A stretch of 36,077 nucleotides of DNA from a virus (lineage: Duplodnaviria; Caudoviricetes), in IMG/VR virus record IMGVR_UViG_3300043436_003045, positions 1 through 36,077 of that record, one strand, 5' to 3'. Each line of letters opens with the position of its first letter. Positions within the stretch are counted from its first letter, which is position 1. A program made the position numbers and the translations under genes. Below the pieces are notes generated by a model. The model made no database searches and had not been told where the DNA came from. It saw only the letters and a program-made list of their open reading frames with translations. Of this stretch, positions 1-36,077 are shown piece by piece.

Positions 1-1
1 C

Positions 2-1870
2 GACACCAGAGATGAACCACCCGCCCGTGCTGTCAGCCGCCGCGCTCGCACGGATGGCCGCGCAGTTGTTGCCGCTGCCGACGATCTGGAAATCGTCAAT
101 CACCATGTTGCTCTGCGTGCTGGGAGCAGTTCCGGTGGTCAGGAATCCCCGGTCACTGCACGCGCCGATCTTCACGTCCTGCACCACCATGCCAGCCATC
201 GGCACAGCGCCGGCCGAGGTCAGCTCAACGCCGACTTTCGCGTGCCCGCAGGTAATGCCGCGCACACCGAAAGACAGGGGGAGGTTCGTCGTGTCGCCGC
301 TGTTCGCCAGCGTGGCAACCTTCAGCACGGGAAGCGTGCTGGAAGTGATGAGGCGGATGTTGTCTGCCCAGCAGCCGTTTACGAGGTCAATTGGCGTGCT
401 CATGCCGTAAGCCCCGAGGCTGGCGATGACGGTCGAATCGCTGAAGTTGCCGCCGCTGGCGCGCAGCTTTACCGCGCGCTTGCTGACGTTGCGAAACGTG
501 CAGCCGGTAACGTCAACATACAGCCGCAGCGCGCCTGCGCCCTGAATCGTGCGTATGCCGTCGCCGTCATCAAACTGGCTTACATCGTTGTCAGACAGGC
601 CGGTGGCGAGGATCGTTTTGACTGTATCAAACTGGCAGTTTGAGATGATGCCTTGCGATGGTGTAGGCTGCGCTGCTGCCGGGTCGCTGCCGTCTTCCGT
701 GTTGAAGCACACCCCGCCGACAAAGCCAAAGCCAACCGTTGCAGGGACGATGGAACCATCGTTCAGCTTGCGCAGGTTGCGGAACTCGCAGCCTTCCACC
801 TCAAAGCCAACCACGCCATACGGGTTGACGTTCAGCGCGTACATCTGATTTACCAGCGTGGTGCCGGTGGCCGTGCCGTACAAGTTGCGGAAACTGCAGC
901 GCTTGAACTTGGGACGCAGCACATCAGCAGTGACATACACCAGCGAGTAGCGAGGTTGCAGGTTGTTGCCGTCGAAGATCACGTCCTCGAATGTCACGTT
1001 GCCCGCCGTGATGTCGGCCAGCCTGGTGGTGTTGGCCCCGGCGAACAGCAGCCGGCCGTTGCAGAAGTGCGTGCTGCTCGTGCTGAACGTGATCTTGCTG
1101 ACAACCCTGTAAGTCTTGCCAAGCAGATCAACCACTCGGCCCGAGTTGGCAGCAGTCTGAATGGCCGCCGAGTCATCGGTCGTGCCGTCGCCCACCGCGC
1201 CCACCTCCAACGGGCTGTAGGTGTCGCGCATCTTTGCCAGGGATGTGCGCAACACCGCGCCCGTCGTGCCCGAGCCGTAGCCCACCAAGCCAGCGCCGCC
1301 GATAGCTGCAAGGCTGGAAATGAAGGCAGTGAGCGCCGTCTGCACTGCGGCCGAAAGCGCGCGGTTCTCTGTGTCGCTTTCCTCGACGGCTGCCTGCACG
1401 TTGCTTGCGGCAATCGTTGCAGTAGGCGTGAATGGCACCGCAGATGCCGCAGTCGCAGCGCCCAGCGCCACCAGCAACCAGCGACCCGCTGCGAGGTCCG
1501 TGGCGAAGGTGCCGCCCGTGTGCGCAATCGCGCAGATGTAGGTGTTGCCGCCCTGGCTCACCATGTCCAAGCGAAAGTAAGCCGTCGCCGTCACCCACGC
1601 CCCGCGCAGGTTGGCTTCTGTCACGTTGCCGGCCGTCAGCAGCGCCCGAACATCCTGGCTCAGTGATGGCAGCTTGACGCGCTGGTCCCTGATTTCCCCG
1701 TCATCGCGCTGGTTCAGCGCCAGATTCGCCAACACCCCCCGCAGGGTGGTCTCGATGTTCGCCAGCTCAGCATCCAGCGGCGCAGTGCGCACCGTCGATC
1801 GGCCGCCTACGTTGGTAGCCTCTTCGTTGCTGAAATTGACGGAAGGGACGTAGGGTGTGGGTTGTGGCAT
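2..1870 (-). CDS. Tailspike / depolymerase-like receptor-binding protein (3' end lies outside the window)
   Basis: Open frame from ATG 1870 (MPQPTPYVPSVNFS..., AGGAG upstream) to the window edge. It is absent from the ORF track because it has no stop. Contains GAVGDGTTDDSAAIQTA (pectate_lyase_3-type start of a beta-helix) followed by beta-helix-like repeats (CSFRNL, CEFRNL, CQFDTV, CTFRNV). Confidence 0.85.
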   Translation of the reverse strand, partial: MPQPTPYVPSVNFSNEEATNVGGRSTVRTAPLDAELANIETTLRGVLANLALNQRDDGEIRDQRVKLPSLSQDVRALLTAGNVTEANLRGAWVTATAYFRLDMVSQGGNTYICAIAHTGGTFATDLAAGRWLLVALGAATAASAVPFTPTATIAASNVQAAVEESDTENRALSAAVQTALTAFISSLAAIGGAGLVGYGSGTTGAVLRTSLAKMRDTYSPLEVGAVGDGTTDDSAAIQTAANSGRVVDLLGKTYRVVSKITFSTSSTHFCNGRLLFAGANTTRLADITAGNVTFEDVIFDGNNLQPRYSLVYVTADVLRPKFKRCSFRNLYGTATGTTLVNQMYALNVNPYGVVGFEVEGCEFRNLRKLNDGSIVPATVGFGFVGGVCFNTEDGSDPAAAQPTPSQGIISNCQFDTVKTILATGLSDNDVSQFDDGDGIRTIQGAGALRLYVDVTGCTFRNVSKRAVKLRASGGNFSDSTVIASLGAYGMSTPIDLVNGCWADNIRLITSSTLPVLKVATLANSGDTTNLPLSFGVRGITCGHAKVGVELTSAGAVPMAGMVVQDVKIGACSDRGFLTTGTAPSTQSNMVIDDFQIVGSGNNCAAIRASAAADSTGGWFISGV

Positions 1871-1890
1871 GTGCGCGCTCCTGCGCGAGC

Positions 1891-1922
1891 ACTGTGCCCC
1901 CCTACGATGGGCGTTTTCCGCC
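1891..1922 (-). promoter_or_regulatory. Putative late promoter, copy 1 (GGCGGAAAAC-N16-CACAGT)
   Basis: The same 10-mer and 16-nt spacing occur at 13853-13884 and 20819-20850. This copy is intergenic, upstream of the tailspike. Confidence 0.65.
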
Positions 1923-1949
1923 TGAATGCCGGGGCGCTAGACTGCGGCG

Positions 1950-2123
1950 ATGGAATACACAGACTTCTTGATCTGGAAGTTCATCGCCTTGTGCGTCTGC
2001 GCCTTCGTGTGGGGCATCTACTGCGGGGCTACCGGTCGACCGTTGTCGCCACAGGAATGGCCCGAAGTGCAAGCCCGGAAGCAGGCGCAGCAAAAAGCCG
2101 ATCCAGGGCGCTCGGACGCCTGA
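1950..2123 (+). CDS. Small membrane protein, 57 aa (MEYTDFLIWKFIALCVCAFVWGIYCGATGRP...)
   Basis: ATG 1950 to TGA 2123 with one hydrophobic helix. It is antisense to the late operon and overlaps the 3' end of 2029..4500. A -10-like TAGACT lies just upstream. Confidence 0.55.
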   Translation: MEYTDFLIWKFIALCVCAFVWGIYCGATGRPLSPQEWPEVQARKQAQQKADPGRSDA

Positions 2124-4500
2124 AGCCTTCAAGCGCACTGGCCGCCAGCTCTGGATCTGCCAGCAGTTTGGCAAGCTCCGTCGCGCGGCTTGTGCGCGCG
2201 GATTCGCGCATCCAGTCCAGACCCGCGCCAGTGAATTGCCCGATCAGAGGCAGGCGGTTCGCCGCGACATTCAGCACCGGGCTATCCAGCAACCCAAGCG
2301 AAAGCGCGTTGCTCGCGTTTGCGTAGGTTGGAGAGCCCTTGGCCGAGCCTGCCGCGGCGGCTTGAATCGAGCGGCGGATGTCAAGCGCTACACGCTGCAT
2401 TGTCTTGACCTGCTCAGGGTCGAACGCAGCCTTCAGTCCCGGCAGCGTGTTTTCAACCCAGCGCACGAACTTCCCAGACAACCGGCCGGCATCAGTAGCA
2501 GTGCCAGCGCCTTCGGTGCTGACCATGCTGCGGAACTGCTCAAGCAGCCGCGGGTTCTTGTCGATCAGCACGCGAAGCTGCGCCACATCTTCAGGAGGCA
2601 CACCCTGCCACCAAGCCTGGCGCGCAAGTTCTGCGCCTTGGTAGGCCGGCAAGCCATCCCGCCCACGCGCCAGCGCCGCAGCCTGCGGGCCTGTGCCGGT
2701 GGTCTTCACTTGCTCGATCTTCAGCTTGCGCGCTTCGTCCAGCGCGTTCGCCCAATCAATCGGCAGCACCTCGTCAATTGCGCCGTCCCCCCGCACAACC
2801 TCATTGATGCGGTCATCCAGCGCCTGCTTCATCTGCGTCAGCGCCGCAGCCTCGCGCGCCCGCTCGGGGTCTGCCTTGGCCGCGCGCAACATGGAGCCAA
2901 TGTCCTTGCGCAGATTGTCGAACTCGCCCAGCGTCACCTTCTGCGGCACAGCCTGAGCGCCCGGAGCCGCGCCCATCGCCGCGTCACGCGCCGCCGCCCA
3001 TTGCTGTTCCGGCAGATCAAATCTTGAGAACTGCGGGCCGCCTCGCGCGTCAGTCTTCAGCGCGTCGATCAGCGTGTCGATGCCGTCATCAGCGAGATAA
3101 CCCGCCTCATACATCTTCTGCGCCATGCGGCCGGGAGAAAGACCGGTTGACCGAATCAAGTTCTTCAGGTCGCCTTTCAGTCCTTGAAGCTCGCCCACAC
3201 GCTCGCCCGCGTTCGTCGTTACGCCACCAGCACGGCGCACAGCCTGCGCCAGCGTCAACGGGGCGCCCGACTGCGTAGCCTTGGCCGCTTGCATGGCCGG
3301 CAGTTCCATCGTGCCGATCTTTTGCGCCTCGCTCACCACGCGGTCCAGCCCGTCGCGGTTCAGGATTGAACCCCGGCCGAAAACGTCATCACGGATGGCC
3401 CCGAGGTCGGGCAGATACAGCGCCGCCTCATCCTGCGGGATGGCTTGGTAGCGCGCACGGGTTGCCGCGCGCATGCTCTTATCCGTCGCCGCCGTGAACT
3501 CGGACAATGCGCGCCCAAACTCGTCCCGCGCCGACGCCGCGCCGAGTGGGTTTGTGGGCGCCACCCGCTCAATCGCCGCCAGCCTCGCCGCGTTCTGTGC
3601 CAGCTCGCGCTCCTTCAAGGCCACGCCGCCCGCGCTATCAGCCACCACGCGCTCAAGGATGCTCGCCTGCGGGGTGCGCAGAACCTGCGCCGCAGTCGGC
3701 TTAGAGCCTGGCACAAGCTCACGGGCCTGCCGCAGCTGCGCAGCAATGCGCGCCGCGTCCTGCGGGTTGTTCGCGTCAAGCGCACGCGCGAGCGATTCCG
3801 TAGCCTTGGCCTTTCCGCCGCGAAGTTGCCGCCCCACCGCAGCGCCCGCCGTGCCAAGCCCTTGCAAGGCCCCCGGCAGCACAGCACCCACGCCAGCACC
3901 GAAAGCCGCATCATCGGGGCTCACAAGGCCGGCAGACACGCCACCCGCCACGCCGCCGCCCACAGTGCGCAAACCCAGCCCGGCCGCGCCCTTCGCGCCG
4001 CCTGCCGACATGCCCGCAGTTCGCACAGCCTCCACCAGCCCCGGAGCCGCCGCAGCAAGCCGAGTGCCGCCCGCAGCCGTAGCCAGCGCGGGGCCAACCC
4101 CCAGCGTGCCGGCAATCTCGCCGCCCACCTTGCCGATCTGGAAGCCTGCCGAGGAAGGATCGGCGCCAAGCTGCTGAAGCCCGCCCGTGATCCCGTCGCG
4201 GCGCTGCTGGTTCAGACTGACAGCGCGCTCAGGCGCACCCAAGCGGCGCTCTATGGCCTGCTCTGCCACGTCAAACGGGGCCATCAGGGTTGCGCCGATG
4301 CTGCCTGCACCGCGCACAGCGCCCAGCGCGGTCTGCACCGGCAGCGAGCCCATGATTTCGCGCTTGAACATCTCCATGCGCGACGGGACAGGTGCAGGCT
4401 TTGGCATGTTCGCGCGGATGGCGGCGCTGATCTGGTCATCGCTCATCCCGTCCGGGAACTCCACAATGCCCATGCCGGGCACTTCGACACGCTGCGGCAT
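2029..4500 (-). CDS. Large internal virion / DNA ejection protein (823 aa)
   Basis: Ala/Gly-rich with G-rich hydrophobic segments. N-terminus VEVPGMGIVEFPDGMSDDQISAAI is typical of podovirus ejection proteins. Last of the ejection cluster, before the tailspike. Confidence 0.7.
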   Translation of the reverse strand: MPQRVEVPGMGIVEFPDGMSDDQISAAIRANMPKPAPVPSRMEMFKREIMGSLPVQTALGAVRGAGSIGATLMAPFDVAEQAIERRLGAPERAVSLNQQRRDGITGGLQQLGADPSSAGFQIGKVGGEIAGTLGVGPALATAAGGTRLAAAAPGLVEAVRTAGMSAGGAKGAAGLGLRTVGGGVAGGVSAGLVSPDDAAFGAGVGAVLPGALQGLGTAGAAVGRQLRGGKAKATESLARALDANNPQDAARIAAQLRQARELVPGSKPTAAQVLRTPQASILERVVADSAGGVALKERELAQNAARLAAIERVAPTNPLGAASARDEFGRALSEFTAATDKSMRAATRARYQAIPQDEAALYLPDLGAIRDDVFGRGSILNRDGLDRVVSEAQKIGTMELPAMQAAKATQSGAPLTLAQAVRRAGGVTTNAGERVGELQGLKGDLKNLIRSTGLSPGRMAQKMYEAGYLADDGIDTLIDALKTDARGGPQFSRFDLPEQQWAAARDAAMGAAPGAQAVPQKVTLGEFDNLRKDIGSMLRAAKADPERAREAAALTQMKQALDDRINEVVRGDGAIDEVLPIDWANALDEARKLKIEQVKTTGTGPQAAALARGRDGLPAYQGAELARQAWWQGVPPEDVAQLRVLIDKNPRLLEQFRSMVSTEGAGTATDAGRLSGKFVRWVENTLPGLKAAFDPEQVKTMQRVALDIRRSIQAAAAGSAKGSPTYANASNALSLGLLDSPVLNVAANRLPLIGQFTGAGLDWMRESARTSRATELAKLLADPELAASALEGFRRPSALDRLFAAPASGLALRAIPVATTVDR

Positions 4501-5810
4501 TACTCGATCCTTCCGGTGGCGGGGTTGAAGCGCCTGACAGGGGCCGGGTCGGCTGTTGGCGCAGGCGCCGCAGCGGGCTCCGGGATGCCTTCTGTGAGAT
4601 AGCGTCCGCTGCGGATGGCCGCCGCTTTCTTTTTGGTGTAGGCTGCGCGCCGCTCTGCAGCCTGCATAGCGCGCTCCATGATGGCTTTGCGCTGGGCGGG
4701 GGTTTTGTCAACAGACGCTTGCATGTCTATCAGAATCTTCCGCTCGCCTTCAGTCGGCGCCGCACCGAAGATGGATTTCAGGCTTTCCAAGCCCTGCCCC
4801 GTCATGAGGTTGTCAATGTCAATCGTCGCGTCTGCGGCTTCGCTGCCACCGGGCAGGTTGCTGCGCAGCACAGCGCGCGGCTTCGCCAAGTAACCCGAAT
4901 ACGCCGCGTCGTTTTGCTTCAAGGCCGTCTGCAACGACCGGACAACACCAGCAGCAGACTGCACCGTGTCATCCGCTTCCAGCAGTTCTTTCTGAAGCGC
5001 CACCGACATGGCCCCAGGCTTGGGCGGAGCCCCGGGCGCCATCGCATCCGTCTCCGCCCGCGTCTTCTGCGCACTGGCCCTGGAGTTGTCCGCCGCCGCG
5101 TAGCTCTGCACGGCGTTGGCCTTCTGCGCGCCGGCCGTCTCGCGCTTGACGCCGATGCTTGCCTGCGCCATCGGGCTGGCGACATCGAGCGCGCCGCCGA
5201 ACAGGTCCAGCACTGTGCCGTTGGCGTCGCGGTTGAACAGGGGCTTGCCGGCCAGCGCCGCCTGCGAGGCGCCCACTTGGCCGGGCTTGAGCTCGCCGCG
5301 GATCACCCGGTCGCCCAGGTCTTGCTCGCGGAAGTTGCCCAGCGCCGCCGCCCAGTCGTCGACCTTGATGTCTCCGGTGTTCAGGCCAACAGGCAGCAAC
5401 CGCTGCAGGGCCTGCGCGATGGCGCTGCGTTGCTCGGGCGCCACCTGCAGATCACCCATCAGCGGCGAGCCGTCCTCGGTCGGGCCTGCCATCTCGATCT
5501 GCGGCGCGCGCCCGGTACGGATGGACTCGCGCACGGCCCGCACCAGCGGGAGATCAGTACCCGACATCAGCGCGGCCTGCTCTTCCAGCGCGCCGGGCCG
5601 CTGGCCGATCATGTCGGTCTTGGTGCGCAGCAGTGCGGCATCTGCCTCGTCCTTCTGCGCGCCGGCCAAGGCCTGTGCGATGCGGCTTTGCCCGATGGCT
5701 TCCTGCATGCCTGCCTGCTGCTCGATGGCAGGGCCGGCCAGCAGCGAGCGCGCCAGATTGCTCATGCCGCCAGAGGCTCCACGAAGGGCCCCGCGTGCGT
5801 AACCGGCCAT
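4500..5810 (-). CDS. Internal virion / ejection protein (436 aa)
   Basis: Helical Ala/Gln-rich protein ending RRFNPATGRIE, located in the ejection cluster. TAATG coupling to the next gene. Confidence 0.6.
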   Translation of the reverse strand: MAGYARGALRGASGGMSNLARSLLAGPAIEQQAGMQEAIGQSRIAQALAGAQKDEADAALLRTKTDMIGQRPGALEEQAALMSGTDLPLVRAVRESIRTGRAPQIEMAGPTEDGSPLMGDLQVAPEQRSAIAQALQRLLPVGLNTGDIKVDDWAAALGNFREQDLGDRVIRGELKPGQVGASQAALAGKPLFNRDANGTVLDLFGGALDVASPMAQASIGVKRETAGAQKANAVQSYAAADNSRASAQKTRAETDAMAPGAPPKPGAMSVALQKELLEADDTVQSAAGVVRSLQTALKQNDAAYSGYLAKPRAVLRSNLPGGSEAADATIDIDNLMTGQGLESLKSIFGAAPTEGERKILIDMQASVDKTPAQRKAIMERAMQAAERRAAYTKKKAAAIRSGRYLTEGIPEPAAAPAPTADPAPVRRFNPATGRIE

Positions 5811-5814
5811 GCTG

Positions 5815-6597
5815 TTACCTCCCCATCCACGTTGGCGCCGCTTGGCGCCGCTGCGTCATCTGCGCCGCTTGCGGGACCATCGCCCACCAGGGCTGCGTCG
5901 CGGTAGAGCCCGCCAGGGTGGCAGCGGTTGCGCCTTCGGTGGCGCCGCCCGTGACAGCCCCAGCACCACCCATGCCCATCCCGACCGTGCCCACCAGGCT
6001 GGCGATCTTGCCGACATCGCCGTACCAAGGTGTCTCGACATCCTGCGCGTCCAGTTGCGCGGCCTGGGCCCGGCGCTGATTGCTGACCTGCGTGGACGCG
6101 ATGCGCTCGGCCAAGGCAGCGCGCGACAAGGCCTGATCGCGCTGCACATCAGCAGGGGCGCGCAGCCGGGCGAACTCGCGGGCGATGGCCGACATGCGGT
6201 CGCCTTCTTGGCCCTGCCTCTGCGCCAGTGCGGTGCGGAATGCGTCGGACTGCCGGCCGTTGTCGCCCGCGGTGTCGATGATGTCCGCGCCTGCGCCGGT
6301 CAGGTCGTCGCGCGTGCGCTGGTAGGCGGCTTCCTCGGCCGCCTGCATGGCCTGCGCTTGGCCGCCTGGGGCCGCTTTGCTGGCCTCCTGCAGCACGTCA
6401 GCGGTGCCGCCCTCGGTGGTCTTGTCGTTCGCCTCGAAGGCGCGGTTCAACACTGCCCGCTGCTGCTTGCCCTGCTGGCGAGCGGCCACCATCTGCGCAG
6501 CAGTGCCGCCACCGATCAGGGCTGCGGCCAAGCCCGGGGAGATGCCCGACGCGCCAGCCCCTGCTGCTGCGCCCGCTGCTGCGACTTCTGGACCCAT
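5815..6597 (-). CDS. Internal virion / ejection (pilot-like) protein (260 aa)
   Basis: Gly/Ala-rich hydrophobic N-terminus followed by a Q/A/R coiled coil. Position fits. Confidence 0.55.
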   Translation of the reverse strand: MGPEVAAAGAAAGAGASGISPGLAAALIGGGTAAQMVAARQQGKQQRAVLNRAFEANDKTTEGGTADVLQEASKAAPGGQAQAMQAAEEAAYQRTRDDLTGAGADIIDTAGDNGRQSDAFRTALAQRQGQEGDRMSAIAREFARLRAPADVQRDQALSRAALAERIASTQVSNQRRAQAAQLDAQDVETPWYGDVGKIASLVGTVGMGMGGAGAVTGGATEGATAATLAGSTATQPWWAMVPQAAQMTQRRQAAPTWMGR

Positions 6598-6610
6598 GCT
6601 CTTTGCTCCT

Positions 6611-7408
6611 TCAGGAAGGCGAAACGATGCCGCCGCGCGCCGTGGCGCTGCCGCGTGTGTTGGTGCCGAAGCCGGACGGCATGTACTGCTGCCAGGCGTT
6701 GCGGCCCTGCGATGCCTGCCGCTTTTCGTACAACAGGCCCACGTTGCTGAACAGGTCGCCCACGCTGGTGCCGATGGCGCCCGACGTGGCCTTGTCGGCG
6801 TTCACGCGCATCTGGCCGAGAGCCGACGAGATGGCCGAACCCTGATCCATGCCGCTGTCGATGCTCTGCAGCAGCTGCAGCCGGGTGGCCTCGTTGTTGC
6901 CGCGCGCATCAGCCGCGGCGGCGTCGGCCTTGCCGCTGAGGTCCGTCAGGCCTTGCCCGTAGGTGCGGCCGAGCAGCGCGTTCTGGTCGATGTCCACGCT
7001 ACCGCCGTTCTGCCCACGTGCGAACAGCTCGAACTTGAGCTGGCGGCCGGCCTCGCCCTTCTGCTCGTCCAGGCGCCGCTTGCCGGCGTCATAGGCGCCG
7101 CTGCGCACCGAGCCGAACAGGGCCTCCAGGTCGCGCTTGTTCCTCTCCGCGTCGGCGGCCTGCTGCGCCTGCGCTGCAACCGCGGCGTCATAGCCGGCCT
7201 GGTCGAAACTCTCCACAGGAGGCAGCGCCGTGCCCGTGTCATCAGCCATGCCGCCCGGGGTGCTGGTCACGAACTTGGAGCGGTCCACAGTGCTGGCAGC
7301 CGGCGCAACGCCGAAAAGGACGTTCAGCGCCTGCCGCGCCCGCGCCTTCTCCGCATCTTGCCGGTCTTGCCGTTCGCCGAAACCGCCATCACCACCGCCG
7401 CCGCCCAT
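6611..7408 (-). CDS. Putative virion/ejection protein (265 aa)
   Basis: MGGGGGDGG N-terminus, helical, and located between the tail tube genes and the ejection genes. Confidence 0.5.
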   Translation of the reverse strand: MGGGGGDGGFGERQDRQDAEKARARQALNVLFGVAPAASTVDRSKFVTSTPGGMADDTGTALPPVESFDQAGYDAAVAAQAQQAADAERNKRDLEALFGSVRSGAYDAGKRRLDEQKGEAGRQLKFELFARGQNGGSVDIDQNALLGRTYGQGLTDLSGKADAAAADARGNNEATRLQLLQSIDSGMDQGSAISSALGQMRVNADKATSGAIGTSVGDLFSNVGLLYEKRQASQGRNAWQQYMPSGFGTNTRGSATARGGIVSPS

Positions 7409-7409
7409 A

Positions 7410-7898
7410 TCAGGCCCCCTTTGCTGGACCTACCCAGGCCCACACTTGCACGTCTTCCCCGTTGGCGCCACAGCCCCTGCGCACGCTTTCCAGGCTCAAC
7501 AGGCCCAGCCGTTTTGCGAACCGCTCCGCCCCGACCCAGCCCGAAAGCACATGCACCTCAATTCGGTGGACGTACTGAGGCCCCTTGGAATCGCTCGCCA
7601 CTGCAAGTACTTTGCGCGTTGCGCGCAGCACTTTTCGCCACGATTCACCGGTCAGGCCAGGCCGCGCCACCATCCACAGCAAACCAAGCCACGGCAAAGG
7701 CATGGACAGGCCGCCAATGGCCCAGGGCTGGCCGTTCTGCTCAAGCACCCAGCCTGGGCCGGACGTGCGCCAGCGGTCCACCGCGTACCACTCGCCAGGC
7801 TCCTGGCCCGTCATCGCGCGCACGCAGGCGGCATCCTCGGGCCGCATGTCGCCGCAGACGGCCAGGGCGTCGGCGAGCGTGAGGTCGCGGAGAGTCAC
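7410..7898 (-). CDS. Tail assembly protein, GNAT-like (T7 gp13-like position; 162 aa)
   Basis: Motifs DMRPEDAACV, WAIGG and AERFAKRLG resemble the acetyltransferase-like protein that follows the nozzle gene in podoviruses. Confidence 0.55.
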   Translation of the reverse strand: MTLRDLTLADALAVCGDMRPEDAACVRAMTGQEPGEWYAVDRWRTSGPGWVLEQNGQPWAIGGLSMPLPWLGLLWMVARPGLTGESWRKVLRATRKVLAVASDSKGPQYVHRIEVHVLSGWVGAERFAKRLGLLSLESVRRGCGANGEDVQVWAWVGPAKGA

Positions 7899-9376
7899 AC
7901 GCTGGCCGAGAGTTGGTGGAAGTAGAGCGTCGCCATGTCCAGCCCAAAAGCCTCATCGGCTGAGTGGCGGAAGCGCGGCGCGATGGCGGCAGAACTGACC
8001 TCTACCGGAATGACGGTCCCCGCCCGGGTGTCGCCGGTCACGGTGTACAAGATCGTCTCCTTGCCGGGGTCTGAAGGCTCGTACAGGTACGAGACATCGG
8101 CCGTGCCGCTGAACACGAAGTCAGCACCGTAGAACATCTTCTCGACGCCTGGCAGCTTGGCGTCTTGGAAAGCCATCTGCACATCCACGTCGATGCCGAC
8201 GCCCGCATCGGTGAAGGTCGCCGCGTCGAGCTCATACAGCGTCGAGGCGCTGCGCACATAGACCTTGCCGGCCACAGAGGTGATGCCCTTGATGAGGACG
8301 GGGAAGGTGTACTCGCTCCAGCAGGCCAGCTTGCTGGAGCGGCTGAAGCTGTAGGCGAACACGCGCGACGTGCCGGCGCTCTCGTAGATCAGCCAGTACT
8401 GCCCGAGCTGCTGCAGCCAGATGCCGCGCACCGGCTCTGCCGAGGTCGCCTCATGGGCCTGCTGCGCGGGCACAACCAGCTCATCGACCGGCACGCCGAC
8501 GTCCGTTTCGTCCACCCGCTCGACGTTCTCCTGCACGCTGATGGAGCGCACGCCGAACGGAGACGGGAACACCAGGTCGCGGTAGAAGCTGGCCATCCCC
8601 AGCGGGTGCGTCGTGCCCACGCCGTAGAGCCGGCGCCGGATCTGAGTCGCGGTCGGGTCGACTGCGGCGTCCCAGATTTGCACGCCCTCGGGGAACGTGA
8701 CCACCAGCGCGTCCTCGAAGCTGCCCACGCCCGTGGGGTCTGCCGTGGTGTCCTGCTGCAGGCTCACCGACAGAAAGCCGGCATCGCTGGCCGTGGTCCA
8801 GTCGCGCGGGGCGCCTGCTGCGCTGTAGCGCACGATGTCAGGGCCTGTCGTGAACACGCGGCTCGTCAGGAACGTGGCCGAGGGGCCGTGCGAGCAGTTG
8901 GAATCGGTGATGAGCGTGGTTCCGCCGCCGTCCAGGTAGTGATGGCGCGGCACATCCTTGACCACTGTGCGCGGAATGCCCGTCTGGCCCGGGGGATAGA
9001 CGAACGGCACGGCCGTGCGGTGCAGCGCCACCACGTAGGGGAATCCGAGCACCATTTTGGCGTAGTTGATGCCCACCAGCTCGGTGACGCCGCCGCCAGG
9101 GCTGAACGGGTTGAGCTGGAACACGCCGACGCCAGGCGGAGGCGTGAAGCTGCTGCCCACGGTCGTGAACACGACGAGACCGCCGTTCATGGACTCCAGG
9201 CCCACAGAGCCGGCCAGCGAGGTGCTCACCACCTTCAAGGCCGGCCGCTTCTTGATCTTCTTGCCGCTGGTGATGTAGGCGTTCTTCAACGTCCACAGGC
9301 GGTTGGCGTCCTGCACGCTCAGCGGCAGGCGCCGATCCAGGCCGCCGCCGTACTCCTTGTACGTGATCGCCGGCAT
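7895..9376 (-). CDS. Tail nozzle / tail tubular protein B-like (493 aa)
   Basis: Beta-rich. N-terminus YGGGLDRR...LKNAYITSGKKIKKRP and motif ACWSEY. Follows the adaptor gene. Confidence 0.65.
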   Translation of the reverse strand: MPAITYKEYGGGLDRRLPLSVQDANRLWTLKNAYITSGKKIKKRPALKVVSTSLAGSVGLESMNGGLVVFTTVGSSFTPPPGVGVFQLNPFSPGGGVTELVGINYAKMVLGFPYVVALHRTAVPFVYPPGQTGIPRTVVKDVPRHHYLDGGGTTLITDSNCSHGPSATFLTSRVFTTGPDIVRYSAAGAPRDWTTASDAGFLSVSLQQDTTADPTGVGSFEDALVVTFPEGVQIWDAAVDPTATQIRRRLYGVGTTHPLGMASFYRDLVFPSPFGVRSISVQENVERVDETDVGVPVDELVVPAQQAHEATSAEPVRGIWLQQLGQYWLIYESAGTSRVFAYSFSRSSKLACWSEYTFPVLIKGITSVAGKVYVRSASTLYELDAATFTDAGVGIDVDVQMAFQDAKLPGVEKMFYGADFVFSGTADVSYLYEPSDPGKETILYTVTGDTRAGTVIPVEVSSAAIAPRFRHSADEAFGLDMATLYFHQLSASV

Positions 9377-9379
9377 GGC

Positions 9380-10066
9380 TTAAACGTCCCGGCCCACGAC
9401 CGCGGGCTTGGTCGGCAGATCGGCCAGGGGCTGGCGGCGATACACCGCATCGCGCCCGCTGCCGAAGGACTGCCCGCGCAGGCTGGCCATCAGGGTGGTG
9501 AGCTGGCCCTGGTAGAGCGTGGCGTCCGGGTGCCGGTAGTGCGCCTTCGCGTTGGTGACGGCGTGCAGCAGCACCATCTCGTCATCCATCGTGGCGGCGT
9601 GGTTGTCTTCGGTGAAGGGCAACAGGTCGCGCACGAACCAGAAGCGGATGGTGTAGAGCTGGTCGGCCTTCGGGTAGATCAGCAGCTGGGCGTAGCGCTC
9701 GAACCGGGCCGGGAAAGACTGCGTGTCCATCTCGTTCCAGTGCTGCGTCTCGATGCCGTCATGCAGCCGGCGCCATTCGCCTGCGTACTCGGTTTCGATG
9801 CGCAGGATGCGCTGGTCGCGCGCGCAGCCGCTGGCGGTGCTGAACGTGCCCGTGGTCGGGTAGTCGAGCAGGTTCTGCCCAACGCCCAGGGTCACATCCT
9901 TGTAGTCGGTCAGGTGCTTCCAGTCCTGCGCCCGGTAGAGCTGGGCCTGCCCGTTGCGCAAGAAACTGTTGATCAGGGTCTGCGCGGCTCCGCTCGCACC
10001 TTGGGCGCCCATGCCAAGGCGGGCCATGACCTCGCTGCGCAGTTCGCCCAGGGTGCGGTAAGCCAT
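9380..10066 (-). CDS. Head-tail adaptor / tail tubular protein A-like (228 aa)
   Basis: N-terminus RTLGELRSEVMARLG and motif LIYPKAD. Position downstream of the capsid gene. Confidence 0.65.
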   Translation of the reverse strand: MAYRTLGELRSEVMARLGMGAQGASGAAQTLINSFLRNGQAQLYRAQDWKHLTDYKDVTLGVGQNLLDYPTTGTFSTASGCARDQRILRIETEYAGEWRRLHDGIETQHWNEMDTQSFPARFERYAQLLIYPKADQLYTIRFWFVRDLLPFTEDNHAATMDDEMVLLHAVTNAKAHYRHPDATLYQGQLTTLMASLRGQSFGSGRDAVYRRQPLADLPTKPAVVGRDV

Positions 10067-10075
10067 CGTCAGTCC

Positions 10076-10699
10076 TTACAGGGCAATCTCGACGCCGACT
10101 TCTTCAGCCAACTTGACCAGCGCCTCATGCTTCAGGCCCCGGAACTCGGCCCACGCCTTCTCGGCAGCCACACGCTCGCCGTCGCTGCTCTCGTGAGTCA
10201 CCAGAGGCAGCGCGTAGCCGTAGCTCAGGATGAGGTCGCGCAGTTGGTCTTCCGGCAGGTCGCCGAGCGTGGGCTGGCCCAGCACGCGGCGGAAATCACC
10301 CTTGCCGAAGCGGCCGTAGATGTGCTCGCAGTTCGGCTGGTTCACCTCGACGTGCCGGCCGTAGGCCTCGCACAGGCGCTGGTACTCGGACTGCGCGTCG
10401 CCGATGAAGACCCAGCCCAGGCGCATGTTCTCGCTCGGCGGGCGGATGTGGTCCTGCCGCTTGTTGTAGGGCATCACATCGGCGCTGGCCTTGGCCTTGT
10501 AGCCCTCGTCGAGCGTCTTCGACTCGACCTCCTTCACCTCGTCCTCACCGTGGATGAGCTGCAGAAGCGGCACTTCGTGGGCCCACACAACGCGCGGGGT
10601 GTCGGTGGTCTGGTCGCGTCGGATCGAAACCAGCACGCGGCGCGAGAGGATGGATTGCGACGGCTCGGCGGACTTTCGGGTCTGGGTAGCTGCGGGCAC
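10076..10699 (-). CDS. Hypothetical phage protein (207 aa)
   Basis: GTG start with AAGGAG RBS. Codon usage is like the neighbouring structural genes. Confidence 0.7.
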   Translation of the reverse strand: MPAATQTRKSAEPSQSILSRRVLVSIRRDQTTDTPRVVWAHEVPLLQLIHGEDEVKEVESKTLDEGYKAKASADVMPYNKRQDHIRPPSENMRLGWVFIGDAQSEYQRLCEAYGRHVEVNQPNCEHIYGRFGKGDFRRVLGQPTLGDLPEDQLRDLILSYGYALPLVTHESSDGERVAAEKAWAEFRGLKHEALVKLAEEVGVEIAL

Positions 10700-10725
10700 T
10701 TTGGGCTCCTTGGTGGCGGCGGATC

Positions 10726-10754
10726 AAAAAGGGGCCGGCACAGAGCACCGACCC
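10726..10754 (-). terminator. Intrinsic terminator after the capsid and HNH genes
   Basis: Minus strand GGGTCGGTGC-TCT-GTGCCGGCCC hairpin (G-U pairs included) followed by C and TTTTT. Confidence 0.65.
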
Positions 10755-10794
10755 AAGACCTCCGCGTCCGCCTGGCGCGTTGGCAACTGAAACA

Positions 10795-11409
10795 TCACTT
10801 CTGACCTCTGACGATCAAGCTCACATAGGTCTGGTCGCAGCCGAAGCGTTCGGCCAACTGCTGTTGGGTGAACTGGCCCGTCTCGTACAGCGCACGCATC
10901 TGGGCCCTCTGGTCATCGCTGACCTTTGGGCGCAGGTTGCGCGAGCCTTTCGGGCGCCCTGGCTTGCGGGGCGCAGCGTCGATCAGGTCGATTGCCGCGC
11001 TTGCCGCGTACCAGTTGCACTGCAAAGCCTCTGCCACTTGCCGCTTGGTCGAGCCAGCGCGCCACATCGTGGCGGCCAGCGCGATCTCTTCGGCAGTCAA
11101 CACCCGGCGGGCGGTCTGGCGACCGCGCTCCAAGATGTCGGCGTTGTTGTCCTCGTGATCGCCCACAAGGAGGTGCGCAGGGTTGCAGCAGCGCCGGTTG
11201 TCGCACTGATGACGAATGACCTTCCCGCGGGGGATTGGGCCGTGCACATGTGCGTAGGCGAGGCGGTGAGTTGCCACCACCTTGTCTCCAACACGCATAC
11301 GGCCGTACATGTCTTTCGTCACAGTCCCAAGCCAGTTCCAGCAGCCATTCGCGTCAATCTCGATGCGCTGCTTGAGTCGTTCAAAGGCGTCGTTGGCGGT
11401 TTGTTGCAT
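10795..11409 (-). CDS. Free-standing HNH homing endonuclease with C-terminal HTH domains (204 aa)
   Basis: CWNWLG...YG...HRLAY...HQCDNRRCCNPAHL...N..D is an HNH_3/His-Cys-like pattern. C-terminal TQQQLAERFGCDQTYVSLIVRG is an HTH. Confidence 0.9.
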   Translation of the reverse strand: MQQTANDAFERLKQRIEIDANGCWNWLGTVTKDMYGRMRVGDKVVATHRLAYAHVHGPIPRGKVIRHQCDNRRCCNPAHLLVGDHEDNNADILERGRQTARRVLTAEEIALAATMWRAGSTKRQVAEALQCNWYAASAAIDLIDAAPRKPGRPKGSRNLRPKVSDDQRAQMRALYETGQFTQQQLAERFGCDQTYVSLIVRGQK

Positions 11410-11410
11410 G

Positions 11411-11468
11411 GTGCCGGCGGGTCGTTGCAGAAGTTCTGCATTCTACGGCCCGCCAGCACTTCTGCAAC
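11411..11468 (-). promoter_or_regulatory. HNH control region: sigma70-like promoter, palindrome and alternative hairpins
   Basis: TTGCAG (11467-11462) -N16- TAGAAT (11445-11440). Palindrome TGCAGAAnTTCTGCA at 11426-11440. 11-bp inverted repeat at 11424-11434 / 11458-11468. Confidence 0.5.
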
Positions 11469-12533
11469 TTACGTCAACGCCAGAACGGCGTTTGCATTTC
11501 CCTGGTTGAGGGTGATCGCGCCGCGCCAGGTCAAAGCCCAATAATATTCGTACCGGTCATACGCCCGCGGCGGCTTGCGGCTGATCATGTCGTGGCCCTG
11601 CAGGGGCCGCAGGCGCAGCGTGTTGGTGTTGATGAAGTAGCAGCGCTTTTCCCAGGCCGTGGCCGGCGCGAAGCGCGCGTCCAGTTCCTGGAACTCGGGC
11701 GACCACTGCACCTCGACGCCCTGGAACGTCAGCACCGCGGTGCCGCCTTCCACGCGCTTCGTGTTGCTCGGGCCGAAGTCCATGCGGCCGTAGGTGTTGA
11801 GCACGAAGTTGCGGTAGCCGTCGATGAACTGCGAGCCGGCCACGATCAGGTCGGGCGAGCCGCCGGCACCAGCGCGCATGCACTGACGCCAGTTCACTTC
11901 CATCTGGTTGAGGATGGTGCCGGTGCTGGTCGTGGTGGTCAGGCCGGTGCTAACGTTGTTGCGCCAGTAGGCGTTGCTCGACGAGCTGCGGTCGATGCCG
12001 CCCACGGTGCCCGAGGTCGGGGTGAGCGACAGCAGCGCGTCCACGCCGGTCACAGCGTCGGTGCTCTGCGTGCCGTCCAGGTGCAGCTGGTAGCTGAACT
12101 GCTCCTGGAAGCCCAGGCGCAGGGCCTCGGCTTGCTCTTCCAGCAGGTTGGTGAGCTGGATCTTCTCGGCGTCGCTGGCCGAGCGCGCGGCGCTGGCATC
12201 GTCCACCACGATGATGCCGTTCTGCGCCAGGCGGTCTTCGTCCAGCGCCAGGCCGTCATGGCACGAGCGCCAGGCGTAGTTGGCCTGCTCGTTGGTGACG
12301 CGGCGGTTGTAGGTCACCACGGACGAGCCGTTGAACCACTGGAAGTTGGACGAGTAGCGCACGCGCAGCTGCTCGACGATGAACTGCTTGGCGCCGGGCG
12401 CCGACTTCTTCTTGCTCTGCAGGGCCTGCAGGATCGGGCGCTTGACCTCGATCTGGTCGACGGGCTTGTTGGCCAGGTAGAAGTCGAGACCGATCTTGCC
12501 GGCGTCGACGATTTCGGAACTGGTGAAAGGCAT
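11469..12533 (-). CDS. Major capsid protein (354 aa)
   Basis: Size, position directly after the scaffold gene, strong codon bias, GGAG RBS, and HK97-type podovirus capsid motifs GTVGGIDRS...YWRN and CYFINTNTLRL. Confidence 0.85.
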   Translation of the reverse strand: MPFTSSEIVDAGKIGLDFYLANKPVDQIEVKRPILQALQSKKKSAPGAKQFIVEQLRVRYSSNFQWFNGSSVVTYNRRVTNEQANYAWRSCHDGLALDEDRLAQNGIIVVDDASAARSASDAEKIQLTNLLEEQAEALRLGFQEQFSYQLHLDGTQSTDAVTGVDALLSLTPTSGTVGGIDRSSSSNAYWRNNVSTGLTTTTSTGTILNQMEVNWRQCMRAGAGGSPDLIVAGSQFIDGYRNFVLNTYGRMDFGPSNTKRVEGGTAVLTFQGVEVQWSPEFQELDARFAPATAWEKRCYFINTNTLRLRPLQGHDMISRKPPRAYDRYEYYWALTWRGAITLNQGNANAVLALT

Positions 12534-12713
12534 GGTGAATCTCCGGGATGCGTTGAATCGGGCTCTCGCCCACGGTTACCGGTGACGACTCGGCTACACG
12601 TCCAACGCCCGCGGTGAACTGGGCTCACACCATCCGCGCCGGTTTGGGTTGCCCCAGGCCCAGCGCGCGGCCTTGTTTGTGCGGTGCGCGACGCCGCGTT
12701 CAGCGCTGCGGGG
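12534..12713 (-). ncRNA. Candidate structured cis-regulatory RNA in the capsid leader
   Basis: 180-nt intergenic region with two GNRA tetraloop hairpins (TGGG-GCAA-CCCA; GGGC-GAGA-GCCC), a long-range helix GCGTTGGA/TTCAACGC and two similar 9-nt-loop hairpins. Confidence 0.5.
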
Positions 12714-13817
12714 TTACGCCTCCAGGCGCCGGCCCCACATGGCTTCTTGCATGCTCGTCGGCTTGGGTTGCCCCGAACCGGCGCCCATGGGTCGAAGCGG
12801 CGCCGCGGTTGGGGCCGCAGCGGCTGCAGGCTGGCGGAAGGCCAGCCCGGATTCCTTGATGAGCTCGTACTGCGTCTGCACCAGGGCCGGCCACTGCGAA
12901 GGCGGCACGCCCTGCAGCAGCTTCGGGATGCGAGGCAGAAGCAGCTTCTCGATGGCGCTGTAGTCCAGGTCGGTGGCGGCCATGCGCTTGCAGAACCGGT
13001 CGACCTCGACCTGCGCATCCTGCACCGCCTGGCCGTGCGCCTGCTCGGCCTGCTGGCTCTGCTGCTGGGCTTGCTGACGCTGCTGCAGCGCGGACTGCTG
13101 CTTGCGCTGGCGCGCGACCTCCAGCGCCGTGGCCTCGTCGATCAGCAGGCTGTCGACCTTCTGCCGCAGATCCGGGAACTCGGCCAGCGCGTCGACGCCG
13201 GGCAGCGTCTCGCCGGTCATCAGCGAAAGCTGCCGGAGCTGCTCGGTCAGGATCTGCTGCGCTGCCTTGAAGTCGCCGCGGTTGATCGCTCCGACCACGC
13301 TGGCGGCCTGCTCGAACTGCTCCCGCGTGATGCCGTTGCTCTGGAAGGTCTCGCGCACGTAGCTGAGCTGCTGCTCCGCTTGCTGCAGCTGCTCGTCGCG
13401 CTCCTTGATGCCGTTCGCCAACTTCTGGAAGCGCTCCTGCGCCTTGGCGCCCAGGCCCTCGGGCATGACCGTGAGGTCTTCCGGCGCGTCGGGCTTGACC
13501 GGCGCAGCGGGGGCCGCGGGCGCTGCCTGCGCTACGGCAGGCTGGCCCGGCGCGGCAGGCTCAGCCGGAGCGCCTTCCTTGCCCTTGAACCTGCCCAACT
13601 CGTCGCGCGCCATGCCCTGGCTGATCGCCTCCAGCATGGTGGTCGGTGCGGCAGGCTCTGTGCTTGCTGCAGGGGCCGCGACTGCGCCAGCATCGGCGAC
13701 GGCAGCTTCACCGCTCGGCCCCGCATCCAAGGCTGGGCCGCCTCCGCCCTCACCCTCGACGATGCCGAGGCGGGCGGTTGACAGGAAGAGCCGTAGGAGG
13801 ATGCGCAGCAGGTTCAT
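12714..13817 (-). CDS. Capsid scaffolding protein (367 aa)
   Basis: Pro/Ala-rich N-terminus with RDELGRF, ERFQKL coiled coil and Q-rich helices. Immediately upstream of the capsid gene. Confidence 0.75.
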   Translation of the reverse strand: MNLLRILLRLFLSTARLGIVEGEGGGGPALDAGPSGEAAVADAGAVAAPAASTEPAAPTTMLEAISQGMARDELGRFKGKEGAPAEPAAPGQPAVAQAAPAAPAAPVKPDAPEDLTVMPEGLGAKAQERFQKLANGIKERDEQLQQAEQQLSYVRETFQSNGITREQFEQAASVVGAINRGDFKAAQQILTEQLRQLSLMTGETLPGVDALAEFPDLRQKVDSLLIDEATALEVARQRKQQSALQQRQQAQQQSQQAEQAHGQAVQDAQVEVDRFCKRMAATDLDYSAIEKLLLPRIPKLLQGVPPSQWPALVQTQYELIKESGLAFRQPAAAAAPTAAPLRPMGAGSGQPKPTSMQEAMWGRRLEA

Positions 13818-13852
13818 GGCGGATGGATCGGTGTCGGTGTTTTGGTGCCGAC

Positions 13853-13884
13853 AGCATGCAGCGCCGCCTCTGCGGTTTTCCGCC
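13853..13884 (-). promoter_or_regulatory. Putative late promoter, copy 2 (GGCGGAAAAC-N16-CATGCT)
   Basis: Shared motif and spacing. Intergenic, upstream of the scaffold and capsid genes. Confidence 0.7.
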
Positions 13885-13888
13885 CGTT

Positions 13889-14836
13889 TCAGTCCATGAG
13901 CAGCAGCTCAGCAGCAGCCAGGGCGGCGCGGTTGTGCGCCTCGATGCGGCGTCGCCGCTGCTCGATCGCCGTGGCTTCGGCTTGGGCCATTGCGGATTCC
14001 TGAGCCGCCAGCGCAGCCTGCACTGCAGCCAGTGCCTGCGGATCGAATGCAGGCGCTGCGGGGCGTCGGGCTGGCGTCGGCAGCACATCGGCCAAGCGCA
14101 CAACGGGGCGCGTGGGCTCTGCAACGGCCGCAGGCGCAGAAACGGGCGCGACGGCAGCAGCGGGCTCAGGCGCTTGCGGGGTGACGGGCGCTTGCGGCTC
14201 TTCCTCGTCGCGCTGCTCTGGCCCCAGGTACAGACGGCGGCGCTTGCCCCGCGAGCTGGCCGCGTCAGCAGGCAGGGAGTTCGAGAAGAACAGCGGCGCC
14301 GCGTCGGCAGTGTGTGCGTGCGCAGCGTCTTCAACGGTCAGAGAGGTGGCGCCGTTGAAAACGATGGCCGGGCTGTCAACGCTGTGGATGTGCAGCGCAT
14401 CAAAAACCGCTAGTCCGCTGGAGGTGCTAAGGGCAAGCGCGTCGGCCGAGTGTGCGTGCGCTGCATCGGCGACAGCCAGCAGTGTCTGCCCGGCCACAGA
14501 GAGCGTCACGGCGTCTGCGGCATGGGTGTGCGCCGCATCGGCAACGGCGAGCGCGGCCGTGGTGCTCAGCGTAAGAGCGTCTGCCGCGTGCGAATGGCCT
14601 GCGTCGCTGACTTGCAGGGCGGACGCGGTGCTTAACGCAAGGCTGTCTGCGGCGTGGCCATGCGAAGCATCTGCGACGGCGAGCGTCGCGGCGACGTTCG
14701 CCACCAGGACCAGGTTGTCGGCGCTGTGTGCGTGAGCTGCTTCTGCGGCGCTGAGCGTGGCGCCGCCACCACCCCCCGCCGCATCAGGCCCAAGCCCGAG
14801 CGGCGTTATCCCAACCGGGGAAAGGCCAAGGCTCAC
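13889..14836 (-). CDS. Repeat-containing putative virion fibre/decoration protein (315 aa)
   Basis: Seven ~21-23 aa repeats of the form L.V.DA.HxHxAD...L, a Pro/Ala linker and a C-terminal coiled coil. Confidence 0.6.
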   Translation of the reverse strand: MSLGLSPVGITPLGLGPDAAGGGGGATLSAAEAAHAHSADNLVLVANVAATLAVADASHGHAADSLALSTASALQVSDAGHSHAADALTLSTTAALAVADAAHTHAADAVTLSVAGQTLLAVADAAHAHSADALALSTSSGLAVFDALHIHSVDSPAIVFNGATSLTVEDAAHAHTADAAPLFFSNSLPADAASSRGKRRRLYLGPEQRDEEEPQAPVTPQAPEPAAAVAPVSAPAAVAEPTRPVVRLADVLPTPARRPAAPAFDPQALAAVQAALAAQESAMAQAEATAIEQRRRRIEAHNRAALAAAELLLMD

Positions 14837-15343
14837 TTAGATCTCGGGCCAGCCGGTGTTGAGGTTGTAGGCGGCCAGTGCCTCGAAGGTGGTCAGGGCG
14901 TCGATGGCGTCACGGTGCTTGCCATCTGCTCCACCGATGGCCGCCTCTGCGGCCGCGAAGCTGGCCGAGTTGGCTGCTACGCGGGCCATCATGGCGGCGA
15001 GCGTGATGCCGCGCGCCTGGGCCTCCATGGAGAGCAACGGGGCGTCGGCGGCGTTCCCGGTCTGCGAGTAGCGGATGGCCTCGTCGCGCTTGATCGGCCA
15101 AGAGGCCATCTCGCCGGGGCTGATTGCGGCCACGACCTTGTCGCGCAGGCTCTTGGCGATGGCGAGGCTTTGCGACTTCTTCTCAGCCTTGGCTTGCGCC
15201 AGGGTGTAGCTGTCGATGCTGGCCTGCACTGCCGCTTCGTCGCTGGCAACCCAGCCGCGTGCGCTGTCAAAGTGCAGCGAGTGCCCTGCCGCGATGATTG
15301 CATCGTGCAGGCCGATGCCCTTCTCGGTGTAGTTGATCGCCAT
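14837..15343 (-). CDS. Fibre assembly/chaperone-like protein (168 aa)
   Basis: ATG 15343 is coupled (TGATG) to the upstream stop. Motifs EMASWPIK..EA, APLLSMEAQARGIT and C-terminal GWP are typical of proteins that follow fibre genes. Confidence 0.6.
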   Translation of the reverse strand: MAINYTEKGIGLHDAIIAAGHSLHFDSARGWVASDEAAVQASIDSYTLAQAKAEKKSQSLAIAKSLRDKVVAAISPGEMASWPIKRDEAIRYSQTGNAADAPLLSMEAQARGITLAAMMARVAANSASFAAAEAAIGGADGKHRDAIDALTTFEALAAYNLNTGWPEI

Positions 15344-16203
15344 CAGATGCACCTCACGCCGAGAAACGGTTTTGCGCCCCCGAGTACGTCAGCACTAGCG
15401 CCCGACCAAGAACTCGGGAAAGTGGTTCCCGACCCCGCCAGGAACAGATAACCGGATGCCTCCTGCGACGCATTGAAGCCGAGCGGGTTGCTGTTGATGC
15501 CGCCCGCAGTCGAGTAGACAGCGGGGCCGTTCGTTGCGATAAGGCAACCGAAGAAGCGAGCCGGGGGCCGGAACGCAGTGAACGACAGGAACCTTTGCCC
15601 AGTCGTCGCGGCATCTGCCGTGCCCGACAAGGCGAGCTGGACATCGGGCAAGCCGTCCGCCCCTACGCTGTAGATCGCGCCGCGAATCAGCGCGCCGGCA
15701 GAGCCTGCAACGGTGACGCGAACCACCAGCGCGTCGATCTCGTTCGCGCTCTGCGCGATGAACGGCGTGGCATACGCGCGGCTGGCAACCAAGGCAAGGT
15801 TTCCCGATCCGCCTTGAATCAGGCTGATGCTGTCACCGTAGCCCCGGAAGCCGCCAGAGATGGCGTGCGCGCCCGCTGCGGTAGCCATCATGCTGGCCGC
15901 AGTCCCCGTGCAAATCACAACCTTCGTGCCGGCCGAAAGAGACACGGCCGCAGGCGTCGTTTCGTCAAAGGTGCCGGCCACCAGCGTGTTCTCGATGCGC
16001 TCGCGCACCAACTGCCCACTGCCGTTGAGATAGCCCATGCCGCACTCGATGAATGCGTCGGTTGCTTGATCCTTGATGCCGTAGGCAAATCGTACGTTCG
16101 GCCCAAACTTTTGGCTGAAGCGCACGCGGCCGGGGATCAACGTCAGGTCTAGCGGACCCGGGCCTGTCGTAGTTGTCGTTTCCTCAATGGCGTTGCCAAA
16201 CAC
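15343..16203 (-). CDS. Fibre-like structural protein (286 aa)
   Basis: N-terminus EETTTTTGPGPLDL...ECGMGY resembles a common phage fibre anchor. Beta-rich C-terminus with less GC-biased codons. Confidence 0.55.
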   Translation of the reverse strand: MFGNAIEETTTTTGPGPLDLTLIPGRVRFSQKFGPNVRFAYGIKDQATDAFIECGMGYLNGSGQLVRERIENTLVAGTFDETTPAAVSLSAGTKVVICTGTAASMMATAAGAHAISGGFRGYGDSISLIQGGSGNLALVASRAYATPFIAQSANEIDALVVRVTVAGSAGALIRGAIYSVGADGLPDVQLALSGTADAATTGQRFLSFTAFRPPARFFGCLIATNGPAVYSTAGGINSNPLGFNASQEASGYLFLAGSGTTFPSSWSGASADVLGGAKPFLGVRCI

Positions 16204-16218
16204 TGGGTCACCTCTTGG

Positions 16219-16656
16219 TCATTGAACGCGCGGCCAGCGCCAGGCGACTGCCGCTTCCAGCTGCCGCACGTCCCACGAGTCGTGGTCAGGCAGCCCGATG
16301 ATCTCGGCCGTGGCCTGGGTGCAGATAGGGCCGCCCCAGCTCGGGCGGAACATGGGCAGCAGGAAGCGCACCAAGCGCCACCAACCGTAGCCCTCGTGGC
16401 CGCGCTTGCGCAGGTAGTCGTGCGCGCGCTCGGCCGGCACATCGGTCTGGTACAGCCGCCACTTGCCGGCCGGCAGCGGCATGGTCTTGGGCCGCACGCC
16501 CCCATCCATCTGCGATGAGCTCACGCACCAGTACAAGCCGTCGCCCTGCGGCACGGCCACCTCGGTGTGCGAGCCATCGCCACCACGCGCCAGCCGCACC
16601 AGGCGGCCGAACAGGTGCGGGTCGTTGTAGCGGACGGCGACCAGAAGGCTGCTCAT
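16219..16656 (-). CDS. Permuted papain-like (NlpC/P60-related) hydrolase (145 aa)
   Basis: His (SHTEV) precedes Cys (ICTQATAE), with GGVR and G..Y.W between them, matching the permuted catalytic order. Confidence 0.6.
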   Translation of the reverse strand: MSSLLVAVRYNDPHLFGRLVRLARGGDGSHTEVAVPQGDGLYWCVSSSQMDGGVRPKTMPLPAGKWRLYQTDVPAERAHDYLRKRGHEGYGWWRLVRFLLPMFRPSWGGPICTQATAEIIGLPDHDSWDVRQLEAAVAWRWPRVQ

Positions 16657-16700
16657 TGCACGCTGCGGCTGCGGGTGTAGACGACGCGCAGGGCCGGCAT
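16653..16700 (-). other. 15-codon mini-ORF MPALRVVYTRSRSVQ (remnant or coupling peptide)
   Basis: ATG 16700 lies 4 nt after the upstream stop. Its TGA overlaps the next ATG (ATGA). Confidence 0.4.
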
Positions 16701-16704
16701 GGCG

Positions 16705-17082
16705 TCAGGTCGGGTCGCCGATCTCGATGTCCCAGGCCGGGAAGTTCACCGTGTTTGAGCCGTTCGCCGTCAGCGCCTGGCTCGTGCAGGTGGTCACATA
16801 GAGCAGCGTCGAGTCAGACACCCGCACCAGGGCCACGTGGTTGGCCGTGCCGGTGGTGTCAATCAGCACGCCACTTTTTGCGGCCACAGTGACCTTGCGC
16901 CCCGAGGTGTCGCCGTTGGCCTTGGTGAAGTCCCCGCCGGCCATCGTCACATCGGCCAGGGCAAAGGTAGCGTTCGCCTCGGTGAACGTGGTCGGCTGCG
17001 CGCTGCAGGCGATCATGCGCGTGGCCGTGGCCACCACATCAAGCGCAGCATCCATCACCAGATCGTTTGCGGCCTTAGCCAT
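16705..17082 (-). CDS. Putative virion protein (125 aa)
   Basis: Beta-rich and T/A-rich, ending VNFPAWDIEIGDPT. Lies in the structural block. Confidence 0.65.
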   Translation of the reverse strand: MAKAANDLVMDAALDVVATATRMIACSAQPTTFTEANATFALADVTMAGGDFTKANGDTSGRKVTVAAKSGVLIDTTGTANHVALVRVSDSTLLYVTTCTSQALTANGSNTVNFPAWDIEIGDPT

Positions 17083-17284
17083 GCTTCACCCCCTGCCCCA
17101 TGCGGGCGTTCTTGATGTCCAGCGCGACGGCGCCTTCCGCCTGCGGCACGGCGTCTCGGCCCACCTCGGCGGCCCAGCCGTGCGCGATGAAGCGGTGCGC
17201 GCGCAAGTCGTCAACGGTGCGCACATCGCCCGCCTCGAACCGCTCGGGCCCGTCCAGAAAAGTTGTCTTGCACTCGATTCGCAT
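17075..17284 (-). CDS. Small hypothetical phage protein (69 aa, MRIECKTTFLDG...)
   Basis: ATG 17284 directly after the portal stop, with GAGG RBS. Confidence 0.6.
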   Translation of the reverse strand: MRIECKTTFLDGPERFEAGDVRTVDDLRAHRFIAHGWAAEVGRDAVPQAEGAVALDIKNARMGQGVKHG

Positions 17285-17285
17285 C

Positions 17286-19640
17286 TCAGTCCTCTCGTTC
17301 TTGCTCGGGCTCATCCGGCACCAGCCGCGACTCCACAATGGCGCCGTCAGGGCCCGCCAGGTGCTGCACCTTCATGCGCGGCTTGGGCTGCGCCGAGGCC
17401 TGCGCCATCGCAGCCAACATCTGCGCCAGTTGCTCCTGGCCGGCCTGAAGCTGGGCCACGGTCTGGTTCACCGCCTCCAGGCCCTGCGCCTCGACGGCTC
17501 GGGCGTCTGCGCCGGCCATCGCGTCCAGCTCGGCGCGGCGCATGTCGACGGCGGCGGTCGCTTCCGCCCTGATGCGCGCCACCTCGGCCTGGGCCTGCGC
17601 CTCGATGGGCGCTGTCACAGCCGCAATACGCACCTTGGCGTCTGCTTCCAGTTGCGCCTTCTGCTGCGCCAGCGCATCGGCTGCACTCTTGTCGGCCAGG
17701 GCGCCCTCCAGCCCCTGCACCTTGGCCTGCAGCTGCTGCACAAGCTCCTGGGCCTGCTGCACCATCTCCGGCGTCACCTGGGGTTGCTCGGGCTGGCCGT
17801 CTTGCCCCGGCTTGCCTGCAGCCGGCTCCGGCAGGTACCGCTCGATCTCGAAACGCTCGTCGAAGCGGCGCAGCGTCTCCTTGAGCAGAGCAATGGCCAT
17901 CTGCGCGAGCTGTTCCTGGCCGGCCTGGCGCGTGGCGACGATCTCCTTCACCGTGTCCTTGATGACCGGCAGCAGCTTCGTCCAGCGGTCCTGCTCCTGC
18001 AGGCGGTCAGGCTTGCCGGTGGAGCCGCCACGCACGCGCACGGTGACCTGCTCGAACACCTCTTCCGCCGTGAGCTGCGGCCACACCGCGGCTTCGCCTG
18101 CGATGCGCGCCACCTCGTCGGGGGTCAGCTTGCGCAGGCACACCTCCAGCGCATACGCGCCCACCTCGCTGAGCAGGTCTTCGATGACGTCTGTGCGCTC
18201 GGCGCTGCGACCGCGCAGGCCCTGGCTGAGGATTTCCGCCTCGGTGGCGGTCTTCGCCTTGAGCACGCTGCCCCGCGCAGCGTCGCCGCCGCCCAGCAGC
18301 ATTTCCAGGTCCGAGCGGGCCTGCGTGGTGTCGTAGGTGTTCGGGTCGATCTGCCCGAGCTGCACGCTCTGGATGTCGGCCGAGATGGCCTGCCCGCCAA
18401 CGCCCTCCACCGCAATGATGTCGTTGCCTTTCCGGTTGCGGATGCTCTCCACGTCCTGGGGCGTCAAGCTGCCGCCCTTGCGCACCACCGTGAACGGCCG
18501 CGAGTCGTCGCGGTCCTTGGCGAGCGCCTGGCGCGTCTCGTTGTACTCCTTGACCAGCTCGTGCGTGAGGTCGATGTCGGAAGGCGGCATGAAGCAGCCG
18601 TCGACCTCGTTCCACACGAGCAGGAAGAACGGATACCAGCGCTGGCCGCACCAGTCGGGCGAGTAGGACTCGCGGCACAGGCCCTCGTCGCCGATGCAGA
18701 CGGTATGCACGCGGTTGGAGTGCTGGTCCCACACCTCCCACACGCGCAAAAGCTGGCTGTCGCGGTCCTTGTCCTGGCCGTTGGCCTGGGTCTGGCCGCT
18801 GGTGTTGGCGTCGCTCTTGTCGCGGTAAACGCGCGCCTTCTCGGGGTCGTAGCCGAACTCCCGCTCGAATGCGCCGCGCGTCATCCAGACGCCGTGGGCC
18901 AGCTTGCCGGCGCGCTCGTAGTCCTGAATCTCGAAGATGCCCCGGTCGAGCACCAGCATGTCCTCGGGCATCACGAAGTCCAGCGCGAGGCCGCGGCCGA
19001 TGCGCTTCTCAGCCTGAACCTGCAGGCCGGCCAGCGTCTCGCGCAGCTCGGCTTCCTTCAGGTCGGCATCGTTGCCGGCGTGGGGCGACTCCAGCGCGGC
19101 CTTCTGCTGCTCGATGAGCGCCAGGTTGTCCTGGGTGTCCTTGATGCGATTGGTGATCAGCGGGTCGGCAGGCCGGCCCTGCTGCCACGACAGCTTCCAC
19201 CAGCCGATGGCGTTGGTGTAGCAGCTGGTCAGGAGCCGCTTGGCGCGGCGCTTCAGCTTGGCGTCACCGATCAGCAGCTTCTCGAGCACCGCTTCGGCCG
19301 TCTCGCCGAAGGCCCGCACCGCGGGCATGCGCTGATCCGTGACGCCGCGCGTGGGCTGCACGGTGAACTCTGGGTCTTTGGCGTAGACCTGCGGCCGCAT
19401 CGCCGCCAGGTTGCCGAAGTGCAGGTTGGTGCGCATCTTCTGCCCCGTCTCCGGGTCGATGCCGCGCAGCAACTGGCGGTTGTGGGCAAAGCGCTTGAAG
19501 TCGCCGTCCCGATCCTTGAGCCCGGCCTCGATCTCCTTCTGCAGACTGCGCGACAGCGCCTTGTCCTGCTCGCTGATTTCGCGTGCAGGCTTGGCGCTGC
19601 CGGGCGCCGCTTCAGGAGTGGAGGCCGGGGCTTGGATCAT
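17286..19640 (-). CDS. Portal protein (784 aa)
   Basis: Size and position downstream of TerL. Podovirus portal motifs VWEVWD, WYPFF and TATEAEI, with a long C-terminal coiled-coil barrel. Confidence 0.85.
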   Translation of the reverse strand: MIQAPASTPEAAPGSAKPAREISEQDKALSRSLQKEIEAGLKDRDGDFKRFAHNRQLLRGIDPETGQKMRTNLHFGNLAAMRPQVYAKDPEFTVQPTRGVTDQRMPAVRAFGETAEAVLEKLLIGDAKLKRRAKRLLTSCYTNAIGWWKLSWQQGRPADPLITNRIKDTQDNLALIEQQKAALESPHAGNDADLKEAELRETLAGLQVQAEKRIGRGLALDFVMPEDMLVLDRGIFEIQDYERAGKLAHGVWMTRGAFEREFGYDPEKARVYRDKSDANTSGQTQANGQDKDRDSQLLRVWEVWDQHSNRVHTVCIGDEGLCRESYSPDWCGQRWYPFFLLVWNEVDGCFMPPSDIDLTHELVKEYNETRQALAKDRDDSRPFTVVRKGGSLTPQDVESIRNRKGNDIIAVEGVGGQAISADIQSVQLGQIDPNTYDTTQARSDLEMLLGGGDAARGSVLKAKTATEAEILSQGLRGRSAERTDVIEDLLSEVGAYALEVCLRKLTPDEVARIAGEAAVWPQLTAEEVFEQVTVRVRGGSTGKPDRLQEQDRWTKLLPVIKDTVKEIVATRQAGQEQLAQMAIALLKETLRRFDERFEIERYLPEPAAGKPGQDGQPEQPQVTPEMVQQAQELVQQLQAKVQGLEGALADKSAADALAQQKAQLEADAKVRIAAVTAPIEAQAQAEVARIRAEATAAVDMRRAELDAMAGADARAVEAQGLEAVNQTVAQLQAGQEQLAQMLAAMAQASAQPKPRMKVQHLAGPDGAIVESRLVPDEPEQERED

Positions 19641-19647
19641 GAGCCGA

Positions 19648-20238
19648 TCAGGCCTCGATGACGGCCGACAGCGTGCCGCTGGTGGCCGTGGTCGGCACCA
19701 CGCGCATGATCAGCGGCAACGACAGCTCAGCCGTGAAGCTGGGGTTCGTCGCAGCCGTGGTGATCGTGCTTTTGGCCGGGGTGCTCACGCCACCGGCAGA
19801 GTTCGTGACGCCAGTGCCCAGCGCGATGGGCGCCGTCATGCCTTCGGTGTTGGCGCCGGCCGCGAAGTCGGCGTAGCTGCCGTACACCTCCAGGTCCACC
19901 ACGCCGACATGGTTGCCGGTCAGGCGGAACGCGGCCGAGTGGCCCTTCATCAGCGGGGTGGCATCGTTGACCACACCCACGCGGACGGTGCCGCCGTGCG
20001 TGCCGTTGCCCACCGAGCCCAGCAGGCGAGCCGTGTTGGCGCCCGTGAACTGCAGCGTCCAGATGCCGTTGGCGTTGGTGTTGCCGGTGACGCCAGAGAT
20101 GGCAAGGCGCTTGCCGTCCGTCAGGCCGTGGCCCGCGGTGAACGTCGCCACGATGGGCGTGGCGTTGGTGCTGCCCGTGATGTTGATGGCCTGCGTAGTG
20201 TTCGCAGAGGTGCCGAGGGAAGTGATCTTCAGAGCCAT
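19648..20238 (-). CDS. Putative head decoration/virion protein with FCCH-like beta domain (196 aa)
   Basis: ATG 20238 with AAGGA RBS. ITGSTNATPIVAT...HGLTDG..LAISGVTGNTNANG.W motif. Confidence 0.55.
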   Translation of the reverse strand: MALKITSLGTSANTTQAINITGSTNATPIVATFTAGHGLTDGKRLAISGVTGNTNANGIWTLQFTGANTARLLGSVGNGTHGGTVRVGVVNDATPLMKGHSAAFRLTGNHVGVVDLEVYGSYADFAAGANTEGMTAPIALGTGVTNSAGGVSTPAKSTITTAATNPSFTAELSLPLIMRVVPTTATSGTLSAVIEA

Positions 20239-20316
20239 GATGCGTTCCTTGTGACGCGGCAGAGAACGGCCCTGCAAGCCGGGTGCGAAGCAACGGGCCG
20301 CACCGCCCGAGGGAAC

Positions 20317-20811
20317 TCAGGCGGGCGGCGTCTCCACGCCCCCGGCGGTCAGCAAGATGTCATCACCCCGCAGCTTGCGGATGGCGGCCGAGTCGGCCTC
20401 GAAGGCGTCGGACTTGTCGGCCGGCGCAGCGGCGGCCTTGTCCATGCGCACCAGCGGCGAGACTTGGGACAGCCGGGCCAGCGCGGCGTGCGCGTCAATG
20501 TAGGCCTGCTCTTCGCCGTCCAGCGCCGAGATGGTGTCTTGCAGGCCCAGCGCGGCCAGCTGCTTGGCAGCGTCCAGGCTGTCGGCGTGGACGATCATCA
20601 CCTCGCCGCCCACGGTCACGCCGCCTTGCAGCCCGCCCAGCGGTCGGCCATCCAGCCACCCGCCCACGGTGAACGCGAAGCAACGCGAGCCGCCGTCATC
20701 GAGCCATTCATGCTCGAAGACCACACACGGCTCGCTCACGCGGCGCAGGTCTTCGGCCTTGATGCTCTGGCGACCGAGGTAGTTCGGGTGGACGTTGGCG
20801 GCTTCGATCAT
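20317..20811 (-). CDS. Hypothetical protein (164 aa, MIEAANVHPNYLG...)
   Basis: This is the coding part of track ORF 20317..21417; the rest overlaps TerL. The ATG lies 7 nt after the -10 of late promoter copy 3. Confidence 0.65.
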   Translation of the reverse strand: MIEAANVHPNYLGRQSIKAEDLRRVSEPCVVFEHEWLDDGGSRCFAFTVGGWLDGRPLGGLQGGVTVGGEVMIVHADSLDAAKQLAALGLQDTISALDGEEQAYIDAHAALARLSQVSPLVRMDKAAAAPADKSDAFEADSAAIRKLRGDDILLTAGGVETPPA

Positions 20812-20818
20812 GGCGACC

Positions 20819-20850
20819 ATTACGCCGCTCGCCGCCTTTGGTTTTCCGCC
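20819..20850 (-). promoter_or_regulatory. Putative late promoter, copy 3 (GGCGGAAAAC-N16-CGTAAT)
   Basis: Shared motif and spacing. Abuts the TerL stop codon. Confidence 0.7.
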
Positions 20851-22280
20851 TATTTCTGCGACATCACCCAATCCAGCGTGAAAGGCTTGGGGCCGCTGAG
20901 CTGGCGCGGCTTGGGCACGCGCGAGATGGGCCGTGCCATGCAGGCGTAGCGCGTGTCGTCGCCCGCGTGGTCTTCGCCGTCCGTGTCCACGTCCTCGATG
21001 CGGTTCTTGTCGTGCTGCAGGGCCGGCACGGTGCGGCGCCAGTCCAGGCAGTTGCCAGTGACGTAGAGCCAGGGCCGGCCGTCCTCGCCATTGATGCGGG
21101 CGCGAACCTGCTGCCAGCCTGGCACGCGGCTGTTGTCCGCCGGCCGGAAGCGCGGCCCGCCCAGGTTCGGCAGCGCCTTGATCATCCGCTCCGCGATGCT
21201 CGGGCCGCCGTCCTCCTTCCACATGCTTGGGTCGGCCACCGACAGCTGCTCGTCGACGGCTTCGCCGGCCTCCCGCGTCTTGATGCCGCGGCCCACCTCT
21301 TCGGCGTCCAGCTTCAGGCCGGTGTTGGGCTCGTCTGGCTTGCAGCCGTACCACTCGCGGTAACGCACGATCGAGCCGCGGGGCAACAGCACCTCGCCCT
21401 CCGGCGTCGGCGCCCAATGGTCATCGTCGGCAATGGCCCACCAGCCCACCGAGAACGGCCGCGCGCTGCCCCAGTCCATGCTGCGGTAGCGCGTCCAGGC
21501 CTTCGGCGGCGCCCAGCCGGCGGGCAAGTACATCGCGGGCGTGATGTTGTCGAAGAAAGCGCCGGCCACGATGTCCCAGTTGCCATCCAGCCAGGCCTTG
21601 CGCAGCGCCTCGCTTCCGCCCGTGGCCGCCAGGATGCGGTTCCTGTAGCCCGGGTCGTTGCGCATCAGGATCTGGTTGTCCGCCATGCGCGAGGGCACGA
21701 ACATGCGCGTGAAGCCCGTCTGCGGGTCGGTGTAGGGCGTCAGCGGCGGCGCCGCGGTGATGTAGCGCTGCTTCACCCACACATGCCCGATGCCGCCCGG
21801 GTTGCCGGTCAGCCGCACCCGGCAGGGCACCCCGTGCGCACTGCGCAGGGTCGACAGCATCTTCAGCAGGCCGGCCGGGGTGGCGTACTCCGTCACCTCA
21901 TCGAAGCTGATGCCGGTGTACTGGTGCCCGTGGTAGCGCCCGTAGTCCTTGTCGGCCTCGATGTAGCGCATCTTCACGCTGGCGCCGTTCGGCCAGTACC
22001 AGCACGAGGAGAACGGGAACTCGGCGCTCGTCTGGGTCTTGAACACGGCGCCCTCGCCCGGGAAGACCTCCATCGCGCGAGCCTGCAGCTCCTCCAGCTC
22101 GGGGAAGGTCTTGCGGAACATGATCCCGCGCCAGTGCTTGCCGTAGGTGAGCGCGCCGTCCTCCTGGAAGCCGATCTGCAGGTCGGACTTGCCGCCCCCG
22201 CGCTCGCCGCCGTAGAACAGGTCTTCGCACCAGTCCGCGCTCCAGGCGATCTCCTGGGCGCCCTTCTGCGGGGTCCACAT
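20850..22280 (-). CDS. terL: Terminase large subunit (476 aa)
   Basis: Walker A GGERGGGKS, Walker B ISFDE, motif III TGNPGG, nuclease MDWGS and C-terminal EDHAGDDTRY. Confidence 0.95.
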   Translation of the reverse strand: MWTPQKGAQEIAWSADWCEDLFYGGERGGGKSDLQIGFQEDGALTYGKHWRGIMFRKTFPELEELQARAMEVFPGEGAVFKTQTSAEFPFSSCWYWPNGASVKMRYIEADKDYGRYHGHQYTGISFDEVTEYATPAGLLKMLSTLRSAHGVPCRVRLTGNPGGIGHVWVKQRYITAAPPLTPYTDPQTGFTRMFVPSRMADNQILMRNDPGYRNRILAATGGSEALRKAWLDGNWDIVAGAFFDNITPAMYLPAGWAPPKAWTRYRSMDWGSARPFSVGWWAIADDDHWAPTPEGEVLLPRGSIVRYREWYGCKPDEPNTGLKLDAEEVGRGIKTREAGEAVDEQLSVADPSMWKEDGGPSIAERMIKALPNLGGPRFRPADNSRVPGWQQVRARINGEDGRPWLYVTGNCLDWRRTVPALQHDKNRIEDVDTDGEDHAGDDTRYACMARPISRVPKPRQLSGPKPFTLDWVMSQK

Positions 22281-22840
22281 CAGGCCAGCCCGTGCGCTTT
22301 CTTCCAGTCGGCCAGGCTCAGCCGCTCCCGGACGGGCGGCGGCTTGTCCTCGGGCCGCTCGCTGTTGAGCTTCTGCACCGTGTCCTTGTTAGCCGCGAGC
22401 AGGTTGGACGCCGGCACCAACGCCTCATTGCCCAGCTTTGTCAGCACTGCGATGCCCTTCATCGCCTCCATTGACTCAGGCGACAGCGGGTTGATGTCGT
22501 CCACTTTCTGCGCTTCGGAGTTGGCGAGGGCGTGGAACCGGTGCGCAGTCTTGGCACCCAGCTCGGCCGCGCTGGCGTAGCTCATGCTGATGCTGCGCAG
22601 CTTCTCGGCCAGTGACAGCGCCGCGTGCTGCTGCGGCATAGGCAAAGCGGCCAGCGCAGTCTGAGCGGCGGCCACCGTTTCGGCGACCTGCCGAATCTGC
22701 GCCGAATGCGCCGAAAGGCGCCGAATCGTGGCATCACCCACCTTGAACTCTCTGGCAAGCGCGCGGACACCTTCGCCCCCGGCCAAGCGGCGGCGAACCT
22801 CTTCCTGCTGCTCCGGGGTCAACGCTGGGGGCCTGCTCAC
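22280..22840 (-). CDS. terS: Terminase small subunit (186 aa)
   Basis: N-terminal HTH (GEGVRALAREFKVGDATIRR), helical body, translationally coupled to terL. Confidence 0.7.
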   Translation of the reverse strand: MSRPPALTPEQQEEVRRRLAGGEGVRALAREFKVGDATIRRLSAHSAQIRQVAETVAAAQTALAALPMPQQHAALSLAEKLRSISMSYASAAELGAKTAHRFHALANSEAQKVDDINPLSPESMEAMKGIAVLTKLGNEALVPASNLLAANKDTVQKLNSERPEDKPPPVRERLSLADWKKAHGLA

Positions 22841-23142
22841 TTCACCTCCACAAACGAAAGCCGGCGCTGCTCGCCCGGCTGGGTGACGTTCTCGACCTCC
22901 ACGCGGATCTCGTAGGGCTTCTGCAGTCTCATGTAGTCCTCGGGGCTGACCTTCGCCAGCATGGCCAGCACGATGCGGGCGTCGGATTCTTTGGGCTCGC
23001 CGCCGGCCTGCCAGTGCTTCACGGCGCCCAGGTTGCGGCCGGTGGCGCGAGCAATGTCGGCCATGCTGATCTTGTGGTTCATCAGGGTGCGGATGACCAT
23101 GAACCAGTCGCGCTTGCGCTTGTTGACGGGTACGGTGGTCAT
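22837..23142 (-). CDS. HTH DNA-binding protein (101 aa), candidate late regulator
   Basis: ATG 23142 with GGAG RBS. DWF...ISMADIARATGRNLGAVKHWQAGGEP is an HTH. Confidence 0.65.
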   Translation of the reverse strand: MTTVPVNKRKRDWFMVIRTLMNHKISMADIARATGRNLGAVKHWQAGGEPKESDARIVLAMLAKVSPEDYMRLQKPYEIRVEVENVTQPGEQRRLSFVEVK

Positions 23143-23360
23143 GGCTTCTCCAGGTCTTGGCTGCGGCGGGCTGGGCGTCGTTTCAAGTGCTTGGGGCCGA
23201 TGTGCTCTCCGATGTGCCAGAAGCGGCAGTGCCGGCAGCGGTAGGGCTGCATGCGCGCGCCGGTGTTGCGGCTGCACAGGGTGGCGAAGTCGCGGGCGGA
23301 TGGAAAGTCGCCGAGCTGGCGTTTCCCGTCGCACACGGCTTGGCGCCCTTCGAGATTCAT
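23139..23360 (-). CDS. Small Zn-binding phage protein (73 aa)
   Basis: C.GK...YRCRHCRFWH motif. ATGA overlaps on both sides. Confidence 0.7.
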   Translation of the reverse strand: MNLEGRQAVCDGKRQLGDFPSARDFATLCSRNTGARMQPYRCRHCRFWHIGEHIGPKHLKRRPARRSQDLEKP

Positions 23361-23485
23361 CTGCAGAGCTCCGGGCGCGCTTTGCAGTCGGGCGGGTTGG
23401 CCTGGGCTGGCTCGTCGGGGTCGCCGCCACCGCAGCCCGCCAGGAACAGCAGCGCCGCGGCCAGCATGAAAAGGGTTTGCTTCAT
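23357..23485 (-). CDS. Small lipoprotein, 42 aa (MKQTLFMLAAALLFLAGCGGGDP...)
   Basis: Signal peptide with lipobox LAGC, GAGGTG RBS, and ATGA overlaps with both neighbours. Not in the ORF track. Confidence 0.75.
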   Translation of the reverse strand: MKQTLFMLAAALLFLAGCGGGDPDEPAQANPPDCKARPELCR

Positions 23486-23634
23486 GGTCTCACCTCACAG
23501 ATCCGCCACGTCACAGTGCCCAGGGTGAAGCGCTCGCCCACGGCGACGGTGAACGGTGCGAGCTGTGGCCCCGCGTAGGTCAAGAGCATGGGCGTCCAGT
23601 TGCCGGGGCCGATCGGCTTACAAACCACAGTCAC
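23482..23634 (-). CDS. Hypothetical protein, 50 aa (MTVVCKPIGPGNW...)
   Basis: GTGA and ATGA overlaps fill the gap exactly. Not in the ORF track. Confidence 0.6.
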   Translation of the reverse strand: MTVVCKPIGPGNWTPMLLTYAGPQLAPFTVAVGERFTLGTVTWRICEVRP

Positions 23635-23888
23635 CTCCCCCGCTCCGGGTCCAGGCCGACCATCACGGCGCTGTAGACCAAGCCCTCTGCGCGCAGCGTC
23701 TCGACGGCGCTGGCGGCTGCAGCGCGGGTGACGTCGAAGCGCGCCGCGATGTCGTCCATGCTGAGCAGCTCGCCCGGGTTCGCTTCAAACCACCCGCGCA
23801 GCTTCTGGCGCAGGCTGTCGGGCCGGGGCTTGTGATTCCCGCGGCCGGGCCCTTGGCCGTGCGCGCGGTGGATGTCGACGCCGTTCAT
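23631..23888 (-). CDS. Winged-HTH protein (85 aa)
   Basis: ATG 23888. WFEANPGELLSMDDIAARFDVTRAAAASAVETLRAEGLV. Confidence 0.65.
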   Translation of the reverse strand: MNGVDIHRAHGQGPGRGNHKPRPDSLRQKLRGWFEANPGELLSMDDIAARFDVTRAAAASAVETLRAEGLVYSAVMVGLDPERGR

Positions 23889-24349
23889 GCTGCGCCTGCC
23901 GTCATGGCGACCGCCAGCGCTGACCATGCGTGCGTGCTGACGCCGTACAGCGGGCCAGGCTTGCCCTTGACACCAACCTGCGGCACCTTGCCGCCCCCAG
24001 TGCTCGGGAATTTGTCCAGCAGCGCGGTGCGAATGTTCTTGTCCTTGGCCTGCTGGTTGCCGCACAGGTGCTGCTTGACCTGGCGCCGATAGACCAGCTT
24101 CACGGCCTCGGGGTCTTTCCAGGCCTGCTGGAAGCGGCCGATCCAGCGCACGGTCTCGAAGGTGGTCTGCCCCACGGTCATGCCCATGCCGGCGATCATC
24201 TCGATGGCGAGCAGATCAGCGCCCTGCCCGGCCTTCACCCACTGCAGCACGTCGTGGTTGTCGTGCACGCCGCTGTCGATGACGCCGGAGCCGTTGAACA
24301 AGACCCAGCCGCTCTGCGTTGTGCCGGGGTCGATGGCGAAGATGGTCAC
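23885..24349 (-). CDS. RuvC-like Holliday junction resolvase (154 aa)
   Basis: IFAIDPG, LAIE and VKQHLCGN...KD motifs. Confidence 0.8.
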   Translation of the reverse strand: MTIFAIDPGTTQSGWVLFNGSGVIDSGVHDNHDVLQWVKAGQGADLLAIEMIAGMGMTVGQTTFETVRWIGRFQQAWKDPEAVKLVYRRQVKQHLCGNQQAKDKNIRTALLDKFPSTGGGKVPQVGVKGKPGPLYGVSTHAWSALAVAMTAGAA

Positions 24350-24573
24350 GAGGTTGCTCCTGTCGAAAGCGGCCGGCCCAGCGGCTTCACGCGGGCCCAG
24401 CTGGTGGCCCAGCGGCGCGCGTCGGGCGTCAGCGTCCTGCCGCCGTTGCTGCGGTCCAGCGCGCTCTGCGCTGCGATGCGGAACAGCTCGCGCCGCTCCT
24501 CCATGCGGGCCCGGGCTTCGGGCGTGGCTTCGGCCGCCAGCGGGCCGAGGTCTTGATCGGTCAGCTCGGGCAT
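24346..24573 (-). CDS. Hypothetical protein (75 aa, MPELTDQDLG...)
   Basis: TGATG coupling to the helicase stop and GTGA overlap with the resolvase. Confidence 0.6.
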   Translation of the reverse strand: MPELTDQDLGPLAAEATPEARARMEERRELFRIAAQSALDRSNGGRTLTPDARRWATSWARVKPLGRPLSTGATS

Positions 24574-25502
24574 CACGCGCCCTCCATGTCGTAGGCGTCG
24601 ATGGGCGCGTTGTCGCTGTCGATGAAGCGCAGCGAGCGCGGGTCGAAGGACAGGCCGAACTTGCCCTCCACGCTGCCGTTGCGCTGCTTGTCCAGTACCA
24701 CCATGAAGTCGGGCTGGCGGTGCACGTCGGGGTTCGGCGCGGCCTTGGCCAGCTCGGTGCGCTTGGGCTTGTTGTCCCAGACCAGGATCACGTTGTGCGC
24801 CTGGTCGCTGATGGCGCCGCTGCCCTTGATGTCGTACTTCGTGGGCGGCTTGTCCTCGCTGCCGCCGGCGGGCTTGCGGCAGTGCGCGATCAGGTGGACG
24901 TGCAGGCCGGTTTCCTTGGCCACGTCGCAGAGGTTGCCGATCATGGCCTTCTGCTGGTCCATGATCTCCTCGCTCTCGACCACCTTCATGAAGCTGTCGA
25001 TGAAGACGTGCCCGCCCTTCAGCTCGTCGGCGAAGTAGCGCAGCACCGCGAGGCAGCGCTCGGGCGTGAGCCGGCCGATGTGGTCGAACAGCCAGAGCCG
25101 GCCATCGGTCCAGCGCATGAACTGGCCGCGGCGCTCGCGCGTCGGAATGTCGGTGGCGCAAGCCTGCCGGCACATGCGGCCCAGGGTTTTGCTGGGCGGC
25201 ATCTCCAGGCTCATGGAGAGCACGCGCTCGTGCTGGTCGCACAGGTCGAGCTGCACCTGGCCGGTGAACATGCTCTTGCGGTGGCCGTTGTAGCCGGCCC
25301 AGACCGTCACCTCACCGGGGCGGAACTCAATGGCGTGGGCCAGCTTCGTGCTGCGCATGGCCGGCGCGCGGCGGCGTGTGCTGGGCTCGAACTCGGCGTC
25401 CAGGTCTTCGGCGAACAGGCTGGCCTTGCGGACCAGGATCTGGCACTCGGTCTCGCGCTCGTAGGCCGCGAAGTCGATGCTGTCAGGCAGCAGCTTGGCC
25501 AT
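24573..25502 (-). CDS. SF4 (DnaB / T7 gp4-like) replicative helicase domain (309 aa)
   Basis: H1 FRPGEVTVWAGYNGHRKS, H1a SLEM, H2 VFIDS, H3 LIAH, H4 DIKGSGAISDQA, and KQRNG. Confidence 0.85.
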   Translation of the reverse strand: MAKLLPDSIDFAAYERETECQILVRKASLFAEDLDAEFEPSTRRRAPAMRSTKLAHAIEFRPGEVTVWAGYNGHRKSMFTGQVQLDLCDQHERVLSMSLEMPPSKTLGRMCRQACATDIPTRERRGQFMRWTDGRLWLFDHIGRLTPERCLAVLRYFADELKGGHVFIDSFMKVVESEEIMDQQKAMIGNLCDVAKETGLHVHLIAHCRKPAGGSEDKPPTKYDIKGSGAISDQAHNVILVWDNKPKRTELAKAAPNPDVHRQPDFMVVLDKQRNGSVEGKFGLSFDPRSLRFIDSDNAPIDAYDMEGA

Positions 25503-25869
25503 GCGGCTCTCCCCAGGCGAACACGCCCTCGGTGTCGGTCATCGCGGCCACGGTGGTGGCCTCGCCCTCGCCCTGCAGCAGCACGCCCAGCACCCGGGCC
25601 ACGCCGCTCTCCTTCGCCGCGGCCTGCAAGGCCTGCAGCCGGGCAGCGCTGCGCGTGTGCACCCACAGGGTCATCTCCGCAGCGAAGCGAAGGTCCAGCC
25701 GGCGCGCGGCTTCGGTCTCCAGCACCTCGACCTGGGCCTGGCTCGTGCTGAGCTGCCAGCCCTTGCCCGGGCTGGTGTGCTCGGTGTAGGCCGGCACGTC
25801 GTGCAGCCAGACGCAGGACGGCGCGGCGCCCACCATGCGCATGGCCCGGATGGCTTCATGGCCGCGCAT
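25483..25869 (-). CDS. Hypothetical protein (128 aa, MRGHEAIRAMR...)
   Basis: TGATG coupling to the initiator stop. Lies between the initiator and helicase genes. Confidence 0.6.
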   Translation of the reverse strand: MRGHEAIRAMRMVGAAPSCVWLHDVPAYTEHTSPGKGWQLSTSQAQVEVLETEAARRLDLRFAAEMTLWVHTRSAARLQALQAAAKESGVARVLGVLLQGEGEATTVAAMTDTEGVFAWGEPHGQAAA

Positions 25870-26594
25870 CAGTGCACTCCCTCGAAGTCGACGCCCTGGG
25901 CCGCGGGCTTGCCAGCGGTGGCCTCCACGGCGCGGCGCACCCAGTTGCGCCACGTGGCTGGCCAGTCGGTCTTCACGCCCTTCTGCCCGGGCTGTGCGGC
26001 CCAGTAGTCGCGGAACTTCTCCAACTCGGCGGCGGCCCTGCCGTTGCGCAGGCCCAGGCTCTCTGCGAAGGCCATGTGCACCGGTTCAGGGGTCCAGCCT
26101 TGGGGGAGGCGCGAACCCTTCGCGCTCACCCTCTGTACCTTGGGTACAAGAGTGGTGTCTGGTGTCTGGTGTCTGGGGACGGGCGCGCGGTGTATATCGT
26201 CCGTAATACGTTCGTATGCCGGTCGTACCGACTCCGTACTGCCTTCGTTGTGCGTTGGCAGTGCCTCGGCATCACGCTTCGCCCACCGCTTCGATACGCT
26301 GTCCCGGGCCTTCTGGCTCTTGTCGCGATACCGCTGGATCTCAGCATCGCAGCGCTTGTGATGCCAGCCATCGGCCTCCAGCACGAAGAACTCCTCCAGC
26401 ACCGTCTGCACGGCCTGCTGCTCCTCTTTCGAGCGAGCACGGACGAAGCGCTGAAGCGCCTTCAGGTCAGCGCACAGCGGCGCCTCGGTGTCGTAGTAGC
26501 GGCGCAGCAGGCGGCCATACATCCCGTCTTCGCAGCCGGTCAGGTGCGCTGTGGCCTTGTCGTAGTCGCCGACGTGCAGCTCGAAGTAGTTCAC
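25869..26594 (-). CDS. Replication initiator, YdaU/DUF1376-type (241 aa)
   Basis: GTG 26594. N-terminal NYFELHVGDY...HLT..EDGMY.RLL..YY and GWHHKRCDAEI. C-terminal EKFRDYW...DWPATWRNW. Confidence 0.85.
   Translation of the reverse strand: MNYFELHVGDYDKATAHLTGCEDGMYGRLLRRYYDTEAPLCADLKALQRFVRARSKEEQQAVQTVLEEFFVLEADGWHHKRCDAEIQRYRDKSQKARDSVSKRWAKRDAEALPTHNEGSTESVRPAYERITDDIHRAPVPRHQTPDTTLVPKVQRVSAKGSRLPQGWTPEPVHMAFAESLGLRNGRAAAELEKFRDYWAAQPGQKGVKTDWPATWRNWVRRAVEATAGKPAAQGVDFEGVH
26151..26250. repeat. Putative replication origin (iteron-like repeats inside the initiator gene)
   Basis: CGTA at 26202, 26213, 26224 and 26235, with TGTA at 26191 and CGTT at 26246, all on an exact 11-bp period. Adjacent to (TGGTGTC)x3. 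Confidence 0.55.
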
Positions 26595-27391
26595 GCAACC
26601 ACCCCGAACATCACATCCCAGAACCAAGCCTGATCCACGCGCCGAAGGTCCACGCGGCCCGGGTTTGCGGCGATCCATCGGCGGATGTCTTTGCGGTGGC
26701 ACAACTGCGCAGCGCGTATGCCCTGCCCCGACTTCTTCGCCGGGAGGCCGCGCCGCTCGATCCAGTCCGCCACGGTGCTGGGGTTGACGCCAAACAGTGG
26801 CGCCAGCTGCGTGGCGCTCCACCGGTCGGGGTCGGTGCGATCGATCTGCCGGCGCTTGAGCTGCACAGCGATGGCCGTGGGCGTACGCCGGTAACCGGCC
26901 TCCCGCAGCTTCTTCGCAATGACGTCCAGGCCAGCCGCCGCGTACAGCTCCAGAATCTCAAGCTCGGGCTTCATCCACGAGTCCAGGCGCGTGGTGTTGG
27001 TGCGAGTGACGCCCAGCTGTGCGGCGCGCTTCTGCACCCACCAACCCGGCCGGCCCAAGCGCTCGGCCAGCGCCTTGATGTCGCCCTTGGCCTTCGCGTG
27101 GATGTAGCCCTCGCGCACGGCCATGTCTATGTCGTCGCGCTGCGGGTAGATGCGCGCAAAGCGCTTGCCCAGCGTGCTCTGCCGAACGCCGCGCACACCC
27201 TCGGCTGCAGCCTTGGCGCGAATGGAAGCCAAGCTGCGGTGCGGCAGGCGCTGGTGCACGGCCTGCGCGCCACCGGTGCCATACAGCTCGCGGAGCACGG
27301 TCAGCTCGGTGGTCAGCCACTGGTCGCCCAGGCGAATCGTGCGCGCCGGCGCGGTATCTCCCGCGGGGATTGGTGAATCGGTGAAGGTCAC
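26591..27391 (-). CDS. Multi-HTH/Myb-like DNA-binding protein (266 aa)
   Basis: Repeated W...EL..L...Y modules and a C-terminal WSATQLAPLFGVNPSTVADWIERRGL HTH. Confidence 0.65.
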   Translation of the reverse strand: MTFTDSPIPAGDTAPARTIRLGDQWLTTELTVLRELYGTGGAQAVHQRLPHRSLASIRAKAAAEGVRGVRQSTLGKRFARIYPQRDDIDMAVREGYIHAKAKGDIKALAERLGRPGWWVQKRAAQLGVTRTNTTRLDSWMKPELEILELYAAAGLDVIAKKLREAGYRRTPTAIAVQLKRRQIDRTDPDRWSATQLAPLFGVNPSTVADWIERRGLPAKKSGQGIRAAQLCHRKDIRRWIAANPGRVDLRRVDQAWFWDVMFGVVA

Positions 27392-27394
27392 GGT

Positions 27395-27679
27395 TCAGCC
27401 CTCCCCCATCGGAGTGCTGGCAGCAACTGCAGCCCCACGATCAGCAGTCTCGCGGCCGGTGGCACCACCGGCGACCATGCCGGCATGCCCACCCAGCTCC
27501 AGAAAGTTGCAGCACTCCACGAAGCCGCGCGTGATCGTCACCGCGGGCTGCAGCTCTTTGCCGCCCAGGCGGTTGCAGGTAGTGCACATCGGCAGGGCCT
27601 TGCCGGCGCGCGGGCCTTTCTCGACGACGCCGCCGGGGCAGCCGCTGCCGGGCTGGATCTCGAAGGGGATGCGCGGCAT
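27395..27679 (-). CDS. Hypothetical Cys-rich protein (94 aa)
   Basis: In the operon with 3-nt spacing. C...CTTC...C motif. Confidence 0.5.
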   Translation of the reverse strand: MPRIPFEIQPGSGCPGGVVEKGPRAGKALPMCTTCNRLGGKELQPAVTITRGFVECCNFLELGGHAGMVAGGATGRETADRGAAVAASTPMGEG

Positions 27680-27682
27680 GGT

Positions 27683-27991
27683 TCAGGCGTCCGGGTTGAA
27701 GTGCGGCACGGCGTTGGAGACGCGCAGGGCCACCTTGGTGACGAGATCGCCGTCAGGCAGGGACCGCACGTCGCGGCTGGTGCCTGGGGCGTAGTCGACG
27801 CGGCTGTCGACGATGTTTGCGGAGCCCACCACCGAGAGGTGGGCGCAGTAGGTGCCATCGCTGCACCGGCTGACCTCGACGTGGCCGCCGGGGAACTGGA
27901 TGACGGCGGTGGTCGGCTCCGGCCGGCGCTTGTCGCCGTCGAAGGTGATCTGCACCGCATCCTGGCTGTGCGTGACTTGCGCGCGGGCCAT
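27683..27991 (-). CDS. Hypothetical protein (102 aa)
   Basis: Follows cro with 3-nt spacing and has typical codon usage. Confidence 0.65.
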   Translation of the reverse strand: MARAQVTHSQDAVQITFDGDKRRPEPTTAVIQFPGGHVEVSRCSDGTYCAHLSVVGSANIVDSRVDYAPGTSRDVRSLPDGDLVTKVALRVSNAVPHFNPDA

Positions 27992-27994
27992 GGG

Positions 27995-28213
27995 TCAGGC
28001 CGCCTGCCGCACTTCGGCTGCGGGCTCCGCGGCCGGGTCCGTCGCGGGCTTCGGCGCGTTCTGCCGTCGCCAGAGCTCGGCCAGAACCTGGGCCTCCTGC
28101 AGCCGGGTGAGCGTGTCGCCCCAGTTGTTGATGGCCTGCTTGCTGACACCGACAGCGCGGGCCAAGTCAATGGGCCGCGTGCCAAACAATGCAATTGCTT
28201 CGGTCTTGGTCAT
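27995..28213 (-). CDS. cro: Cro-like repressor (72 aa)
   Basis: MTKTEAIALFG...LARAVGVSKQAINNWG HTH, divergent from the cI-like gene. Confidence 0.85.
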   Translation of the reverse strand: MTKTEAIALFGTRPIDLARAVGVSKQAINNWGDTLTRLQEAQVLAELWRRQNAPKPATDPAAEPAAEVRQAA

Positions 28214-28219
28214 GCGCCG

Positions 28220-28260
28220 AGTATCGCAAGCCATACCGCATGAAGTCAAGCACGGTTTAC
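28220..28260 (-). promoter_or_regulatory. PR-like promoter and two 16-bp operators
   Basis: TTGACT (28249-28244) -N18- GATACT (28225-28220). Operators GTATCGCAAGCCATAC at 28221-28236 and GTCAAGCACGGTTTAC at 28245-28260. Confidence 0.7.
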
Positions 28261-28281
28261 CCCGCAGCGCATAGTCGGGCC

Positions 28282-28668
28282 ATGGCTACCGAGGCGCGCG
28301 AAGGTGCAAGCGACTACGCACGTCGCTTTGCGGAGGCTATGCGGCTCTGCGGCATAGACAAACAGACGGAGATAGCGGCGCGGATCGGTGTCACCAAAGC
28401 GACGATCAATGCGCTGCTGGGCGGGCGCAGCCGCTACCTTGACGCGCCGAACTCAGCCATTGCTGCGCGCGTGATGCAGGTCGATCACGATTGGCTTGCA
28501 ACAGGCGAAGGCGAGCCCCGGCCCTTGCTCATGCTGGAACGCATGGGGCTATCACCCAAAGCCGTGGAAATCGGCCGGCTGTTCGATCAGCTCGAAGGCA
28601 TCCGGCGCGATAGGGCCTATGCCCTCATCGTGCAGATGATCGGCTTCGACTCAGACGATCCGCGCTGA
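28282..28668 (+). CDS. CI-like repressor without S24 peptidase domain (128 aa)
   Basis: XRE HTH KQTEIAARIGVTKATINALLGG...VDHDWLATGEG, divergent from cro. ATG lies 6 nt after -10-like CATAGT. Confidence 0.8.
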   Translation: MATEAREGASDYARRFAEAMRLCGIDKQTEIAARIGVTKATINALLGGRSRYLDAPNSAIAARVMQVDHDWLATGEGEPRPLLMLERMGLSPKAVEIGRLFDQLEGIRRDRAYALIVQMIGFDSDDPR

Positions 28669-29074
28669 AGATCGCGGCCTGTCGTCTCGTCCAGGCCAGT
28701 GCCGCGTGATGGTCGGTGAAGACACCCCGCAGCACCCCGCCCTGCGCCATCAGGCGCGCATAGCCGCGCCACATCGGCAAGTCATCGGCCCGCACCAGCA
28801 GCGCGGTCGGTAGCGCAAGCCTGCGATCCCCGCGCTCCATGATCTCCAGGGCGCTCCGCATCAGCCTATCCGGCTCGATGTCCAGCCTGGCCTGCACGTA
28901 GTCGGCCATCAGGCCATCGCTGGCCCAATCCGTCACCGTGGCCTGGCAGCTTGCCAGCACGGCCGCCGCTGTGTCCGAAGTGACGATGCCCTCGGTGCGG
29001 ATGACCGCAAGGCCGCTTTCCCCCCACATCTCACATGCAGACGAGGGGCCAAACCTCCATGCCGCGCTGTTCAT
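28625..29074 (-). CDS. Accessory protein, possibly STAS/SpoIIAA-like fold (149 aa)
   Basis: ATG 29074 with AGGGAG RBS. Alpha/beta pattern ending GVFTDHHAALAW. Convergent overlap with the cI-like gene. Confidence 0.5.
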   Translation of the reverse strand: MNSAAWRFGPSSACEMWGESGLAVIRTEGIVTSDTAAAVLASCQATVTDWASDGLMADYVQARLDIEPDRLMRSALEIMERGDRRLALPTALLVRADDLPMWRGYARLMAQGGVLRGVFTDHHAALAWTRRQAAIFSADRLSRSRSSAR

Positions 29075-29177
29075 GGGTCTCCCTGTTTTTTGGTACTGAC
29101 ATTTATACCCCAACGGCGCCATGGTCTCGCCACCCTCTTCATGGGGCGGCATTTGCGTAGGTGTTTACCCTAGACCA

Positions 29178-29217
29178 GTAAACGATGCTTGACTTGTGGC
29201 GTATCGCGTCCGATACT
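29178..29217 (+). promoter_or_regulatory. PL-like promoter and two 16-bp operators
   Basis: TTGACT (29189-29194) -N17- GATACT (29212-29217). Operators GTAAACGATGCTTGAC at 29178-29193 and GTATCGCGTCCGATAC at 29201-29216, similar to the PR region. Confidence 0.75.
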
Positions 29218-29259
29218 GCTTCCCATGCGCTGCACTTCCGCGGCGCCGGGAGAGCAACA

Positions 29260-29562
29260 GTGCAAACCACCTTCGCCCCGCAGGCCCTGCAGCACGAGCT
29301 GCAGAACATTGCGAACGGCATCAAGGCACGCCGCGCCGCTGAGCAGGCCAAGGCCGCCGCCCACTACAAGCCGATGGCCGCCCAGGCCACCGAAGAGCGC
29401 CGCGCGGAGCTGCAGGCCCAGCTCGACCAGGCCCGCATCGGCTTCGATCCGGCCTACGCCTACAGCGACGACCACACCCAGTGGCGCGAGCAGCTGGCGA
29501 AGGCCCACCTGATCGGCCAGCTGCAGAGCGAGCTGGACAAGCTGCCGAAGGTGGCTTCGTGA
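29260..29562 (+). CDS. Hypothetical early protein (100 aa)
   Basis: GTG 29260 with GGGAG RBS. FDPAYAYSDDH..W motif. Confidence 0.65.
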   Translation: MQTTFAPQALQHELQNIANGIKARRAAEQAKAAAHYKPMAAQATEERRAELQAQLDQARIGFDPAYAYSDDHTQWREQLAKAHLIGQLQSELDKLPKVAS

Positions 29563-29729
29563 GCTTCCCCACCACCCGACGCTACCCGCGCACTTTGGCC
29601 GAAGCCTGGCCGCGCGAGCACGCCAACCCCATCACCTTCCACCCCGCGCCGTCGCGGGCTGTGCTGCGCGCCGCCGTGTGCGTTGCCGCCTGCGTCCTCA
29701 TCGGCCTGCTGATCGGAGCCTCGCTGTGA
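29559..29729 (+). CDS. Small membrane protein (56 aa, TTRRYPRTLAEAW...)
   Basis: GTGA overlap and a C-terminal hydrophobic helix. Confidence 0.6.
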   Translation: MSFPTTRRYPRTLAEAWPREHANPITFHPAPSRAVLRAAVCVAACVLIGLLIGASL

Positions 29730-29971
29730 TCGAGATCGAACCCACCGAGCTGCCGGCCCTGCAGCGCCAGATCGCCGACGAGCGCGCGGCCAGCCGGCGC
29801 TGGCACGACACGCATCCGCACCCGCAGCACGGCACCGAAGGCTGCGCCGACACGGGCGACGAGCCGCGCCGCCCCCCGATGACCAAGGCCGAGGGCCGCC
29901 TGGTCTTCGCCATCTTCGCCGCCTCTGCCGCCGCGGTGCTCACCGCGCTGTGGCAGGCGCTCTTCCGCTGA
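29726..29971 (+). CDS. Small membrane protein (81 aa)
   Basis: GTGA overlap and a C-terminal hydrophobic helix. Confidence 0.55.
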   Translation: MIEIEPTELPALQRQIADERAASRRWHDTHPHPQHGTEGCADTGDEPRRPPMTKAEGRLVFAIFAASAAAVLTALWQALFR

Positions 29972-29994
29972 ACCCTCACCCCACTGGAGACCCT

Positions 29995-30903
29995 GTGAAC
30001 GCACCCCACGCACTTCAACCCCTGGCCGCCGCTGTGCACGCGCAGTCGGCCAGCGAACTCGACCGCCTGCTGCAGGGCGATTACAGCCCGCGCTACATGA
30101 TGGAGGGGAACAACCTCGACAAGGCGCTGACGCTGGCCACCCAGATGGCCGAGGCCCGGCTGACGATCCCCAAGCACCTGGTGGGCAACGTCGGCGACTG
30201 CCTGGCCATCGTCACGCAGGCGATGCTGTGGAATATGAACCCCTTCGCGGTGGCGCAGAAGACGCACATCGTGAACGGGACGCTGGGCTACGAGGCGCAG
30301 CTGGTCAACGCCGTGGTGCAGAACAGCGGCGCCGTGCGCGGTGCGCCGGTCTACGAGTACCGCGGCGAGGGCAACAGCCTGGAGTGCCGCGTCGGCTTCG
30401 TGCTGCGCCGCCAGGCCAAGGTGACGTTCGGCGAGTGGCTGAGCATCAACGCGCCCACCACGAAGAACAGCCCGCTGTGGAAGACGAACCCGAAACAGCA
30501 GCTGGGCTACCTGCAGATCAAGAACTGGGCACGCGCCTACTGCCCGGGCGCCATCCTGGGCGTCTACACGGTCGACGAGCTGGCCGATGGCCTGGCTGAT
30601 GCGGCCGTCGATGCTGCGGCCACGCCCTCCCCCGCGCCGGCGCCGCGTGCGGCCGAGCTGCCCTTCTACGCCATGGCCGACTTCGAGAAGAACCTGCCGG
30701 CCTGGACGAAGCTCGTGGCCGACGGCAAGAAAACGGCGCAGGCCCTGCTGGCCACGCTGAGCACGAAGGCGCAGTTCACCGAGGAACAGAAGGCCGCTGT
30801 GCTGTCGCTGAAGCCGCGCCCGGCTGATCCGCCCCTGCCGCCGGCCGGCGCGCACGACGACTTCGTGGCCGACATGGAAGCCGCCGAAGGGGTGCAGCAA
30901 TGA
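29995..30903 (+). CDS. recT: RecT-family single-strand annealing protein (302 aa)
   Basis: GTG 29995 with GGAG RBS. IPKHL.GN.GDCLAIV.QA..W.MNPFAVAQKTH..NG.LGYEAQL and WAR.YCPGAILGVYT.DE motifs. Confidence 0.85.
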   Translation: MNAPHALQPLAAAVHAQSASELDRLLQGDYSPRYMMEGNNLDKALTLATQMAEARLTIPKHLVGNVGDCLAIVTQAMLWNMNPFAVAQKTHIVNGTLGYEAQLVNAVVQNSGAVRGAPVYEYRGEGNSLECRVGFVLRRQAKVTFGEWLSINAPTTKNSPLWKTNPKQQLGYLQIKNWARAYCPGAILGVYTVDELADGLADAAVDAAATPSPAPAPRAAELPFYAMADFEKNLPAWTKLVADGKKTAQALLATLSTKAQFTEEQKAAVLSLKPRPADPPLPPAGAHDDFVADMEAAEGVQQ

Positions 30904-32597
30904 TCACGCACCAGCTCACCCAGGGCAGCCCCGAGTGGCTGGCCTACCGCGCGCAGCACTTCAACGCCAGCGACGCGCCAGCCATGATGGGCTGCAGCCC
31001 GTACAAGACCCGCGCCGAGCTGCTGCGCGAGCTGCACACTGGCGTGGCCGCCGAGGTCGACGTGGCCACGCAGAAGCGCTTCGACAACGGCCACCGCGCC
31101 GAAGCGCTGGCCCGGCCGCTGGCCGAGAAGATCATCGGCGACGAGCTCTACCCGGTGACGGGCAGCCTGGGCCGGCTCTCGGCCAGCTTCGACGGGCTGA
31201 CGCTCGACGAGTCCGAGGGCTTCGAGCACAAGGCCCTGAACGCCGACATCCGCGCGGCCTTCGCCGTGATCGACAAGCTGGTGGGCGGCGACGACACCTA
31301 CCCCGGCCAGCAGTTGCCGCTCTACCACCGCGTGCAGATGGAGCAGCAGCTGCACATCAGCGGCGCCTCGCGCATCCTGTTCATGGCCACCGAGTGGACG
31401 GCCGAGGGCGAGCTGGTCGACGAGCGAAGCTGCTGGTACTACCCCGACGAGGTGTTGCGCGGCGAGATCCTGGCCGGCTGGGCGCAGTTCGAGCGCGACC
31501 TGGCCGCCTACGTGCTGCCCGAGGCCGCCGCGCCGGCACCGGTGGGCAAGGCCCCCGACATGCTGCCGGCCCTGCGCATCGAGGTGACCGGCGCCGTCAC
31601 CGCCAGCAACCTGGCCGAGTTCAAGGCCACGGCCCTGGGCGCGATCCGCAGCGTGAACCGCAATCTGGCCACCGATCAGGACTTCGCCGACGCCGAGAAG
31701 GCCGTGAAGTGGTGCGCCGACGTGGAGAGCCGGCTGAAGGCTGCGAAGGAGCACGCGCTCAGCCAGACCACCAGCATCGAGGCGCTGTTCCGCGCCATCG
31801 ACGAAATCAGCGGCGAGGCGCGCACCGTGCGCCTGGATCTGGACAAGCTGGTGACGCGCCGCAAGGGCGAGGTGAAGGAAGAGGCCGTCGCCAAGGCCCG
31901 CCGCGCGCTGGACCAGCACATCGCCCAGCTCAACGCCGAGATCGCGCCCACGCGCGTGCCGGTGCCGGTGGCCGACTTCGCCGGCTGCATCAAGGGCCTG
32001 AAGAGCGTGGCCAGCATGCAGGACAAGCTCGACGGTCTCCTGGCCACGGCCAAGATCGCGGCCGAGGCCGATGCGCGCGCCATCCGCGCGAACGTGGCCA
32101 CCTTCCACTCCGAGGCCGCGGGCTTCGAGTTCCTGTTCGCCGACCTGGGCCAGGTGGTGCACAAGGCAGCCGACGACTTCAAGGCGCTGGTGGTGTCGCG
32201 CATCGCCACGCACAAGGCGGCCGAGGCAGCGAAGGAGGCCAAGCGCAAGGCCGACGAGGAGGCGCGCATCGCGGCGGCTGCCGAGCAGGCCCGGCGCGAG
32301 GAAGAAGCGCGCCAGCAGGCGCTGCGGCGGCAGCAGGCCGAAGAGGCTGCGCGCCTGGCAGCCCCAGCTGTGGCCGCGGCAGCGGCGCCGGCTCCGACCC
32401 CAGCACCCGCGCCCGTGGTTGCGGCCCCTGCCCTGGCAGCCGTCAAGGAATCCTTGACAGCTGAGCCCACGCCCGCCGACACCCTGCGCGCCCTGGCCGC
32501 CGAAGCCCGCGCGAGCCGCTTCCCCACGAACCCCAAGATGGGCCCGGAGTGGTGGGCCCGCTGGTTCGCCGCCGTCGATGCGCTGGAGGTGGCGTGA
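30900..32597 (+). CDS. YqaJ/lambda-exonuclease-like protein with long C-terminal coiled coil (565 aa)
   Basis: QGSPEWLAYR...ASDA..MMG.SPYKT, ASFDG, EHK and QMEQQL motifs. Confidence 0.9.
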   Translation: MITHQLTQGSPEWLAYRAQHFNASDAPAMMGCSPYKTRAELLRELHTGVAAEVDVATQKRFDNGHRAEALARPLAEKIIGDELYPVTGSLGRLSASFDGLTLDESEGFEHKALNADIRAAFAVIDKLVGGDDTYPGQQLPLYHRVQMEQQLHISGASRILFMATEWTAEGELVDERSCWYYPDEVLRGEILAGWAQFERDLAAYVLPEAAAPAPVGKAPDMLPALRIEVTGAVTASNLAEFKATALGAIRSVNRNLATDQDFADAEKAVKWCADVESRLKAAKEHALSQTTSIEALFRAIDEISGEARTVRLDLDKLVTRRKGEVKEEAVAKARRALDQHIAQLNAEIAPTRVPVPVADFAGCIKGLKSVASMQDKLDGLLATAKIAAEADARAIRANVATFHSEAAGFEFLFADLGQVVHKAADDFKALVVSRIATHKAAEAAKEAKRKADEEARIAAAAEQARREEEARQQALRRQQAEEAARLAAPAVAAAAAPAPTPAPAPVVAAPALAAVKESLTAEPTPADTLRALAAEARASRFPTNPKMGPEWWARWFAAVDALEVA

Positions 32598-33034
32598 TGG
32601 GCCTGCGCTGCACCAAATGCGGCCGGCGCGGGCACGTCATGGAGCGCTGCACCGTTGACCTGCAAGCCGCCGCCCGCGAAGCTTGCGCGGCCATCCTGCG
32701 GGTCGCGCGTCAGTACCCGCAGGGGATTGAGCGCCGCACGCTGCTGGACGAGGCCGGCATCAAGCATGACCGGGGATTCAAGATTCTCATAGCCCTGCGC
32801 AAATCGGGCGAGGTGGTCAAGCGGCAGACCGTAGACCGGCAGACGCTGTTCACCGCAGCCGAGCACGAAGCCGAGATGCTGGCCCATGTGGAGGCAGCAG
32901 CGAAGACCGCAGCAAACAAGGCCCCCGGCCGCCAGTGGCTCGAGGGCAACACATGGACCCCGCCAGCGCCGCGAATCCCCAGCGTGTGGCACCTGGCGCA
33001 GATGGCCGCCAACGAAGAACGGAGAGCATCATGA
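32597..33034 (+). CDS. CCHC zinc-knuckle plus wHTH-like protein (145 aa)
   Basis: ATG 32597 (TGATG, GGAGG RBS). CTKCGRRGHVMERC matches C-X2-C-X4-H-X4-C. Confidence 0.65.
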   Translation: MGLRCTKCGRRGHVMERCTVDLQAAAREACAAILRVARQYPQGIERRTLLDEAGIKHDRGFKILIALRKSGEVVKRQTVDRQTLFTAAEHEAEMLAHVEAAAKTAANKAPGRQWLEGNTWTPPAPRIPSVWHLAQMAANEERRAS

Positions 33035-33384
33035 GCAAGACCGAGGCCGGGCCGGTGGCGCAAGACTGGCTGAAGGCGCGCATTGACGAAGAGATGGCGG
33101 AATACAGCGCCGGGGCCTACGCCGACCATGGGAGCGCCCGCGACCAGCTTGCGCTGTTTGCCGCTGACCTGATGCTCGCCGCCCACCCGCCCGCACAAGA
33201 GCCGGTGCCCGCTGTTGGCTGGACTGGCAACGCCGATGCAGACCTCGCGCTGATCCTGCTGGATCGTCTGGACGTGACCGTCGAAGACACGGCGCGAGTC
33301 GATCAACTGGAGGGCCTTGTGCGCAAGCTGGCCGCCACCCACCCCACGCCAGCCGAGCGCGCCACCCTGAAAGGCCAGCCATGA
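33031..33384 (+). CDS. Hypothetical protein (117 aa)
   Basis: ATGA overlap and GGAG RBS. Confidence 0.6.
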   Translation: MSKTEAGPVAQDWLKARIDEEMAEYSAGAYADHGSARDQLALFAADLMLAAHPPAQEPVPAVGWTGNADADLALILLDRLDVTVEDTARVDQLEGLVRKLAATHPTPAERATLKGQP

Positions 33385-34046
33385 AAGAGCGCCCCATCCT
33401 TTTCAGCGCGCCGATGGTGCGCGCGATCCTGGCCGGCACGAAGACGCAGACGCGCCGGGCCATGCGAGACCAGCCATGCGAGTTGCTGGACTTCAACCGA
33501 GGCGGGTTGTCGATCAGGGTGCGCGGGGCGGTGTACCAAGCATTTAGCCCGACGCTTCCGCCTGTTCGGTGCCCCTACGGCCAGCCCGGCGACCGGCTGT
33601 GGGTGCGCGAGACCTTCGCCAAGATCGACGGCCAGACGCAGCCCTGGATCGAGACCGACTACCGCGCAACCTACTCCCACGGCGACCGCTTGGGCGACAC
33701 CCTGGGCGTGAAGAAGCGTTGGACGCCGGCCATCCACATGCCACGCGCCGCCAGCCGCATCACCCTGGAGGTCGCCGGCGTGCGCGTCGAGCGGCTGCAG
33801 GACATCAGCGAGGCGGATGCCCAGGCCGAAGGCTGCACCATGAATCACAACGGCTACTTCTGGGGAGGCCCACATGCAGTCAGCGGCTTGAAGCAGATGG
33901 CCACGGCATCGTCCGCCTACCGCGATCTGTGGGAGTCGATCAACGGCCCCGGCTCCTGGGGCGCGAACCCCTGGGTGTGGGTGGTCGAGTTCAAGAAGGT
34001 CGAAGGCGGCGCAGCCATCGCCAAGACCCAAGGGAGTGCGAATTGA
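33381..34046 (+). CDS. ASCH/PUA-like phage protein (221 aa)
   Basis: MKERPILFSAPMVRAILAGTKTQTRR, CPYGQPGDRLWVRET, IHMPRAASRI.LE...VRVERLQDISE.DA.AEG and NPWVWVVEF. Confidence 0.85.
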   Translation: MKERPILFSAPMVRAILAGTKTQTRRAMRDQPCELLDFNRGGLSIRVRGAVYQAFSPTLPPVRCPYGQPGDRLWVRETFAKIDGQTQPWIETDYRATYSHGDRLGDTLGVKKRWTPAIHMPRAASRITLEVAGVRVERLQDISEADAQAEGCTMNHNGYFWGGPHAVSGLKQMATASSAYRDLWESINGPGSWGANPWVWVVEFKKVEGGAAIAKTQGSAN

Positions 34047-34255
34047 TTGCCTGGATTCTGCGTAGGCTCGGCCCGCACTACTTGGTGCACCTGCTGATCG
34101 ACGGCATGCACGCCAATGTCTTCGTGGCCGGTTCGCTGGGCAAGTTCGCGGCAGAGTCACGGGCCAAGAAGCGACGCATTGTGATCGTGGGCGCGTGGCG
34201 CGTGAGTCGGCGCGATTACTTGGCCGGCACCAGCGCAGTGGCGGCTAACGAATAG
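34043..34255 (+). CDS. Hypothetical protein (70 aa), ends inside the first attC-like site
   Basis: TTG 34043 overlaps the upstream TGA, with AGGGAG RBS. Reads ...GCT AAC GAA TAG. Confidence 0.55.
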   Translation: MIAWILRRLGPHYLVHLLIDGMHANVFVAGSLGKFAAESRAKKRRIVIVGAWRVSRRDYLAGTSAVAANE

Positions 34256-34311
34256 GTTCCGCGCGACCGTAGGCGCAGCCGTAGGGCGTCGCGCCGACCG
34301 GGCAGTTATGC
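34243..34311. other. attC-like site a (69 bp, degenerate)
   Basis: GGCTAAC...GCGCGAC/GTCGCGC stem...GTTATGC. L boxes are imperfect. Confidence 0.65.
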
Positions 34312-34427
34312 AGCGCCCTGGTGGCGCACTACAGGAGATGGAAGATGGACAGGAAAACTGCGAACAGAGAATGGCGCGACGTAACGCGCGGCGCTCCCGA
34401 AGGCGCACCGACCGGGCGCACCGTACA
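34304..34427 (+). repeat. 124-bp direct repeat, copy 1 (start of cassette A)
   Basis: Identical to 35954-36077 (offset 1650). Confidence 0.95.
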
Positions 34428-34626
34428 TGCGTTTGCGCAGCGCGTTGAGGCGCTGGCGATTGCCGGCTGCGACAAGCGACACGCTGCCACTAAGGCTGTG
34501 GGCGGCCAGCTTGGCAATGTGGCCTTCAATCTCGCGCAGCGCGTGGGTCAGCCGATCAGCACACACGACGCCGAGATTCTGGACAAGCTGCGGCGCGAGT
34601 GGGACGCGGCTGTTGGTGCTGCATAA
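34345..34626 (+). CDS. Cassette A hypothetical protein (93 aa)
   Basis: ATG 34345 with AGGAG 7 nt upstream. The TAA stop is part of GCATAAC. Confidence 0.7.
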   Translation: MDRKTANREWRDVTRGAPEGAPTGRTVHAFAQRVEALAIAGCDKRHAATKAVGGQLGNVAFNLAQRVGQPISTHDAEILDKLRREWDAAVGAA

Positions 34627-34720
34627 CGTGGGAGCTACGGCCGACGCAAACGGCGCCGGGCTGTAGCCACAGAGACAACGTGACCGCCGTTTGCGGTCGG
34701 CCTTGAGCGACGGGTTAGGC
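34621..34720 (-). other. attC-like site b (100 bp)
   Basis: Minus strand reads GCCTAAC-5nt-GCT[C]AAGGCCGAC...GTCGGCCGTAGC-6nt-GTTATGC. Confidence 0.85.
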
Positions 34721-34739
34721 CCGTTGGTGGAGAAACGCA

Positions 34740-34931
34740 ATGACCGAGTATTACCACACCCTGATTGAAAAAGGCGGCAAAGTGCTGCGCAGCTATGGCG
34801 ATGTGGTCCTGGAAACGGACTACCAGATTCTGGGCCACAAGGACAACGAAGCGCAGAGCCCACCCGACAAGCAATGGATCGGCTGGAAAACGGTCCCGTA
34901 CCCGGCGCCGACTTTTGTTCGCTTGCCTTGA
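34740..34931 (+). CDS. Cassette B hypothetical protein (63 aa)
   Basis: GGAG RBS. Fills the space between sites b and c. Confidence 0.7.
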   Translation: MTEYYHTLIEKGGKVLRSYGDVVLETDYQILGHKDNEAQSPPDKQWIGWKTVPYPAPTFVRLP

Positions 34932-34933
34932 GG

Positions 34934-35029
34934 GCCTAACGTTTGAGCTAAGCCGGCACTGCCGGCACAGGAGTTGAAATGACCACAGAAAGTACGCCGG
35001 CAGTGCTCGGCTTGAGCGAGGGGTTAGGC
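34934..35029 (-). other. attC-like site c (96 bp)
   Basis: Minus strand reads GCCTAAC-CCCTC-GCT[C]AAGCCG[A]GCACTGCCGGC...GCCGGCAGTGCCGGCTTAGC-TCAAAC-GTTAGGC, a textbook attC layout. Confidence 0.9.
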
Positions 35030-35323
35030 CTCGACCGCGAAAGGCTAGCAGACGATGCTATGCGCCGAAGGGCAGAAAGGTTTGCCCACAGAAACCATAA
35101 AAGGTTCGCTGTTGATTGGATTGGAGAGGCAACGCAGAACACCCGGATTGTGTCGGCCGACACTCCGCGCGAAGCGGCTGTTATCGTGGCTGGCGTTGAT
35201 TGGGCAAAGATAGGGCCGCCCAAATGGAGCAGCAATCCAACATACGCGGGCACATACCTTGTCAACTGCTACGAGGTGGATGGTTGTTTCGGGCGTCGGA
35301 TGATCGTGACTGAAGAGGCCTAA
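34979..35323 (+). CDS. Cassette C hypothetical protein (114 aa), start codon inside attC c
   Basis: AGGAG and ATG 34979 lie in the loop of site c. The body is AT-richer. The TAA stop is part of GCCTAAC. Confidence 0.7.
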   Translation: MTTESTPAVLGLSEGLGLDRERLADDAMRRRAERFAHRNHKRFAVDWIGEATQNTRIVSADTPREAAVIVAGVDWAKIGPPKWSSNPTYAGTYLVNCYEVDGCFGRRMIVTEEA

Positions 35324-35383
35324 CGCTTGAACTAAAGCGGACCGGCACGCAGTGACGGGTCCGCGTTCAGTGAAGGGTTAGGG
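35318..35383 (-). other. attC-like site d (66 bp)
   Basis: Minus strand reads CCCTAAC-5nt-ACT[G]AACGCGGACC...GGTCCGCTTTAGT-6nt-GTTAGGC. Confidence 0.8.
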
Positions 35384-35400
35384 CGCCAGAGCCGAAGCGA

Positions 35401-35457
35401 AAAATAGTTTGCGTGTTACAAAATAGTTGTTGACGCTGGCGGCTGCTGTGCTACATT
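35401..35457 (+). promoter_or_regulatory. Cassette D internal sigma70-like promoter
   Basis: TTGACG (35430-35435) -N16- TACATT (35452-35457) with extended TGn. Upstream AAAATAGTT occurs twice (35401 and 35420). Confidence 0.65.
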
Positions 35458-35493
35458 AACACCCATCGCAACACGCAACCCGGAGCAAGCAAC

Positions 35494-35703
35494 ATGACCA
35501 CTCAGCAAACCTTCACAGTGGCCACGATCCACGCGCCTTTCGTCAAGTCCGCTTTGCGCGCGCAAGCTGTCGCGCAAAAGCAAGGCAAGCCGGCCTACGT
35601 GGTGCTTGGCTGCAAGGCGCAGGTTTATGGCCGCTTCCCCGGTGTGTGGTGCCATCGAGTGCATGCAGACGGTCGCGTCGATTGCTGCGTGATTGAAGCA
35701 TGA
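35494..35703 (+). CDS. Cassette D gene 1, hypothetical (69 aa)
   Basis: GGAG RBS, downstream of the internal promoter. Confidence 0.65.
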   Translation: MTTQQTFTVATIHAPFVKSALRAQAVAQKQGKPAYVVLGCKAQVYGRFPGVWCHRVHADGRVDCCVIEA

Positions 35704-35882
35704 ACGACAAAAGCAAAGGGGGGCGCCCCCCCGCACCACCCGGCCTGCGCCGGGTAAACGTGCCGCTGCGCCTGCCCACATGGCAGGTGCAGTGGATGGC
35801 GCAGCAGCCCGAGACGCCTGCGGAGTTGATCGAAGCCGCGCTGCTGAAGGCGCACAAGCTGCGCCCGCCGCGTGCGCCCTAA
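35700..35882 (+). CDS. Cassette D gene 2, ribbon-helix-helix-like DNA-binding protein (60 aa)
   Basis: GGRPP....RRVNVPLRLPTW...W pattern, ATGA overlap, and TAA stop inside CCCTAAC. Confidence 0.65.
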   Translation: MNDKSKGGRPPAPPGLRRVNVPLRLPTWQVQWMAQQPETPAELIEAALLKAHKLRPPRAP

Positions 35883-35961
35883 CGATAGTTTGAGCAGCGC
35901 CCGCGTGGCGCTGCCGGAGTGAGCTACGCCGCTGGGCGTCTGCTCGAAACGCGAGTTATGC
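35877..35961 (-). other. attC-like site e (85 bp)
   Basis: Minus strand reads GCATAAC-5nt-TTT[C]GAGCAG[A]CGCCC...GGGCGCTGCTCAAA-5nt-GTTAGGG. Confidence 0.85.
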
Positions 35962-36077
35962 AGCGCCCTGGTGGCGCACTACAGGAGATGGAAGATGGAC
36001 AGGAAAACTGCGAACAGAGAATGGCGCGACGTAACGCGCGGCGCTCCCGAAGGCGCACCGACCGGGCGCACCGTACA
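35954..36077 (+). repeat. 124-bp direct repeat, copy 2 (second copy of cassette A, truncated by the window end)
   Basis: Identical to 34304-34427, including the RBS and ATG (35995). Confidence 0.95.

Follow-up and report, generated by a model that had tools for sequence, protein, structure and literature searches.

In the phage arrays studied here, attC sites of the Burkholderiales type appear to be exchanged at both of their ends: at the left box (AA|C) and also, commonly, at the right box (G|TT), the non-canonical end that is rarely used in host integrons. With somewhat more than even confidence, we favor the reading that these exchanges are made by a host integron integrase (IntI) cutting either folded strand, and that the terminal repeat of the array described below reflects an assembly walk into a second phage. 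How genes become joined to attC sites is an open question. In the integron model a gene and its attC form one unit, since IntI uses a single strand; natural arrays with about a third of exchanges at the other end would show that this unit can be dismantled and rebuilt.

The array lies at the end of the viral record IMGVR_UViG_3300043436_003045, a linear record of a lake phage that is estimated to be 85% complete and ends inside the array; its 36,077 nucleotides are referred to as the window. Terminase and major head genes are on the - strand of the window, and genes for RecT-like and RecE-like proteins are on the + strand, just upstream of the array (Table 1). Five hairpin sites (a to e) were identified in 32001-36077, of which a was called at the looser threshold and added by hand at the stricter one, and none was called on either strand of 1-29000. 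With five attC-like sites and no intI nearby in the record, the array is a CALIN; it does not appear to be a complete integron with intI, attI and Pc platform, as no integrase was found in the record. No match to the tyrosine recombinase family (PF00589) was found in the window record, at its estimated 85% completeness, or in the complete record G005. Genes A to D were assigned to no Pfam or PHROG family, no Rfam family came near its gathering score, and no match was found in cultured phages. The AT-rich leader of segment D (35384-35493) contains, by eye, TTGACG and TACATT hexamers and is possibly a promoter of its own. Elsewhere in the window, on the - strand, an ORF of the structural region holds five diverged 51-nt repeats (14303-14767), and an HNH endonuclease gene (10795-11409) directly follows the major head gene.

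Table 1. Features of the attC array and of the genes upstream of it, in window coordinates
Feature	Coordinates	Strand	Remarks
RecT-like annealing protein	29950..30903	+	phrog_561, E 6.9e-66; agent in a rival explanation
RecE-like exonuclease	30900..32597	+	phrog_7655, E 2.5e-182; agent in a rival explanation
Site a, first, degenerate attC-like	34243..34311	+	weak fold; best register places the bulge on the left arm
Leader with RBS after the GTT of site a	34305..34344	+	first 23-25 nt common to unrelated genes
Gene A, 93 aa, without family	34345..34626	+	stop TAA within left R box of b
Site b, reversed attC	34621..34720	+	6+5 spacers, extrahelical G; 3 upstream and 2 downstream partners
Gene B, 63 aa	34740..34931	+	occurs behind two different sites
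Site c, reversed attC	34934..35029	+	extrahelical G and T 6 bp apart; RBS and ATG in loop; 3 upstream and 3 downstream partners
Gene C, 114 aa	34979..35323	+	start inside site c, frame runs through right R box
Site d, reversed attC	35318..35383	+	extrahelical C, without T; 4 upstream and 4 downstream partners
Gene D1, 69 aa, without family	35494..35703	+	
Gene D2, 60 aa, without family	35700..35882	+	stop within left R box of e
Site e, reversed attC	35877..35961	+	native partner of A on sequence evidence; minimum-energy fold is a full hairpin on the - strand only
Second copy of A, truncated	35954..36077	+	124 nt, cut off at contig end

Sites b, c, d and e have RYYYAAC...GTTRRRY ends, spacers of 5-6 nt and a paired L box, and their extrahelical base lies on the right arm of the + strand (for e, in the 5+5 register), which is the bottom-strand geometry as a passage of PMC5027507 defines it. 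The preliminary description had assigned this geometry to the + strand and the canonical cut to the left AA|C, and the layout of arms and extrahelical bases bears this out. Site a is degenerate: it lacks this placement of the extrahelical base, the bulge being on the left arm in its best register, folds no better than shuffled sequences (z 0.38/-0.37) and, with a modelled pfold of 0.0004 on the + strand and 0.023 on the - strand, is predicted to favor the latter. The left-arm motif of related phage arrays recurs in arrays of Rubrivivax/Burkholderiaceae and other Burkholderiales (at least 240 loci in a motif scan), and IntI scored over the TIGR02249 cut-off in all five motif-bearing host genomes tested. 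Of 421 unique phage sites, 336 have a gene start on the motif strand and 5 have one on the opposite strand, while in 243 host segments the longest ORF is on the opposite strand in 190 and on the motif strand in 35 (a stricter gene-start rule is weak for hosts, at 46 vs 24 of 426). Because phage genes start on the motif strand while host ORFs lie opposite, the phage sites are, judged by sequence, host-type attC sites with reversed genes, lying on the strand that bacterial integrons recombine. The canonical cassette, in which the gene is on the top strand and upstream of its own attC, does not appear to describe these arrays, whose genes lie on what is predicted to be the bottom strand. The sedentary chromosomal integrons of Rubrivivax/Burkholderiaceae (L124, G007-G010) have the same arm motifs, spacers and extrahelical G, cassette ends that are inverted repeats, and IntI in 5/5 genomes; they differ in having genes on the other strand and in site length, with a median of 129 nt against 93.5 nt in phages. 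One attC of a host chromosomal array (L161 orientation, ~2261-2380) is itself inverted relative to its neighbors.

In 38 of 160 site-gene junctions the predicted gene start falls inside the site, with a frame that runs through the right box, and these cases are split over two frames. At 34979-35029 of the window, and at many other loci, sites provide N-termini ending in LSEGLG or LERGVR motifs, two frames being open through the right box.

Exchange was analyzed in a general set of 326 phage and metagenome sequences (1,065 site calls, overlaps included) and 72 host sequences (642 calls). Some sites escape the site caller, loci that overlapped were collapsed on the basis of sequence, and no cases were dropped before gene starts, gene ends and breakpoints were counted. 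More than one type of upstream site was found at 10 of 428 phage gene starts vs 1 of 449 host gene starts of the same attC family, and more than one type of downstream site at similar numbers of gene ends (16/428 in phages, 17/440 in hosts). The phage-host contrast yields Fisher P values of 0.016 by groups and 0.034 by links, with host pairs that are mostly within-genome and phage pairs that are between-genome. In a smaller first set, whose host pairs were again mostly within-genome, near-identical whole cassettes had exchanged their own upstream site for another in 6 of 18 phage pairs (covering 4 of 10 segments) vs none of 18 host pairs; host cassettes kept their own attC in 17 of 18 pairs, the remaining one being ambiguous. 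One of the eight right-hand cases from the first pass had a hybrid interior and was not counted. A hybrid site is seen on comparing L044:7374-7484 with L045:4691-4801, which have the same right part and gene and a different left arm, as expected of a crossover inside the stem.

BLAST breakpoints inside arrays (n=108) coincided with the left box in 58 cases and, in 25, with the right box, which takes up 4.3% of the length; of the others, 3 were inside sites, 2 in leaders (both starts, no ends) and 20 in segments, many of them visibly at uncalled sites. Clean indels (n=6) were left-type in five cases and right-type in one. In the latter, 373 bp present in L061/L540 are missing from L032, which retains site c (window GG|GTTAGGC) and has flanks 100% and 99.96% identical; the deletion, which lies between 20-nt near-repeats, fuses the start codon of site c in frame to the next gene. 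No segment among 317 was found in both directions. When the same stem is followed by different genes, 38 of 50 pairs have an unaltered right spacer, and the left spacer is retained just as often (50 of 66). Hosts, too, have identical sites in front of different genes (16/438). Because of the gene starts with two sites and the breakpoints at the other box, the canonical rule of a single mobile unit, made up of gene and attC and cut at R' alone, does not seem to hold for phage arrays. Judged from these comparisons, exchange at the non-canonical end does take place in this phage family, and commonly so, but in host integrons it is rare.

These counts bear on two earlier proposals. Right-hand exchange had been ascribed to top-strand recombination or to a recombinase with opposite strand choice; such exchange does recur, but an enzyme of purely opposite choice does not fit, since left-hand cuts are the majority. 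Alternative junctions were likewise expected at G|TT rather than at AA|C, and those at G|TT are indeed present (25/108), but those at AA|C are more frequent (58/108).

In the window, gene A stands behind both a and e. A single gene behind two unrelated sites does require right-hand exchange, and such exchange recurs in related phages, but the junction singled out as odd in the preliminary description, D-e-A, appears to be the native one. L045 and L046 become identical to the window from the left AAC of e onward, and e-A thus travels as a canonical unit (B|e-A in L045), as does c-C in L012. In G005, an 82% homolog of A is preceded by a site similar to e (0 of 1000 shuffles) but not to a (168 of 1000). 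Because e-A moves at AA|C and the site of the A homolog resembles e rather than a, the sequences indicate that the native unit is e-A, with a-A being derived; A would have gained site a by one right-hand event. The other contexts of site a amount to only two records, both with a-A. The description of a and e as otherwise unrelated was nearly right, with the qualification that their interiors are 59% identical (9 of 1000 shuffles reach the score) and their left spacers similar. The repeat does not, as was claimed, fix the crossover, which is bounded on the left only (at -1), since the first 23-25 nt of the A leader, which follow it, are shared with unrelated genes: they were found in 25 distinct contexts among sequences selected for this leader, and in three of these contexts the site in front is a-like (L078, L083 and L084).

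The repeat itself is as first reported: 35954-36077 equals 34304-34427 over exactly 124 nt, the preceding base differs, and the copy ends at the contig end. The units cut at G|TT (34305, 34714, 35023, 35377 and 35955) are confirmed as 409+309+354+578=1650. An overlap at a contig end equal to the assembler's largest k-mer is plausible, although 124 is not matched exactly. The e-A junction is a real join and not an artefact of one assembly, being found in L044, L045, L046 and run X1, and the a-A junction occurs outside the window assembly in L042, L043 and runs X1-X4, X8 and X13. The two junctions belong to different backgrounds. Of the window backbone, which excludes the array, 28,255 bp have a match of at least 95% in G004. 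L043 is 99.96% identical over 30321-34951 and then continues a-A-b-B-d-other; B is also joined straight to d in runs X3, X4, X5 and X8. G001 matches 173 bp of backbone at 95% or more, yet 1,774 of 1,835 array bases, and carries b-B-c-C-d-D-e-A, the same as the window from 34624 on except at 35726, where the window has a private base, and then another site. Beyond the truncated copy, A after a (window, G004, L043) and A after e (G001, G002) differ at 3 bases. Run X1 holds both entries into A, with contig depths of 26.7 on the a side, 38.7 for A, 33.9 for B, 9.8 for C and 13.9 for D (weak evidence, with one figure per contig). These data fit two phages sharing A and B, and not a circle or a fixed duplication; the repeat was probably produced by an assembly walk from the window phage (a-A-b-B-d) into the array of a second phage (b-B-c-C-d-D-e-A). 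The earlier choice between a duplication and an excised circle would then give way to two phages whose A alleles differ at three sites, and the activity called recent would date back at least 3 substitutions in A rather than to this sample.

Two other accounts of the repeat were considered. In one, which we regard as rather unlikely, the window is a genuine recombinant phage, one that acquired c-C-d-D-e-A via b-B from a G001-like phage and hence carries A twice. Both junctions are real, ~320 bp of identity over b-B would be available, the private base at 35726 fits, and the depths in X2 (151.7, 293.6, 225.4 and 134.6) are compatible with a true duplication; against this, L043 has B joined directly to d on the same backbone, that joint is seen in four runs, C and D are shallower than the a side in X1, and the contig ends inside the repeat. 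In the contig-level data, no listed piece spans the stretch of a true tandem duplication; runs X6 and X13 contain pieces only, and the parts left uncovered there are not evidence of absence. The other account, an excised A-B-C-D circle that was closed at G|TT and ended the assembly, fits the sum of the unit lengths and the right-hand excision known from L032, but is hardly credible: e-A is chromosomal in two other phages, there with a different next site and the other A allele, and a circle should lift C and D above the backbone, while in X1 they are lower.

Under the preferred reading, the major route would be recombination of + strand site pairs at AA|C, which moves units of a site and its gene, and the minor route, perhaps one event in three, recombination of - strand pairs at G|TT, which moves units of a gene and the next site. 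Excision pairs two sites on one strand, and from passages on the published mechanism (PMC3458562, PMC12614218) + pairs would yield AA|C joints and - pairs G|TT joints, orientation being kept by both. Both routes used in turn would uncouple genes from sites. With the start codon inside about a quarter of the sites, an exchange on the right would also replace the translation start and N-terminus. The recombinase must mostly act in trans, because IntI was found in only 1 of 44 viral records and in none of 7 near-complete ones. As regards strand choice, IntI1 is described as preferring the bottom strand by several orders of magnitude in a passage of PMC5027507 and 1000-fold in one of PMC3458562. 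Folding tests of phage vs host sites provided no structural reason for a more relaxed choice. The strand energy gap is -2.2 kcal/mol in phage sites vs -9.4 in host sites, the phage value equaling the mobile-integron mean of 2.12 given in a passage of PMC5027507, but phage and host sites do not differ in three length bins below 115 nt, and the modelled top/bottom folding ratio is ~1 in both sets; folding asymmetry as the cause is thus unsupported. Extrahelical T is commoner in phage than in host sites. Pairing is more extensive between the two ends of a segment than between those of one site (8.7 vs 5.6 nt, n=321), but core complementarity fails to discriminate left from right cuts because both keep the ends of a segment together.

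The right-hand swaps could instead be the work of RecT or Erf, by annealing or slippage on the conserved ~20-nt block of right arm, spacer and R box and on shared leaders, with IntI making only the left-hand cuts. RecT is encoded in the window and G005, and Erf in G001 and G002, upstream of the arrays; passages of PMC2327257 report that Red recombines 22%-diverged DNA with joints in blocks down to 2 bp, and phage annealing would explain the phage-host contrast. Five of ten right-hand swaps share 11-13 nt left of GTT (three with an uncommon spacer), the L032 deletion has its 20-nt near-repeat and A its shared leader, but the other five swaps share only 1-2 nt, and the same source puts the minimal homology for Red at about 30 bp and RecET activity on 5-13 bp at ~1e-8. 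Breakpoint ends also number 0 in leaders vs 16 at the right box, and site d, whose arm is atypical, nevertheless has four downstream partners that diverge within 5-6 nt of the G. We consider this explanation, a serious rival and the main one, unlikely, if less so than the others; a mixture of IntI and annealing routes is possible. Were annealing the whole cause, the result would be more ordinary, and the attC arms would be no more than homology linkers. A known parallel is Red/RecET mosaicism (Martinsohn et al. 2008, PMC2327257), in which modules are exchanged by phage annealing proteins where homology is short or diverged; the passages concerned do not predict joints piled up at two R boxes.

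A specialized phage IntI or other recombinase, with relaxed or opposite strand choice and acting in trans, seems improbable. One array-bearing record, G032, does encode an IntI over the cut-off, about 50-52% identical to five host IntIs, but its rarity among the viral records, the absence of a tyrosine recombinase from the window and from complete G005 and the dominance of left-hand cuts, which a purely opposite enzyme acting alone could not produce, all argue against it. No phage-encoded recombinase was found in the window or G005, and the integrase of G002 is about 18 kb from its array. The G032 IntI (L375, G032:C1:35186-35857) is downstream of the array, in gene direction, and truncated where the contig ends, with two methyltransferase-like ORFs immediately upstream. 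Very improbable, finally, is that some right-hand swaps arise when the preferred strand is cleaved in its L box, the right spacer going with the gene. The uncommon spacer shared in three swaps and the ends of identity inside the spacer in 5 of 16 cases would fit, but no hairpin-head swap was found, discordance of right spacers equals the left baseline (24% each), and A could not be explained in this way, since its two spacers differ.

The reading that IntI cuts either strand departs from known systems in several respects. The phage CALINs of Qi et al. 2023 (PMC9892861) are likewise attC clusters in phages without an integrase, and the phage sites tested there recombined with IntI1, with top strands recombining less than bottom strands; the passages of that paper considered here describe neither reversed genes nor exchange at both ends. 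Top-strand (R'') recombination, as passages of Nivina et al. 2016 (PMC5027507) present it, shares the cut in R'', here the right-hand G|TT, and a selectivity that varies among sites, but concerns attI x attC, is orders of magnitude rarer and yields inversion, whereas here both partners would be top strands and orientation would be kept. Insertion at attG (bioRxiv 10.1101/2022.09.11.507474) is similar in that IntI joins attC to short non-attC targets; the passages concerned describe the bottom strand only, which would give no same-direction G|TT joints unless the polarity of a site were flipped, as that of a may have been. A literature search, with most subscription journals outside it, found nothing on reversed phage arrays or two-ended exchange.

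The arrays of G001 (7086-13980), G002 and G003 lie on differing backbones (RecT, Erf, DNA polymerase) and have cassettes in common that are 99-100% identical; among the 16 sites of G001, three occur twice, with neighbors that differ between the copies. Unrelated phages thus trade near-identical accessory genes at attC sites. A tblastn search of host arrays with 165 phage segments returned 3 matches, none of them a demonstrated inverted copy. More tentatively, and perhaps less probably than not, lake phages may share a library that borrows an integrase, with hairpins and genes as separate modules: bottom-strand cuts would shuffle units of a site and its gene, whereas top-strand cuts would re-pair genes with sites and exchange their start signals and N-termini. 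If this is true, it would be through the top-strand join that a gene acquires its attC, and natural populations would be showing that step at work. For testing gene-attC joining, concrete substrates are at hand in sites c, d and e and in the L032/L061 pair. The leader of gene A is also found as a spacer (L070:2499-2531) in a 49-repeat CRISPR array, presumably of a type I-C-like repeat, beside a cas1-like ORF, and one such leader-matching spacer could hit many cassette-bearing phages.

Follow-up and report, generated by a model that had tools for sequence, protein, structure and literature searches.

In the accepted picture, an integron cassette is a top-strand gene with an attC site behind it, and its expression is driven by a promoter at attI. 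Single inverted cassettes are known, for example toxin-antitoxin cassettes with their own promoters, and the cassettes of the reverse integron of Treponema denticola keep the classical attC polarity. To our knowledge, the origin of new cassettes in integrons is still unexplained. On an attC site's bottom strand, the extrahelical bases sit opposite the 5'-AAC arm, according to the parts of Nivina 2016 (PMC5027507) used here. Clusters of attC sites also occur in phages, 21 of which were found by Qi et al. 2023 (PMC9892861, in the portions covered).

The window analysed here is a linear phage contig of 36,077 bases, 85% complete, whose right end falls inside a cassette array. Terminase, capsid and tail genes and a repressor-like gene are present; at 10795-11409 an HNH endonuclease gene adjoins the major head protein gene. 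Replication genes lie on the minus strand, RecT-like and RecE-like genes on the plus strand at 29950-32597, and the array forms the far end of this plus-strand early operon. Within this 36-kb, 85% complete contig we observed what a CALIN would show, several attC sites with no neighbouring intI. The sequencing runs that contain the array stretch are mostly lake-water metagenomes, and RNA runs contain only 8-17% of its words. Positions 34600-35400 had no match among GenBank phages, and none of the six genes of the array stretch fell into a Pfam or PHROG family. A search of the window for a replication origin found no clear iteron array and an uninformative skew; because no origin was located, a lagging-strand step is unsupported in this phage.

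Polarity of the hairpins and their genes

Sites b to e have the AAC/GTT R boxes, L boxes, hairpin and 5-6 nt spacers of attC, together with its extrahelical bases. On the plus strand, site b (34621..34720; AAC at 34625, GTT at 34714) and site c (34934..35029; AAC at 34938, GTT at 35023) have spacers of 6 then 5 and unpaired bases on the 3' arm, G then G in b and G then T in c. Site d (35318..35383; AAC at 35322, GTT at 35377) has the same spacers, with C rather than G as its first unpaired base, while site e (35877..35961; AAC at 35881, GTT at 35955) has spacers of 5 and 5 and an unpaired G then T. The initial annotation had placed the unpaired bases of b-e on the plus-strand 3' arm and had read the spacers of b, c and d as 6 then 5, and both statements were borne out. 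By the definition in the portions of Nivina 2016 (PMC5027507) covered, the plus strand is therefore the bottom-type strand. Our detector found exactly these four sites in 36 kb and 0 sites in three shuffles of the window, and the folding z-scores of the sites ranged from -3.1 to -6.9 on both strands.

As a further check we trained a covariance model on the top strands of 36 bacterial sites, which our own polarity caller had oriented; 32 of them came from contigs called classical and 4 from the intI-linked loci L136 and L141. The caller was validated on bacterial intI, which lay on the strand called bottom at every locus with sites. On the minus strand the model scored c at 56.1, d at 46.6, e at 38.4, b at 31.6 and a at 24.5 bits; on the plus strand the maximum was 11, with 8.7 bits for c and 11.0 for d. 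Placement of the sites on the plus strand had been named in advance as grounds for abandoning the claim that the mRNA-sense strand looks like the classical bottom strand; with all five on the minus strand, that claim stands. We confirmed b-e as attC hairpins in which the coding strand is the bottom strand, the one of recombinogenic type. Site a (34243..34311, plus strand bottom-type), at the upstream end of the array, was missed by the detector and added by hand. A first scorer favoured reading it as an inverted, classical site (14.9 versus 12.9), but the covariance model and its likeness to bottom-type bodies overrule this; by these sequence measures it is an eroded attC with the same polarity as b-e.

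All genes of the array lie on the plus strand. Gene 0 (34043..34255, 70 aa) reads in frame through the AAC of site a and stops in the spacer. Gene 1 (34345..34626, 93 aa, unknown function) has its own ribosome-binding site, and its TAA stop falls at AA|C of site b. Gene 2 (34740..34931, 63 aa) starts past site b. The loop of hairpin c carries both a GGAG (34970-34973) and the ATG of gene 3 at 34979, so that gene 3 (34979..35323, 114 aa) begins with a 17-residue head encoded by the hairpin, runs through its 3' arm and ends with TAA at AA|C of d; hairpin c and gene 3 together form a 384-bp cassette (34940..35323) bounded by AA|C. Behind site d lie a sigma-70-like promoter match (35430..35457, a consensus match only; there are 3 such matches in 8 kb versus 0.9 expected), gene 4a (35494..35703, 69 aa, unknown, with a best Atlas score of 0.79 that is a lead only) and gene 4b (35700..35882, 60 aa), whose TAA stop is at AA|C of e. 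The overlap of stop codons with TAAC that had been described for the array thus holds at three sites, b, d and e; it fails at c, where gene 2 stops at 34931, ahead of the R box.

Codon patterns support these reading frames. Single-base codon changes were synonymous in 215 cases and non-synonymous in 49 for gene 1 (8 homologues), 36 versus 16 for gene 2 (2 homologues) and 29 versus 10 for gene 4b (3 homologues), and with one homologue only the pattern of gene 4a is uninformative. Where testable, then, the codon changes show that the genes are real on the plus strand. Gene 4b matched viral clusters at 0.97 and a CcdA-domain cluster at 0.91 (rank 24), and possibly encodes a small DNA-binding protein. 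Module 4 (35384-35882) combines the promoter match, the 69-aa gene and this 60-aa likely DNA-binding gene, a layout that resembles anti-CRISPR/Aca or antitoxin operons; phage G023 has two similar cassettes of promoter, small gene and regulator. Positions 35462-35515 differ between sequencing runs. In body b, a GTG-initiated frame at 34679-34709 stops inside the 3' arm, and in a variant of this body in contig L075 the GTG frame stays open into the following gene. Upstream of the array, in runs X1 and X4, positions 33334-33384, which hold the start of the gene at 33381-34046, run on into an attC 3' arm; the start signals of this gene seem to derive from a hairpin loop whose arms were lost in this contig. 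In contig L338, a similar C-terminal sequence ends at the attI junction.

At its end the contig begins to repeat the gene 1 module (35954..36077, plus strand); the repeated sequence is identical to 34304-34427 from one base ahead of GTT and is continued in contigs L074 and L081. Positions 34612-36077 are continuous in L074 at 99.7%, but a different gene precedes b there, and the order in L080 is a-1-b-2-d. Gene 1 is covered in runs X1 and X2 to a depth close to that of its a and e contexts added together, and none of the listed pieces from these runs spans the whole stretch. Gene 1 may appear twice because the assembly ran through two variants present side by side; sites b-e, and the order in which they stand, are independent of this question.

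Junctions and exchange points

Near-identical copies of genes 1-3 and bodies b-e recur in other contigs in other orders. We compared junctions at 200 of 206 distinct phage sites, those with full flanks; site a had been entered manually. Where clusters shared a gene end, the next body differed in 9 of 10, and where they shared a gene start, the preceding body differed in 5 of 12; the cases clear by eye numbered 8 and 2 (Fisher p 0.008-0.03, for events that are not independent). Identity breaks 2-6 bases past AA| (11 pairs) and 3-8 bases ahead of |C (6 pairs). For example, exactly 384 bases, hairpin c and gene 3, are skipped in runs X5 and X6 (9 ambiguous letters), and the same unit is found in other neighbourhoods in L075 and L076. 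Near-identical modules are joined to new neighbours at AA|C, and on this sequence evidence the usual mobile unit is therefore a hairpin and then a gene, bounded at the position where IntI cuts the bottom strand.

The R boxes tell the same story. They are perfect across 101 of 116 phage gene modules and within 57 of 116 sites, compared with 109 of 128 and 62 of 128 in bacterial arrays; the better match across modules is what shuffling of cassettes would produce. The unit thus has what defines a gene cassette, mobility between R' crossovers and complementary R boxes, and departs from the classical form in having its gene on the bottom strand and a body mostly inherited with the downstream gene. 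Stops at TAA|C occur at 101 of 200 sites, and AAC is read through at 30, always in one frame. Extended three-block inverted repeats at module ends were considered and dropped, since ungapped complementarity is at background past about position 11-12, with bacterial modules alike, and the duplex energy of -9.59 versus -9.31 +/- 0.2 gives such repeats no support (ungapped blocks only). In contig L394, an apparently empty module of about 15 bases lies between two R boxes just upstream of a gene 1 homologue.

A second exchange point lies at G|TT. Gene 1 is found behind body a or body e, with identity beginning one base ahead of GTT, and identical bodies part 4-10 bases past G| (12 pairs). Contig L078 equals L075 minus gene 3 and the following body, and in L074, L077 and L078 the 17-residue head of hairpin c continues in frame into three unrelated tails. 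At 50 of 200 sites a start within the body is read through GTT, in phases of 26 and 24 with 0 in the third. Diverged gene 1 homologues have about 8 kinds of body upstream and about 7 downstream; since the two flanks vary about equally, both arms exchange over long times and strand selectivity is not strict. Low-rate top-strand recombination by IntI1 is known (PMC5027507 and PMC4792948, in the parts covered), and our reading of the G|TT events is that they represent such recombination at a low rate, with short-homology annealing as another possible source. Two further ideas were rejected. The 124 bases repeated at the end of the contig cannot be taken to prove crossover at G|TT only, as AA|C junctions predominate, and exchange of the second strand at the L box does not account for the body swaps, as the 3' spacer moves together with the body. 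In L396, L398 and L399, upstream of the gene 1 homologue, the module starts at GTT with no intact hairpin ahead, which may be a secondary site or a decayed body.

Reversed arrays and integrases in other phages

To see how widespread the layout is, we surveyed 74 viral stretches and bacterial and archaeal genomes (154 loci returned of about 990, of which L097-L175, 79 loci with flanks, were used and L176-L249 dropped). An L-box filter retained 57 of the 68 matches in viruses and 105 of the 140 in bacteria, and the strand of flanking genes was called by an amino-acid composition model. Of 53 viral contigs, 43 had bottom-strand flanking genes, 4 had them on the top strand and 6 gave a tie; the 47 bacterial contigs divided into 7, 33 and 7 (Fisher p = 8e-13). 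The search pattern behind these counts defines polarity, derives from this window and covers one hairpin family only. An earlier orientation test by ORF length with a strict detector, which the composition-based caller replaced, gave 32/10 of 43 for viral and 18/40 of 58 for bacterial contigs. All four classical viral records are classed as proviruses, and one has an IntI over the cut-off. The usual co-oriented pattern, which would have spoken against the initial annotation, was therefore not what phage arrays showed: they are mostly reversed.

Start signals inside the hairpin point the same way, with 33 on the bottom versus 3 on the top strand in 105 phage bodies, and 4 versus 11 in 119 bacterial bodies. 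Among bottom-strand module proteins of the relatives, 15 of 95 match PHROG families (only the bottom strand was scanned), including DNA methyltransferases, Mom-like and HNH proteins, so that the strand call is partly borne out by homology. Of the phage module proteins, 4 of 116 match bacterial loci, with the best matches in the reversed-type loci L130 and L159. L130, L159 and L168 are bacterial genome contigs with reversed-type sites, the first two sharing methyltransferase-type genes with phage modules, and are probably prophages or misbinned phage contigs. These sequence comparisons support the reversed attC/gene layout as a phage-wide pattern in this hairpin family.

The window contains no tyrosine recombinase and no intI gene, but the contig is 85% complete and breaks off within the array, at the end where intI is located in phages; one motif search of the window found no attI. 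IntI over the cut-off was found in 2 of 50 viral records, one of them beside a reversed array, in phage G023. This gene (L266:3923-4941) is split by an apparent frameshift, carries the IntI-type insertion and lies in the early operon after the reversed array and before a ligase-like ORF. Several complete relatives (G005, G043, G048 and G050) have no IntI over the cut-off. An alignment led by the G023 integrase found 329 relatives in viral contigs, and among the best 80 of these, a biased sample, attC was detected upstream at 38 intI loci. At 93 of the 99 sites upstream of phage intI, the bottom strand is on the intI strand. The flanking genes are on the intI/bottom strand at 31 of the 38 loci, tied at 3 and opposite at 2, with other polarity calls at 2. 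In 19 of 28 cases, a sequence complementary to the R box of the final module is found no more than 300 bases from the estimated intI start and is followed by a shared attI-like sequence; a few of these hits may represent an internal repeat of that sequence.

In a quick tree of 107 IntI rows, 30 viral rows form one branch (SH-aLRT 91) and 36 viral rows and 1 bacterial row a second (SH-aLRT 95), with seven viral rows elsewhere; 66 of 73 viral rows thus fall in two almost virus-only branches, under thin bacterial sampling. Site b is 86% like sites in the IntI-bearing contigs L312 and L326, and the array of L278, which bears gene 1, ends in attI-like sequence. In that record, which is without IntI over the cut-off, the attI-like end is followed by an ORF that is excisionase-like by eye (L278:12980-13420). 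Given the complete relatives without IntI and the attI-like end in L278, the integrase is likely supplied in trans for many such phages. A Pc promoter driving the array from attI does not fit, as genes read towards attI in 31 of 38 loci and the window has no platform. A distinct, phage-adapted class of cassette, as first suggested for this array, gains support from the in-hairpin start signals and from the phage integrases with attI beside such arrays.

Explanations and comparison with known integrons

We put the probability at roughly three in four that this is a mirror-image integron-type cassette array in a phage early operon, its units probably cut and joined at AA|C by IntI on the folded coding strand. 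The observations underneath are the polarity, the coding strand, the positions of the natural junctions, the start and stop signals tied to the arms, and the phage IntI and attI downstream of arrays. Each unit would be an attC hairpin with the gene behind it, on the bottom strand of the hairpin. IntI would fold and use the coding strand, cutting and joining units at AA|C, with the enzyme provided in trans (by a host, prophage or co-infecting phage) or encoded at the unassembled contig end. Transcription would start at the phage's early promoter and at promoters that some cassettes carry, and would run towards attI and not from it. A rarer exchange at G|TT, by top-strand recombination, would swap hairpin bodies and N-terminal heads between genes. 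Several results count against this account: the contig has no tyrosine recombinase, several complete relatives have no IntI over the cut-off, diverged gene 1 homologues vary about equally on both sides, and the arrays showed no inverted (top x bottom) products, which free use of both strands would give unless they were selected against.

The strongest competitors, both unlikely in our judgement, concern how units are exchanged. The hairpins might be attC-derived linker repeats between which phage RecE/RecT annealing swaps genes by short homology, with no current part for IntI. RecT-like and RecE-like genes are in the same operon (29950-32597), the contig lacks an integrase, 10-20 bases are common to the arms of different sites, and exchange is seen at both arms. 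However, the junction windows narrow to about 5-6 bases that always contain the IntI cut positions, one strand keeps the extrahelical bases and the spacer lengths (at 93 of the 99 phage sites that lie upstream of intI and in all arrays scanned by the detector), and where an array ends it passes at AA|C into sequence that is attI-like or plain. About as improbable is a phage integrase whose strand selectivity is slight or reversed, for which the two R boxes are equal and bodies and gene modules move separately. In 16 of 19 clusters that share a body, the genes behind it differ, body d is flanked on either side by four different genes, and the head of c with its three tails, the L075/L078 pair and the variation on both sides of gene 1 homologues would all follow. 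Yet the AA|C junction predominates among near-identical modules, attI joins at AA|C on the bottom strand, and one body stands before many genes in bacterial arrays too, through cassette creation.

Two other accounts we consider far less probable. Host cassettes inserted backwards or captured as a block, with the real genes on the minus strand or plus-strand genes that arose later by chance, would account for a hairpin family common to bacterial chromosomal integrons and for the long minus-strand ORFs that overlap each module, and TJE1 has a classical array in a phage. Purifying selection acts in the plus frame, though, and the 101 TAA|C stops in 200 sites, the read-through in one frame only (30 of 30), the phage-family matches of 15 of 95 bottom-strand proteins (the only strand scanned) and the 4 of 116 matches to bacterial loci, best in reversed-type ones, all speak against this. 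Least probable of all, the hairpins would now act mainly in mRNA, through a ribosome-binding site in the loop, stop/start coupling or processing, with DNA recombination in the past. The plus-strand RNA fold is 2.5-4.4 kcal/mol more stable than the minus, and the start signals of gene 3 sit in the loop of c; against it, units 99-100% identical occur in different neighbourhoods across contigs and runs, and therefore DNA exchange is recent.

Beyond the mirror-image array itself, phages may run an integron system of their own, with virus-resident IntI lineages, a downstream attI and a mirror-image pool in which bottom-strand events move cassettes and top-strand events graft hairpins and fuse proteins in frame. 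Recombination at both R boxes would then make hairpin bodies, each with its ribosome-binding site and N-terminal head, and gene modules into separate parts. We hold this only tentatively, at short of even odds; if true, it would be a working route to new cassettes. A common design opposite to that of hosts would imply a separate phage pool of swappable accessory genes, the few named members of which are DNA methyltransferases, Mom-like and HNH genes. Inserted into a host integron, phage cassettes would go unexpressed, as would host defence cassettes in a phage. The arrays offer a site-specific mechanism for part of phage genome mosaicism, as well as natural substrates for studying IntI strand choice and how a hairpin attaches to a new gene. 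They also call for caution, in that for many hypothetical proteins of phages the start codon and the N-terminal peptide originate in recombination sites.

Among described systems, phage CALINs (Qi et al. 2023, PMC9892861) are alike in having an attC cluster with small genes in a phage, on a contig without intI. The portions of that study covered do not discuss gene versus attC orientation, which its figures and Dryad annotation file could show. Compared with its 21 phages, a single narrow pattern yielded 53 viral contigs here, and a single alignment yielded 329 relatives of IntI. The TJE1 array tested there has the classical orientation, while in P12002L attC1 is reversed (the stated bottom strand is on the coding strand) and attC2 classical. 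P12002L_attC1 was the only one of six sites without a verified IntI1 recombinant, and attC2 recombined (PMC9892861, same portions); this failure, at a Flavobacterial site of another family, counts against the IntI reading. In the literature covered, with most subscription journals and bioRxiv supplements outside its scope, we found no description of genes systematically on the attC bottom strand in phages.

The reverse integron of Treponema denticola (PMC4909258, in part) is similar in that intI is co-directional with the cassette genes. There, however, the integrase gene is flipped, whereas in phages the relation of intI to attC is the usual one and the genes are flipped: phage intI is on the attC bottom strand with the sites upstream, as in bacteria, and the window itself is without intI. 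Unlike single inverted cassettes, which are exceptions in classical arrays, whole arrays are reversed in phages along with their translation signals.

The array appears to work like an integron cassette array, with sites of attC structure in a layout that is not that of classical cassettes. The attC sites of chromosomal and class 1 integrons (Nivina 2016, PMC5027507; Loot 2017, PMC5371416; both in the portions covered) are like the phage sites in their R and L boxes, their 5-6 nt spacers and their extrahelical G (or C) and T opposite AAC, and their cassettes share the AA|C bottom-strand boundary and the R-box match across the cassette. Betaproteobacterial chromosomal attC sites belong to the same sequence family, and the order attC-attI-intI along the bottom strand is the same in bacterial and phage loci. 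In contrast to bacterial integrons, the phage gene is on the bottom strand behind its own hairpin, often with start signals in the loop and a stop in the R' box that follows, it is transcribed in the direction of attI and intI, and the arrays show a second natural exchange point at G|TT.
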